A DNA stretch of 64,000 nucleotides from Vitrella brassicaformis CCMP3155 (lineage: Eukaryota > Protista > Chromerida), in the NCBI GenBank assembly GCA_001179505.1, contig CDMY01000869.1, forward strand, positions 1-64,000. The letters run 5' to 3'. Shown in pieces: positions 1 through 64,000 of this stretch. The notes beneath the pieces were generated by a model, which was not told the origin of the DNA, searched no databases, and saw nothing but the letters and a program-made list of their open reading frames with translations. Within the stretch, counting starts at the first letter, position 1; the number at the start of each line of letters is the position of its first letter. Both the position numbers and the translations under genes were made by a program.

Positions 1-1386
1 GGCCAGCTTCACAAGGCCGATGAGAAGGTCTGTGCTGAGGCTGCGCTCGTGGGCCTGAATACACATGGACACATACAAAGCAGATGTGACCCACACGGTT
101 ACCGCCTCTTTCTTTTCGTTGTGGGTGACGGACCGCATGTGTGCATACCTCATCAATGATCACGACTCCATAGTCGTCGAGGTTCTTGTTTGCCAGGCAG
201 TAGTTGACGAGAGATGAATCGGTGGTGAAGTGGGCAATGGGTGGGCGACCCGATGTCACTCTGCATCCAGGGAACTTGGGCACTGTGATGGATTGCGGAC
301 TGCCGTACTCATCCCCTACTCGCTTGGCCAACATTGAGGCAGCTATCTTCCTGCATACACGCATACAGACAGACAGACACCCAGGCACAGGCACATACAC
401 ACTGACAAGGCGTTCTTGTGCCGCGATGCCGCGCTGCGCTGGTACTGACCTTGGCTGTGTGCAAACGACCATCTTGGTGCCCGGGGTCAGCCCAAATCTC
501 TCTGCGCTCTCGGACACGTACTGAATGATCTGCGTGCTCTTGCCGGACCCCGTCTGTGCTGTCACGATGACCACAGGGTGCCTCTCAATCGCCTCCAGCA
601 GCACGCTGCGCTTGCTGTAAATGGGCAGACGATTGTCTGCGGTGGTGCGGAAGTCGAGGCACTTGAGCCGACGGCTGAACTCCATCTTGTGCATGTCACT
701 CTGGAAAGGGAGGAGCTGCTTGATCTCTTGCGCCTCGATATCTACTTGTTGCTGAGCCTCCTGCAGCGCCTTCTGCTCATCCAGAAGCGCTTCAATCGTC
801 TTGTCCACCTTGTCTGCACACAACCAGATGTATCTATCAATGGCAGTCATCTGACCACCTTCCCTTTCCTCTGCTGCCTACCTGTGTTGTAGTCAGGGTC
901 GTCATCTATCTGTTCCTCCTTCCGAAGCTCGTTCTCCACATCTTGCTGCACCGCTGCCAGACGTGCTCCCAGCTGGGGCTTGCAATTGTCCTGGCATCGC
1001 TCCAGCTTGGCGACCTCCGGCGGCACAATGGGCTGCGGTGGAGGCGGCCGCGCTTGACGTGGGCGGAGTGGGGCGGGAGCCGCGTTGCTCGCACTGCCAT
1101 CGTGACCGTTCCCGAGTGGAGAAGGTGGTGGTGGGGGTGGCCGTCGAGCACCCGAGGCAGTTGGGAGTTGGGGATGCAGGAACCCACACTTGTGACCCCT
1201 GGTGCAGCGGTTGTTGAGAAAGAAGTTGCAGACGATGGATGTGTCGTGAAGGAAAGGACAGGGATCTCTCGTGCATGCTCCCACGGCGTTGAACTGGCAT
1301 ATCTTGACGTGACGGAAAGCGCACCTATCGTTGCGGTAGCCGCTGGGGAGCTGATGGAACTTGCAGATGGCGGCCTGGGGAGCCAT
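1..1386 (-). CDS. CCCH zinc-finger DEAH-box RNA helicase (DEAH11/12-like); 5' part only, runs off the window start
   Basis: Exons 882-1386, 450-813, 149-350 and <1-54 joined at GT-AG junctions. They give three CCCH fingers, a coiled coil, then LPIYSKR..AQTGSGKSTQIIQY (motif I), CTQPR|KIAA (Ia) and VIIDE|AHERSLSTDLL (DEAH motif II). Confidence 0.9.
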
Positions 1387-1778
1387 GGTGGGGGAGCAGA
1401 GAAGATGGAGGTCAACCTGGGGTCAACCAAGGAAGGTCGCGACGCCAGTTGGTTCGTTCGTGTGAGTTCAGCTGAAAATTCCTGGATCGCAAAAGGCCAT
1501 GGGCTTGGCCGCCTAGGACATTCCGTGAAACTGCTCGGTGTGGGAGTGTGTTGAAGAGGGTGCTCCACCACTCCTCTCAGTTCTGGGGGATGAGCAGCTT
1601 TAAACACGTGGATGTGTCTGCGGTGTCCTGAGCGCGCGAGTCGACGCAGCGCATCTGACGAGTCATGTAAGTGCAATGAACACAAGCAAACTCACTGTGT
1701 TTCATCTCTTGTCTGTGCGTGCAGGCACACGGCGATCAGTGCGAGCTCAGATCTCCCAACGAGAAGAAGTCAAGAGTT

Positions 1779-4700
1779 ATGGATGCCCTGCTTGGCCAGG
1801 GCAAGTACGACGAAGCAGCAACTGCAGCACAGGCGGCGCTCGATCAGCTGAGCGCCTCGCCTGATGCCACTGATGCTGCTTTGTTCTGTCTGCGGCGCCG
1901 AGGGCTGGTGTGCATCCTCGTCAAGGCGCGGCTGCGATGCAAGACCTTCTCGGACGTTGTGCAGCGCGTCAAACCATTGCGGGAGGCGACACAAGAGGAG
2001 CAAGCACTGCGGCAAAAGGAGATGGCGGCACTGGCCAAGGAGATCAGCGATGCCGAGCGAATGAATCATCAGGCGGCCGGCGCCTCGAGTCATTCGTCCG
2101 CCCGCGTGCTGCCAAGTGAGCTGCTGCTGTTGGTGGAGTCACTGATTATCCATGCAGATCTGCTCGACGCACTGGGGAGGACCGTCGAGGCAGCGGAGAG
2201 GTGCGAGTGGCTGTTTACTGTGCTGCACCTCTTGAGCACGGCCTGTCCTGCCTCAACAGCCGCCACATCTTGGTCACAGGACAGCCTGCAGGAGCATGAG
2301 AGGGATCACCAGTCGACGAGGGATCACCGCTATGTGGGTGCGGCCGCTGTTGTTGAGAACGCCGCCTTCATGCCGGCCTACCACTATGCCATCATGCGCA
2401 TGCCACATCTGCTCACCAAGGCGGCGGCACACTCCAGGGGACATGCTACTCAGGTGAAGATGATGTCTGATTCGGATGACCCCGCGCCCCTCTTTGCCCC
2501 CGATCCCTGTCTATCTGCTCTCGTCAAGACTTGGAGGATGCCGGGGCACCGGGCAGAGGTCAAGTGGTGTTTCAACCGGCGCATTGTGCAGGCAATGTGG
2601 GCGTACCGGTCAGCTCTGCTGCGGCCGGTCTACCCCCTGCCGCCGGCCTTCCACAAGGCCCTCAGGAGTGGGCTGGCCAAACTGCTGCTTTACCACTGCT
2701 CTGACACCGACTACACCCCCTTGACGGGTGGGACAAAGGGCGGGGCGCTGACGGCCAGACATCATGACAAGGAGAACGTGTTCATGCCGCAGAGTCGAGT
2801 GGAAGAAGCGCTTCTATTGCTGGGGTACGGACCTAGGCACATGAAGGCGGGGCGGTCATCTGGCCGGCCGGCTGGGAATGTGTGTGGTGTGTGCATGCAG
2901 GTTGTCCGAGTCTGTCGACTTCTGGCTGTTGAGTCGCGAGAAGCAGACGGCAAAGGGCCAGGACGGTGCAAGCAGCCAGCAGGCATCAGATGACCCCGAC
3001 AGGGACAGCCCCGGGGCCCTGCTGCTCTCGCAGGACCACATCCACATGGCCACCCTGCCGTCGACAACGGTTCAGACTCAGCCCCTGTGGCTACCCCGAT
3101 GCGACTCCCACCTCATGCCGCCTCTGCCCTGCAACCCCCGCATCAACCCCTTCATGCAGCTGTGGGAACCCATACCGCCACTCGCAAAGCGCAGCCGAGG
3201 CGCTGGAGACGTCAGGACCACAGAGGAGGGCCTCTCCTTCACCGAGGGTGATCCGACTAGTCCTCACAGCGACGTCAGCCTCTCCCTCTACCCGCCGGCC
3301 CGGCTGCTGGAGCGCTCCATGGTCTTCTTCCTCAACTCGTCGGCTGCCTGGCTCCGCTTGTCGCTGGCCAAGTACGTGGATGGCTTTGTCAGCCTCACCA
3401 TTAAGGCGATGGAAGAAGCAAACAGAATACACAACGTACGTAAACCTAACACCCACACGGACCAATATCACACACGCTAGCTAGTTTGTGCCCACCTCTG
3501 TTTGTTTGTGCAGGGTGAGGGTTTTCTGGCGGCGGCGGCATTGCTGCGGTCCGAGGAGGCGCGGCTCAAGGACCCTGGGAAGATAGCCAGGCGCGACGCC
3601 TTTGAGGACCTCTTCGACTCGGGCTTTGCGGTGATGTTTCATGCCACTGAGATGCTCAATGACGCACAGCCACTCAAAGTGAGATCAGCAAGGGCAGAAC
3701 ACATGGAATGCATGCCGTGGTTTATGTCAGCTGTCTGTCCTTGTGTTGTCAGGCCCTGGAGCTGCTGGCAGTGCACCTGCCAGCATTGCAAGGGGTGGTT
3801 CGCGGTCAGTGTCTGCACGCCATGGGGATAGCCCACTTCATGATGGCTCGTCAGAGCATCGTCGCTGACACCCGCAAACACCACTACAACACGGCCGAAC
3901 AATTCCTCAGGGTAAGCTTGTAATTATCGAGGAGGAAGAGGACAAGGAATGGCGTCACTGGTTGTGATTGTTCCCCCGGTTACCTACCAGGAGGCGTGGA
4001 AGATGGACTCATCTAACGCACTGGTCGGCTTCTATCTGGCGTTAACCCTGGCCCACCTGAGTGTGGTGCCCCCCTTGCCAGCGCACCACCCCCACTCGCA
4101 CTCATCTGCAGGGGGCAGGAGGGGGCCTGATGCCATCCGCGAGGCTCGCCAAGTGGTGGACAGAGTCATCAACCTCCCAGGCGGAGGCGGCAGGTGCCTC
4201 CCACAGGTACCACGGCAGGGAGGGAGGCAGGGAGGGAGGGGTGTGTTCAATGAGCAACTGTGTCTGTCGTATTCATGGTTGTCTGTCACCCAGGTGTGGG
4301 GTCTCGCAGCTCTGTTGCGGTCGATTGTTCTCGTGCGGCACCCGGACCACAGCCCCCAGGCACACAAAGACACGGCCAAAGGCGGGGGGGTCGCTACTGA
4401 CAATGACAACACAGAGGGCCTCAGGGCAGCCCTCACGCTCATCCATGAAGGCCTCATGGAGCATCCCAACAGCTGCCTTTTGTGGGTCATCCGGGCGAGC
4501 CTCATGGCAGCTGGATCGCCGCCACCCAGCCACATCATTCCCCGCCCTCGGGTCCACCGTGAGGTCTCCCCCGCCCGCAGGGAAGCGGCCGCCCATTATC
4601 CGTTGATGTCTTCTGAGGCCCACGATCGCAGGCGGAGCGAGTCGGTGTACGAGAGGGCCCGCAGCTCCACGTCGGTCCGCAGCCACAGTGCCTCGCCGCG

Positions 4701-5820
4701 GCGGCGGTCTTCTCAGAGGGGATCGAGACTCGTGCAGCACCACACAAGGACGATGGAAGCTGTCCCGGATGTGCCCACCTACTTCGACTACACGCCCAAG
4801 GACTCCATGAATGCAGCCAACACTCCTGCAAAGGTGAGACAGACAGACAGACAGACAGACAGATCAACTGATGGGCTGCAATCAAATCGATGAATGGGAT
4901 GCGCCTGTGGGTGTGGTGTGGTGTCTTGCTATCCCTGTCGGTTGGTTGCTTCAGCTTGCGGTTGAGACTTTGTGTCCTCCTGGCGGCGTTGCCCCCTCCC
5001 TTGCCGACAGCGGTGCAGTGTGGCAGCAGCCCGTCCCTCCCGACTACAGCACACAGGGCAATGCAGGAGTGGCGTCGGGCGAGCATGGCCCCGATGATGC
5101 GTCCTTGTGGCTGCTCAAGGCAGGCCTGGCCAGGCGTGTGGGCGCGCCCGATGCACAGGCTATACAAAGGGCCAAAGCACACACGCCAGCACAGACGCAG
5201 ACACACGGTAGGTACGGTGAGTGAGTGGGAAACTGAGGGAGGGAGGGACACATGCCATGTGAGCGAGGAATGAATGAGGATGTCTTAGGTACTTTCTGTA
5301 CGTTATTGTCTGTCTGTCTGCTGGGTGTTCTCAATGTTGGTCAGAGTCTTTGGGTGTCATGTACGAGTGCTGCTGGCTGGATGCCTCGGAGGGTCGTGTG
5401 AAGGACGCCCTGTACAGCCTGGACCAGCTGCTGGTGCTCCACCCACACCATGCACCCGGCCTGCTGCTCAAGGCCAGGCTGCTCATGGCCTCCCCTCACA
5501 GCGACGAAACTGCTGCAGCCGCCGCATCGTCACTTATACAACAAACCCTCAACATAGACGACATGTGAGAAACCAAACAACCTACCGCACAAGGAGGTGC
5601 GGTGCATCCATCGCTGGCTGGCTGGCTGGCTGAATGCGGGTCGTGTCACGTGTGTCGTGTGTGTGTTAGGTGGTCGGCTCCGCATTTCGCATCCGCCGAG
5701 GTGTTGGAGGCCGATGATCTGTATGAGGATGCCTTTGATGCACTGCATGTGGGCTACTGCGTCAAGCAGCTCTCACCACCCCTCACATACGACATATTCC
5801 CGGTGGCGTTTGGCTGCTAG
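1779..5820 (+). CDS. TPR-like scaffold protein, TTC7/Ypp1-like (multi-exon)
   Basis: Helical-repeat exons (ALVGFYLALTLA; ALTLIHEGLMEHPNSCLLW; DALYSLDQLLVLHPHHAPGLLLKARL). The C-terminus AEVLEADDLYEDAFDAL..KQLSPPLTYDIFP matches the TTC7 terminal pattern as I recall it. A 5'UTR intron lies at about 1669-1724. Confidence 0.65.
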
Positions 5821-6093
5821 AGCCTCTCGTGTGCGGCGGTCGTGTAATGAGTGTTTTGTCAGTGAGGGCTTGCAGCGGGGGTGGGGTGCTGAGAGTTTGG
5901 CAGGCGGGCGGGCGGGCGGGCGGGCAGAAGAATGAATGACTTGGTTGGCCATTTATACCCATGCGGCAGTGACATTCGGACGTACATCATATATGATATC
6001 ATCATCGTATCTGGCCAGACATCTATCTGTCTGTCTTATGTACATAAAGTATAGGCCCAACTGCCGTAAATGGACCAAGGAAGCATCGCATTG

Positions 6094-8833
6094 CTAGAAG
6101 TAAGACCTCTTGGCGGCCCTCTTCCGCTCTCGCGCCCCCTGTGACAGGGACGCACCCGCTTCTCGCGAAACGCTGTCGTCGGCTCCTGGACCAATCTGAA
6201 GGGCAAGGGCAAGGACACAGGGAAGATGTGGAAAGAGGTCTGTCCGCTCCTCGGGAGTGTACCTGTTCGATGACCGTGGGCACATCCATAGGGATTGCAT
6301 CCTCGTCGTAGGACGCACTGTCCCTATTCCGCCTCGCATAGCTGCGACGAGACGGCACCAACTGACACACACAACACATAATGCAATCCATCCATCCATG
6401 TCTCCATGACGGCGTGTGTCGTGGCGGCCTGGGCTACCTACCTGTAGAAGTCCGTCGTCCGCTCTGATCATTTTGGTGAATTCCTGTGCGTCTGAAGTCT
6501 CGACGTGCTGCTTGGGCATCCGCGGCAGCAGCTCCTTCTTGTGGAGCATCTTGCGACGCCGCAGAAAGGCCAGGTGGTTCTCGGCCTTGAGCCTGAAGTG
6601 GAGCTTCTTGAGGGCGATGCGGGTCTGGGGACTGACACAGTTGCGGCTGGGCGGCAGATTCCACCGACGTCGGCCACCCTTCTTCAACTTGGAATTCCTA
6701 CACACACACACACACATACCCATGCGCCCGAAGTGGTCAGGCGGGCAGGTATGTATGTATGTGTGTGTGCAGCGACCTGAGTTTCTTGATGGCTTGGTGT
6801 CTCCGCTCGAGTGCAAGTATCTTGCGTATGTTTGATGTGGCGTATCTGAGGTCCAGGGGGTTGCCGGCCCGAGCTGCCTCCTTGATCTTCTTGACCAAGG
6901 GGATCGTTCGACGAGTGAACAAGGTTGTCACGCGACCTGCCATGCCAGGGAGGGCATACACACATTACATTGAAGGCACATTAATTAACGTGTGGACGGG
7001 AAGCACGTGAGGTTGCCTTGCCTTGCTGACTGCACTGGTTGGTTGGTTGGCTGACCTGCCTCTCCGCCCCTGGCTGTGCGTCCGACTCTGTGAATGTAGT
7101 CGGCGAGTGTGTGTGGGAAGTCGTACATGACGACATGCTGCACGTCGCTGAGGTCCAGACCACGAGAGGCCAGATTGGTGCACACCAACACGTTGCTCTT
7201 GCCGCTCTGGAACTCATAAAAGCTGTGCCCATATGGGAGTGGAGTGGAGTATACCAGAACAGACAGACAGACAGGGGTCAGCAATTGATATGCAGCCGTC
7301 CTTCCCTCCGTGGTATGTCTGTACACGTGTGTGTGGTGACGAACTGACCTCTTTCGTCTCATTTTGAAGGGCAGCTCTCCGTGGAGTGACGACACCGAGT
7401 AGCCCTTCTCCTGCAATGTCCAGTCCACAAACCTGCACACACACACACATATACATCAGTGGGCATGTCCCTCTCTCTCCCGCCCCACCCACCTGCAGCT
7501 TTTGACGGTGTTGCAGAACACCATCGTCTTGGCGCCCTTCACCTGCACAGTATCCAGTGACAATGGCCGTTGCCCTCAGTGTAGATGGTACCTACCATTT
7601 TTTCTTCGAGGACTTCGTGGAGTCGTGCGGTTCGTTCTTTGCCCTGAAGGGGTACGAAGACCTGCTGCAGTGCGGGCACGGTGAGGTGTGCGTCTGGGGT
7701 CATCATGGGCACGAGCTCCTCTCCCAGGTGGTTACGCACAAACGTCGACACAGCACCCGTACGAGTCGCACCCACCTGGCGGGCGGATACATACAAGCAA
7801 ACAAGGCAAGGAAGGCACAAAGCACACCACAAGTTCACGGCGCTTGACTAGGGAAGGGTAGGGCAGCCTTCCTTCCCTCCACATCTGTTTACATACCATG
7901 ACAATTTGTGGCTTGGGTCTTTGGTTGCGGTGGGGCCCCTGTTTCCTCAGCAGCCGTATTATCTGCAGCACTTCCTGCTCGTAGAAGGTGTCGCACAGCG
8001 TGTCGGCCTCGTCGATGATGAGGGCGTCGAGGTGGGTGAGGTGCATGTTGCCCTTGTCAAGGTGGAAGAGCACCCGCCAGGGCGTGCCGATGACGACATC
8101 GACCCCCTCCCGAAGCGCCTTGACCTCCTTGACGTATGACAGCCCCGCACTGCATGCCGTCGACTGGACGGGGAACTGCCGCACCGTCTTGAGGATCTGG
8201 GCGGCCATCTCGCGGGTGGGGACGAGTATGAGGCACTGAGGCTTCATGGGGGTGGCGCCCAGCCGCTCAGTGTCCTTGTCGATGAGCCTGTTGACCATGG
8301 GCAGCACGTACCCGAGTGTCTTGCCGCTGCCCGTCTGGCCGATGACCAGCAGGCTCTTCCGCTCCATCAACTTGGGGATGATCAGCTCCTGCACAGGAGT
8401 GGGAGTCGCCAAACCCAACCTGATCAATCAATGAATGCAATCAATGCAGTCGTATACACACACACAGTGAGAGCAGAGCGCAGGACTGCGGGTATCGCAT
8501 CCCTTGCCTGGCCTCCTCTCTCCCCGGCTGGCTGGCTCCTTACTTGAGGAGTGCGAGTTGCACCTCTCTGGTGAAGGGGTAGCGGTGGAACGTTGACTGC
8601 AGACTTATGCGGGACCTCGCCTTCTCACCACTGCCGCTGCTGCTGCCTCTCCTTGTGCCATCGCTGCCGTCTTTCTCAGTCGCTGCAAACCGGATGTGCA
8701 GATTGCCGGGATCGTTGGCCACGTGAGTGGCCGTGCTGGCAAGCCGCACTGCGGGTGCAGTGGTCCGCACAAGCACGGCTAAATCGTATCTCTGGCGAGG
8801 CGGCAGGATGCGCCGACACAGCCTGGTGGTCAT
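6094..8833 (-). CDS. DEAD-box RNA helicase, probably mitochondrial (DDX28/Mrh4-like)
   Basis: Q motif PTPVQ, GQTGSGKT, LVPTRE, GTPWR, DEAD, LHGE, CTNLASRGLD and YIHRVGRTAR. The N-terminus is Arg-rich and acid-free (MTTRLCRRILPPRQR). The last exon ends KRSYF*. Confidence 0.9.
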
Positions 8834-8944
8834 CTTAGCATTGATGCAATCAATAGATGGATGAATAAATGGATAGATCTCTGCCTTCTCGCGGTAGCTA
8901 CCGCTCCACCGCGCGGAGACCCTGCCTCTTGTCGCCCCCGCGTT

Positions 8945-8954
8945 TGCGAGCTTA
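8945..8954 (-). promoter_or_regulatory. TAAGCTCGCA motif between the divergent DEAD-helicase and thioredoxin genes
   Basis: The plus strand reads tgcgagctta. The motif recurs in other divergent intergenic regions. Confidence 0.6.
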
Positions 8955-9025
8955 ATGGTTGCAGATCTCTCGTTCCTCTGACCCTTTCCCCAGAGTCTTG
9001 AAAGGTTCCCTGCTTGCTGGCGGAC

Positions 9026-9793
9026 ATGTTGTGGTGCATCATCTATGGCTTTGCCTGCTTATTACTGCACAGCGCATGTGCATTTGTATCGCCCTCCCTG
9101 CCGATGCTTTCACCACAACAACGGTACGGTACACACATCACATCACGCCAGTACACTGCATGCCGTCCGTCCATACTCGTACATTGCAGCTTTTGCTTCC
9201 CTTCACTCAGGTTTCGTTCATTGTCATCACTGTCACGGTGGCGCAGGGAGAGGTCAGGGGTGGCCTCGGCAGCGTGGGCAGCCATCTCGATAGACAGCGC
9301 TGAAGAGCTGGACAAGGCCGTCAAGTCAGCCGATGCAGTGGTGGGCATGGCATTGCAGGCAGACCGCACCCCTCCCTGCACTGCACTTGACTGAGATGAT
9401 GGTTCCAACCTTCAGGTAGCCATGTACTCCACGACTTGGTGCGGGCCGTGTAAGATCTGCTTCCCTTTGTATGAGGAGCTCTCCGACAAGTTCCCATCTG
9501 TGGTCTTCCTCAAGGTCGAGGGCGACAGCACCAAACAAGGGCAGGCACTCATGAAGCGGTACGTGCGTCGGTCTTGAGCATGCAATCCAGAAGGCCAGGG
9601 CGGCCACTGCAGCGATGGATGGGTGTGCGGCCATTGTGTGTGTCTGTGCGTGTGTGTGTATGGGTGCAGGGAGAATGTGCGTGCGGTGCCATCGTTTCAT
9701 TTCTTCAAGCAGGGCAAGAAGGTGGACAAGATCAATGGTGCGGCCATGCAAGATGTGGAGGCGTTAGTCAAGGAAATAGGGGTCCTCACATAG
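9026..9793 (+). CDS. Thioredoxin with bipartite (signal plus transit) leader, probably plastid (Trx-f-like)
   Basis: Spliced product MLWCIIYGFACLLLHSACA-FVSP..., an S/R-rich transit-like segment, active site YSTTWCGPCK, then VVFLKVEGD and VRAVPSFHFFK; ends EIGVLT*. Confidence 0.85.
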
Positions 9794-10451
9794 CCTAGCT
9801 AGCCGCTCCGCTCCCGGGCAGTAGGTCGGTACGCATGTCATGTACGTACGTACGTACGTACGTACGTGGGGGGGAGGCAGGCAGGCGGGGAGGGGTCGAG
9901 GTGGGTGGCCTGGACTCACTTCATTCACTGTGCCACGTGACGTGGGGGGGTGGATGCGACCCCGTTTTGGCCCATATCATATGCGAGAGGACTGTGAGAG
10001 TGATTTATCGGTGTGGGTGCGTGCAGCGGATGACTGACTGAGCCGCTATGGAGCCTTTGACGCACAGACAGATGTATGTATTACATAAGGGTTTGAGAAG
10101 AAGCAGTCATGTCACGCAGCACAGCACGCAGCAAAATCCAGCCATATATGCATGTCGTTGGCGGAGCGAAGGAGACAGACCCCCACCAGACGCCGTACTC
10201 ACACACACACTCACATGTACGTACATAGCAGACAAGAGTGTAAGTAAGTCAGCTGGCCACGTATGCATGGAGGTATGGTGTCCTTCATAGTCATCATCAT
10301 GACGGTGAGTGAGTCAGGGCAGTGAGTGGGCGAGCAAAGGTAAAGCATATCGATCGCCGATAGGCAGCAACACGCACCCGACCCGACAGACACCGGTGGC
10401 TTGGTCAAGGCGTCGGTCGGGTGGGTAGTCCCCTCCATTACAGTCAATAGT

Positions 10452-12006
10452 CTAAGACTTGCAGGCGTACGTTCTGCACACACAAACACACACACACACA
10501 CGATTACACCCACCCATCAGATGTGAGAGCAAGTGATAGTCCACCGACCTGTTCCACTCCCGAGCTGCAACCATCCCGTCCACACACACAGGCAGAAGTG
10601 ACAGCACACCCATCCCACCCACACGGGTCTAGTCAAATGACGGATGTTTGTGTGGGTGCGGCAGGCCGGCCCACGTTGGGATGGTCAGCTTACCGACGTT
10701 CTCTGCGTCCCGTTTGTTCTGCTTGAAGTGGTCGGCCACCGATGTGTCCAGGGGGTCATCCGGCTCGGGCGACGAAAGCAACGCCTACATGGACAGATAC
10801 GCATCCCATCCCGACGCATAAACAATTCAGTAGCTGGCTTGTAGGCATGCTGTGTGTGGGAGTGTGTGGGAGTGTGTGTGTGTGTGTGGATGGACGGCTG
10901 GCGGTTTGTTCATTGGCTCACTTGTATGGAGAGCAGCACGGTCCGTATTTGGAGTGCGGGGCTCCACTTGTCCTTCAACACGTCCAAACAAATGCGACCC
11001 AGCTTATCCTACATCGCATCCATGCAGCACGCCACCACACCACACCAGCAACACAGATCGATATACACAACCACCGACGGGCACACTGTGATGTGATGCG
11101 GTCGGTGTATTGCNNNNNNNNNNNNNNNNNNNNNNNNNNNNNNNNNNNNNNNNNNNNNNNNNNNNNNNNNNNNNNNNNNNNNNNNNNNNNNNNNNNNNNN
11201 NNNNNNNNNNNNNNNNNNNNNNNNNNNNNNNNNNNNNNNNNNNNNNNNNNNNNNNNNNNNNNNNNNNNNNNNNNNNNNNNNNNNNNNNNNNNNNNNNNNN
11301 NNNNNNNNNNNNNNNNNNNNNNNNNNNNNNNNNNNNNNNNNNNNNNNNNNNNNNNNNNNNNNNNNNNNNNNNNNNNNNNNNNNNNNNNNNNNNNNNNNNN
11401 NNNNNNNNNNNNNGGGGGGGGCGTTGTGTGTGTTGCTGGGGATGGATGCGTCTGTGCGTACGATATTAGGGTGGTATATCTTGGTGAGGAATCGGACTTT
11501 GGGCGGCTCCATGGGGTAGCCCTCGGGCAGGAAAAGCTCCAAATGATACAAACCATCTGCACACACACACACACACAGAGAGATACATACAACAAACAGA
11601 ACAGTCGACGCCACCCAAAGACGCGTCAAGTCCTAGTGCGCCCTTGGTTCCATCTGTCTGTCTGTCTGTCTTTCTGTGGCCACCCATCCACCCATGCACG
11701 AGTGCCTGCCAGTCCCCCTCCCTCCCTCCCTCCCTATGTGTATGCGTGTCCACCCTTTCACTCACCTTGGTATGGGGTGCCCTCGGGTCCCTCCATCAGC
11801 ACCTTGAAGTAGCGGTAGTTACCCGAGTCGGGCTGCGCATTGATACCGGGAGCTGACACACAACACACACACAGCCGCGGTACAACCAACACACACCACA
11901 GGAAGAGTACGCGACTGCCTGTCTGGTGTGGCTGCTTACGAGGCTCCTGGCTGAGTTTGAGGGTCTCCTTCTCGATGCGCTTGGGAATGCCCGCCTGCTG
12001 CGCCAT
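10452..12006 (-). CDS. UBC13: Ubiquitin-conjugating enzyme E2 N (Ubc13)
   Basis: [58 protein letters not shown]|[29 protein letters not shown]|[12 protein letters not shown]. Includes a 16-nt exon at 10549-10564. Confidence 0.95.
11114..11413. other. Assembly gap (300 N) within a UBC13 intron
   Basis: N run followed by a G homopolymer. Confidence 1.
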
Positions 12007-12346
12007 CGCACCACCAACCGCCGATACAATGCGTCTACTCTACGCCAACAACGAGCCCACGAGCACGCCCGAAGACAGCACGATCTGCACGCAGACAACA
12101 CAGCCAGCCGGGTTCACACACCATTCTAACACGTGCGTCTGGTCATGCAGCGACGCAAGAGGCGGGCCGTCGTCCGCATCACGGCCCGGCCTTGCTCTCT
12201 GGGTGAAAAGAGGTTGTTTGCTGGCTGCTGCTGACCTGCGCTATGTGCTGCGTGGCAGATCTCGGTCCCTCTGTCCGTCTGCCCTCGTCGCGCTCGCCGA
12301 TTCTCGAACTCGGCGAAATGGGGAGGTGGATTCCGTGAAACGAATA

Positions 12347-12356
12347 TGCGAGCTTG
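12347..12356 (-). promoter_or_regulatory. CAAGCTCGCA motif between UBC13 and the secreted orphan
   Basis: The plus strand reads tgcgagcttg. Confidence 0.55.
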
Positions 12357-12859
12357 GGTACCAAAACCTCAGCTCCTGTTTGACTTTCCACTTTGGTTAT
12401 ACACCGGCACAGCAGCGACAGCAGCAGCGACATCAGCACAGCAGCGCAGCAATGCACTCTTGCAGGGAGGACTGGCCAACTATGGTCAAGGTAGACCGCA
12501 GGTGTTGTACCGAAACGTACCTTGAAACCTTGCTCCCTCCGAACCCTGGGGTTCTTCGGTCGCAAGGTTTGAAGGTACGTTTCGCTGTCTCACAAGGCAG
12601 CGTAGTAGTAGCTCCAAGAAACGTGGGCACATTCGGCCGCCAGGGGGCAGCGCATGACGGGCAGCATCGTTGTGTGCCGGGCAGCAGATGTGTCTGTGTG
12701 CACGTGGTCGCATCATTGTTTGTTCGTGCAAGTGCGCGTGTGTGCGTCTGAGTGTCTGCATGGCGCGACGAATACCAAACATCTCGACCATCCTGGCCAA
12801 TGTTTACGAATCAGATCACGGAGCTTGATCTCGCATTTCTACTAGTTTCGGCCTCGACG

Positions 12860-14200
12860 ATGACGCCCAAAGCCCTTGTGCTCGTGCTGTGTGCGTTCGC
12901 CACCTTCACGGCCACGAAAACCCACCAATACGGTAAGTGGGCAGCACCCAGGTCTATACGGGCGCGGGAGGGACGTAGAAAGAGAGCTCAGGAGCAAGAA
13001 AAGGCGCCATATCCAGCCAGGGGGGGGGGGGGGGGGGNNNNNNNNNNNNNNNNNNNNNNNNNNNNNNNNNNNNNNNNNNNNNNNNNNNNNNNNNNNNNNN
13101 NNNNNNNNNNNNNNNNNNNNNNNNNNNNNNNNNNNNNNNNNNNNNNNNNNNNNNNNNNNNNNNNNNNNNNNNNNNNNNNNNNNNNNNNNNNNNNNNNNNN
13201 NNNNNNNNNNNNNNNNNNNNNNNNNNNNNNNNNNNNNNNNNNNNNNNNNNNNNNNNNNNNNNNNNNNNNNNNNNNNNNNNNNNNNNNNNNNNNNNNNNNN
13301 NNNNNNNNNNNNNNNNNNNNNNNNNNNNNNNNNNNNNGGGCTGTCCAGATCTATGGCTCCTGGTATGTGATTTCTGTTGTTTGTGCAGATAATGGCGGTC
13401 AGGCTTCCTTCGAGGAGTCTTCTAAGGCCATCGAGGGCGCCAGCAAGGTCAGCACAGTGATGGGGAAAAACGGCAGGCACCAGGTGGAGTGGTCATTTGC
13501 GTTCGTGTGTGTTGTGGCGTGCGTGTGTGTGTTGGTGTGCAGGTGTTGTGTCGGCTCACGAGTCGTCATTGCTGCAGCAGCGCATCCAGCTGGGCAAGGC
13601 GTTGCTGCAGTCGGCCATCAACTTGCAGGAGTCGGCCAACACGCTGACCGTCGAGGCGCTCAAGGCCTTCGACACCGCTGAGAACACCATGGGCATCATC
13701 CGGGGCCGAAAGGGTGAGAGCTCACACACCGCGACGTGATGAGAACAACACACACACATCTGCCTGAATGGATGCATGTACTACTCCAGTGTACGGCGGT
13801 GCTGACGAGGAGGGCTGGGCCGAGTGGAAGGAACCGAATCGCTACCGCGGCGTCTCGGACTCCAGTTGGAACAGCGTCTCGAAGTACCAGGTCCGCAGCA
13901 GAGGCGAGCTCGACAAGACGATGGGAAACTACATCAACAACATGCCCCGGAGCCAATATGACAAGTACTACAAGCATTTCATCGACGAAAAAACGGGCCA
14001 GCCCAAGCCCGGCCAGTTCTCTACGCTCAAGAACAAGGTACACTCATTCACCCACACACATACACGTGCACGCATCAGGCAGGCGCCATGTGTGTGTGTG
14101 TGTGGTTACTGTATGTCGGTAACAGATCAACTACAACATCAAACACGTACAGACCCACGCATCCACTCACAAGCGCACAGATGTAACGGTTTCATTCAGC

Positions 14201-14238
<38 letters not shown>

Positions 14239-14254
14239 CTTTCAGGGCATCTAA
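12860..14254 (+). CDS. Hypothetical secreted protein (orphan)
   Basis: Signal-like MTPKALVLVLCAFATFTA. Exons at about 13390-13449, 13543-13711 (helical LLQQRIQLGKALLQSAINLQE) and 13792-14037 (W/Y-rich); last exon GI*. A gap lies inside the first intron. Confidence 0.65.
13038..13337. other. Assembly gap (300 N)
   Basis: N run preceded by a poly-G tract. Confidence 1.
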
Positions 14255-14285
14255 GACGGCGGAACCACTACCCCCCCCCCCCCCC

Positions 14286-14585
14286 NNNNNNNNNNNNNNN
14301 NNNNNNNNNNNNNNNNNNNNNNNNNNNNNNNNNNNNNNNNNNNNNNNNNNNNNNNNNNNNNNNNNNNNNNNNNNNNNNNNNNNNNNNNNNNNNNNNNNNN
14401 NNNNNNNNNNNNNNNNNNNNNNNNNNNNNNNNNNNNNNNNNNNNNNNNNNNNNNNNNNNNNNNNNNNNNNNNNNNNNNNNNNNNNNNNNNNNNNNNNNNN
14501 NNNNNNNNNNNNNNNNNNNNNNNNNNNNNNNNNNNNNNNNNNNNNNNNNNNNNNNNNNNNNNNNNNNNNNNNNNNNNNNNNNNNN
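14286..14585. other. Assembly gap (300 N)
   Basis: N run flanked by poly-C on both sides. Confidence 1.
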
Positions 14586-15468
14586 CCCCCCCCCCCCCCC
14601 GCCTGAATTCTAGTCTAGACAAGGGGGAATTCATACGCGGGCGGGGCACACACATACACATACATACGACGACATCACATGAACACTACACATGGCCCAC
14701 GGATGGCATGGCTGTCCTGCGTCCTCTCTTCTGCCTGGATGCGTGCGAGCGTGTGTTTTGACGGCGTGTGCTGCTTTGTAAATAGGCTGGTTGGCTGGAT
14801 GATGTCATGTGTGTGTGCGTGTCTGTGTTTTTGACGACTGGCTGGATGTCTGCCTGTCAGTCACTTCATGTCGGACTGAATGAGAAGTGAGGGATCCAGA
14901 GGAGAGAAAGGCCGGCCGGCTGCCTCGCAAACACACGACACACACAGAGACACACCACACGGTCGTTCGTGCACATTGGTCCACCCACACGACCACTTAC
15001 CGCAGATGGATCCCCCAGTGACCCTCCTTCTCTTGGTCTGGCTTGTCTGGCTGGTGTCGCATCCGAACATGCATGTGTGTGTGTTTGTGAGTGTCTGACT
15101 GGCTGACACCCATTGTTTAAGACGGAGACAGACCAGATACGTCGCGAACATGAGTTCGTTTACGAACAGTGCCACGTTGCCATGAGGTCTCAAGCACACG
15201 CACACACACACACGCACACACACAGAGGGGACAACATCCCCTTTGACCGGCCTATGTAGTGCGTGTCTCGGTGCGTGGTTCTCGATGCAGATAGCTGTTT
15301 CCTTGATACAGAGCTTCCCTAGCGCCACGAAGTCTCACGGCGCTTCTACTTGTTCCTCAGTTAGATAGTGCGAGAGAAAAGCCGCAACCCAAAAGGGTTT
15401 CCGCGGCACGAAAGCTTCTCCCCCATGACCGTGCCCCTGCCCAGATCTAATACTCATTGTCGATACAC

Positions 15469-16850
15469 TCACTCATCTGTCTGCAATGCACCGTCAAAGA
15501 AATCAAGATAGGCCTCCAGCCAATGCGGCGTTCTTTCGTTCATGAGATTCAAAAGGGCCAGCTCTCGCCATTCATCCACCTGACGGCGGAGCTCCGGAGA
15601 CTCAGCTGTGCCACCCATCTTTCTTGCCCTCTCGTCCAAAGAAACAGGCGGTGCAGCTTCTTTGAATGGACCACTCCCATCTTTACTGGCACCTGGCGGC
15701 CGGAACGGTCCATCCAGGACAGGGAAGGGCTCGGGCGGTGGTGGCTCCATTTGCTGGACCCCATCTGTCAAGGCAGCGGCGGCTTCCATCGGCTGACCGT
15801 ACGCTGAGGCTGCGGTTGTGGCTGGGGGCTCCTCCATGCCCGTCGGCCAAGCCGCTATGTCCCTTGCTCTAGCCTCCTCCGCGGCCTGCGGAGAACAGCC
15901 AGCATGAGGAGACACATAAGTGGGCGGTTGATCTGTGATGTCTCTTATGGTTCTTCCAGTCGGTCGGAAGCATACCTTTGTGCTCGTGTCGTCCGTACCA
16001 CCACCATTTCGAGTGCCTTCCGGGCCTTGTGTGTCGTCCGTGACTGCTCTTTCTGACGCGTTCTCAGCTGCCTGGCTGCTGGTAGGGCCCCTCTCGGCCA
16101 CCCGGCCCGTCGTTGTGATGCCCTGCTCGTCCATGTGAGGGGCCCCTAATACCGGCTCCTCAGTAACCTGAGACCACACACACCAACGACAATCTCAGCC
16201 TGAAATCGAATCTGTCACGCCGCACCCGTTTGGCATCGAAGTGAGTCGTCCCTGCCCTTTCGTCTCGGGTGGCTGGCACTGCCTTTGCAGCCGCTGCACT
16301 GCGCAGCGCATCCCTGATCAGGGCATCCCTCTTGAGACGCGCATAGGAATGAGCAATCACCTGACAGCACAGAGCCAGACGCGACTTTGCTTCCTATTCG
16401 CTCATGTTCAGCTGGGAGCTCAATTACAAACTTTGTACTTCAACTCCCACACGACACTTTGGTGCTTTAACGCCTGAATTATCACGGCTGCGCACACAAG
16501 GCACGAAAAAATGGAGACATCAACATGTTGAGGATGTGCCGACGTGAGGGAAACGTGATATGTGTACCGTTTTGAATGTCGTTGATGTTTGTTTGCATTC
16601 GGCGTGTCTTGACATGCTCTTGGCATTCCTGACACACACAAGAGTCGATGCCGTAAGGGCGCTTTCTGTGGTAGTCTGTCTAGCTACTGGGGCACCGCGA
16701 GGACTTCCTGGACACGCGCCATTGAGTGGCTTGAAAGGAGCAGGAGAGATTGCCCCATCGACTGCTCATCATAGAATCCCGGGTGGTGTACGCCATGGAC
16801 CCCCGCCTGTTTGGCTGTCTGCTGCGCTTCCAGTAAAGGATTCATCGCTC
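15469..16850 (-). CDS. Hypothetical multi-exon protein; ends uncertain, may extend to about 14850
   Basis: A 236-codon ORF at 15469-16179 (ELRRQVDEWRELALLNLMNERTPHWLEAYLDFF). Plausible upstream GT-AG exons (ECQEHVKTRRMQTNINDIQN; VIAHSYARLKRDALIRDAL). No family recognised. Confidence 0.45.
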
Positions 16851-16930
16851 TCGAGAAAGAAAGCCGTGGCTGAACGGCGAGCTCAAAAGCGCGCACAACG
16901 CTGAAGGCAAAAAGGAGATTCAAAAAGGAA

Positions 16931-18746
16931 ATGACCGCGCTTCCGGACGAGGCAGTGAATCGAGGGTGCATTCTTGTTCAGGTGAATGAATGCAGGCACA
17001 TGAATGAGATCTGGGACAGAGATCTGGGTGACGGTGGCTGCGAATGGTGTATGCAGGTGAGGCTGCATGAGACCGACCTGTCGAGCCTACGCGTCCCTAC
17101 ACCATATTTCGTGAGTCATGGGACGGGACGATGGAGGGAACAGGACCACTTGCGTCCTGACGTGATGTGATTGTGTCTATCAAATCTGTATGGCCGTTCG
17201 TTCAGAAGCTGGTGTCGCGCCTGTCGTACTTGCCGGTGCTGTATGGTGACATCTACGATCACTACAAGAGCTACATCCTCCCCGACTCCCTCTCACACAA
17301 CGGCCGAAACCTCTGGCTCGAACACGACAACATACCCTTACAGTGGTACGAGCTCCGGATACCAACAACATCCGGGAAGGGAAAGACAGAGGGGTGCAAA
17401 TGGGGCTCCTTGATAGTCACACACGGCTTATGTGTGCTGCGTGTGTGTGTGTGTGTGTGTGTGTGCGTGTGTCTTGTGTAGGCATCTGCCGGTGGGTGTG
17501 TTGTTCGATGCCTTGTTCGGTGGCCATCCGCGTGTGCCGTGGCAGCTGACAGTGCACTTCAGCAGCGGTACACCCGAGCAGCACATCGAACACCTACCCG
17601 AACATATCAGACGACACGTGCCCAAACCCATCCCTATGACCGGGGTGAGCCCACCAAATCAGTCAGTCAGTCAGTACACCGACCAGCAGACACACGTTTC
17701 TCCTGTCGCTCCAATTGCAGAGCAGTGCGGTCAACAGCTTCAAGATACGCTTCCTAAATACACTCAAACAGGTCGGTCGGTCAGTCAATGAATGGCTGGC
17801 CAGCGGGGCCACCCAGGGGAAAAGTGTCAATCAACTTTGGGTATCTGTGTAGAGTTTGTTCCTGCTTCACGGCACGTCGGTTCGGTTTGCCAGTCTGTCC
17901 AAGAGCGACCAAACAGACCTCATGGACGCCGTTGTCGAAGGTGACTTAAACATGCTCATGGGGCCGCGCTGTGTGAGAAATGTGACTGTGTGGATGTGGT
18001 GTGGGTGTGACCGTCAGGTCGTGTGGATGACTTTTGGTCAATAGCGAGGCGGGTGGACCTCACATGCTCAGCCATCGCTGACATCAAGTCAGACATACAC
18101 ACAGACACGCACTCAAGCAGAGACGGGGGAATCAGCCTTGCTGTGCAGTCAGGAAGGGCAGCGATTGTCTGTGTGTGTGAGTGTGTGCGTGTGTGTGTGT
18201 GCGTTAGGAGTGTGTCAATTCGGTTGCATGTGTACGGCCCTCCCCATCTGCAGCTGCTGCGTGCATTCGAACCAGGTAGGTCTTGACAGACTGACTGACT
18301 GACTTACTGACAGGTGGTCGGTGTATCCATCTGCATGCACTCTGTTTGTGTGTGTGGTTTGCGACTGGCTGCCTGTGTGCAGCATCTAGCTCCCTGACCA
18401 GTGTGCGGTGTTTGCTGCGAAGCGTGCTGCCTCAAGAGGTGGCCGACATGTGCGAAGACTCACATGACGACACACTACCCCGCGCACAGGTACATACACA
18501 TTCTACACACGTGCACAGCTGTATACGGCGGCTGTGCCTGCCGGCCTGCGTGCGCCGTGCTCCCTCCATTGATTCGTGTGTGTGTGGGGTATGTTGTGTC
18601 GTGTGGTTGATGTCTGTATGAATTAGGTGTTGGTTCATGGCGTGTGTGCGTCGCTGGATTGCTCTGTGAGGTGGCTGGCGCTGTATGGGCTCTACTGCGA
18701 CCAGTGCCTACACATCGTGGTGCGGCTGCCTGGCGCACTCACATGA
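16931..18746 (+). CDS. ATG5: Autophagy protein 5
   Basis: VSRLSYLPVL, LWLEHDNIPLQW|HLPVGVLFD, PWQLTVHF, LSKSDQTDLMDAV, DDFWSI, and a C-terminal VLVHGV...VRWLALYGLYCDQCLHIVV. These follow the ATG5 motif order. Confidence 0.9.
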
Positions 18747-19237
18747 ATATATAACACCACACCCCCGTGCACCGGGTGGCTGGTTGTACTGACTGTACAG
18801 TCGGTGCGTTGCATTTACCAGGCAGGAATGACCGACCACTGGTGTGTACGCTGGTTGGTTGGTTGTCGTGAGGAAATCTATGTATGTCTGAATTCACTCA
18901 TACATAGAGTCCAATGCATTCAAGGACACTCGATCGAATTGCCCGAGTCTTCTGCTCATCTCTGTCATCTATCTCGTCTTGTACATAGCATACACGACAC
19001 ACATGATCCATTCAATCACAGCCTCCACCCACCACTCGGCCCTCAATTGCTTAAATCGGTACTCAAGTGCATGCATTTTGTTGGCATCACTCCTGAAGGT
19101 CCCCACATCCCTCCCTAGCTCCCTAGCTCCTTCCCTCCCTCCCTACCCAGCCAGCCAGCCAGGCATGGATGCACCGCACCCTCCCTCCCACTAGTTCGTG
19201 ATGTATGTATAGTTGTGAGAGTGGGTCAGGTCACCAT

Positions 19238-21228
19238 TCAGAGTAGCAGGCTGATCTCTTCTGGCTTGTGTGCGCATATCCCGAGGCTCTCCACCCCGCG
19301 GTACAACTCCTCATACGCATCAGCTATACGCCGGGACACACCCTGCCTGCACACACACACACATCCACATCCATTTAGATGGATGAGACGACCCCGCTGA
19401 CTGATTCACTGATTCAACTAGTTGCTTTCCTGCTCGTCCACGCATGTCTGTCTGTCTGACCTCCCTCCCTCACTCACCTGGCCTCCGACCGCAGGCCGCG
19501 TGACGATATTTTCTCGACCTGACAAGGCACACGGCCAAGCATGCAAAGCTTTCGTGCAAGAAGCCAGCCAGCCAGGCAGTGTTTCTTTCCTCCCTCGTGC
19601 ACATCACGTCAGGTGTGTGTACCAGCGGCAGAACGAAGCTGCCCATTGTGAAGAGGGATGTGTAGAAGCTCCGAAGGCACGACGACAGAGATATCGGGTG
19701 CAAAGACGGAACCGACTCTGAAACAAAAAAGCAAAGAGGGAGGGAGGGCACATGCAGGCAGGCAGGCAGGCCAGGCGAAAGGGCCAGCCAGTCGATTCGG
19801 AGCATTCGACATGGGTAGGTAAGCATATGCTATGCTTAGGTACCTAGAGGTGCGTCGGGGGCTTTGTTTCTGAGGTCAGTGAGCCTCTCAGCGAATCCGA
19901 TCTTGTCCAATACCTCCTCCGTCTGCACCCTTATTAATACATTCATCTACACACACGCACACACGCCGACAAGGAAGGATAAGCATTGCATCCAGGACTG
20001 ATTGACAGCACCAGACACTAAGTGGCTGCAGTGCAGTGAGTCCTCTTGAACCACCTGTTCCTCAATGAGAGTGGCGAATAGCTCCACCCACCGAACGGTG
20101 AAGTCATGCTTGGTCAACGGCAGCTGCCACCACACACAGAGACACCCGCACAAAGCGCTGCGTCCTTCCTTCCCATCCAGCCATCCTCCCTGCCCGCCTG
20201 CCTGCCTGCCTTCCTTCCTGCGTAGGTGTGTAGGTGTGTGTGTACCTGCATGTATGAGTATGAGTTGATGAGGAATACGGCTGCCCCGCCGTCGGGCATG
20301 TGTGATGCGAGTGTGCGGCAGAAGTTGAGGATGGGGTTGAGGGACGCATCCAGGATGGGCGCAAACTCCACCTCACGCGCACACTTCTCTACCAGTGACG
20401 CCTCGTACACACACATGATCTCACACAACGTACCCACCTGCAGACAGACAGACAGACAGACAGACATCCATACACACACGGCACGGCAGGTAGAGCAGCA
20501 GTGAGGGCACCAACCATCGATTGGATCACACGAGTATACGCAGGTCACTATGGTGGGTTAGGGTTGGGGAGGTACGCACCCACCTTCCTTCCTACCGTGT
20601 CAACGACGAAGGCTGGTGCGCTGAATCCCGACGATGACGACGTGTACGTGGCACTCGACGGCAACTCGTGTAGACGAAGCGCCTGAGGGACGACAGACAG
20701 GCATACGCCACGCCCCACACGTCTTTCACTTGTTGCAAGATGGACGCATAAATCTTCGCCCGTGGCCACCTGTGCCTCCCACTGGGCCATGAAGCACTCA
20801 AAGGCATTGGCCTGCAGCTCCTGACACACCCTGCACAGCACAACACATCGCATCACGATCGTGCGTGCGACCGATGCAGGTACATTCGATTATTGATTCA
20901 TTGGCCACCCCATGTAGCTCTCTCTCTCTCTCTCTGCGGTGTGTGTACCTGACGAAGACGGGGACGTGTGTGGGACCAGTGGTGCCGCCTTCATGTTTGA
21001 CCTTGCCGTTGACTGCCCCCCCAGCAGGCTGATGGTCAATGGCAGCCGTGGCCCCATCGTCCTTGTGGTCGGTGGTGTCTGATGGTGGGTGTATCATCAT
21101 GAGGGGCTCGAGTGTCTTGGCGAAGAAGTCCAGCAGCTGCGACACCTTGTACAGGGCCACAGCGGACGGCCGCGACGAGAGCACCTGCTCCACACGAATG
21201 GAAAACGGATTCACCAACCCTTCACACA

Positions 21229-21263
<35 letters not shown>

Positions 21264-23074
21264 GAGAGACAGACACACACACACTGAAAGGGGCGGCTGG
21301 TGGGCGTTGGCAGTGGGGTGTGTGCTTCCCTCCCTCCCTCCCTCCCTGGGTGAGGCACCCTACCTACCCTCGAAGACGGTGTCGAGTATGGCATTGATAT
21401 CGATGGAGGGCAGCGGGTGGGACAACCCTGACCGCTCATCTACTCCACCAATGAATGCAATCAATGCACACACACACACACACACAGACAGACAGACACC
21501 AACACGCAGACTTGGACCCCTCACATGACACCATTCCCTTCGCTCGCCACTCCCTCCCTCCCCTCCCCCACTCCCTCCCTCCCTCCCTACCAGCGGTCTT
21601 ATCTTCTGTGTGTGGTTGGTCGGTGGTGTCGTCAGTGGTGTCGCTCATTTGGAAGAAAGACGACACCTCCTGGATCTCAGACGCTGCACTCTGGTGGATC
21701 CACGCCAACATGTCACCCACATACCTGACACCACATGACAGACATGCATGCATGGCACACACGCGTACGCACAACCAACTCAACACATCCCTCTTGTGAC
21801 TGCCGGCCTAGGTGGGAGGGAGCCCCATCCGTTCGTTCACCGACTGGCTACCTGCCTGCCTGGCTAGCTGACTGACCTGACAGGGTCGTATGCGTGCATC
21901 TCGATGGGTCTGCCGGGCCCGCCCTTGCTGAGTGCCGTGTGGAACCGCTGGATGAGCACATGCCGACGCACCTTGGCTATGTCACGCGCACAGTGGTTGA
22001 AGTACACCGGACGCTCACGTAAGATCCTCAGCGCCTTGCGCAGGACCACGCTCTCATGGGCCTGGTCCACCGGATGCGCCTGGTTGGCTGTGGCCCGGCG
22101 GCCCTCGGGCGACTCGTCCCGGTGGTTGTCAATGTCGGGCATGCTGCGGAGGGGGCTGGCATCATGGCCTGCAGTATCGTCCTGCAGGCCGCTCATGGCG
22201 CCCATGAGGCGGTACTTCTGCTGCACCCACACAAAGAGCCGCTCGTAGGCCACCTCCAAGATCTCGGATGTCTCGTGCAGCACATCCACGCCTGCCGTGT
22301 GCTGCCGACTGGACGCCAGGAGCACACGGGCGTTGTCGCGGATGGCCTCGAGGCTGTGGAGTGCGGCAAAGAAGTGCGAGTCGATGGGCAGGTCTGTGTT
22401 GGTGATGGTCTCCATCTGTTGGTCGGACAGCTTGAACTTGATCAGGAATGTGTCCAGGAGCTTCTGCTTGTGCTGCAGGGTGGCCCGCTGCTCCCGCAGC
22501 CTGTTGGCCTGCTCCAGAGTGGCCTCGGTCTTGAGTCGTGAGTGCCGCAGCTCATCCGCTGACTTGTCACACGCCGCCTGCAGCGTGTTGACCACCGCCT
22601 CGATGCCCCGCACGGCACACTCAACCTTGGCAAACTCCTCCAGGAACGAACGATGCAGACGCACACTCTTGGCCTCTGATTGATTCATCATACACATCAC
22701 ATACATACATACATGTATGTGTAATGGAATACAAACACCATGGACAGGCGGGTGGACAGACGGATAGATCCATCGTCAGTGAGTCAACACAACACAGACA
22801 CACACGACTGTCTGCCTACCGATGTCGTGTCGAAGTCCCTTCCCTGCGCCAGTCAGACACCACACAAGCAGACGATACGACAGTGTGTGGCTGCTGGGCC
22901 AGCGGCTTCTTATCTGTTCCTTGCTTGTCGTTAGTTACTTGATCTTGAAGTGTTCTCTGCGAGTCCTCCGAAGCTTGCCAGTGCATCGATCGCCGCATTG
23001 TGGTCGCTCAATGTGGACGCCAACTTGGCCAGCTTGTTGCTGCTGCTGCTGCTGCTGCTACTGCCGCCGCTCAT
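19238..23074 (-). CDS. COG6: Conserved oligomeric Golgi complex subunit 6
   Basis: NKLAKLAST..ALASFGGLAENT|RKGLRHDIE|AKSVRLHRSFLEEF; LEVAYERLFVWVQ; ERPVYF..RFHTALSKGGPGRPIEMHAYDPVR|YVGDMLAWIHQ; EGLVNPFSIRVEQVL; ends IADAYEELY..HKPEEISLLL*. Confidence 0.92.
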
Positions 23075-23122
23075 CTTGCCAAAAAAAGGAAGGTTCCCTT
23101 TTGCAGCTTCTGCAGCGGTTTC

Positions 23123-23132
23123 TAAGCTCGCA
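23123..23132 (+). promoter_or_regulatory. TAAGCTCGCA motif in the 78-bp COG6/PAK1IP1 spacer
   Basis: ctaagctcgcagat. Confidence 0.65.
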
Positions 23133-23152
23133 GATGGATCGTTGCCAGCAAA

Positions 23153-25886
23153 ATGAGCGTGAAGGGTGGGAGTGAGGCAGTGGTATGCATCGGTACGGCG
23201 GACGGGTCCCTGTTTGGCTACCGCATTAAGGATGGCGATGAGTGCCACAAGCTGTTCGCCATGACCATTGCCACGGTAGGAGGCAAGATGGGTGGGGCAG
23301 TGTTGGGGCGGTGGGTCGTGTATGTTGCTGGCCACAAGCAAACACCTCAATATCTTTGTTTATGTTGTTTCTGTTGATTTGAAAACAGGGGTCGATATCG
23401 TGCATGGCGTGTCACGATGATCTTCTCGTGACGGGAAGCACAGACGAAACCATCAAGTAGGGAGGGCAGCGATCAATCAAGGAATGAAGGAATGTTGTGT
23501 CATGATGACCTCTCTACTTGTCTTCCCATGACCCTCCTGCTTCCGTCTGTCTGTCTGTCTGAGTACCTCAGGGTGTTCAATGTGGGCAAGTTGCGTGAGG
23601 AGGGTGTGTTGTCGTCGCCCAGCGAGGGCCCCGTCACCTGCCTGGCCCTCGTCGGCAAGACCTTCCTCCTCTCGGCTGGCACCCACACCCACACCCACAC
23701 AACACAGACACCTGCCACCCACTCACAAGGCGGCAGCAAGGGGCGCGACAAGAACCAGTCAGCCGGGGTGATCCAACCCACAATGAAGAAGAAGAAGGCC
23801 TCCTCCAGCACTGCAGTGGCATCATCACTATCCACCTCCCGCAGCAGACGCGGCCGCCTTGAGCAGCTGGTGCAGCGCATGGAGAAGCAACACGGGGCCA
23901 CCGCCGCCCCACCAGCCGTGAAGAGAAGGCACAGGCCATCCTCCAAGGCAAGATCAGTGGGCAGTGGTGTGGGGTTCCCCGTCGAGGTGTGGCGTGTGCG
24001 TGACTGGGAGCTGGTCAAGTCCCTCGAGGGCCACACACGCCGCGTATCAGTGGTGCGAGTCCACCCATCCGGCAAGGCTGCCGTGTCCATCGATCAAGTA
24101 AGTACGTACGTAAGGCATGGCATACCATACCATACACACTGTCTGTCATTGCATTGATCGGCGGATTGATGGGTGGGTGATGGGATGGTCTGTCTGTCTG
24201 CCTGCCTGCGTGTGCGCACGGTCCTCAGGGTGGCTGTCTTTGCCTGTGGGACTTGATGAAGGGTGCCGCTGCGAACCGAATACAACTCACCAAACGTACG
24301 TACGTACGCATGTACGTACGGCAAGTACTCACTGGATACATACATACATACAGCACAGCAAGCACTCATTGGTAGCTAGCTAGCTAGCTGGATCTAAACA
24401 ATGACTGACGTGTGTGGTGGTGGTGGTATACACACATCGATGCCTTGCCTGCCTTGCATTCGGTATGTATGTATATGTGTTTGGCTGGCAGGTGCATTGG
24501 ACATGCGGTGGTCGCCAAGTGGCTCCTGCTATGCACTCCTGCATGACACACAGGTGGGTCAAACAAACATCGATGGATGGATGGATGGAGCACATGACTG
24601 GCATGCATGTTAAGGTGCAAGGGGCCGACCCGACCCCGCTTGTGTGGATAGATAGATAGATAGATAGATCCATCCAACAACCCAACCACTCATTCATTCA
24701 TTCATTCATTGATGGTCCCTGCAGGTTGTAGTCCATGATACGGACACTACGGCCGGGGTCACATTGGAGCTGGACGACGGTAAGGAAGGACACACGAATG
24801 AGTGCAGCCATACGACATGAATTATTTCACCACACGGCGGCACTTTATCTATCTTCGTATGGATGGATGGATGGATGGATAAAGGCCCAAAACAGACAGA
24901 CAGACAGACCGACAGACAGAGGAATGGATTGGGTATTGTGTGTGTTGTGTGTCTGTCAGTGTTGCGCACCCCTGGGCACCCCGACGAGCCATGCTGCATG
25001 TGTTTCGCTCATGAAGACCTGCCATTGATCGGAAGTGAGTGAGTCAGTCAGTGAGTGAGTGAGTGACCAGACCAGACCATACCATACCACACCACACACC
25101 CGCAGGCACTGCTGAACAGTCTGACAGACACTCTCGTCGGCGTGTGGGTGTGTGTGGCGTGCAGTGAGGAGCGGAAACATACATGGGCTCTCATTGAAAG
25201 ACATTCATCACTGCAACAGGTGGGTGGGTGGGTGGGTGATATACATACATACAGTACAACCTGTTGTGCATTACGTATGGCATACGCATGACGGCGTGTG
25301 AACGCGTCCCACCCACCCACCCACCCATCCATCCATCTATATATTCAGGGGTGCGGTGTCCCGTCAATCAAGAGCGGTAACTCTGGCTGGCCACACAGGG
25401 CGGATCAAAGGAATCGCCGCATGGAGACAATCGGTGAGGGAGGGGAGGGGAATATATACAGACAGACACGTTGTTTTGTGTGCGTGTGTGTGCGAGATAG
25501 GGGTCTGTGATTGAGGTGGTAAGTGCATGTTCCCAAGGGCTCCTGTGCTTTTGGCGGATCGATGGCAAACAACTGCATTCAGGTGGGTGACAAACCAGAT
25601 CCGATCGCGCCGACCCCACGGCAGTCAGTTGCTGTCTGTTTCATGTTGCTGCAGCCTCTTCTCCTCTGGGATGTATCAGCCCACTGCGGTGAGTACTGTT
25701 TGTTGATTTGATGGATGGGATGCAAGGCAGGCATCACATCACACACCGTTGTGCTTCTTAGCCGTCCTTGCCTCCCTCCCTCCCTGCGGGCCTGCCTGTC
25801 TGTCTGTCTGGGTGTGTGTGTGTCTGCGCAGGTGCGTGGAGACGGGGTGCACAGTATCGTGTATAGAGTGCACAACGTGTGTATAG
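23153..25886 (+). CDS. PAK1IP1: WD40 protein, PAK1IP1/Mak11-like 60S biogenesis factor
   Basis: LLVTGSTDETIK|VFNV, VWRVRDWELVKSLEGH..VRVHPSGKAAVSID, LCLWDLMKG, MRWSPSG..YAL, GHTGRIKGI and CVETGCTVSCI. Confidence 0.8.
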
Positions 25887-26272
25887 AGAGAGAGAGTCAA
25901 TATACATACATCAATGAATACATACATGTATGTACTCTGGCTGTGTGGATCGATCGGGCCATGCTTGTATAATGTGAGCCAGGGAGGAATTCTGTGGCTG
26001 ACTGGATTGGAGGCTTGCAGTTGACCGACCGGTTGATTCACACGCCTACGCAAGTCCACCCACCTAGGGACAGACATTATCCATCGGTCGATGTACTCAC
26101 TAACCACAGATGCATGGTCTGTGCTACATCCATCCACATGTACACAGTCCATGGCATGCACCAGGACAGCACGCAAAAACCCCATACATATATATATCTG
26201 GCCTTTCTGGGTGTGGCCGACAGCCTCGCTGACAGCCTCCTAACTTCACACTCTCCTCACCCAGCGAGTCAG

Positions 26273-28285
26273 TCAGTGAGTGTGTGTGTATCTGCGGGTT
26301 TGGTTGCGCCCCTGGCGCGGGTGGGGGGCCCCCCGCCGCCCGCTGCGGTCTGTCTGCCCCTCTTCGTCGTCCGACAGACCATGCTGCATTCTTCCCCACT
26401 CCTCCAGAGGATCACGCAACAGCGGCACCAGCAGCTGCCGAACGATGTTTCTCTCGATGGTCTCATTGTGGCTCTGGATGCTCTCCACCGACTCGATTGG
26501 ACTGCCTGCTGCAGCATTGCACTCACGAAGGACCAGCGGCGCAGCGGAGAGGCTGGCCAACGGTGCCCACACCTGTTTCATCAAATAATTCATGAGACAA
26601 GACACACACGAGAAATGCTCACTCAATCGTGGGGGATGGATGTCATGGTAGCGACGAGTGGCCACCTACCTCCGCTGAGTGTACAGTGAAGACCGGCTCG
26701 ACGCTGACGGAGTGAGTGGTGCCGAAGAGGCCATTGGGCCAGCTGCTGCCCTCCTTCATGTCTTTCCCGATACTGAGAGCAGAATGGCCGTATGGGCCGC
26801 CAAAGCTGACGCCATCGCGCTTCAAGTGGAACGACACCTGCTTGGCATGAGTCACCATCGCACACCAGGCCTTCCCCAGAGCACCACGGTCATCCCCGCG
26901 GCGCAGGAATGGGAGGATAGAAGTCTCACTACTAGCAGGGGGCGCCTCAGGGTCCGGCTCCTGAAGGCCAAGTGCGGGTTGGTGCTGCTGGTGGGGCACG
27001 AGGGAGAAGAGCATGTAGCTGCTCACATCGGAGTGGCAGGTTTGCTGCCCCAGCCGCCATTGGAAAGGGGTCACAACGCCGAACGGCTGCAGAGCCAGAA
27101 AAGACAGAAAACGGGCTGTGCTGTGGGTGTCCGACGCACTTCCGCTGTATCTGTCCGTGTATGGTCTGTGTCTGTCTTTCGGGGGGAAGTAGACACCTGG
27201 CTGGGTCCCTGGTCAGTCCGCTGGCGCACGACAAGTACTGCGTGTTTAACTGTGGCGAGTCGATCAAGTAGTGTGTGGAATGAGCATCCGTCCCGAGAGG
27301 TGGACCATATCTTGACCAGTGAGGAGAGGGATGAGAGGGAGTCCAGAGGGTAGGCCAGTGGACGAGGCGGCAGCGGCCCTCCACTCGACAAGGCAGCCAA
27401 GGCAGCGCCACGCCACACCAGAGGCAGGAGGGCCGCCTTGTCGGGCTGGTCCACGATACGACGATACACTCCCAGCGAGCGGCACACCACGCTGGTGGAC
27501 ACATGCACCAAGAAGGACACACACACAGACAGACAGCACTTTGAATGGTGTGGTGTGTGGATGGAACTGAACTGCCATCCATCAGTCAGTACTGCGTGCG
27601 TGCACACCTGTGGCAGCCATCACAGTGGACTCCACGGTCGCTGACAGGAGGTGACACAGCCACCTTAGCACCACACGATACACAGGTACGCAGCGCGCAG
27701 CATACACACACCCACCGCCACCATATGCTGGACAGCTGACAGAGGCGCGAATCACGGCTCAGTCCAAGGGTCCACACGCGGCCGTGAAGCCGCAGGAACC
27801 GACTGGACACACACACACGCACAGACACAAACGAATAGATGTTGATCGATGTGTGTTGATACGTTTGGTTGTGTGGTTGTGGTGGTGGGTGGGTCAGTCG
27901 GTGGATAGCTCACTCACTGGCTTACTGACTGACCCCTTCCAGAGCTCTGCAGTCCACGCCTCTGCTGCGTCGATTGACCCCAGAGAGGCGTGCCCCCTGC
28001 TGTCCATCAGCCACGCGGGACCCAACAAGACGGTGCGCAGCGTGGAGTCCACCACTGGCAGCACTGAAACCACTTGGGCTGCAAACAACATATCGAGGAC
28101 TACTGCCAGCACCTGCATCATCACACAACAGAATGGAATGATGCATCTCGTTCTGCCAGTTGAGATGTGGCAGAATCAGTCGGGCTGCATGAGTTGGCTT
28201 GTGGCCGTTTTGTGTCACCTCTTGCGGCAGGGTGCCGAATGCGTTGTGACGTTCGGTCGTTGACTCCCTGCCTGGAGCTGCGCAT
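26273..28285 (-). CDS. TLDc-domain protein (OXR1/NCOA7 family-like); start uncertain
   Basis: KIWSTSRDGCSFHTLLDRL..VLVVR, PFGVVTPFQW..SSYMLFSL and GVSFGGPYGHSALSIGKDMKEGSS..FTVHSAEV match the TLDc consensus order. Confidence 0.75.
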
Positions 28286-28559
28286 GAGGCCGCTTGCTGA
28301 CCCCCAGATACCCACAGATGCATGGGAGTAGGTGAACTAAAGACGGCTGGAACTATGACAAACGCTTTTATGGACACAGCATCTCTCAGGGCCGGGCCGT
28401 CGTCCCAAGGCCGTCGGTGGCCGTTAGCAGTCAGGGACGGAAGATCGGCCCGCAGCTCGCTTTGGGCGGCGGAAAGAGGAGCAGAGAGCCGGGAGCCGTC
28501 CCACTTTACTGTCTGAGCTGCTGGCCGCAGTCACGACGACACATCTGACTCACCCGGAG

Positions 28560-31500
28560 ATGTTTCGCTCGGCGGGGAGCAAGAAGAATGACAAGGCCGC
28601 TGGGCGGGCGCCCACAGCAGCCGGGAGTGCAGGTACGACACAGGCAGGGAGGAACTACAGGGCCCGATGTGTAACATCCATCGGTCACGGCCTGGCAGTT
28701 CATTCTAGCGTTATGCTCTGCTTGTGCAGATAGTCCGTTGCCGAAGCCAAGTGAGTGGTTCAAGCGTCCCTTCATGCGGCAGCATCAACAGCAGCACCAG
28801 GCAGCCGACGAGTCCACCCATGGACAGGTGCCAGACAGACCTGACGCGCCGCCCCGAGTTTCCTCGGTGGACGGTCTGCCGGAAGGTGGGGGCGACGGGC
28901 TGTCTGACATCGGCGACCTGGGCCTTCCGGCCATCAGCGAGGTTGAGGCCCAGAAGATATCCGAGGGTATCGACCACCTCGCAGATATCAGGAGCGAGGG
29001 GGACGGCGAGGCCGACGAGGCGGATGACTATACTGACGCAGCTAGTGACGCCCTGGAGCCAACCGACGGCATTGAGCTCACGACAGGCCCCGAGGGGCGC
29101 CAACAGGACGGCCAGGAAGAGGCAGAGGGCGAGGCAGAGGGAGAGGAAGAGCTGCAGCGGCGAGGCCGCGGCAGGCTGTCACAGGCCGGGCTGGACAAGC
29201 TGGGCGAGAAGGCCAAAGCAAGTGCCATTGCAAGGCTAGAGAAGGCCAGAAGAAGGTACGTACGAACGGGCGGCAGGCACCACGGCCAGCCAACGGGTGC
29301 ACACACCAAATACAGACAGAGCCTGACCTACACATTTCACAAGGACTTCAGTTTTGCGTGTGTGGTATGCGTTCGTTCAGGCGTGTAACTGAGTCGACAG
29401 CCAGCGCGCGTCTGTTCCAGTCGCTGCAGCTGATCCCATTTGACGTGCAACGGGTGTACAATTTGCCCGAGAGCCTCAAGTCAGAATTGGTTGGTTTGAT
29501 GACATGCCTTGTGGCCGAGCATGTGGACATGGGGCCCTCGCAGCTGTGGGAAATGCCTTCGCCGCCGGCCAGCGACCCTCACCCGCACCCCCACGATCTC
29601 ACCGACCAGTGGGGCAGGGAACTGATCAAGACTTTCGCCACCATCATCGGCCTGCCCGACACACACAGCCGGGCCTTCGTCAAGATGTACGACTTGCGCA
29701 CTGAGATGGACGGTGGGGGTGGTGGGGGTGGGGGTGGTGACCCTGCTGACAAGCCCCGGTTTCGCCGGCTGAGTTTCTCCAAGCGGCGCTCGCAGCCTCC
29801 TCCCTCGTCCCCCTTCTTTATCGAGCCCTTCACAAGAGCCATCCTGGACTACTGTGAGACGGACCAGTCCGCCATCACTACCGTCTTCGACAAGGCCAAG
29901 GCAGCGGCGGTGCAACGACTCAAGGCCGAGAGCGCCGCAACGACACAACAGACCGACAGCCCTGGTGGGGCGGCCACTCACGAGCCGAGCAAGGACGCGT
30001 CCCCCCAGCCATCCGATGCCCCCGCAGCAGCCGCAGCCGCCGCAGTGGAGGCGTCTTCATCTCAGGAGTCGGTGGACCTGCTTGGTTTGGATGAGCAGCC
30101 ACCAGCAGGGGAGAGCAGCCATGACGATGGCTTTGACGATATGGTTGGCGAGGACGAGGTGGCGTTGGGTGAGCCGCAGCCGCCATGGGCGTTTGTGGAG
30201 TCGTTGGAGGCGCCCAGGAGGTGCCAGGTGCTGGTCAGGGACCTGCTCGTGACCATAGTGACCAGAACAGGGTGCTTCAACGCGAGGGTGCATGCCATAA
30301 TTGTTAGATTGGGCTATCACTTCCACCTGGGCGAGCTAGCCATCTCGCGACTGGAAGAAGACCTTGGTCAGTGCAGTGCATACTCGACCAACGAGCACGC
30401 TAATGCATGGCATGCATCAATCTACTGCGCCTCAGGTGAGCAATTAGCAAGCCAGCTGGCCGTCAAGAAGCAGGAGGACAAGCGGGCAAAACGGTATGCA
30501 TGCGTGAGGTGTGAATGAGGTGTGGTGCCTCCCTCCCTCCCTGTACCTCCCTCCCTCGCTTGGTGTCCGTCCATTCGTGTCTGTCCACCAGAAACCGGCG
30601 GCTCAAAGTGGCTGGTGCTGCCGTCGGTGGTGGAGCCTTGATCGCTCTGACGGGTGGCCTGGCGGCGCCCGCCATTGCGGCAGGATGGGCTGCCCTGGGG
30701 CTGGGCGGGGCCGTGTCGGCTGGCGTGGGGGCCTTCCTGGCCTCCACTGGCGGCACTGCTCTTGTTGCCTCTCTCTTTGGTGTGGGGGGTGCTGGGCTGA
30801 CGGGGTGGAAGCTCAGCCGGCGGATCGGACATCTGAAAGAATTCGAGTTCGAGCTGCTCAAGGGGGGGAATGCACTGCAGGTGGTGGTGGGGGTGAGCGG
30901 GTGGCTCGAGACACTTGATGACGTCACTGCACCATGGGTGGGTGGGTGGGTGGGTGGCCATCGGGCGGAAGGGGAGAGAGAGGGGACGGAAAGCGATTGC
31001 GACCTGGACGTCCATGTGTCTCTTTTGGTCGCAGGCTGAGGGACTGCAGGGCACAGTGTGCGACCTGTACGCACTGCGGTGAGCAGCTCTCGGTCCCAAC
31101 ATGCAAGAGGTGTTTGTTGAGGTGGCCGTCTTCCCTGTTGGTTGGCTGGTGTCAGGTGGGAGTCTCGTGAGCTTCTCGCACTTGGCCGCCTACTTCTGAA
31201 TATGATCGCACAGGAAAGACAAATAAGGCACGGAAGAATCCACATGGAGGGAGGGAGGGTGCGATCTGCTCCGCTTGCCTGGGTGGGTGGATGGTTTGTA
31301 CAGGAGTTCGCGACTCATGCAGCGCAGTACTGGCTCAAGACGACCATCTATGGCGCTGTAGGTATGGCGCTCGCCTGGCCCGTGTCGCTCATCAAGTTCG
31401 CCTCCAATTTAGACAACGCGTGGCTACTGTGCAGGTCAGTTCATCCTGCCTGCCGACACAAGACGCCCTGCCAGCTGGCAAGCTGCATCAAGTGTGTCCT

Positions 31501-32274
31501 TGTGTGGTGGCTCAGGCAGCGGGCGCAGCAGGCCGGCACGCTACTCGCTGAGGCAGTGGCGGACACGCAGACGGTGGGGCAGCGACCAGGTGGGCATCCA
31601 GCTGGACTCGTCCACTTGATGGCGGATGCTCGCATGGGCTTCCGTGGTGTGGATGTTATTTAGTAACCCTGATTGGATATTCGATGGGCGCCAGAGTCAT
31701 TTTCCATGCACTGCAAGAGCTGTACAGACAAGTGAGGACGCCACGCCTGGCCTGCACTCCTGATATCACGGGATACCGCGTGTGTGTGTGTGTGTGTGTT
31801 GCCCTTCCCTCGTTCGCGTGGATGGTTGCTGCGACACAGCGGAAGTTGAATTGTGTGGCTCATGTGGTGTTGATGGGTCTCCCGACGTCGACGGACACAC
31901 AGCTGTGGCAGAGGGCGAGAGCAGTGGTGGCCGGCCGCCTCGTCAACGTCTACGCATCGTCTGACTGGCTGCTTGGCTTCCTCTTCAGATACATGGAGTG
32001 GGGCATACAGGTCGGTCAACAGCCCTTTCCCACCAACACGCAACACACATGAGCAGGCAGGCAGGCAGGAGGTGTTCATGACACAGTGGCACAAAAGTGG
32101 ATCGACACACACTCGTTCGCCGCCTGTCCGTGCACCCATCAGGTTGCGGGTCTTCACCGGGTGGAGGGCGTGGCTGGGGTGGAAAACGTAGAAGTACGGG
32201 GCCTCATCAAGAGTCACGATCAGTATCCGCTGAAGTGTTCGGAGCTTTTGACTATGGTTGGTCTGCCGATATGA
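28560..32274 (+). CDS. TMCO4: DUF726/TMCO4 family membrane protein (alpha/beta-hydrolase-like C-terminus)
   Basis: [46 protein letters not shown]; [19 protein letters not shown]; [12 protein letters not shown]; GARVIFHAL; VVLMGLP; [18 protein letters not shown]. Confidence 0.88.
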
Positions 32275-32377
32275 GTGCCACGATGTAGAGTAACTGTTTC
32301 TATTCTGTATGTATATTGCAACCTTGAGTATATGAGTGACCTACAGTTTTTGTGGTGTGATAACACGACGACACGCA

Positions 32378-34056
32378 TTACAGCACACTAAGGTCAAATG
32401 CCCGTCTGACCCGAGGCGCTCTCGTTCCAGGCACGAGGTCAAACCGCTGACACCAGTGCACAAAAGAGACATAAGAGAGAGACACAGAGACATGCGCTCC
32501 GCTCACACTCAAATGTCTCACTCGCCGAGCAGGCTGTGCGTGTTGGCCCTTACCTTCATAGCCAGTGAATTGTGCACATCCGAGTGCATCTGAGCTTTGT
32601 ACTCGCTCTTCCAGTGTGCTGCATGCATAAATGCGCACTCGCGGCTGTGGAAGTGCCAGAAAAGGGGAGCAGGGTAGCTTACGCTTGTGGCCTTTCAGGC
32701 ACTTGGAGACTTCCGCGCCCGGCCTGGCGGCATTGACGCCCCCGACAGACACAGACGGGAGCTTCCCTGCCAAAATCATGAAGAACACCTACTCCGGCCG
32801 CATCTGTCGTTGTGTCCTGTGTGTTCGAGTGTATTGACGCTTACTGTTCACGTCGGCTTGTTTCAGCGATGCAGTCAGGGATTCCACATCGCCGCTGTCC
32901 TTGAAATAGCTGCTTGCCATCAGCTCTTCCTGCTCCTTCTTGCTGATCGGATACACTGACGATATCCTTGAATAGATGCTTCCGATCGGCTGATGACACA
33001 TACACCGAGGATTTAAAGTGCACGCCCGTACCCCCCCATGCACAACATAGACAGCGCTCGAGATATCCACGTACCAGAGAGCTGAAGTTCAAATATGCTC
33101 TTTTCGGGCGGTGGGGCCTGCAATGCGATCGACAAGGAAATCGTCTCACAGTGCGATGAGCGATGCATGAGAGAGGGTCCACTGACAGTTTGAGCCGCAG
33201 CCACACTACCTTTGTGTCGAGCCGATGAAGTGATCGGAATAGTCCGACTTGACTCCATCATATTCCCGGGCAAGCCACTTGAGAGAACGCACACCATCGA
33301 GGAACACACGAACCTAAACAGACAAAGGACGGAAAGCATGCACCAGTGAGCCCGAGCCAAGTTCGTGTGCTTTACTTTGTCAGACGATTTGTTTTTTTTA
33401 ATCCATGACATTACAGCATCCTGACGATTTGTACTGATAACATTGCTCAGTGCAAGCAACTGAGGAGAAAGCACCAAGCAATGAAGAGAAGACCCCTAAC
33501 TCGTCTGATGCCTACAGTTTTGTCAGAGGAGGTCGAGGTGGCAACGTCGCCGCCATCTGTCTGGCGGGCCTTCTTGGCCACTGACTCTTGCACAGAGCCG
33601 TTCATGAGCTGATATGTGCTGTACACCGGACAGCAACCAGTGGTTTGAGATGGGGGCTCACGGCACACACGTACCTTCTGAAACGCTGCTTATCTGACGT
33701 CACAGCAAAGAATAATCATGTATGCACGTCGCAGTCCGCTTGCTGTGCCCCACCCAGTGGCACCCACCCATGTAGTCAGCGTATGACAGCCGTTTGGGGC
33801 GGATGTCTTCCCCCAAACCGCCATTTCCTCCTTCCTCGGGGGGATTGTCCGAAATGAATCGAGCGAGGTCCTTGAGGGCTATTTCCATGGCCTTTTTCTC
33901 ATTTGTTGGCCTCGACCTGTACCATCGAGAGACTACCCTCCACTGGCAACAGCCGAAGAGATTCTGCAAGACGCCGGTCATGACTTCGCCCGGGAGGTCG
34001 GCAGCTGAGCCATCGAAGGCGAGGAGGGTCGGTGGCGTCCGGGGTGGACGTGACAT
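32378..34056 (-). CDS. Hypothetical multi-exon protein with an N-terminal F-box-like motif; 3' end uncertain
   Basis: DLPGEVMTGVLQNLFGCCQWRVVSRWY resembles the F-box consensus. It is followed by a chain of short GT-AG introns and protein-like exons down to about 32400. Confidence 0.5.
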
Positions 34057-34403
34057 CGTGACAAAGGGGGAGAGGCGATCACGCGTTGTGGACGTGTTGG
34101 AGGGGATGGAGGGGAGGGAAGGAAGTCAGAAGGCCGTTTGCCCCCAATTCCCCCGGTTTTGAGCTAGCTCGCTTCCTGTTCCGATTGACCACATCAACAA
34201 CGCGAATACAGCTGTCCATGCAAGACGCCACAGATATCGCCGACCTCGCAGGCACCCGCAGATCAAATTTGAAGGTGGCGAGAATGTCCCGCGCACAACA
34301 GCGGTGCTGTGAAGGAAAAAGAGGAAATGCTGCCAAAATCTTGTGTTCCTTTTGTACTGTGGCAGTAGGTTTCCATTCGCTCTACATGCTGTGCCCGTAA
34401 GTG

Positions 34404-37320
34404 ATGGGTGCCGGAGCCTCTGCACCCTTATTCTGTGCCAGACGTCGACAAAAATCGGACTTCGCCTCGTTTCTAGCAAGCGGGCCCGAAGGCGATGGTG
34501 CGCGCGAGAAGGGGCGTCAAGCGTCGAGTTTCAAGGACTTCATAAGGAGCGTTGACGGCGATGACAACGGAGATGAATCAACAAGACCGGAAGGTAGCGA
34601 TGTGGCATCTAAGTATGACGACGGGCTGACGACCAAGGGACCGCTGGTCACCATCTTCATCGGGACGGAGCATGGTTTCACCTCTGAAGTGGCCGACCGG
34701 ATAGTGGAACTCATAAAGGAAAAGACTGGCTACAGGTGCACGCACTGCTTTTTTTTCAGCCTTTGCCTGATTTGACTGCTTCTTACTCTTGGTGTATCAA
34801 ATGCGTAGGGTGTTGCAGAAGGACCTTTCCTCATTCACCGAAGGGTCGAAGGCGACACTCATGGGGATGACCCGAATGTCGGTGGCCCTTGTGATGTGTT
34901 CAACCCACGGTCGGCCGTTTGAAACAGTCAGACCGTATATAAGGGAACGATTCCATTCCATGATGTTGTTTTGCAGGGGATGGCGATCCGCCCGAAGACG
35001 TCAAGCCTTTCTACGCGTTTTTGCATTCTGCCGGCGCTCCTTCACTGGAATCCTTGCGATACTCTGTTCTTGCGATGGGTGAGAGAGAGCTGGCCATGTG
35101 GGCACCGCCGATTCTGCCTGTGTGCAAACAGGCGACAAGAACTACCCCAAGTTCTGTCAGTGCGGAAAAGACATAGACGAGAGGCTGCTGAGGTTCGTCG
35201 TCTTTGGCTTGAGCAACGGAGCTATGTGTGATTTTCCCTACGCTGCAGGCTCGGTGCAACACGACTGGCGTCTCGTGCGGACATCGACCAAGAGGACTGG
35301 TGTAAGATCATGAGGTGGGCCGATGAGGCGATTGAAAGCTTGCTAAAGATCCAGGAAAACCTGGTATTCGAAGCGTCGGATGTCGAAGACGACGAGGCCA
35401 TGTTAGGCGACGAGGCGGCCACACAAGATGACGTCGTACTGCGGCGAGAGACATGCAACGGCGACGAAAACTCCCTGCACTCTCGCATGCATCCATTCTT
35501 CGCCGAAGGTAGTGGAGGGGGCCCGTTGCCGCATTGCAGCATGGGCTGGGTGATGTTCTGCAGTGGACGAGAAAAGGGACCTGTGCGCGACAGATCCGAA
35601 TGGGGACAAAAGGGTCATGCACATTTCGGTCAAACTAGGTGGGGAAGCGTCGGACCGAAGAAAGCGAGGAGAAGGCGACGCCCTTTTTCTGGTGCAGGCA
35701 GTGAGATGCAGTACATCCCCGGTGATGCGCTAGGGATATGGCCGCTCAATCCATCCGAAGAGGTGGACCAGATTCTTACGAGCTGTCGGCTTACTGGAGA
35801 CGAGCTCGTGCAGGTGCGTAAGAGTCCGCCCACCTTGCATTCGTGGGTCTGTGCTTCTTCCGGACGACTGTCAGCTTCCAAAGTCATACGAGAAGAGGAT
35901 ACCTCGTGGGCAAGGCCTACTTGAACTCACACGACAAAGCGGTGGCGGCCGGACAAGCGATATGCAGTCTAGTACAAAACTAAGGCTCCGCGACGCCCTC
36001 ATGACTGTTTGCGATGTGAGGACCGTCACGGCCGCCTTCCAAAGAAAAGCCAACTTTGGTCGACAACTTCACCTGGTTGAGGCATTAGAGGTAAGGGAAT
36101 CGCAGCCCTGCAACGTTGTTTTCGCGACTGCTTACGTCATCAGGTACTTCAAAGCACTGGCTGGTCCTGCTCCGCACAAGAGCTAATAAGTAAGGGCGTA
36201 ACGGACTCAACCGCAGCTCGCCCTTGACTTCATGTCATTCTAGACAGCCTCAGGCCGCAAAAGCCTCGGCTGTACTCGATCAGTTCATCCCCTCATCATG
36301 GCCCGAGGTGCTCAGTGTGCGTTGCTGTCCTTAAATACTGGGTGGCCGGAAGATGCTGGAAAGGCAAGCGCTCTTACAGAACGCATTCCGCCAATTGTTC
36401 TCCTCGTTCCTTCACAATGACATGCAAAAATTGTTGGTGCAGGCGTTACAACAGGGTGGTTGGAGAGAGACATCGTTCCCGGGAGCCGTCTTCCGGTTTT
36501 CATCCAGCAGAACGAGTCTTTCCGCTTGCCTCCGCGCTTTGAAAAACCGACCATTATGATCGGGCCAGGAACGGGAATCGCTCCCTTTAGGGCTTTTATC
36601 CAAGAACAAGAAAGAAGACGGGACGCCGAGACCGCATCGCCGTCTCAGCCATCGAAGCACGTCCTCTTTTTTGGATGTAGGAAAAGGTGAAACGGCGAAC
36701 CCTGAGGTCACTTAGATTCAATTGCACTTCGTTTGTCAGGGACGAAGACTTTCTCTACGCGGATGAGCTCGGAGCATGGGACAAGAGCGGTATTATTCAG
36801 TTGCATGTCGCTTTTTCGCGAGAAACGGTGGGCACTCCGACGACGAACGTTCTCTGAACGGCCTTGCAGCTGCAGAATGGAACTATCGTTTCGTTTGTCC
36901 AGGGAAGCAAAGTTTACGTTCAACACTTGCTACAGCGCCATTCAGATTTTCTTTGGAGACTGCTTGAGGTAAGATTTCCCTAGAGTTCAGATGTTTTGGA
37001 TATCTAGCGTCGCGTCCTTCGTAGGAGGGGGCGCACATATACGTGTGTGGAGACGCGTCTATGATGGCACGAGACGTCCATGAGACTCTTCAGCGGGTGC
37101 GGCGGCGTCAGGAAAGAAAAGCATGCATCTAATATTTGCAGATAAGGCCTTGTTTATGCAGATAATTGCCGACAAGGAGTCGTGCAGCATTTCGGCGGCT
37201 GAATCGCAGCTGCAGGTAAAAGAAAAAGAGATGCGGAAGAGGAGAATTGCGCTTTCTTTTCTCCGCTGTATTTAGGAGTGGATGTCTCGCGGGCGCTATC
37301 AACGCGATATTTGGTCTTGA
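34404..37320 (+). CDS. NADPH-dependent diflavin reductase, sulfite reductase flavoprotein (CysJ)-like, with an N-myristoylation motif
   Basis: MGAGAS start. Flavodoxin motifs IFIGTEHGFTSEVA, CSTH|GDGDPP and GDKNYPKFCQCGKDID; FAD-binding PGDALGIWPLN and LRPQKPRLYSISSSP; NAD-binding IMIGPGTGIAPFRAF, LFFGCR, KVYVQ, AHIYVCGDA; ends RYQRDIWS*. Confidence 0.92.
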
Positions 37321-38348
37321 AATCATTTCGAGTAAAACTTGGCGAGAGAATAGCCGTCGAATACATTCAAAGAGAAACAGAAAAGGGAGCCAGTTCCCTA
37401 GATGCAGAGACACGCTGTCAGGCTTGCGACAGAAATGTCTGCTACGAAACATTTAGCTCACGAACTTTGACAAATGAACATTGAACGACTGGGAGAGGTG
37501 CAGAAATTGCCTTCCTGCATTCCTTTCTTCTCATGTATACTAAATCGGATATCTCCTTCGTGAAACGCCACGGGGTTCACTTCACACGCCATTATGACGA
37601 ATGGAAACCTGCTTATCTCTCAACGTCAAGTGCCTGCAAAGGTGACAAAGAAAGGAAACGTGATCGCAACGTGACCAGCGTGATGAACTGTCAAGGAAGC
37701 AGAGACACTCGTGTAGTGTTCTGACACTCGTGACACGCTTCACTTCTACAAGAGGACGCGGGCTCTCTGTGAACCATGGATCACTGGTGTCTGAAATATG
37801 GGCTTGATTGCGGGCAAACTGTGAACTACCACGGCAACGCAGATCCGGCGCTGGCTTTTCCTGACGGCGTTTTGGTTAACAACATTTCCTTCTTGTCATG
37901 ACGTCCATAAAAAATCTCCACATCAAACATCAAGCAAGGACCACACACGTTGTGAGGGCTCTGTGGCGTGCTCGTGTGTGTCGAAAGCGAAATTGGTTCG
38001 TTATCCATTCTCTGCGCTCATACAAATGTCAGCGAGTGTGACCCCTGACCCTTTGCATTACCGAAACCCTCCTTCCTTCGCACGTTATGTGGAGGTGAAA
38101 ACAATTTCGCCGCTTCACCACTTCCTTGAATGACGAATGGTCGTCAAAATACAGAACACGAAAGTGTCGGATATTTCTCTCTTGTTGTCACCCTCTCTCT
38201 GCTTGGCACCGACGTTTCGAAGATCGTGTACACGTAAACGGGTCTTTGAAGTCCTCATTGGACCAGGCTGTCTCACTTGAATGAAGGACGACGCTGAAGA
38301 AGTCACAGCAAACGTCGAACATTGAGTCAGAACGACAAATGGCAACAT

Positions 38349-38579
38349 TAAAAGATCGATTCATCCGCAAGACATTTTCGATGAATCGCTTTCAAAGAAG
38401 CATGGGCGACCAGCACATCTGATCTAGAGACATTGTCACCGCGATAGTCTATGCTGGTCGGTCCGGAAGCTTGGATGACGAGAAAAAAGGCAAAGGGTGA
38501 ATCCAACTGACTAGGAGGTTACGAACACTAGACTGATAGACTATTTCAACAAGTAGACCACGAGACATACTCTAGTGGC
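38349..38579. repeat. ~230-bp direct repeat, copy 1 (hairpin-rich)
   Basis: About 95% identical by eye (about 10 differences) to 38911-39140. Confidence 0.95.
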
Positions 38580-38584
38580 CCTTT

Positions 38585-38662
38585 CTACGCCGATGAAAGG
38601 CAACCAGGGCCTATTACACAAGACTACGCCGATGAAAGGCAACCAGAGCCTATTACACAAGA
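38585..38662. repeat. 39-bp tandem duplication (2 units, 1 mismatch)
   Basis: ctacgccgatgaaaggcaaccag(g/a)gcctattacacaaga occurs twice. Confidence 0.95.
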
Positions 38663-38910
38663 AAATCAACAGAACAACAATTCTACTTGTGACAGTAAAA
38701 AGAGTACTTAAGTGCTCTACTTCGGTTTTCGAAAACGCTTGTCTTGTGCCATGATACTTCGGCATTTGCTCTACGAGGCGATGGCATGGCTCATAACATC
38801 TTCACCGGAAGATCCTAGCAAATCCGAATGACAGGATGTTTCACCACAAAGCTACGCGAAACGTATGGCAGGATAACTCTTCCATTTCGAGGCAATTATA
38901 GCTGCCAGAA

Positions 38911-39140
38911 TAAAACATCGATTCATCCGCAAGACATTGTCAATGAATCGCTTTCAAAGAAGCATGGGCGACCAGCACATCTGATCTAGAGACATTGTCA
39001 CCGCGATGGTCTATGCTGGTCGGTCCGCAAGCTTGGATGACGAGGAAAAGGCAAAGGGTGAATCCAACTGACTAGGAGATTGCGAACACTAGATTGATAG
39101 ACTATTTTAACAAGTAGACCACGAGACATACTCTAGTGGC
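38911..39140. repeat. ~230-bp direct repeat, copy 2, flanked by an imperfect 23-24 bp duplication
   Basis: Matches 38349-38579. Flanks are gaggcaattatagctgccagaat (38889-38911) and gaggcaatttgagcttccagaat (39141-39163). Confidence 0.92.
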
Positions 39141-40045
39141 GAGGCAATTTGAGCTTCCAGAATGTGTTCCTGGACTGACACCCTTAACGCAAAAGACCGT
39201 ATGTGTTGGACCGCGTTGTCAACAAAACACATGAGACTGCAGACAATCGGACAGCTGATGACTACTAGTGAATTCTTGGCACCAAACAGAGACGCCCAAG
39301 GTTCGGGAGGAGTTGTCGGAACTTGACGACGCGTACGGCGTCCTCTGCGGCATGGAGAGACGCAACAGAGCAGCACTTCCACGCAAAGAGAGTGGTCTCG
39401 TCAGACTGGCGGGTTCTTGTCGCTTCTGCGGTTCTTTTTCTCTTTCTCTCATTTGTTGACCTTTTTCGTTTGTCGCAGAACAGCGCTAGCTCGTTGGTCT
39501 GTTAAGGAAAACGTAAATAAAGCCCTATCCAGTGGCAGCCTCGACGTAGTGTTCTCAAATTGTCAGCGTCTCAACTTGGCAGCGTTCGCGTTCGCGCATT
39601 TTGCCGATCAGTTCTCAAGGATATCGCGGGAGAAGACAGAAGTTCGTTGGGATGCATTCTTTCCCGGAGGACTTGCCCGCTGCTGAATGAAACGAAGGTT
39701 TGTCGCGCGATTGATTGAAGTGCTGATTTGCAAAGACAGACGGTTATGAGTTGGGATGGGCGAGGATAGGTGCGAATATATGTCTGTCCCATTCAAGACA
39801 GGGTGGCTAGCTGCGGTTTGGTGGTGTCTTCATCTATTTATTTATCTATTTATTAGTTTATTTGGTACTTTTTTTCCGTTTCCTGTTTGGTTTCCGTGGT
39901 ACATAAATATGCTTCGTCATCCCATTGAACCTTGGACTGAGACTAATGCATTGATCGGTACTACTGACCTTAATTAAGTGTCTCTGTATGTACAGTCTAT
40001 CCACAAACGAAAACGCGCTCGGATGCGATCAAATACAGAAGTCTT

Positions 40046-42522
40046 TCAGGCACTTGACAGGAAAATGAACGAGAATCCAACCACAGCTGCATCGCAGAGA
40101 CAAACAGGTTCACTTCGCTACCCAGGTGTAGTCTGCTGCAGCGATCTACCTGCGATGGTAGAGAAGACGCTACCGTAGTAGGGAAACGCGCACCAAATGA
40201 ACCTGGCGTAGTCGTCGTGCTTGAAGTTGCGAAGAGGGGCCTTTACATTTCACGATTTGAATCAGCGAGAACGATTAAAAGAATGTTTGTCCATAAGCGT
40301 CTTCACTCACCTGTTCCTCGATGTGCAAGAACGTGTAGCCCTGCCTGCGGTGATCTATGACGAACTTGAACACCCCCCAGTGGTCCGGAGCCTGGCAACA
40401 GCGCGTGACACAGTCTAAACACGGGCCAGACTCTGTTGGCTGACCTTGAAGTTGGTGGTGAATGTGCCAGAGGAAGCCTTGTTGTCCAGAAACAGCCGCA
40501 GATAGGGATCCAGCATCACAAATTCAACCTGCGGTGGAAAAAAGGACGGGAGACGCGGGTACCTATGGTGACGCTTGACGTCAGTCTGCTGCCTCTCGAA
40601 CCTGCACGTCGTCCCCCATGTAGGCAACCCACTTGCCTGAGAAGCATCAATGGATGCTCCGGACCCCTGGGTTACCGATTTTTGTCTCTTCACCTTGTTT
40701 GATCTCTTGGATGTCGATTGAGAATGTGATGTTGTCCATGATCCGGTACATGTAAGGAGCCGATTCTTCGTCGTATTTGTGGTGACGCAGATTGATACTA
40801 CGCAAAACACCTAAGCCAGCCATATTCGCTGGTATAAAAAATGCAAACTTCGTGTCTTCCGCTTGTTCCTCTACCAGTTTGGTGGCACGTCCACGCGGCG
40901 AGCTGGCCACAAAACTGGGAGTTAGACACATTGCTGCGCAGTAAAGACACACGTGCACGTGCGCCCACGCTCCATAATAGAATAGACCGTGTCATGTCCC
41001 AGCTGTACCTAAGTAGGAAGAATTCATCAGAGAACATGTCTAGCGACCCGGAGAAGACAGCGCGCGCCGAATTGTGAGCCTGAAAAAAACAATGACTCTT
41101 CCGCGTCACTCCCGTTCACAGCGCTTTCGTTCACGACCTGCATGGCCGAAACCAAAAAGGTGTTTTCTGCAGGAGGCACAGCGCTTTGTTCGAGGGTGAC
41201 TGACGTGTGATCCTTTGTCTTCCTCTTCTGTCTCTGCCTGTCTCCACCTTGTTTGTCCCCTCGGTATCCGGCGTCCTCTTCCACCGACGCGGGCGCGCTG
41301 TAGGTGGTTGGCGACGCGCGCAAGATACTGAAGGTGAGCGAATTGCTGGGACTCAACCAGTGACCTACTCCTGGTCAAACAAAGAGCTCTCATTTCTTTC
41401 TGTCTTTGCCGTTCTCGTTCGGAGCCTCAACCTACCTCTGTACGCGACTGGCCCTCCTAGCGCTTTGTCATCAACAACGGGCGTGCTCCGAAGTATCTGA
41501 GATGCATAACCGATTCACAAAGCGCTTTCTCCATGGACTCAATGTAGGTGTGGCAATTTCACCTTGTCCGATGTAATCATTGAGTGTTGTCCTTCGTCGC
41601 TTCCGTGGAATGCAAAGTGATCACGCAAGACCCACCCCTGAACAGGATTTCACGTTCCACAAGTGTGTCTGCCTCATGCAGCCTTTACCCTTCTGTCCAG
41701 GTCCATCCCCAGCTCGTTGGCGAATGTCCGCAGCTCTTTCCATTGAGCAGATGATGCCACGGCAGCCGTATCGTCACCGCTTCCGTCGGAGTTGCCCTGC
41801 ACGGAGGCACCGGTTGCGATGAGCAGATTGCCCCCATCGTCCATGAACGACAGCAGCTGCCCGAACAGCGACCGGAGGGCGTCAGACGACGGGAATGGGG
41901 CGCGCAGAAACAGCACCACGTTGTTGAAGGCCCTCTCGCCGTGGCGGAACATTTCTTTATCGACGTCACTGTCGCGAACTTTGCGATACGCAAGGCGGTG
42001 GCCAGCGGCTAAGCGTGCAAACAACAGCAATATTATTTATTGACTCATTCATGCATTATTGTGGCTGACCCTCCATTTGTTTGAAGAAACGCGTGAATGA
42101 GTCTTTCATCTCGATTGGGTCCAGTACCACCTGAAAGCATCAGGCGTCGCCAGGGCGTCACAAGGCACCACTCGTTCCATACTAGTGTTCTTGGATTGTC
42201 GTATTTGTGATCATCCACTGCAGGGCGGACCTCAGGAGCCGTCACTGACAGACACACATACCAGCTACCCGTATCAGAGTGCTTCGCGGATGCTCCTTGC
42301 TCACCTTCATTCCTGACAGACGTTCCCAGCAATGCCTCCTTGATGCGTTCGTCAACTAATGGGGGCGCTGGACAGCAATGCACAGGCACAAAAGAAAGAA
42401 GGCAGTCAGATGATGATTATTCGCTTGACGTGCTTCACTCGTATCTCACCTTTCGCAAGATCTGTAGTGCAAAGGACGCACGGGATGACAGCCACCAACA
42501 ATGGCAGCGTAAAAAGTGCCAT
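40046..42522 (-). CDS. OST48: Oligosaccharyltransferase 48-kDa subunit (OST48/Wbp1/DDOST)
   Basis: Signal peptide MALFTLPLLVAVIPCVLC; FMDDGGNLLIA; VEFVMLDPYLRLFL; APDHWGVFKFVIDHRRQGYT; PLRNFKHDDYARFIWCAFPYYGSVFS plus a C-terminal TM segment. Confidence 0.93.
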
Positions 42523-42551
42523 AGCTGCTTTCTCAAGGCAGGTTGCGCCTA

Positions 42552-42561
42552 TAAGCTCGCA
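42552..42561 (+). promoter_or_regulatory. TAAGCTCGCA motif between OST48 and ATG6
   Basis: ataagctcgcagat shares 13 nt with the 23123 site. Confidence 0.65.
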
Positions 42562-42638
42562 GATCGAGCTGCAGGGTGCTCCTGAAACCGCTACGAGAGG
42601 ATGCTCCACTACGAGAGGAATGCTATAGGCGCAGAGCT

Positions 42639-44960
42639 ATGATAGCCCCCAGCAGCCAACCGTCTGGTGCTTCATCGAGCAGCTCCTCCCGACAGCAGCT
42701 CAATGTCATCAACTACTGCTCGAAGTGCAACGTACCCTTGGCCATTGTCGATGACATACCCAGCATCGACACTGTCGATCTTCACAGTACGCACACCAGC
42801 ACACGGCAAGAACGGAGGCCTAGCTTGTTCTTCCCTGTCCTTGTTAGAGTCGTTTGCAACGATGCTTGAGTCGTTTGTGGTGTTGGCTGGCGCGGCCTCA
42901 ACACTCGAAGCCAGCAAGATGGGAGCGGGTGGTGGGAATGGCGGATACCATGACGCCATCAGCCGGGTGGAGAGGATACTGGACCTCGCATCGGTAATGC
43001 ACACACTGCACGCATTCACGATCAGTCCAACTGCCTGGTTGCTGGGCGGCTGCCTCGGTCTCTCTTCTGTGTGTAGGGTCAGGCCGATGCCACCCATCCA
43101 TTGTGTGTCGACTGCGTGGACCAGGTTTTGGAAGAGGCCCAGAAGCAAGCACAGGAAGCGGAAGAGGAGAAAAAAGCCTACCAGGCCGCGCTGCAGGCAC
43201 TCGAAAATGAACAGAACCAACACAAACAGCATGTATGGCCCTCACTCGCTGCACGTATGCTTGACGCCACAACCCGACGTGTACATGTCTGTCTGGTTCA
43301 GGGTAGCTCTGCTGGCCGTCAGTTGGAGGATGAGATTCACCGACTCGAGGAGGAGGAGAGGCATTTGCTCAGGGAAATCGAGTCTGTCGACCACCAGCTA
43401 GCAGCACTTCATGTGAGCCCCCCAAGACAGGCAGGAAGACAGGGCCCTACCTTGGTTTGATCTGAGAACGCTTCGCCTTGTGTGCGCCGCTCTTGGTGCT
43501 TGTAGCGTGAGGAGAGCACTCTCCAGGCTGAAATGAAACAGCTACATGAAGATGAACACAGGTGCGCGGAACCAGCGGAGATCAATCAATTCGTTAACAC
43601 ACGATCAACCCATTCCCTCTCGGCTGCCTTTCTTTGTCGTTGTGTGCCCAGTTTTTGGACGTCATTCAGCGACTACCAGAGTCAGGTCGTCTGCCACGAG
43701 GAGGAAGTGGCCGCAACCAACGTATGACGGCACATTTGGAAATGAATGCCGGACGGGCACTTGTGACGATTGGGCTTGGCTGTCTGTCAGGCCGCCATTC
43801 ACTACGCAACGAGGCAGCTGCAGCGACTGAAGACCATGAACGTCATTAACGACACCTTCCACATATGGTAGGTGTCACACTGTGCCGGCACGCAGCATCC
43901 ATGTTTCGACAGACGAAAGGCTGAGCAGTGGCTGGATACGTGTACTTTTCATTCGTTCAGGCAAGATGGTCCCTTCGGGACCATTAACGGCTTCCGGTTA
44001 GGCAAACTGCTGCACACACCGGTAGGACCGCAACAAACCTGGCAGGCATTCGCGAATCAAGCGTTCCCCACTGTAATGGCTGGTGTGTTGCTGGTTTGTC
44101 TACCAAGGTGTCCTGGGACGAGATCAATGCGGCGTGGGGCCAGGTGTGTCTGCTGCTCGACGTTGTCACCAAAAAGTGCCGATTGCAGCTTCAGAAGTAA
44201 AGCAAGAGACCCGCCTGTTCGTATTCAAATATGGCTGGCGGGGCACATTGCGTCTTGGTGTGTGCCAGGTACCGCTTGTTGCCTCGCGGGAGCTACTCAG
44301 CAATCATTAGGAAGGTCAGGCACTTCGGCAGGCCTCCCGATGTCCTTCCTTCCACTTTCATGGTGACAACGTGTGTGGCTTGTTCAGCACGACAAGGCCA
44401 CGCTTGAGTTGTATGGGAGCGAGGGGGGACTGTCGCGGTTCTTCTCGGGCCGCAGATTCGACCAAGCGATGGTGGCCTTTCTCGACTGTGTGCAGGTAGA
44501 TCCATGTCGACACAGGCACGCACACAAACGCTACCACTTCCAGAGGGGAGGGAGGGATGCGCACGCGCATGCGCATGACTGGAATGATTCATTGCATGAA
44601 TGCGCGCGTGTATGTATCAGGAGGTGGCCAACATGATCCACCGCCGCGGTGACCCCACAGCCCGCATTCCCTTCAAGTACGTAAGACAACCGATGCGGTC
44701 GTGTGAGTGGGGCAGGGCTTGTGCGTTCGTGTACATTTTCAGGATCGACGGTGACAAGATCGAGGGGTTTCCCATTCGCCTGCAGTTCAATCAGGAAGAA
44801 AGGTCATGTGCAGTCACACACCACAGCCTACCACACACGGAAGGATTCAACACTGTGTCGACAATCCTCCCCAAACATTGCGTGCAGGTGGACGAAGGCT
44901 CTCAAGTTCCTTCTCATTGACCTCAAGTACATTATTGCTCTCGAGGCTGCCTCTAGATGA
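42639..44960 (+). CDS. ATG6: Beclin-1 / Atg6 / Vps30
   Basis: CSKC, HPLCVDC, a coiled coil, NVINDTFHIW|QDGPFGTINGFRLG, SWDEINAAWGQVCLLL, RFDQAMVAFLDC and FNQEERWTKALKFLLIDLK. Confidence 0.95.
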
Positions 44961-45229
44961 TAGGCGTTCATGTAAAATCGACTGGGGCGGCCGCCCGGCG
45001 CAGTAGTGGTGTACAGCTGACGCTTTTTCGTAGAGATATGTATGGTGCAATAGTTCGGAGACGTCCTTGCGGTATTACGTGGTGCCGCGTGTGGAAACAG
45101 TTGTTCTAATCAACACACGCCCATCAATACATGCCCATCAGATAGCTGCCTGCAGGAACTTAAACAGCGCTTCTCGTCCATGTGCTCATCGCCAATGGTA
45201 AATTCTTTGTCTCCCCGGGCCCCAAAGAA

Positions 45230-47477
45230 ATGGGGGCGAGTAAATTTTTCCGGCGCGGAAAACCCGCTTGGACAGAAGCTCGCCAGCCCGACAAAAAGAA
45301 GGAAAAAAGGAGAAGGAAGTACACACGCGGCCACACAGCACTCAAACCACAGACATGCACCCATGCGCCGTGTGTCGTGTTCGTCGTGCAGTCAAGGGCG
45401 AGGAGGAGAAGAAAGACGAGGAGAAGGCCTCCGACACGTGGGGGAGGTCCTTCCCTTGCCGAGACGGCAGCGATCCCTTGCCGGCGATCCACGACGTCCG
45501 TATCCACAAATACTCATGGTGAGGGGAGGGGGAGGACCGGAGAGACGGGTGTGTCAATGGAACAGATGTGTGCGTGCGTGTGTGGGTGTGTGCTCCAGAA
45601 GAGGTTGTATGACGAGGTTTGCCGCCACGGCAATCGGAAGCCGAATCCTCTTGTGCTCGATTTACTACCGGACGAAGACAAACCGCCGGGTGACCTGGCT
45701 TTCCATGCCGCCGGCAACAATCGACACACATTCGAGAAGAGTTTGCGGATTCTACCGCCAGACATCAGTTGCATCACGGAGCTGTTTCTTGGCTTCCCTA
45801 AGTGGTCTGCTGTTATCACTGCTCTCGATTTCTCCTACAATTTTATTGGTGAGTATGTTCGTACACATCCATAAACGCAGCAGGTGGGCGTTGCCTTGAT
45901 ATGAGGCGGTGTGGATGTGTGGCAGGTGATGCCGGGGCCGAAGAGCTGGCTCGGTTGCTACCAGGTAGAGAGATGGGGTCACAGCCCTGCTGACCATGGC
46001 ATTGCCACGTCTATCTTGTCTACTACCTGCGTGTCTCTCCCTCCCTCCCTCCCTTTTTTATGTAGAGTGCCCATTGTTGGCGTCCCTTGCCCTGATCGAC
46101 AATTCGATTGGCGCATCGGGTATGTGCGCTCTTGTAGAGGCCATCAAGAGGGCAGGTCTCGCACACCTAAGGGCCTTCGATGTCTCCCTCAATCCACTGC
46201 ACAAGAAAGGAGGCCTCGCTGCCGCAGCGCTGATTGAGAAAACTGCCCACAAGGGGGACGACGGCGCGAATGGGGGGCGCTCTAAGGTCATGCTTCAAGA
46301 GCTCAGGCTGGCCTCCTGCGAGCTCGAAGTGGACAGCGTCGTGGCAAGTACCTAAGCCAAATATATCCATGCACAACAAAGAAAACTCGTCCCCCAACCG
46401 ACCTAGTGTCTGTCTCGCTGTCTCTCGGTTTGTCTGGCTGTGTCTGTCCTGGCAGTCGCAGAGCGGCTTGCACTGGCGAATCGGGTGGGTGGGAACCGAG
46501 ACATTGAAACAGACCAGCATGAGATGAGTCAGCATGAGTCGGGTTACCTTTGTGCGTCTTTGTTTGGCTGCCTGTCTCTGTCTCGGCTTGGTTGGTTTGG
46601 CTCAGACGCTGCGGGTGCTAGACGTGTCGAATCCGAGGCTGTTCAGCCTGCAAGCGGACCTGTCTGAGCATTATGCCAGGATGGTACGAATGAACCCCAC
46701 CCTGGAGACAGTGCACGTTGCCAAGCAGCGTCTGGGCGATGAGGGCACGAGGATCCTCGTCCAGGGGCTGCTCGAGAACCGCACGCTGAGGTGTCTTGAC
46801 CTCAAGGCCAATAACATCAGCATCACCGGCGCATCCCACCTGGCCACGCTCTTGCGGGCCGACTCCAATCTCGAAACCCTCATCCTCAGAGCTAATCCTA
46901 TTCAGGTATAAAGGCAGTGAGGCAGTGAGGACCTAGGCAAGCTCTCGAGACGTGATTGACGGATGGAGGAAGGACGGCAGAGAGGGAGCCAAGGGAGCAT
47001 GCATGCGCTTGTGTGTTTGGCGTGGTATCGTCCCTGCATGTCTATAGGATGAGGGTGTGGGCCATATCAGCCACGCTCTGTGGTACAACCGTAGTCTGAG
47101 GCACCTGGACTGCGGCATGTGCGCACTGACGGGCAAGGGCGTCTGTCAGGTGGCCGACGCTATCGAGAGGAACACGTGAGCAGAGCAGGACGCATACACC
47201 CACACCCATCCCATCACTCACCCACCCACTGTCATAATGATGTCTCCACATGATTGCCTGCCTGCCTGCCTGCGTTGCTACGTGCAGCACGATTGAGCGC
47301 CTGGAGTTGTTTGAGAATGCTTGGGACGAGGACAGCGCCCAGCGCTTTCATGAGGTGCTGGAGGGAGTGCAGAATCGACTGACGCCCCTGGCCCTCGACT
47401 TTTTGCCTTACTGCGTGCCGGTCAAGCCACATGACATCAACATGCAGTATTTCGTGGCTGCACGCTCACTTGACTGA
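45230..47477 (+). CDS. RNI-type leucine-rich repeat protein (LRRC34-like); start uncertain
   Basis: ITALDFSYNFI, NSIGASG, LRAFDVSLNPL, LETVHVAKQRLGDEG, LRCLDLKANNISITGA, LETLILRANPI, IERLELFENAW and a C-terminal LDFLPY. Confidence 0.75.
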
Positions 47478-47661
47478 TAGAGTCTGCTCTGAATCACCGA
47501 GCATCACACATGTACGTACAGCAGCCATCGATGTGATGATGGACACACACTGCCTGGCCACACATGACCGTTTTGCACACAACTCAAAACACCGAACGTC
47601 TCGAGGCCTCTGGAAGGCCTGCTCCCGCCGGCTGGAATTCATGAATCCGTCCCTAGTCACA

Positions 47662-49897
47662 TCAGGTCCTGAGGTAGCTTCGCTGGCGCTTCTTCTGCAC
47701 AGCCTGGGGAGCCGCACCTATCTCACCTGCACACAACACACACACACACACACACACAGACAGACACACAGACAGACCATGATGAGACAGGGAGTGAGTG
47801 AGGTGGTCGGGGTGGCGTGTCCGTCCGTGTCTCACCAGTAATAGAGTCCATGATGAATTCGGCCGGCATGGTTTGTGTCTTGGGCACTCGTAGGATGGTG
47901 AGGCCACCCAGAGGTATCTTCCCCATGTCGATCTGGATGTGCGGGTACTCCGTCTTGAAGTACTGAATGAATCCGATCAACCGCACATACGTACGTACAT
48001 ACGCATGCCATTCATGCCCAAGGGCACAACCAATCAGGCAAGGAAGCAAGCAACACAGGGCGCCTGGGTGCGCTGGCTGCATCTAGTCAGTGTACGCAAG
48101 AATGTCTGGCTGCCTGCCTGCCAGTGTTGCGTGGGCCAACGTAGGTAACCTGTACGAGGGCGCTCGGGGGTGGCGGCTCGAACCCCTCAGGGAGGGCCTC
48201 CCACCTAGACAGACAGGACAAACATACGTTCGCACAGATCGACGACTCACACACACACGTGACAAATCTATCTCCGAGGGTGAATCTGTCTGTCTGTCTG
48301 TCTGTCACCTCCCTCCCTCCCTCCCTCCCTCACTTGTCCAGGATAGGGTTGTGGTATGCCCGCACCAGTGGCACACCCCGCATACTGTCGTCAGTGTCGG
48401 CGTCCGAGTAACTGCACTCACGCCACAGCAGGCAAACAAACAAGTCGACAGACATGACACATGCTAACTTCATGTCGAGCAGCAAAGAGTCCGGCGCCGC
48501 AGAGCCCAGCCAGCCAGCCAGCCAGCCAGCCACCCCCGACATGCATGTCATGTATGTTGCTCACTCTGGGTGATTCTGTCCGTGTATGTCAGCGGCGAAG
48601 AGTCCGACGATCGACACGCCGAGGAACACAAGCACCATGTAGGCAATCTGCGACATACAGGCACCAGACCAGGGTGGGGATGCATATGTATATGCAAGCC
48701 AAGCCGTCCGGTGATTGTGTGTGTACACGTGCATATGATATGATAGTATGTGTACGCATCTAAGTATGGATGGATGTATGTGTTGGTGTGTGTCACGGCG
48801 TGTGTTTGGTGCTGTGCTGTGCTGTGCTGCTCACGGGGAACATGGGGTGCACGTCATCGGGGGGCACGTGGTCCTTGATGCCTGGGGGAATAACCAATTC
48901 ATCAAGCACCCATCCACCCACCCACCCACTCAGTCAATCAGTGAGTCAGTGACACCCCTCGCCGCCTCACCTGCCGCGTACTTCTTGTAGCGCTCGCGAC
49001 GCGCCTCTGCAATCGATTGCAGCACAACACAAGCCAATCAATGATGGTGCGGTGCGTCCTCTCGACACTGCCCGGCATTCATTCATTCTTGTTGATTGCA
49101 ATGCAGTCATTGCAACAAGGATGAATGCCGTGTGCGACTGACTGTACTGACTGACCCCTCTCCTCAGCGGTTTCCATCCTCCACTTGTGCTGCCAATAGT
49201 CGCGCATTGTCTGGGTGGTGCCAGCTCCGCCCTGTGCTGCACTGCCAGCAGCCTTGACATCTTCCATCGTGAACTGAATCTCGGCATCGTACTGGCTCCT
49301 CTTCCACTTGTCGTTGAGGACCTTGTACGCCTCCTGCACCTCGTGGAAGCGGTCGGCGGCACGGGGGTCGTTGGGGTTCTGGTCGGGGTGACACTCCTTG
49401 ACCCTCTGCAGGTACCTCTCTTTTATCTGAGACGGACGCGCCGTGCGAGGGATGCCCAACACATCGTAATAGGTCCGCTCCCTGCGCTTGGCCGTGCCGC
49501 CTCGAGAGCCGGTGGCCCTGCTGCCGGAGCTGCCGCTATTGCTGCCGCTGCTGTCGCCCCCAGTGCCGCTCGACGACCTGCCACGTGCCGACTGGTTGTC
49601 TTGCTGTGAGCTCCAAGTGCCGTGGTGGTTGCTGGTACTATTGTTGCTGTTGTGCGATGATGAGTCGCTGGTGGCGTCACCGGAGCTCCTGCGCTCTCCA
49701 TGGCTGCCACCCACCCTCCGCCCATCCTTGCTGTATCCCGTGCTCTTATAGCTCCCACCACCATACCTCGGATCATGAGCCGTCTTGAGGACCATGCGGC
49801 TGCTGTGCACGTGCCGAGAAGCTCCGCGACCATGGACCATTGATCGGACCAGGCACCGGTGCAAATGCCTGTGCAGAGCAGGGTGCCACATCATCAT
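47662..49897 (-). CDS. DnaJ (J-domain) protein, probably mitochondrial
   Basis: TYYDVLGI..IKERYLQRVKECHPDQNPNDPRAADRFHEVQEAYKVLND..RSQYD contains the HPD motif. The N-terminus is R/H-rich and presequence-like; there is a hydrophobic segment in a later exon. Confidence 0.9.
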
Positions 49898-49994
49898 TGC
49901 CGCCACGCATCATATCATTGGTTAAATAGACCCGGATGTTGCCGCACGGACGGACGGATGACGTGACGCCAGAAAAGGGAGTGCAGATCTTTTC

Positions 49995-50004
49995 CAAGCT
50001 CGCA
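49995..50004 (+). promoter_or_regulatory. CAAGCTCGCA motif between the DnaJ and 4xHTH genes
   Basis: ccaagctcgcac. Confidence 0.55.
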
Positions 50005-50039
50005 CGGCTTCCGAATCTGCCCCTACATGTTCTGCAGGG

Positions 50040-53000
50040 ATGTATCATTTGGTGTGTGTCTTTCTGCTGCTTATCGGTGATTAATGAGTCCAACAACACA
50101 ACAAGTGCAGCTGGTGTACTTGTGTGCCCTGCCTGTCGCCTGTCTGTCTGTCATGCATCGCAGATGAGAGGGCGCAGGGGTTTTTGGGACCAAAGGCAAT
50201 ACCAGGATACTCTCACAGGAGTGAGCAGCCGCACCCACTGGGCTGCGTCAACATACTCTTGAGATCTGATCTACATGCAGGCTCATGGCGGCCTGCGGCG
50301 CCCCGTCGAGTGATTCTCTCATCAACGTCTGTCAAACAGAAGCAGCAGGTGGGCGGGTGGGTGGGTGTGCTGGTACGGACAGACAGACCGACGTACACGT
50401 GACTGTTTGTTTGCTCATAGTTATTGTACGTCCCTGTGTGCTGTTTGTTGTGTTGCGTGTGGGCAGTCCCCCGCGGTGCTCCCGAGGCGGTCGCTGCCGA
50501 CCCAGAACGCCAACCCCAACCCAACCGACGATGAAAAGATACAAGTCCTCCAGGTAGGTGTGTGTGTGTGCGTGTGTATGTGAGAGAGAGAGATGATCAC
50601 CTTTTATTCACTCCCCTGACTCATAGTGGATGGCGTCTGCAACATACTGACTGACTCACTGACACTGCATTCATTCATTCATTCAGTCTTCCATCCATCC
50701 ATCCATCCATTGATTGATTGGTTGATTGCCACCGTGTGTGTGGGTAGTACAAGCTTGACAGCGGCCTCAAGTGGTCTGAGATGGAGCAGCTGACGGGGTA
50801 CTCGATGCGCACCATGCGGGAGTGGGCAGTGTCCTGGAATGAGGGCGACCTCAATCCCACCATGCAGGACCAGACAGAACAGCAAATCTACTACCAAGGT
50901 ACCGTACCAGCCACCTTAGGTCACCCACCCACCCACCCACCCTGGATGCATGTGGCCGCCGTNNNNNNNNNNNNNNNNNNNNNNNNNNNNNNNNNNNNNN
51001 NNNNNNNNNNNNNNNNNNNNNNNNNNNNNNNNNNNNNNNNNNNNNNNNNNNNNNNNNNNNNNNNNNNNNNNNNNNNNNNNNNNNNNNNNNNNNNNNNNNN
51101 NNNNNNNNNNNNNNNNNNNNNNNNNNNNNNNNNNNNNNNNNNNNNNNNNNNNNNNNNNNNNNNNNNNNNNNNNNNNNNNNNNNNNNNNNNNNNNNNNNNN
51201 NNNNNNNNNNNNNNNNNNNNNNNNNNNNNNNNNNNNNNNNNNNNNNNNNNNNNNNNNNNNNNCCCACCCACCCTGGATGCATGTGGCCGCCGTATCATTC
51301 ATTCATTCATTCGTTCATGGTCTGTGTGTGTGGTATCTATCTATGTGACTATGTGTGTGCAGCAGAGTTTGAGGATTTTGAGCGTCAGGAGTACGAGAGG
51401 AGTATGTCAGAGCTGCCCCGGCAGTCGTCGTCGCCGCGGCCGACCAACAACCAGAAGATCCAGGTCATCCAGTTCAAGGCCGACTACGGCACACCATGGC
51501 GGGAACTGGAAGTCGTCACGGGATACCCCAGGTGGGTGAATGGGTGGTGACCTGGGGACGGACGTGGGGACAAAAAAACCACCGGTGACCTACCTGCGAG
51601 TAGATGGATGGATGCCATGCATGGGGTACCATTTTCGTGAGCTGAGCCGCTCAATATTGGCTGGCATGTGTTTGTGTCTGTGTCCGTGTATCCTGGCTTG
51701 GCTGGCTATGTGCAGGAGCGAGATGCGTGAGTGGGCCCGTCGGTGGAACGCAGGTCGGCTGACGTACGAGTATGAGGAGGGGGACTACGGGTACGAGGAG
51801 GGCGGCGAGGAGGGTGCCGAGGAGGACGACACCGAGGGCCAGCCGTCCCTGGGGCTGCCCACCAAGGCCGACTTCCCCGCCCCATCCACCGACCAGAAGC
51901 TGGCCGTCGTCAAGTTCCGCGAGGACAACGGGCTGCGCTGGTCGGAAATGGAGAAACTCACGGGGTACACCAAGAAGACCATGGCCACATGGGCCGATGC
52001 ATACAACAAGGTACGTACCTGCGTTCCCCACGCACATGCACACCATCCCTCCCTCCCTCCCTCATGTCTCTTCTGTGTGTGTGTGTCCTGTCTGTCTGTC
52101 TGTCTGTCTGTCTGCAGGGTAAGTTGTACGAGACCCTGGCCGAGGATGATGATTTGGAGGCCACTGTCGGCAAGCCTGCCCAGCTGCAGCAGCCACCCGT
52201 CACCGTAGTGTCGGAGAGCAGCCTGCCCACAAAAAAGGCCGCAAGGACCCCCACGGTAACCGAGTGAGAGGTTGACATGAGTTGTACCCTCCCACCATGT
52301 GGCTCTTTGGGTTTGTATCAATGCAGGCAGCCCAGAAGCAGGCGGTGATAATGTTCAAGCAGGCCGGCAACAAGAAGTGGGCCGACATGGAACGGCTCAC
52401 GGGGTACTCCAAGGGAGAAATGAGAAAGTACGTCAGCCAACAGACCAGAGCCGCCAGACAGGACAGGACAGGACATTACGCACCACATATCGATGACCTC
52501 ACGAGCAACGAAGGAAGGAAGGGAGTGATGGAGTGATGGATGGATATTCGCTGCTTGGTGTGTGCGTGTGTGACCGAATGAATGCAGATGGTCTGAGGAG
52601 TACGAGAAGGGTCTCCTGATTGACGACCCCGCCCTGGCCCAGCCACGAGAGGAAGAAGAAATACTCTTCGACGAACCGGGGGTCAGCCGCTCTGCTCACT
52701 CCACCGCACACACACACACCACACGCGACGCACCCGGAGGGACGGACGGAGCACACGCAACCCCCACGTATATATATATGCCTGCGGCAGACATGTGTGT
52801 CTCGTGTGCCTGCCTGGTGTTAAATATTATTATACTTGGGCAACCATACCATTTCTACCTACGTATGTTATTTATGTGCAGCCCAAGACGACTGTGTATG
52901 AGATCGGGAATGTGTGGACCGACATGAGCGCACCTGCCGTCCTCACCGATGAACCGCAGCCCTTCTTCTGGCAAGAAGAACTCTCTGATGAGGTCAGTCA

Positions 53001-54176
53001 GTGAGTGAGTGAGTGAGTGAGCCAACCACCGGCAGGCAGGGATACATACACCCATGAAGGACACATGCCTTGTCTGTGTGTGAGCGTGCAGGGTGCAGAG
53101 GGCCCTGTCCGTCGCGTCTTGATCCCTGGTCGGGAGGTGCCTGAAGAATTCCAACCTGCGTAAATGAACGAACACTGAAGCGACAGAAACTCTCTCGGCT
53201 ACAGACGTGCCCATGCCATGTGCGCGATGCCCATTCTGCACTGCACAGGTGGGGGTCGGTAACGGAAGCACAAGAGGCAGAGGTGAGTGAATGAGTGAGA
53301 CGTGCAATGGAGGCCAGACCGACCCCTCCATTTTGATGTGCATGTCTTGCCTTCCTGCCTGCCTTCCTGCAGCTTGTCAACGCAACCAGTGGGGCGCCAT
53401 CCGCGTATCTCGTAAGGCTCCCTGATAGAGAGACACCTGGCGTGTGGACGACTTGGTCACCTGCTGTGGTCCCTCTGTGGCTGGCCGTCTGGCTGGTTGG
53501 GTGCATGCAGTCGTCATCGTCTGTACGTCGGCCGTCGAGTTGGCGGCGTCCGCGCGGGTCGACCATCGTGAGCGGTGTGAGGCGGCTCAGACAACTCGAG
53601 AGGGAACGAGAGGCCAAGAGAAGAAGACAGGTAAACATATATGTACTCACAGACGGACGGACAGACGGACGGGCCGTCGGGTACGTACATTCTTTCCTTC
53701 CTTCCTTGATTGCTTGCTTGCATTGTTCACTGGCTGGCTGTGTCCGTTGGCAGGTGTTGCTGTCCCAGTTGAACGAGGGCAAGCTGGCGGAGCGTGACCA
53801 GAGTGTGGATGTGTTTGCGGAGGAGGGTGTGATCCGGCCGCTGGTCCGCATCTATGACGACCGCACCGAGAAGGAGTACTGGGTGGAGTGGAAGAGGCTG
53901 CCCAAGAAGACACGCAAGAGGCGGCGGCAGCTTTCACGCCGCACCGAGCAGCGCCTCAGGCGGGAGCTCACGGCACCATGGCGACAGAACTGGAGTGGCG
54001 GACTCGTACTGGGCGTCCTTGTCACCGTCGTACTTTTGAAACTCTTCCCAGGTACAGACAGACACGGATCCAGGGGCAGCAGGGTAGCTATAAGGTAACG
54101 TCGCCACAGCCAAGCTGCCGTTGGTCCTTTCATTCTACCAGGTCTCTTGGATGTCGTGCCGATAGAGATCCCGTAA
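50040..54176 (+). CDS. Protein with a bipartite-like leader, four tandem HTH-like repeats and two C-terminal hydrophobic segments
   Basis: MYHLVCVFLLLI|DERAQG-FLGP... is followed by four ~40-aa repeats (K-x-x-V...W-x-E/D-M/L-E-x-x-TGY...M-x-x-W...G), then VVPLWLAVWLVG and GLVLGVLVTVVLLKLF; the last exon is GLLDVVPIEIP*. Confidence 0.75.
50963..51262. other. Assembly gap (300 N), probably spurious
   Basis: The same ~31 nt (cccacccaccctggatgcatgtggccgccgt) lies on both sides of the gap. Confidence 0.9.
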
Positions 54177-54815
54177 GACAAGACACGCACGTCAACATAA
54201 TGAATGCATTCACCTGTTGACATTACTTACGCTACACATACCCACTCATATATCCTCGCCTCCTGCCTGCATCTTGCGTGGCTGACTGACTGACAGGGAC
54301 ATCACCGGCACGGTGCGTAAGTAACGACTGGTGGATGGATGGATGGAGGCGTGGCAGGCAGATAGATATATATTATGGATGGATACCGCCTGTCTGTCTT
54401 GTCTGTGTGTTTCAGATCGAGACGTCTCCTGCATCATGAACGCGTGTGCGCGTGTGCCCCCCTCCCCTCCCCTGCGATGCGGTCGTGTTGCCTTGCCTCG
54501 TAGCGCTTTGCATGTGAGACGTGACGGTGTAGTGGTTGTGGGATAGGGCGAGTGCCGCTGGCTGCTTGCCATTTGTGAACATTGGGTATCAATCGACCGT
54601 GGGGAGCCAGCTGTGAGTTTCAGCCATCGATGTGGACAAATAGATATGTTGAGGCGGGTCCGCCCACCGACCCCTCGTCGCGAGTACTCAACACCATTCA
54701 TTCGGTCTGACTGGCACGTCCTGACGTTGGCTGACTGCACTGACTGACAACACTCAGTAGGCACCCTTCGACCAACCCTAGATAGATCTACGCCCTCTTT
54801 GACTCACTCTCTCAG

Positions 54816-57800
54816 TCACTCATCTGTCTGAGTGGAGGTGACGACCCCGATGGCAGCTGTCTTGGGTCCGTCGCACAGCAGCACGGGCATCGACGGGCAC
54901 ACGTACTCAGGCCGGCACAGAAACAAAAAGTTTATGTGCGCTGTCTCACCAGTCCTGAACGAACAATCATTCAATCAAGCAATGAATCACACCACACAGA
55001 CCGGTGAGTACACAGGGGCCTTTTCTGTCTCTTCAATGTCGGCTCCCTCCCTCCCTCTATCCCTTGTTTCTTCGTTTGTTGCGCACCTGACGCATTGGGA
55101 ATCAGTCAGGACACCCGTCACCACCACAGTCTGATCGAGGGCAGGAACAGACAGACAGACAGGGCCAGGCCAGGCCAGGCCAGGCAGGCCCCACACACAG
55201 CCAACACATGCATCCATCCATCCATGAATGAATGTCGATCAAACAGTCACTCAGTCAATCGCCAAGGTATGCATTGCATGCCCCCACCTGCCCCCCAACC
55301 GACCCTTTTGCCCACCCACCTGTCTGATGGAGTGTAGGTGTACGACATATTCTTTCTTGGGTCTGATGCCGCAGCCCTGTTCGATGACGGTCATGACGGC
55401 CTGGAAGGTATAGACGGGCCGCGGCGGGTCGTGGTTCCACTGTGTCAGGTTGAAGGCAAACATACCCGCACGCAGCGCACTGCGACTCGACGACCGCCGC
55501 CGCAGACTCCTGTCGTCCTCACCACCCTGGTAATGGTCCTCCGACAAACCATCATCCCAATCGTCATCCGAGTCCAAACTGCTGCCGGTGCTGCCCTTGG
55601 ACTTCCGCTTGCCCTCCTTGCCGCTCCTCGACGGATCTCGCCACGCACGCCGGCTGGTGGTGGGCGGTGGGGGGCTCGAGTCGGGCACTTGAAGCATCTT
55701 GGGAGACGATGGCGGGGGCCCCTCGTCGGGCCGGCCGGCGGATGGGGATGCCGCAGCAGGACCGCTGACCTCTGGTCGACGGGGTGAGCCGGCGGTGTGT
55801 TGCTTGGCCCTCCCAGCCGGCTGCCGACGGTCGACGTCTTGGTCTTGTTCTAAGGGGGCTGGTGAGGGAGAGTCATCGGGCTGGGCCCCGTCGAGCGGCA
55901 TGAGAGGGGGTGAGTCTGGCTCGGGTAGGGTGAGAGCCAGGGGGGTGTAGGCCATGCGCCAGTTGCCCCCAGACTGGTGCCGCCGCGACGCCCCCTCCTT
56001 GAAGACGTTGGGTGACGACGGCTGGCTGGACGCCTGGCCTCGCTGCGGGAAGCCGGCGGCGTGCAGGGGGCTCTCGGATGATGGGCCGATGGCTAGCTCA
56101 CGGCCGTTGGGCTGCTGTGACGCGACGACATTCATGGCCGTCATGGCTGCCAGGAAGCCGCGATTGATGCTCACACCTCCATCAGATGGCGGGGGTGAAG
56201 ACACTGCGCGCCCAATGGGAGCCGGTGCTGCCGCAGCCGGGGGAACACTCTTTCCCTCGATGTCGTCCTTGTTTGCCGCGTCGGGAGGCGCTGCTTCTTC
56301 CTTGGGCTCAGCCGGCATTGTTGGTTGAGTTGGCTCTTGAGTGGGTGTGTCTGGTTGCTGTGCCGACTGCGGCGTGGCATCGGAATGGCCGACAAAGGGA
56401 AACGACACCACCGACTCGCCGCCGTCCGTAAACTCGATGGCAAAGGAACTGATTGAGACAGCACAGCCACAGGGAACAATCCATGATCCACTGCCAGGCC
56501 TGCCTCTTCCTTCGGTTCACGCATCAGTTGTGTCTGTGTGTACCCTACCACTTCTGCCCAGCGTAGGTCGTATCGACAGGCACTCTGCAAGCCAAAAGAA
56601 TGTACGTACGAATGACACAGAGGATGGGCGGTGTGTGTGTGTGCATGCAGTATCTATCTATCTCGTAACATCTGCTGCTTCCCTCTAGCTCCTTCCTCGA
56701 GTTAGTAAGTGAGTGAGTGACTGGTTGGTTCAACCGACCTGTTGACGTGGATGGATTTGACGAGTATGGGTACCCAGTGGTGAGGTCCACACCGCTCCAC
56801 AAACGACAGAGGGGACAGACGCGGCGACTGGGACGCAGACGGACGCTTGCCCTTCCGGCCAGTGCTGGGCGGCGGGGGGGCACTTCCTGCTCCTGTTGCT
56901 GCTGCTGCTGGTGGTGGTGGTGTCTCGTCTTGTTGCTGTTGTTGTGTGTGTTCGTCGGTCTTGGGTCGGTCGTCGAGCTCATCGTGGAGCGCCGTGAACT
57001 CAGAGTGGGTGAACGGACCGCAGTGCAATATGTCCTCTGAAAGCAGAGGAGAGAGAGAGGAGAAGATTGAAGTATGTACGTACGTCCGTGGCTCAGGTAG
57101 GTGTGGGGCATCCATCCATCTGCACCGGTGGTTACTGTGCTTACGTTTTGACACACTGCCGGTGAGCAGCAGCCCGCCTATGACGATACCACTCACACCT
57201 GAGGGAGACCACACGCCAGCCAACGGACCAACGTCACACATGTTATGGGACGATAGATACGAGTGAGGGAGTGACGTGACCCAGCCGCTGGCTCCAGCGG
57301 CTGCCCCCTCGGTGACTGACTGACTGACTGACCGTGCACATTGGGGTATATTTCGTCAATGAGGAACTGGGCTGGGTGGGCACGGCGCCTCTGCCACTCA
57401 ACCGACGGGGGCACCACACGCAAGAAATTGCGGAACAAGTCAACCCCAGTGCCATCCACACACGATATCTGACACACACGCAGACGGCAGACACAGAGAC
57501 TCGTCCTCCCTCAGTCCACATCTGTTTGTTTCCCAGGGCATGTGTGTGTGTCTTATCTTACGCACCCACCCGGAAGACCGGAATGCAGTGAGGGTTGAGT
57601 GTGAGCTTGATGTCCCGATTGCCGCCGCCCGTGTTGTCCCCCCGTTTGCGGTGTTTGTTGACTACCAGAGGCGATGCCGCCCTGGCATTGGCCGTCGGGG
57701 ACGGCGGGTGTCCGTTGAGGAGCTGCTCGGCCGAGGGTGAGAGGGGCAGGGTGGGGTGGCCGCCGGGCACGATACCGCTCACGGCCATCAAGGGGCTGGG

Positions 57801-58883
57801 GTGGGACGCGCCGGGGGGGCCGCGCGGTGGCGCTGTGGTGGTGGCGGATGAGCTCACTGACAGCTTCCGCAGCACCGAACTCAGCTGGGTTGACGACCGA
57901 ACGTCATACGGCGTCAACCCCTCGGCTCTCAGCAGCACATGCACCTGCAGACATTGTCACACACGCGCGTCTGTCCTGCATTGCATGCACACAAGGCGGG
58001 GCGGCGATCTGTGTGTATCCGTGTGCACCTTTTTGACGGCAGCGGCGAGTTGTTGGTCGGTGAGTCTGTCGACCTTGGTGATTCCAACGATGAGGGGGCA
58101 CTTGAGGGAGCGGGCCATCCGCACGTACGACTGGTTGACATCCTTGATCATGCCACTGCCCGATGAGGGATGCTCCGGCTCATTACCCCCACCTGGGGCA
58201 GCGGCGGATGGTGGGGGCCCCTCTTCGCCCTCGGTGTGAGCGTCGGCCGTTCCGCTGGTGACAAGGGCCTCGGCCGAGATGACCAACAGCAAATAATCGG
58301 GGCTCTGACTCAACACACCTGCACACACACGCGCGGGCGACGTGTGTGTATGATGGAGAGGTCATCCATCCATCCGTCCGTCCATTCCATTCGGTTCCAG
58401 TCAGTGCGTCCCACCCACCTTTGAGTGTGGTTTTGGAGTATTTTTGGTGTCCGGCCAGGTCGATGAGTGTGAGTAGCTTGGCCGAGTCGTGGATGATGTC
58501 GTCCTCACTCATGGAACGCAACTTGGACGAACAATTCACCAGCCGACCTGCACACACATGTTGGTTGGGAAACCCACACATGGATGGATGATCCATGCCA
58601 ACAAGAGGGCCCACCGCAGCATAATCCGATATTGTTTGTTATCATCTCTTCTGCGTGTGTGTCTTGCCTTGCCCGTGTGCAGTGCACGTGTCTACATGTG
58701 TATGCCTGCGCACCTTGGTAGTCGAATCCGATGAGGTGTGAACTGATGGATGAGGTCCGCCCGTGCAGCACCTCGTGACGATGACGATACACACGAACCT
58801 TACCCCTGTGCACACACACCACATCATAACATAACACAACACCAACACACACTTTCTCTCTCCGGATGCTCTGCGTAGGCCGA

Positions 58884-58916
<33 letters not shown>

Positions 58917-59769
58917 TGTACCTGCCGTTGTCGAGCATGTTGCTGGTGAGCACCCCCACCAGGGTGCTCTTGCCGGCCTGGGAGTCACCGACGACTGCCA
59001 GCCGTATGTCGACTCCTTGCACTGCGCTCGTGTGGTGCCACTGAATATGCACATCAGCGATCTGAGCAGCCAGCACACACAGGTAGGAAAGACATATATG
59101 CAGCGCCATCCATCATACTTACGGGAGGCAGTCAGTGTCCATGTTATGTATGTAATTGTGTATGTGTGTATGCGTGCAATGCATTGTATGGTGTGTCTGT
59201 CCGCACCTTTCCCTCGGCCCCCTGGGTACAGCTGCGGATTTCAAAATCGGCATTCAGCTGATGGGCCATCTATACGCAGGTTGGCACACAGACACACAGG
59301 CACACAGACAGACGATGTCGGCGACCATCCATCCGTCCATCCGTCCGTCCATCATCCACCTCTCTGTGTGCGTGTGATTTCACTGCGCTCTCTCTGGTTA
59401 CCTGTTGTATGGTTGCGAGTGTTTCCTGCAGGTCCTTGTCGCTGAGCCCCTTTGGGTAGCCGTTGTCCTCCACACCCACCTTGTAAAAGGCCTCACCATT
59501 GCCCTCCTCCAACCGATACTGGGGGTGGTGTGGTTCACACACACATAACACACAGCCACACAGACATAATCAATTGATCGACACCGCCTCTCTGTCTGTC
59601 TGTCTGTCTGTCAGTCTATCTGGCTGACCTTCATTTGTGTGGTGAGGTGCTGGAATCTTAGATCCGACACATTGCAGAGGCGCCACTTGTATTCTGTGTC
59701 CCCTTCATCCTCTTCTGGCGCCAGCACACCGCTGCCCGACTCATCAACAGCTGCAGCATCACCAGACAT
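54816..59769 (-). CDS. GTPBP2: GTPBP1/2-family translational GTPase with long low-complexity insertions
   Basis: LAPEEDEGDTEYKWRL..RFQHLTTQMK|YRLEEGNGEAFYKVGVEDNG; GDSQAGKSTL; RHRHEVLHGRTSSIS; IDLAGHQKYSKTT; ITKVD; VKSIHVNR; HLHSIRQ; PEYV..AIGVVT. Confidence 0.9.
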
Positions 59770-59892
59770 CCCCGCGAAATTGTCAACCAACCAACACTGA
59801 TGTCAGCCAATGCGGCAAGATCTACATCGCCGGACTCATCGACACGCCCTCTGCAGGGGGGTGGCCGAGGAACGACTTCAACGATATGAATC

Positions 59893-59902
59893 TAAGCTCG
59901 CA
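59893..59902 (+). promoter_or_regulatory. TAAGCTCGCA motif between GTPBP2 and the LPA1-like gene
   Basis: ctaagctcgcagg. Confidence 0.65.
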
Positions 59903-59981
59903 GGTCGTCTGAGATCGCATATCGTGAAGCGAACAAGAAAGGGAAGGGAAGCCTTACTTCTGCTTCACTGATCTGTTCTCT

Positions 59982-60842
59982 ATGTCTTTATCTGGGTATT
60001 TCTGCGTGTCGTTATTTATTACCTCGTGCTCAGGATGCGCTCCCACCCACGCGGCCTTCCTGGACCGCGGCATGACAAGACTGATGCCGAGGCTGACGCG
60101 GACCAGGCATCCTCATGCGTCAACAGCCATTCATCCGACGGCCTTACAAAGAGCGGCGATGCCTGTCACATGCCTGCGAGTCAAAGACTCTGACATGCCA
60201 CCGGCGTTTTTGGAGAAGGAGCGGCAGGCTCAGCCATACCGGCCACTCCGGCTGGCCTTCTACGCTGCCGTGGCCGCTCTCTCACTCATTGCAAGCGCCA
60301 TTTCAGCCGCTGCTTTCTTCAATGTTGACCCAGCTGTGGAGCTTCGTGACAGTCTGGATCTTCCCAACCCGATAGTGAGTGCGGCTGTGTGCGGCATAGG
60401 GGTGGGGCTCATCAATCAAGACGTCAAGGATCGAGCCAAGGAGAGACGCAAGATGCTGCGAGAGATGCAGCGGTCTGAACGGCGGGCGATGAAGGAAACG
60501 TCCAAGGCTCAGAAGAGCAGATTGCCTCCGGCGCTCGCAAGCCGCGCGCAAGAGGGCGGCAGGGGCTTTGCGGACACCACTGCGGACCGAGGCGCTGACG
60601 ACACCGAGGCGGTCGGTGCAGCTGCTGCCAAGAACGAAGACGCGAGCAGAGTGTCATCTGACCAGCAGCCCGGGCCCTTGAGTGGGCTGCAGAAGCTGGT
60701 TGACGAGGCAAACGAGCAGGGGAGGGTGCAGGCGTATATGCTCAATGATGCTCTCGAGAAAAGGGGATTGGTGAAACCTCTGGAGAGGGAAGCCGGTGGT
60801 GAGGGTGGGGGTAAGGACCCAAGGAAAGACCAGCGAGAGTAG
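59982..60842 (+). CDS. DUF3493 / LPA1-like plastid membrane protein (single exon)
   Basis: Signal-like N-terminus ending THAA-FL, then a transit-like segment. ERQAQPYRPLRLAFYAAVAALSLIA..LPNPIVSAAVCGIGVGL forms a two-TM hairpin resembling DUF3493. Confidence 0.7.
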   Translation: MSLSGYFCVSLFITSCSGCAPTHAAFLDRGMTRLMPRLTRTRHPHASTAIHPTALQRAAMPVTCLRVKDSDMPPAFLEKERQAQPYRPLRLAFYAAVAALSLIASAISAAAFFNVDPAVELRDSLDLPNPIVSAAVCGIGVGLINQDVKDRAKERRKMLREMQRSERRAMKETSKAQKSRLPPALASRAQEGGRGFADTTADRGADDTEAVGAAAAKNEDASRVSSDQQPGPLSGLQKLVDEANEQGRVQAYMLNDALEKRGLVKPLEREAGGEGGGKDPRKDQRE

Positions 60843-61264
60843 GGAGGGGTTGGGGACCGAATGCAATGCAATGCGTGTCACTGATGGATACGATACGATA
60901 CATGCATACCATAGCATACAGACATACAGACACGCTGTGGACAGATTGATTGAACAAGCTTCATCCCACTGCACTGGCATTCCATTATTGTTATTATCGC
61001 CTTACAGAACAGAAGCAGTCCGTCCCACAGGAAGCGAAGCACCGCCACACACTTGTCCATCCATCCATCCATCCATCCATCCAGCGTCCGCTAAATCCCA
61101 GGGAGGGAGGCAAGACAACAGATCCCGTAGAGAATGGTACTGACAGGTTTCTTCCATTCAATAGCGTCCTTGGTGTCGCCTTGCCGAATCAATCAAGTCA
61201 CAGGGCTCTACAAGTCAGTCCCACACACAGATACACACCATACACACTACTATAGATCCTCACT

Positions 61265-63861
61265 CTATGTATGGTCAACGTGTTTTGAGTCATAACCGAA
61301 CCATTTGTCCTGCTTCACCCCCGTCGACGCAGTTGGTGTCTCCGGGGCTGACGTTGATGCCCCTGGCGTTGCTGCTCCCGATGGCTGCTGTTCCTGCTTT
61401 GGTGGTGGTGGTTCCGTCCTGTCAGTTTGTGTGGTGGCCACATGGTCCTTGTCCTTCTCGTCTCCCGTAGCGGGGTTGTTGCTGCTATCACCCACACCCG
61501 CCTTCACACCAGTGGGCTCGTCGCTCTCCGCCTTCTTGTCCTCCTTGTCCTCCTTGTCCTTCTTGCTAGACTCGCCTCCGCCTTCAGCTTGTTTTTCTTT
61601 TTTGGGCCCAAAGACTCTCTTAAATGCATTCTTGATTCTTGTCCCAAGGCATAGCTCTTCGGGGCTCTTGTCCTCACTGCTCCCTGGCTTCTGCTCTCCT
61701 TGGGTGGGTGCGGCTGCACGATCATCTTGGATCTTCTCGATCTTCATCTGGTACGTGAAGTTCAATTCAAACACTTCAGGACGATCCGCCGCATTCGGCT
61801 CAATCCACACGAACGTCGACCCGTAACCTGCCAGGAAACATACATAGCAAAGCGAAGCAAAGTAAGGCCGCGTGCTGTACACCAAGGAGAGATGTCGAGA
61901 TTTGTGTCTGTATGTATCTATGTGTGTACGCGTAGGTGGACAGAGACACACTGTCGTGAGTGAAGCGTCCCTCCCTCGCTCCGTCGTACATGCCATGCGT
62001 ACGTACATTTTCCCTTGGCTCCCTCCTCTCCCTGCGTGGAATCTTTTTGGCATCGAAATGAGCAGCAATCCTCATTTGCGCTGCAGGGTGCGCCGTGATG
62101 GCTGCATCCAGCGGATGGAAGACAATGGAAGTCCCGTATGTTTGTGGGTCTGTCTGGTGGGGCAATCGAGTTGCAGTGTGCGGGGTAGCACACATCCACG
62201 CGAGGCGGCAGCTGCTGGCCGTCCTCTGCATGGGCCTCCTCGGGACTCACAGACACACCACACTTCTGACCAATGTGGGGTGCGCCTGCGTGCAGGCCCA
62301 CACAGACCGACAGACAGACAGACAGAGACAGAGAGACAAATGGATTGCCGATTGTGGATGGCTGGGATCCATCCATCCATACATTCTTGGCTGTGTGCGA
62401 ATGCCCTGAGTGTGCGCGAGCAGCAGATTTCGTGGCCCTTGTCTGTGTGCGGCCGGAAGCCGCCCGGCACGCAGCACGTGAACTTGACACACTTGGTGGG
62501 ATCCTGCTCGTCCACCTTAATGCACACCGCGTTTTTGGCCCCACCCTCCTTGTGCGGATAGCCACAGCAGAGGTTTGACTTGTCCATCTCCTCTGCCGAG
62601 AAAGACAGGTCTGTCTGACACTCCCGGCCCTTGCTTTGGTGCTCTGCATCAGAACCCCTCTCTGAGAGCGAGACAGACAGACAGAAGCCGGTGGGCCTTC
62701 GGGGGAAGATGATGGCTCGTTTCTGCTTTCACCAGCCTGCTGTTGCTGCTCCGCTGCCGACGTGTCGCTGCCGCCTTTCATTTGCAGATTGGTGTCTGTC
62801 CTGAAGCTGAACTTGTACCCCTCAAGCTGAGGTGGACTAGCCTCGTTCTCCGTCACGAACACGCTGGTGTCTCCAACACCTTACGGACGAGACAGAAAGA
62901 TGACACACACGTAGATGCATACAATATGTAGATGCATACGCACGCACACACGACGTATCGATGTAGATCGTCTATGTGTGCAGTCGGCCGCGTGCCTCAC
63001 GTACTCACTGACATTTTTGCTCTTTGCAGAGGAAGCTGCAGCACTCCCAGTGACGCGAGCAGCTCTGGCCGCCGTTCTTGCAACCACTTATTGGCGCACC
63101 TGGACAGAGAGACATGTAGACACAAAAATACATATGCAAGGACAGGCAAAGCATGCAGCCACCTCAGCCCCGGCTTGTTGCTCACATACAGCGGTAGTCT
63201 TCCATTGTGCAGACCCCAGCAACGCAGGAAGGATCCCTCTTGCCCTACAGACAGGCAGACAGACACAGGACATCCAGCCGGCCCTTGCCGCTGGCTGCGT
63301 GTGACGCGCTGGTTCGTCTGACAGCAACCTTACACACCTACCTACCGTCTTCGGATGACACCGGTCGCCGACTGCGTGAAGGCATTGACACGTGGAATTG
63401 GACTTGCACTCCACTGCGCGGCTGCAGCACATACTTTGCAAAGCGGATGGGTCAGCTGTCTTGTCCTTGGTGAGTCTGAGCGGGTCAGATCCTCCCGGGA
63501 GACAGCACTGGAACTCCGCACACTCCGACCCATCTTGACCGTATCGAATGCACACTGCGTGTTCCTTCTTGTCGCCATCATCCCGGGCGATGCAGACCTT
63601 CTCACACGGCAATCCGCCTTCCTGGGACATCTGCTCTTGTGTGAAAGTAGGACAAGGGCCCGGGACATCATGCCTCAAAGCCCGCTGCCATTCCGCGTTC
63701 CGCCGTTCCAGTGTCCGTGACCGGCGTTTCACCAAGACCGTAGAGGCTGCCCTGTAGAATCGCATCCGCTGCCAGCCGGCCACGCCCATTATGGGGAACA
63801 CCACAGCAACGTAGGTGGCCTTGATGCAGCACAGCAGACGCATTCCGGGGTGCACATGCAC
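61265..63861 (-). CDS. Secreted cysteine-rich protein with two super-repeats, each ending in a knottin-like module
   Basis: Hydrophobic N-terminus (RLLCCIKATYVAVVFPIMGVAG). AVCI...C..F.CC.PGG...CCSR occurs twice, as does GC....G..C.....CCSF.C...C. The C-terminal tail is low-complexity and charged. Confidence 0.75.
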
Positions 63862-64000
63862 TGGCAGCTACATGGGGGCGGGATGTGGGCTCCTAAGACA
63901 GACTGAGACTGCGAGGAAAGAGGCTGGATGAGCATCATTTTGCTGCTGTCCTTGCTATTTGCATCTCAGCATGCAGGTGCTCTTGACGTGTTGAGACAAC

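What the first reader, a model, noticed from the sequence alone, without database searches (positions are those of the whole stretch)
50040..54176. Probably plastid-targeted, membrane-anchored protein with four tandem helix-turn-helix repeats
Seen after splicing: R1 EKIQVLQ|YKLDSGLKWSEMEQLTGYSMRTMREWAVSWNEG; R2 QKIQVIQFKADYGTPWRELEVVTGYP|RSEMREWARRWNAG; R3 QKLAVVKFREDNGLRWSEMEKLTGYTKKTMATWADAYNK|G; R4 QKQAVIMFKQAGNKKWADMERLTGYSKGEMRK|WSEEYEKG. The repeats are separated by acidic/Pro-rich linkers. Established: the spacing (helix, W..M/LE..TG turn, recognition helix ending W...Y/W..G) resembles the homeodomain-like HTH of IS3/IS630-type transposases. Seen: a signal-like MYHLVCVFLLLI..AQG-F leader with an S/R/P-rich follow-on, and two hydrophobic segments near the C-terminus. 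Inference: a multivalent DNA-binding protein tethered to a plastid membrane, e.g. a nucleoid anchor or transcription regulator, possibly domesticated from a transposase HTH. This is the best candidate for an undescribed system in this window.
Basis: partly seen in the sequence, partly recalled or inferred. Interest (0 to 1): 0.75.

Follow-up and report, generated by a model that had tools for sequence, protein, structure and literature searches.

The report
Membrane-anchored four-HTH protein of Vitrella
This is a real, expressed gene of the alga Vitrella brassicaformis, with one relative in Chromera, encoding a probable plastid leader, four helix-turn-helix modules on flexible acidic linkers and one membrane anchor, so it may tether plastid DNA to a membrane; neither location nor DNA binding has been tested.

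Summary
The four repeats are real. The gene is the annotated but uncharacterised Vitrella brassicaformis protein CEM35889.1 (645 aa, 19 exons, CDS 50040-54439).

**Gene model.** Transcript contigs from two studies confirm 12 of the 18 splice junctions. These include the junction across the N gap. The gap lies in an intron and is an assembly artefact: its flanks share 31 identical bases, and a DNA contig bridges it.
- Its second exon holds an extra intron.
- Its stop codon lies in an intron; two more small exons follow.
- There is one hydrophobic segment near the C-terminus, not two.

**Fold.** A single repeat folds with high confidence (pLDDT 93.8) into a three-helix HTH. The nearest structures are almost all nucleic-acid-binding three-helix HTH domains, mostly DNA-binding (CENP-B N-terminal domain, Brinker, SorC, Tc3 and IstA transposases, sigma region 4). 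Pfam HTH_28 is hit only below threshold. Linkers are predicted disordered.

**Relatives.** The only relative among 1.84 billion representatives is Chromera velia Cvel_26956. It has the same architecture with two repeats.

**Targeting and topology.** Both proteins have a signal-peptide-like start, Phe after the likely cleavage site, and a 52-55 aa acid-free stretch. A basic patch precedes the anchor.

Plastid targeting is likely and DNA binding plausible. The nucleoid-anchor role is inferred only.

The parts
50040..54439 (+). Coding span of the gene (19 exons, 645 codons plus TGA) = CEM35889.1 / A0A0G4GXQ4 of Vitrella brassicaformis CCMP3155
   Evidence: Every exon translation is found in P0001 at the expected residue. 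Identity of P0001.
50040..50076 (+). Exon 1: ATG and short hydrophobic start (aa 1-12)
   Evidence: Annotation. Its joint was not printed by read laying. The length of the X1 contig (267 nt 5' of exon 5) fits exons 4+3+2 plus 55 nt here.
50164..50220 (+). Exon 2 (aa 13-32; holds the AQG|F site)
50281..50348 (+). Exon 3 (transit-peptide-like stretch)
   Evidence: X1 depth in bin 50202-50352 fits about 87 nt, not 147.
50467..50553 (+). Exon 4 (end of leader, arm and first helix of R1)
   Evidence: (depth).
50748..50898 (+). Exon 5 (rest of R1, start of linker 1)
   Evidence: Transcript contigs X1 and X7.
50963..51293 (.). Assembly gap (300 N, 50963-51262) plus a duplicated 31-base flank (51263-51293), inside intron 5. 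An artefact, not sequence.
   Evidence: 31-base overlap of the flanks. X3 DNA contig goes from 50962 to 51294. RNA joint 50898|51363.
51363..51531 (+). Exon 6 (linker 1, arm and first two helices of R2)
51716..52010 (+). Exon 7 (third helix of R2, acidic linker 2, nearly all of R3)
52118..52255 (+). Exon 8 (linker 3)
52327..52427 (+). Exon 9 (R4, helices 1-2 and start of helix 3)
52588..52681 (+). Exon 10 (end of R4, acidic stretch)
52882..53630 (+). Exons 11-15 (52882-52992, 53092-53159, 53249-53282, 53373-53411, 53511-53630): acidic middle part, then the start of the basic part
   Evidence: All five joints appear in X1 and X7. No Pfam match.
53754..54051 (+). Exon 16: basic region (aa 524-602) and the transmembrane segment (aa 603-622 = 53991-54050)
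54142..54172 (+). Exon 17 (conserved tail motif after the anchor).
   Evidence: X1 and X7 depth in bin 54128-54278 equals about 36 nt only.
54297..54312 (+). Exon 18 (5 codons)
   Evidence: Annotation, matches P0001. Not resolved by reads because of repeats.
54416..54439 (+). Exon 19 with stop TGA 54437-54439
50527..50846 (+). Repeat R1 (aa 75-116; intron 50554-50747 inside). Net charge -3.
51446..51755 (+). Repeat R2 (aa 162-203; intron 51532-51715 inside). Net +2. Best HTH_28 hit, E 0.0048.
51888..52120 (+). Repeat R3 (aa 248-289; intron 52011-52117 before the last residue). Net +2.
52327..52612 (+). Repeat R4 (aa 335-376; intron 52428-52587 inside). Net +3.

Best explanation
This is a single-copy nuclear gene found only in chromerids. 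It encodes a protein that is probably imported into the plastid by a bipartite leader: a signal peptide, Phe at +1, and an acid-free transit peptide.

The protein is held in a plastid membrane (thylakoid or inner envelope) by one C-terminal helix. The basic juxtamembrane region and the whole N-terminal part face the stroma. The short acidic tail lies on the other side.

The stromal part carries four independent, mostly basic three-helix HTH modules. Each has a conserved Pro-rich N-terminal arm. The modules are strung on disordered acidic/aromatic linkers. The likeliest job is multivalent, low-specificity binding of plastid DNA, which would tether or organise the nucleoid at the membrane. That makes it a functional analogue of plant PEND and MFP1, not a homologue.

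Shown: the gene model, expression, the repeats, the predicted HTH fold, the orthologue and the single hydrophobic anchor. Inferred: plastid import, topology, nucleic-acid binding and the tethering role.
For: Gene and expression.

Repeats:
- They are significant and unique in the genome.
- The single-repeat fold has pLDDT 93.8 with helices at 2-15, 19-26 and 30-41.
- 29 chains reach Z of 5 or more. Nearly all are nucleic-acid-binding three-helix HTH domains: mostly DNA-binding, plus four mitoribosomal chains and one spliceosomal Myb-like protein. Examples: SorC 6.2, CENP-B 6.0, LsrR 5.9, Brinker 5.8, Tn3 resolvase, IstA, Tc3, sigma-4.
- The Foldseek hit with the highest TM-score is the CENP-B-N domain of distal antenna: TM 0.73, 28% identity.
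- HTH_28 is matched by 3 of 6 repeats over the whole domain.
- The best PDB sequence hit is the HTH of AlpA.
- ESM Atlas neighbours by features and by structure are transposase-type HTH clusters.
- Five of six repeats are basic, pI 9.2-9.6; linkers have net charge -2 to -12.
- The two-repeat model shows two folded units, linkers under pLDDT 50 and pTM 0.36.

Leader:
- Vitrella has AQG|F and Chromera AVS|F after a hydrophobic start. An acid-free stretch of 55 or 52 residues follows, in otherwise acid-rich proteins.
- Chromerid plastid proteins use exactly such signals, with Phe at +1 (PMC6668581).

Anchor and topology:
- One hydrophobic segment is present in each orthologue, followed by a conserved tail motif.
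- The flank N-terminal to the anchor is strongly basic (net +14 over aa 500-602) and the tail is acidic. By the positive-inside rule (established knowledge) the N-terminal bulk sits on the stromal or cytosolic side. That is the opposite of a secreted type I protein.

Precedent: PEND and MFP1 are membrane-anchored nucleoid binders restricted to flowering plants (PMC4154389).
Against: - No localisation or binding data exist.
- The Vitrella hydrophobic start is only about 9 residues and has no basic n-region. An out-of-frame ATG lies 13 nt upstream, at 50027.
- The joints of exons 1-4 were not displayed.
- No signal-peptide or ASAFind predictor could be run.
- R1 is acidic (net -3), and the acidic linkers could mask the modules or compete with DNA.
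- Small three-helix HTH units also bind RNA or proteins. Mitoribosomal and spliceosomal Myb-like proteins are among the neighbours.
- Z of 5-6 is within the range the tool calls common for helical models.
- All Pfam hits are below the gathering scores.
Confidence: 0.38

Rival explanations
1. The protein is in the plastid and membrane-anchored, but the HTH modules bind RNA or proteins rather than DNA. Examples would be holding mRNAs, ribosomes, or a sigma factor or polymerase subunit at the membrane. The protein would then be a scaffold or membrane-tethered regulator of plastid gene expression, not a nucleoid tether.
For: - Neighbours include sigma-70 region 4 in complex with anti-sigma factors, mitoribosomal proteins (8a22, 8d8j, 9evs, 6yw5) and spliceosomal Cdc5 Myb-like domains, at the same Z as the DNA binders.
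- The acidic/aromatic linkers look like protein-interaction motifs.
- R1 is acidic.
Against: - The closest matches by sequence (HTH_28, AlpA, CENP-B-N at 28% identity) are DNA binders.
- Five of six modules are basic.
Confidence: 0.22
2. The protein is not in the plastid. It is tail-anchored in the ER or nuclear envelope with the HTH array in the cytosol or nucleoplasm. It would be a chromatin tether at the nuclear envelope, or a membrane-tethered transcription factor released by cleavage. The N-terminal leader would be mis-annotated or non-functional.
For: - A C-terminal single anchor with a basic N-flank and a short tail is the classic tail-anchor layout.
- The Vitrella signal peptide is weak, and exon 1 is not shown by reads.
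- The basic patch before the anchor resembles a nuclear localisation signal.
Against: - The Chromera orthologue has a clear 25-residue signal peptide followed by Phe.
- Both orthologues keep a 52-55 aa acid-free stretch. This is unlikely by chance in such acid-rich proteins: about 0.83^55, my estimate from the composition.
Confidence: 0.18
3. It is a secretory-pathway or periplastid-compartment type I membrane protein. Its HTH-like modules would be structural repeats with no nucleic-acid role.
For: A signal peptide plus one C-terminal transmembrane helix is formally a type I layout.
Against: - The charge distribution around the anchor is the reverse of type I.
- Phe at +1 directs import across the inner plastid membranes in red-lineage complex plastids (PMC6668581).
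- There are no Cys pairs or glycosylation-rich features. The fold neighbours are intracellular nucleic-acid binders.
Confidence: 0.08

Closest known systems
CENP-B N-terminal / Psq / Brinker type HTH domains (eukaryotic DNA-binding domains derived from pogo/Tc1-like transposases)
   Same: - Three-helix homeodomain-like HTH of about 45-50 aa.
- Best structural fits: 1hlv Z 6.0, rmsd 1.6 over 48 residues; 2glo Z 5.8; 2elh TM 0.73 with 28% identity.
- They occur in tandem pairs in some proteins.
   Different: - No significant sequence match.
- Here there are four copies with a 45-aa acidic spacer, a conserved Pro-rich arm, a targeting leader and a membrane anchor.
- The known proteins are nuclear.
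Pfam HTH_28 (PF13518) and relatives HTH_29, HTH_23, HTH_Tnp_1, DUF4096: N-terminal HTH of IS3/IS630/IS4-5 transposases
   Same: - End-to-end alignment of the repeat to positions 1-40 of the 52-position HTH_28 model in 3 of 6 repeats.
- The same helix-2 / Gly turn / helix-3 pattern ending in a conserved Trp.
- ESM Atlas neighbours are of these families.
   Different: - Scores of 14.7-17.4 bits for the Vitrella repeats whose score was printed, against a cut-off of 25.
- No transposase catalytic domain anywhere in the protein.
- The Vitrella genome has no HTH_28 match at E of 0.001 or better.
[quoted passage not shown]
   Same: Overall logic: N-terminal plastid presequence, DNA-binding domain near the N-terminus, a long acidic or repetitive middle, and a C-terminal membrane anchor. 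It tethers nucleoids to the inner envelope (PMC4154389).
   Different: - PEND binds DNA through a bZIP-like domain, not an HTH.
- No homology.
- PEND is restricted to angiosperms and lives in a primary plastid with a simple transit peptide.
[quoted passage not shown]
   Same: It is a thylakoid-anchored, coiled-coil nucleoid-binding protein. The Chromera orthologue carries a Glu/Lys/Arg-rich helical spacer of about 460 aa between the modules and the anchor.
   Different: - The MFP1 anchor is N-terminal, and its DNA binding lies in the coiled-coil C-terminus.
- No homology.
- The Vitrella spacer is short.

Membership tests
Pfam HTH_28 (PF13518), transposase-type HTH | Score at or above the curated gathering cut-off (25 bits) | tested here: not met
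   Best repeat scores 17.4 bits, E 0.0048. Three of 6 repeats match at E of 10 or better. The collection's precomputed hits list PF13518 for P0001, at a looser threshold.
Pfam HTH_28 (PF13518), transposase-type HTH | Three-helix HTH fold with a Gly-containing turn between helices 2 and 3 | tested here: met
   AF2 pLDDT 93.8, with helices at 2-15, 19-26 and 30-41. The invariant T26-G27 sits in the turn. Neighbours are HTH DNA binders.
Pfam HTH_28 (PF13518), transposase-type HTH | Linked to a transposase catalytic domain, or traceable descent from one | tested here: not met
   No DDE or other transposase domain in P0001 or P0002. No significant transposase hit among 1.84e9 proteins.
Proteins with a bipartite plastid-targeting signal of red-lineage complex plastids | N-terminal ER signal peptide with small residues at -3 and -1 | tested here: inconclusive
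   By eye only. Chromera has a 25-aa signal with A-V-S before the site. Vitrella has a short h-region of about 9 aa with A-Q-G before the site. KD>1.5 windows are found at the Chromera N-terminus but not in Vitrella. No SignalP was available.
Proteins with a bipartite plastid-targeting signal of red-lineage complex plastids | Phe (aromatic) at +1 of the cleavage site | tested here: met
   Phe follows the likely site in both orthologues. The motif is described for chromerids in PMC6668581. The cleavage sites themselves are inferred.
Proteins with a bipartite plastid-targeting signal of red-lineage complex plastids | Transit peptide poor in acidic residues, rich in Ser/Arg/Pro/Ala | tested here: met
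   The leader segments have net charge +8 (Vitrella aa 1-73) and +7 (Chromera aa 1-107). There are no Asp or Glu for 55 and 52 residues after the Phe.
Proteins with a bipartite plastid-targeting signal of red-lineage complex plastids | Experimental plastid localisation | not testable with these tools
   No paper mentions Cvel_26956. It is absent from the supplements of PMC6668581.
Plastid nucleoid membrane anchors (PEND, MFP1; a functional class) | Homology to PEND (bZIP) or MFP1 | tested here: not met
   No bZIP or related Pfam match.
Plastid nucleoid membrane anchors (PEND, MFP1; a functional class) | Presequence plus nucleic-acid-binding domain plus one membrane anchor in one chain | tested here: met
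   This is an architectural analogy only.
Plastid nucleoid membrane anchors (PEND, MFP1; a functional class) | Binds plastid DNA and co-localises with nucleoids at a membrane | not testable with these tools
   Needs EMSA or DAP-seq and microscopy.
Chromo domain (the UniRef name of A0A0G4GXQ4) | Match to the chromo domain model | tested here: not met
   No Pfam Chromo hit at E of 10 or better, either in the whole protein or in aa 500-602 and 530-585. The stretch is not conserved in Chromera.
Myb/SANT repeats | Three regularly spaced Trp (about 19 apart) and a match to Myb models | tested here: not met
   No Myb or SANT Pfam hit. The invariant Trp residues are 17 apart, and the first helix lacks one. 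Myb-like domains are only mid-list structural neighbours.

The most novel reading that the evidence does not exclude
Chromerids have evolved their own plastid nucleoid-to-membrane tether from an array of transposase-like HTH modules. It would be the first such anchor known outside flowering plants and the first in a red-lineage complex plastid. It would have arisen independently of PEND and MFP1. The module number (2 versus 4) and the spacer length (about 460 versus about 100 aa) would be tuned differently in Chromera and Vitrella, whose plastid genomes differ strongly in form.
Probability: 0.27. Interest if true: 0.7.

Novelty: new variant of a known kind. Interest (0 to 1): 0.45.

Why it matters
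Proteins that organise plastid DNA are known almost only from land plants (PMC4154389). Outside them little is known. My own recollection, not checked here, is that the bacterial-type HU protein is the described case in apicomplexans and red-lineage algae.

Chromerids are the photosynthetic sisters of apicomplexan parasites. From memory, again unchecked, their plastid genomes are unusual: linear and fragmented in Chromera, compact and circular in Vitrella.

A lineage-specific, membrane-anchored, multivalent HTH protein with a plastid leader gives a concrete, testable candidate for how these genomes are held at a membrane. It would also show convergent invention of a PEND-like architecture from a different DNA-binding fold.

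If the protein proves to be non-plastid, it is still a new HTH family with an unusual membrane-tethered, beads-on-a-string layout.

Tried and rejected
**Searches that found nothing**
- The word search with the exon holding R3 found nothing; it only sees proteins of 54-171 aa.
- The word search with P0001 found only itself.
- The metagenome scan with the repeat profile gave 54 pattern matches, none confirmed.
- The own-genome searches found no paralogue and no HTH_28 match.
- Hits P0003-P0009 of the big search are spurious. They are PAS-domain, ankyrin-like and other repeat proteins that share short words around 'LTGYS' or 'GxKW'.

**Matches taken as noise**
- Pfam Reelin_subrepeat-B, PWWP, OMP_b-brl_3, CAF1A_dimeriz, Cornifin and C2c1_Nuc-II are isolated sub-threshold matches with no consistency across repeats.

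**Names and literature**
- The UniRef name 'Chromo domain-containing protein' was not reproduced.
- Papers and supplements were searched for the gene identifiers: nothing.
- Earlier notes of the scan near this place concern other genes.

**Steps not taken or not possible**
The database protein P0001, returned by a search and equal to each exon's translation piece by piece, was used instead.
- A profile-profile comparison against an HTH_28 alignment could not be made, because no HTH_28 sequences were on hand.
- SignalP, ASAFind and TMHMM are not available. Kyte-Doolittle windows and charge counts were used instead.


Full report
**What the window is**

The window's genome has 72,700,666 bases in 1064 contigs. 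The protein encoded at this place is recorded as CEM35889.1 / A0A0G4GXQ4 of Vitrella brassicaformis CCMP3155. The region is intron-rich nuclear DNA with about 55-60% G+C.

**The gap (tested first)**

The 300 N at 50963-51262 lie inside an intron. Transcript contigs in two runs from different studies (X1, 2707 nt; X7, 1676 nt) join 50898 to 51363 with GT..AG ends. The frame runs on: the last base of exon 5 plus the first two of exon 6 form one codon, and the flanking translations sit at residues 84-133 and 135-189 of the database protein.

The gap is also an assembly artefact. The 31 bases before it are identical to the 31 bases after it. A DNA contig of run X3 goes from 50962 directly to 51294, with exactly the 51 letters that separate 51294 from 51345. 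The true intron is therefore 133 nt. X3 may come from the same sample as the assembly, so it is an independent assembly rather than an independent organism.

**Gene model**

A profile of the repeats, built from exon pieces given by reference (A3), was searched against 1.84 billion representative proteins. It returned P0001 (645 aa, E 9e-89).

Translating each of 19 exons in its phase gives strings that occur in P0001 exactly at the expected residues. All introns are GT..AG. Twelve junctions (exon 5 through exon 17) are seen in both transcript contigs: eleven as printed joints, and 52010|52118 from adjacent contig pieces.

That exon holds a further intron at 50221-50280. The X1 depth of 17.3 in bin 50202-50352 corresponds to about 83-87 nt of a contig of depth 31.6. 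It is too low for the 147 nt that an unsplit exon would need.
- **Stop codon in an intron.** The TAA at 54174 lies in an intron whose donor is GTAAGA at 54173. Both transcript contigs cover only about 36 nt of bin 54128-54278. The protein ends 12 residues later, via exons 54297-54312 and 54416-54439.
- **One hydrophobic segment, not two.** Only aa 603-622 qualifies near the C-terminus.

The first four junctions were not among the joints printed. The 267 nt of X1 that lie 5' of exon 5 equal exons 4+3+2 (212 nt) plus 55 nt. That would cover exon 1 and 18 nt of leader, which is consistent but not proof. An out-of-frame ATG at 50027 opens an 18-codon upstream frame.

**The repeats**

- There are four units at residues 75-116, 162-203, 248-289 and 335-376, with a period of 86-87 aa.
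- Against the whole genome in six frames, the exon holding R3 finds the other three at E 5.8e-6, 2.5e-5 and 9.2e-4, and nothing else.
- The six-repeat profile finds only these.
- Invariant positions across the four Vitrella and two Chromera repeats are K5, W19, E23, T26, G27 and W36.
- Each unit is preceded by a conserved Leu-Pro ... Pro-x-Pro arm.
- Each unit is followed by an acidic, Tyr/Phe-rich linker with net charge -2 to -12.
- Introns cut the four repeats at four different positions. The repeats were therefore not copied recently together with their introns.

**Fold**

With the six repeats as alignment, AlphaFold2 gives pLDDT 93.8 and pTM 0.73, with three helices at 2-15, 19-26 and 30-41.

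An exhaustive structural comparison gives 29 chains at Z of 5 or more. Nearly all are nucleic-acid-binding three-helix HTH domains, most of them DNA-binding. The top ones are SorC, CENP-B, LsrR, Brinker, DeoR, Tn3 resolvase, small terminase, ArdK, IstA, sigma region 4, TnpE and Tc3. Four mitoribosomal chains and one spliceosomal Myb-like protein are also among them.

Foldseek finds nothing at E of 0.001 or better, as expected for 50 residues. Its hit with the highest TM-score is the CENP-B-type domain of distal antenna: TM 0.73, rmsd 2.1, 28% identity. The tool warns that Z under 8 can reflect a common arrangement, so this shows fold class, not descent.

By sequence:

- Three of six repeats align end to end with Pfam HTH_28 (best E 0.0048, 17.4 bits against a cut-off of 25). 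Single repeats touch HTH_29, HTH_36 and DUF4096.
- The best solved-structure sequence hit is the helix-turn-helix of AlpA (E 0.027).
- ESM Atlas neighbours, by language-model features (0.79, a lead only) and by its own model, are transposase-type HTH clusters.

A two-repeat model shows two folded units (pLDDT 77-87) including the arm. The linkers score below 50 and pTM is 0.36, which means beads on a string.

**Relatives**

The only other significant protein is P0002 (980 aa, E 7e-14), Chromera velia Cvel_26956. It has two repeats, which align best with R3-R4 of Vitrella (35% over 179 aa, E 3e-29). It also has the same arm, the same acidic/aromatic follow-on and a Glu/Lys/Arg-rich spacer of about 460 aa. 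It ends with one C-terminal hydrophobic segment followed by a tail motif shared with Vitrella. No relative was found in JGI metagenomes.

**Targeting and topology (inference from sequence)**

- Chromera starts with a typical 25-residue signal peptide ending A-V-S, followed by Phe.
- Vitrella has a short hydrophobic start ending A-Q-G, followed by Phe.
- After the Phe, both have 52-55 residues without any Asp or Glu, rich in Ser, Arg, Pro and Ala. The leader segments have net charge +7 (Chromera) and +8 (Vitrella).
- Chromerid plastid proteins use a signal peptide directly followed by a transit peptide, with a conserved Phe after the cleavage site. That Phe is stronger in Chromera than in Vitrella (PMC6668581).
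- The flank before the anchor is very basic (net +14 over aa 500-602) and the tail is acidic.
- By the positive-inside rule (established knowledge) the N-terminal bulk lies on the stromal or cytosolic face. That argues against a secreted type I protein.

**Function**

Five of six modules are basic (pI 9.2-9.6), and their closest sequence and structure neighbours bind DNA. Several weakly binding modules on flexible linkers, fixed to a membrane, would give avidity-based tethering of DNA.

This is the logic of PEND (inner envelope, bZIP) and MFP1 (thylakoid, coiled coil), which are restricted to flowering plants (PMC4154389). I rate plastid import at about 0.65, nucleic-acid binding at about 0.55, and the full tether model at about 0.3-0.4.

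The rivals are RNA or protein binding in the plastid, a tail-anchored nuclear-envelope or ER protein, and a type I secretory protein.

**Known or new**

The gene is annotated but uncharacterised. No paper in the library mentions its identifiers. The UniRef name 'Chromo domain-containing protein' is not reproduced by Pfam.

The fold is a known kind. The family falls below every Pfam threshold and has two members worldwide so far. Its architecture (plastid leader, HTH array, membrane anchor) has, to my knowledge, not been described.

Noticed in passing
window 49079-49906 (-): The divergent upstream neighbour is a DnaJ (J-domain) protein gene. Its ORF ends about 130 nt from the ATG at 50040, so the two genes probably share a short bidirectional promoter region.
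   Followed up: no
window 50027-50080 (+): An out-of-frame ATG lies 13 nt before the annotated start. It opens an 18-codon upstream frame that overlaps the start codon, whether spliced or unspliced. It may lower or regulate translation, or the transcription start may lie after it.
   Followed up: partly
window 14286-14585: A second 300-N gap in the window also has identical flanks (15 bases). This suggests another unmerged overlap rather than missing sequence. The gaps at 11114 and 13038 show no such overlap.
   Followed up: no
window 51360-51365: The acceptor of intron 5 is a tandem CAGCAG. Either AG keeps the frame, with one Ala more or less. The transcript contigs and the annotation use the first.
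   Followed up: partly
window 50549-50733, 51294-51344, 52035-52121, 52993-53025, 54325-54350: The introns are full of short tandem motifs (cattcatt, ccatccat, ctgtctgt, gagtgagt, tggatgga). These recur all over the genome and attract many foreign contig ends and false joints in the read layout.
   Followed up: no
P0001 aa 545-575 (window about 53817-53909): A stretch that superficially resembles the first half of a chromo domain probably explains the UniRef name. It has no Pfam support and is absent from the Chromera orthologue.
   Followed up: partly
window 55340-56500 (-): A long open stretch on the minus strand begins about 900 nt downstream of the stop. It is presumably the next gene, convergent with this one. 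By length accounting, the X1 contig's 3' part (about 790 nt beyond exon 17) suggests a 3' UTR reaching to about 55180.
   Followed up: no
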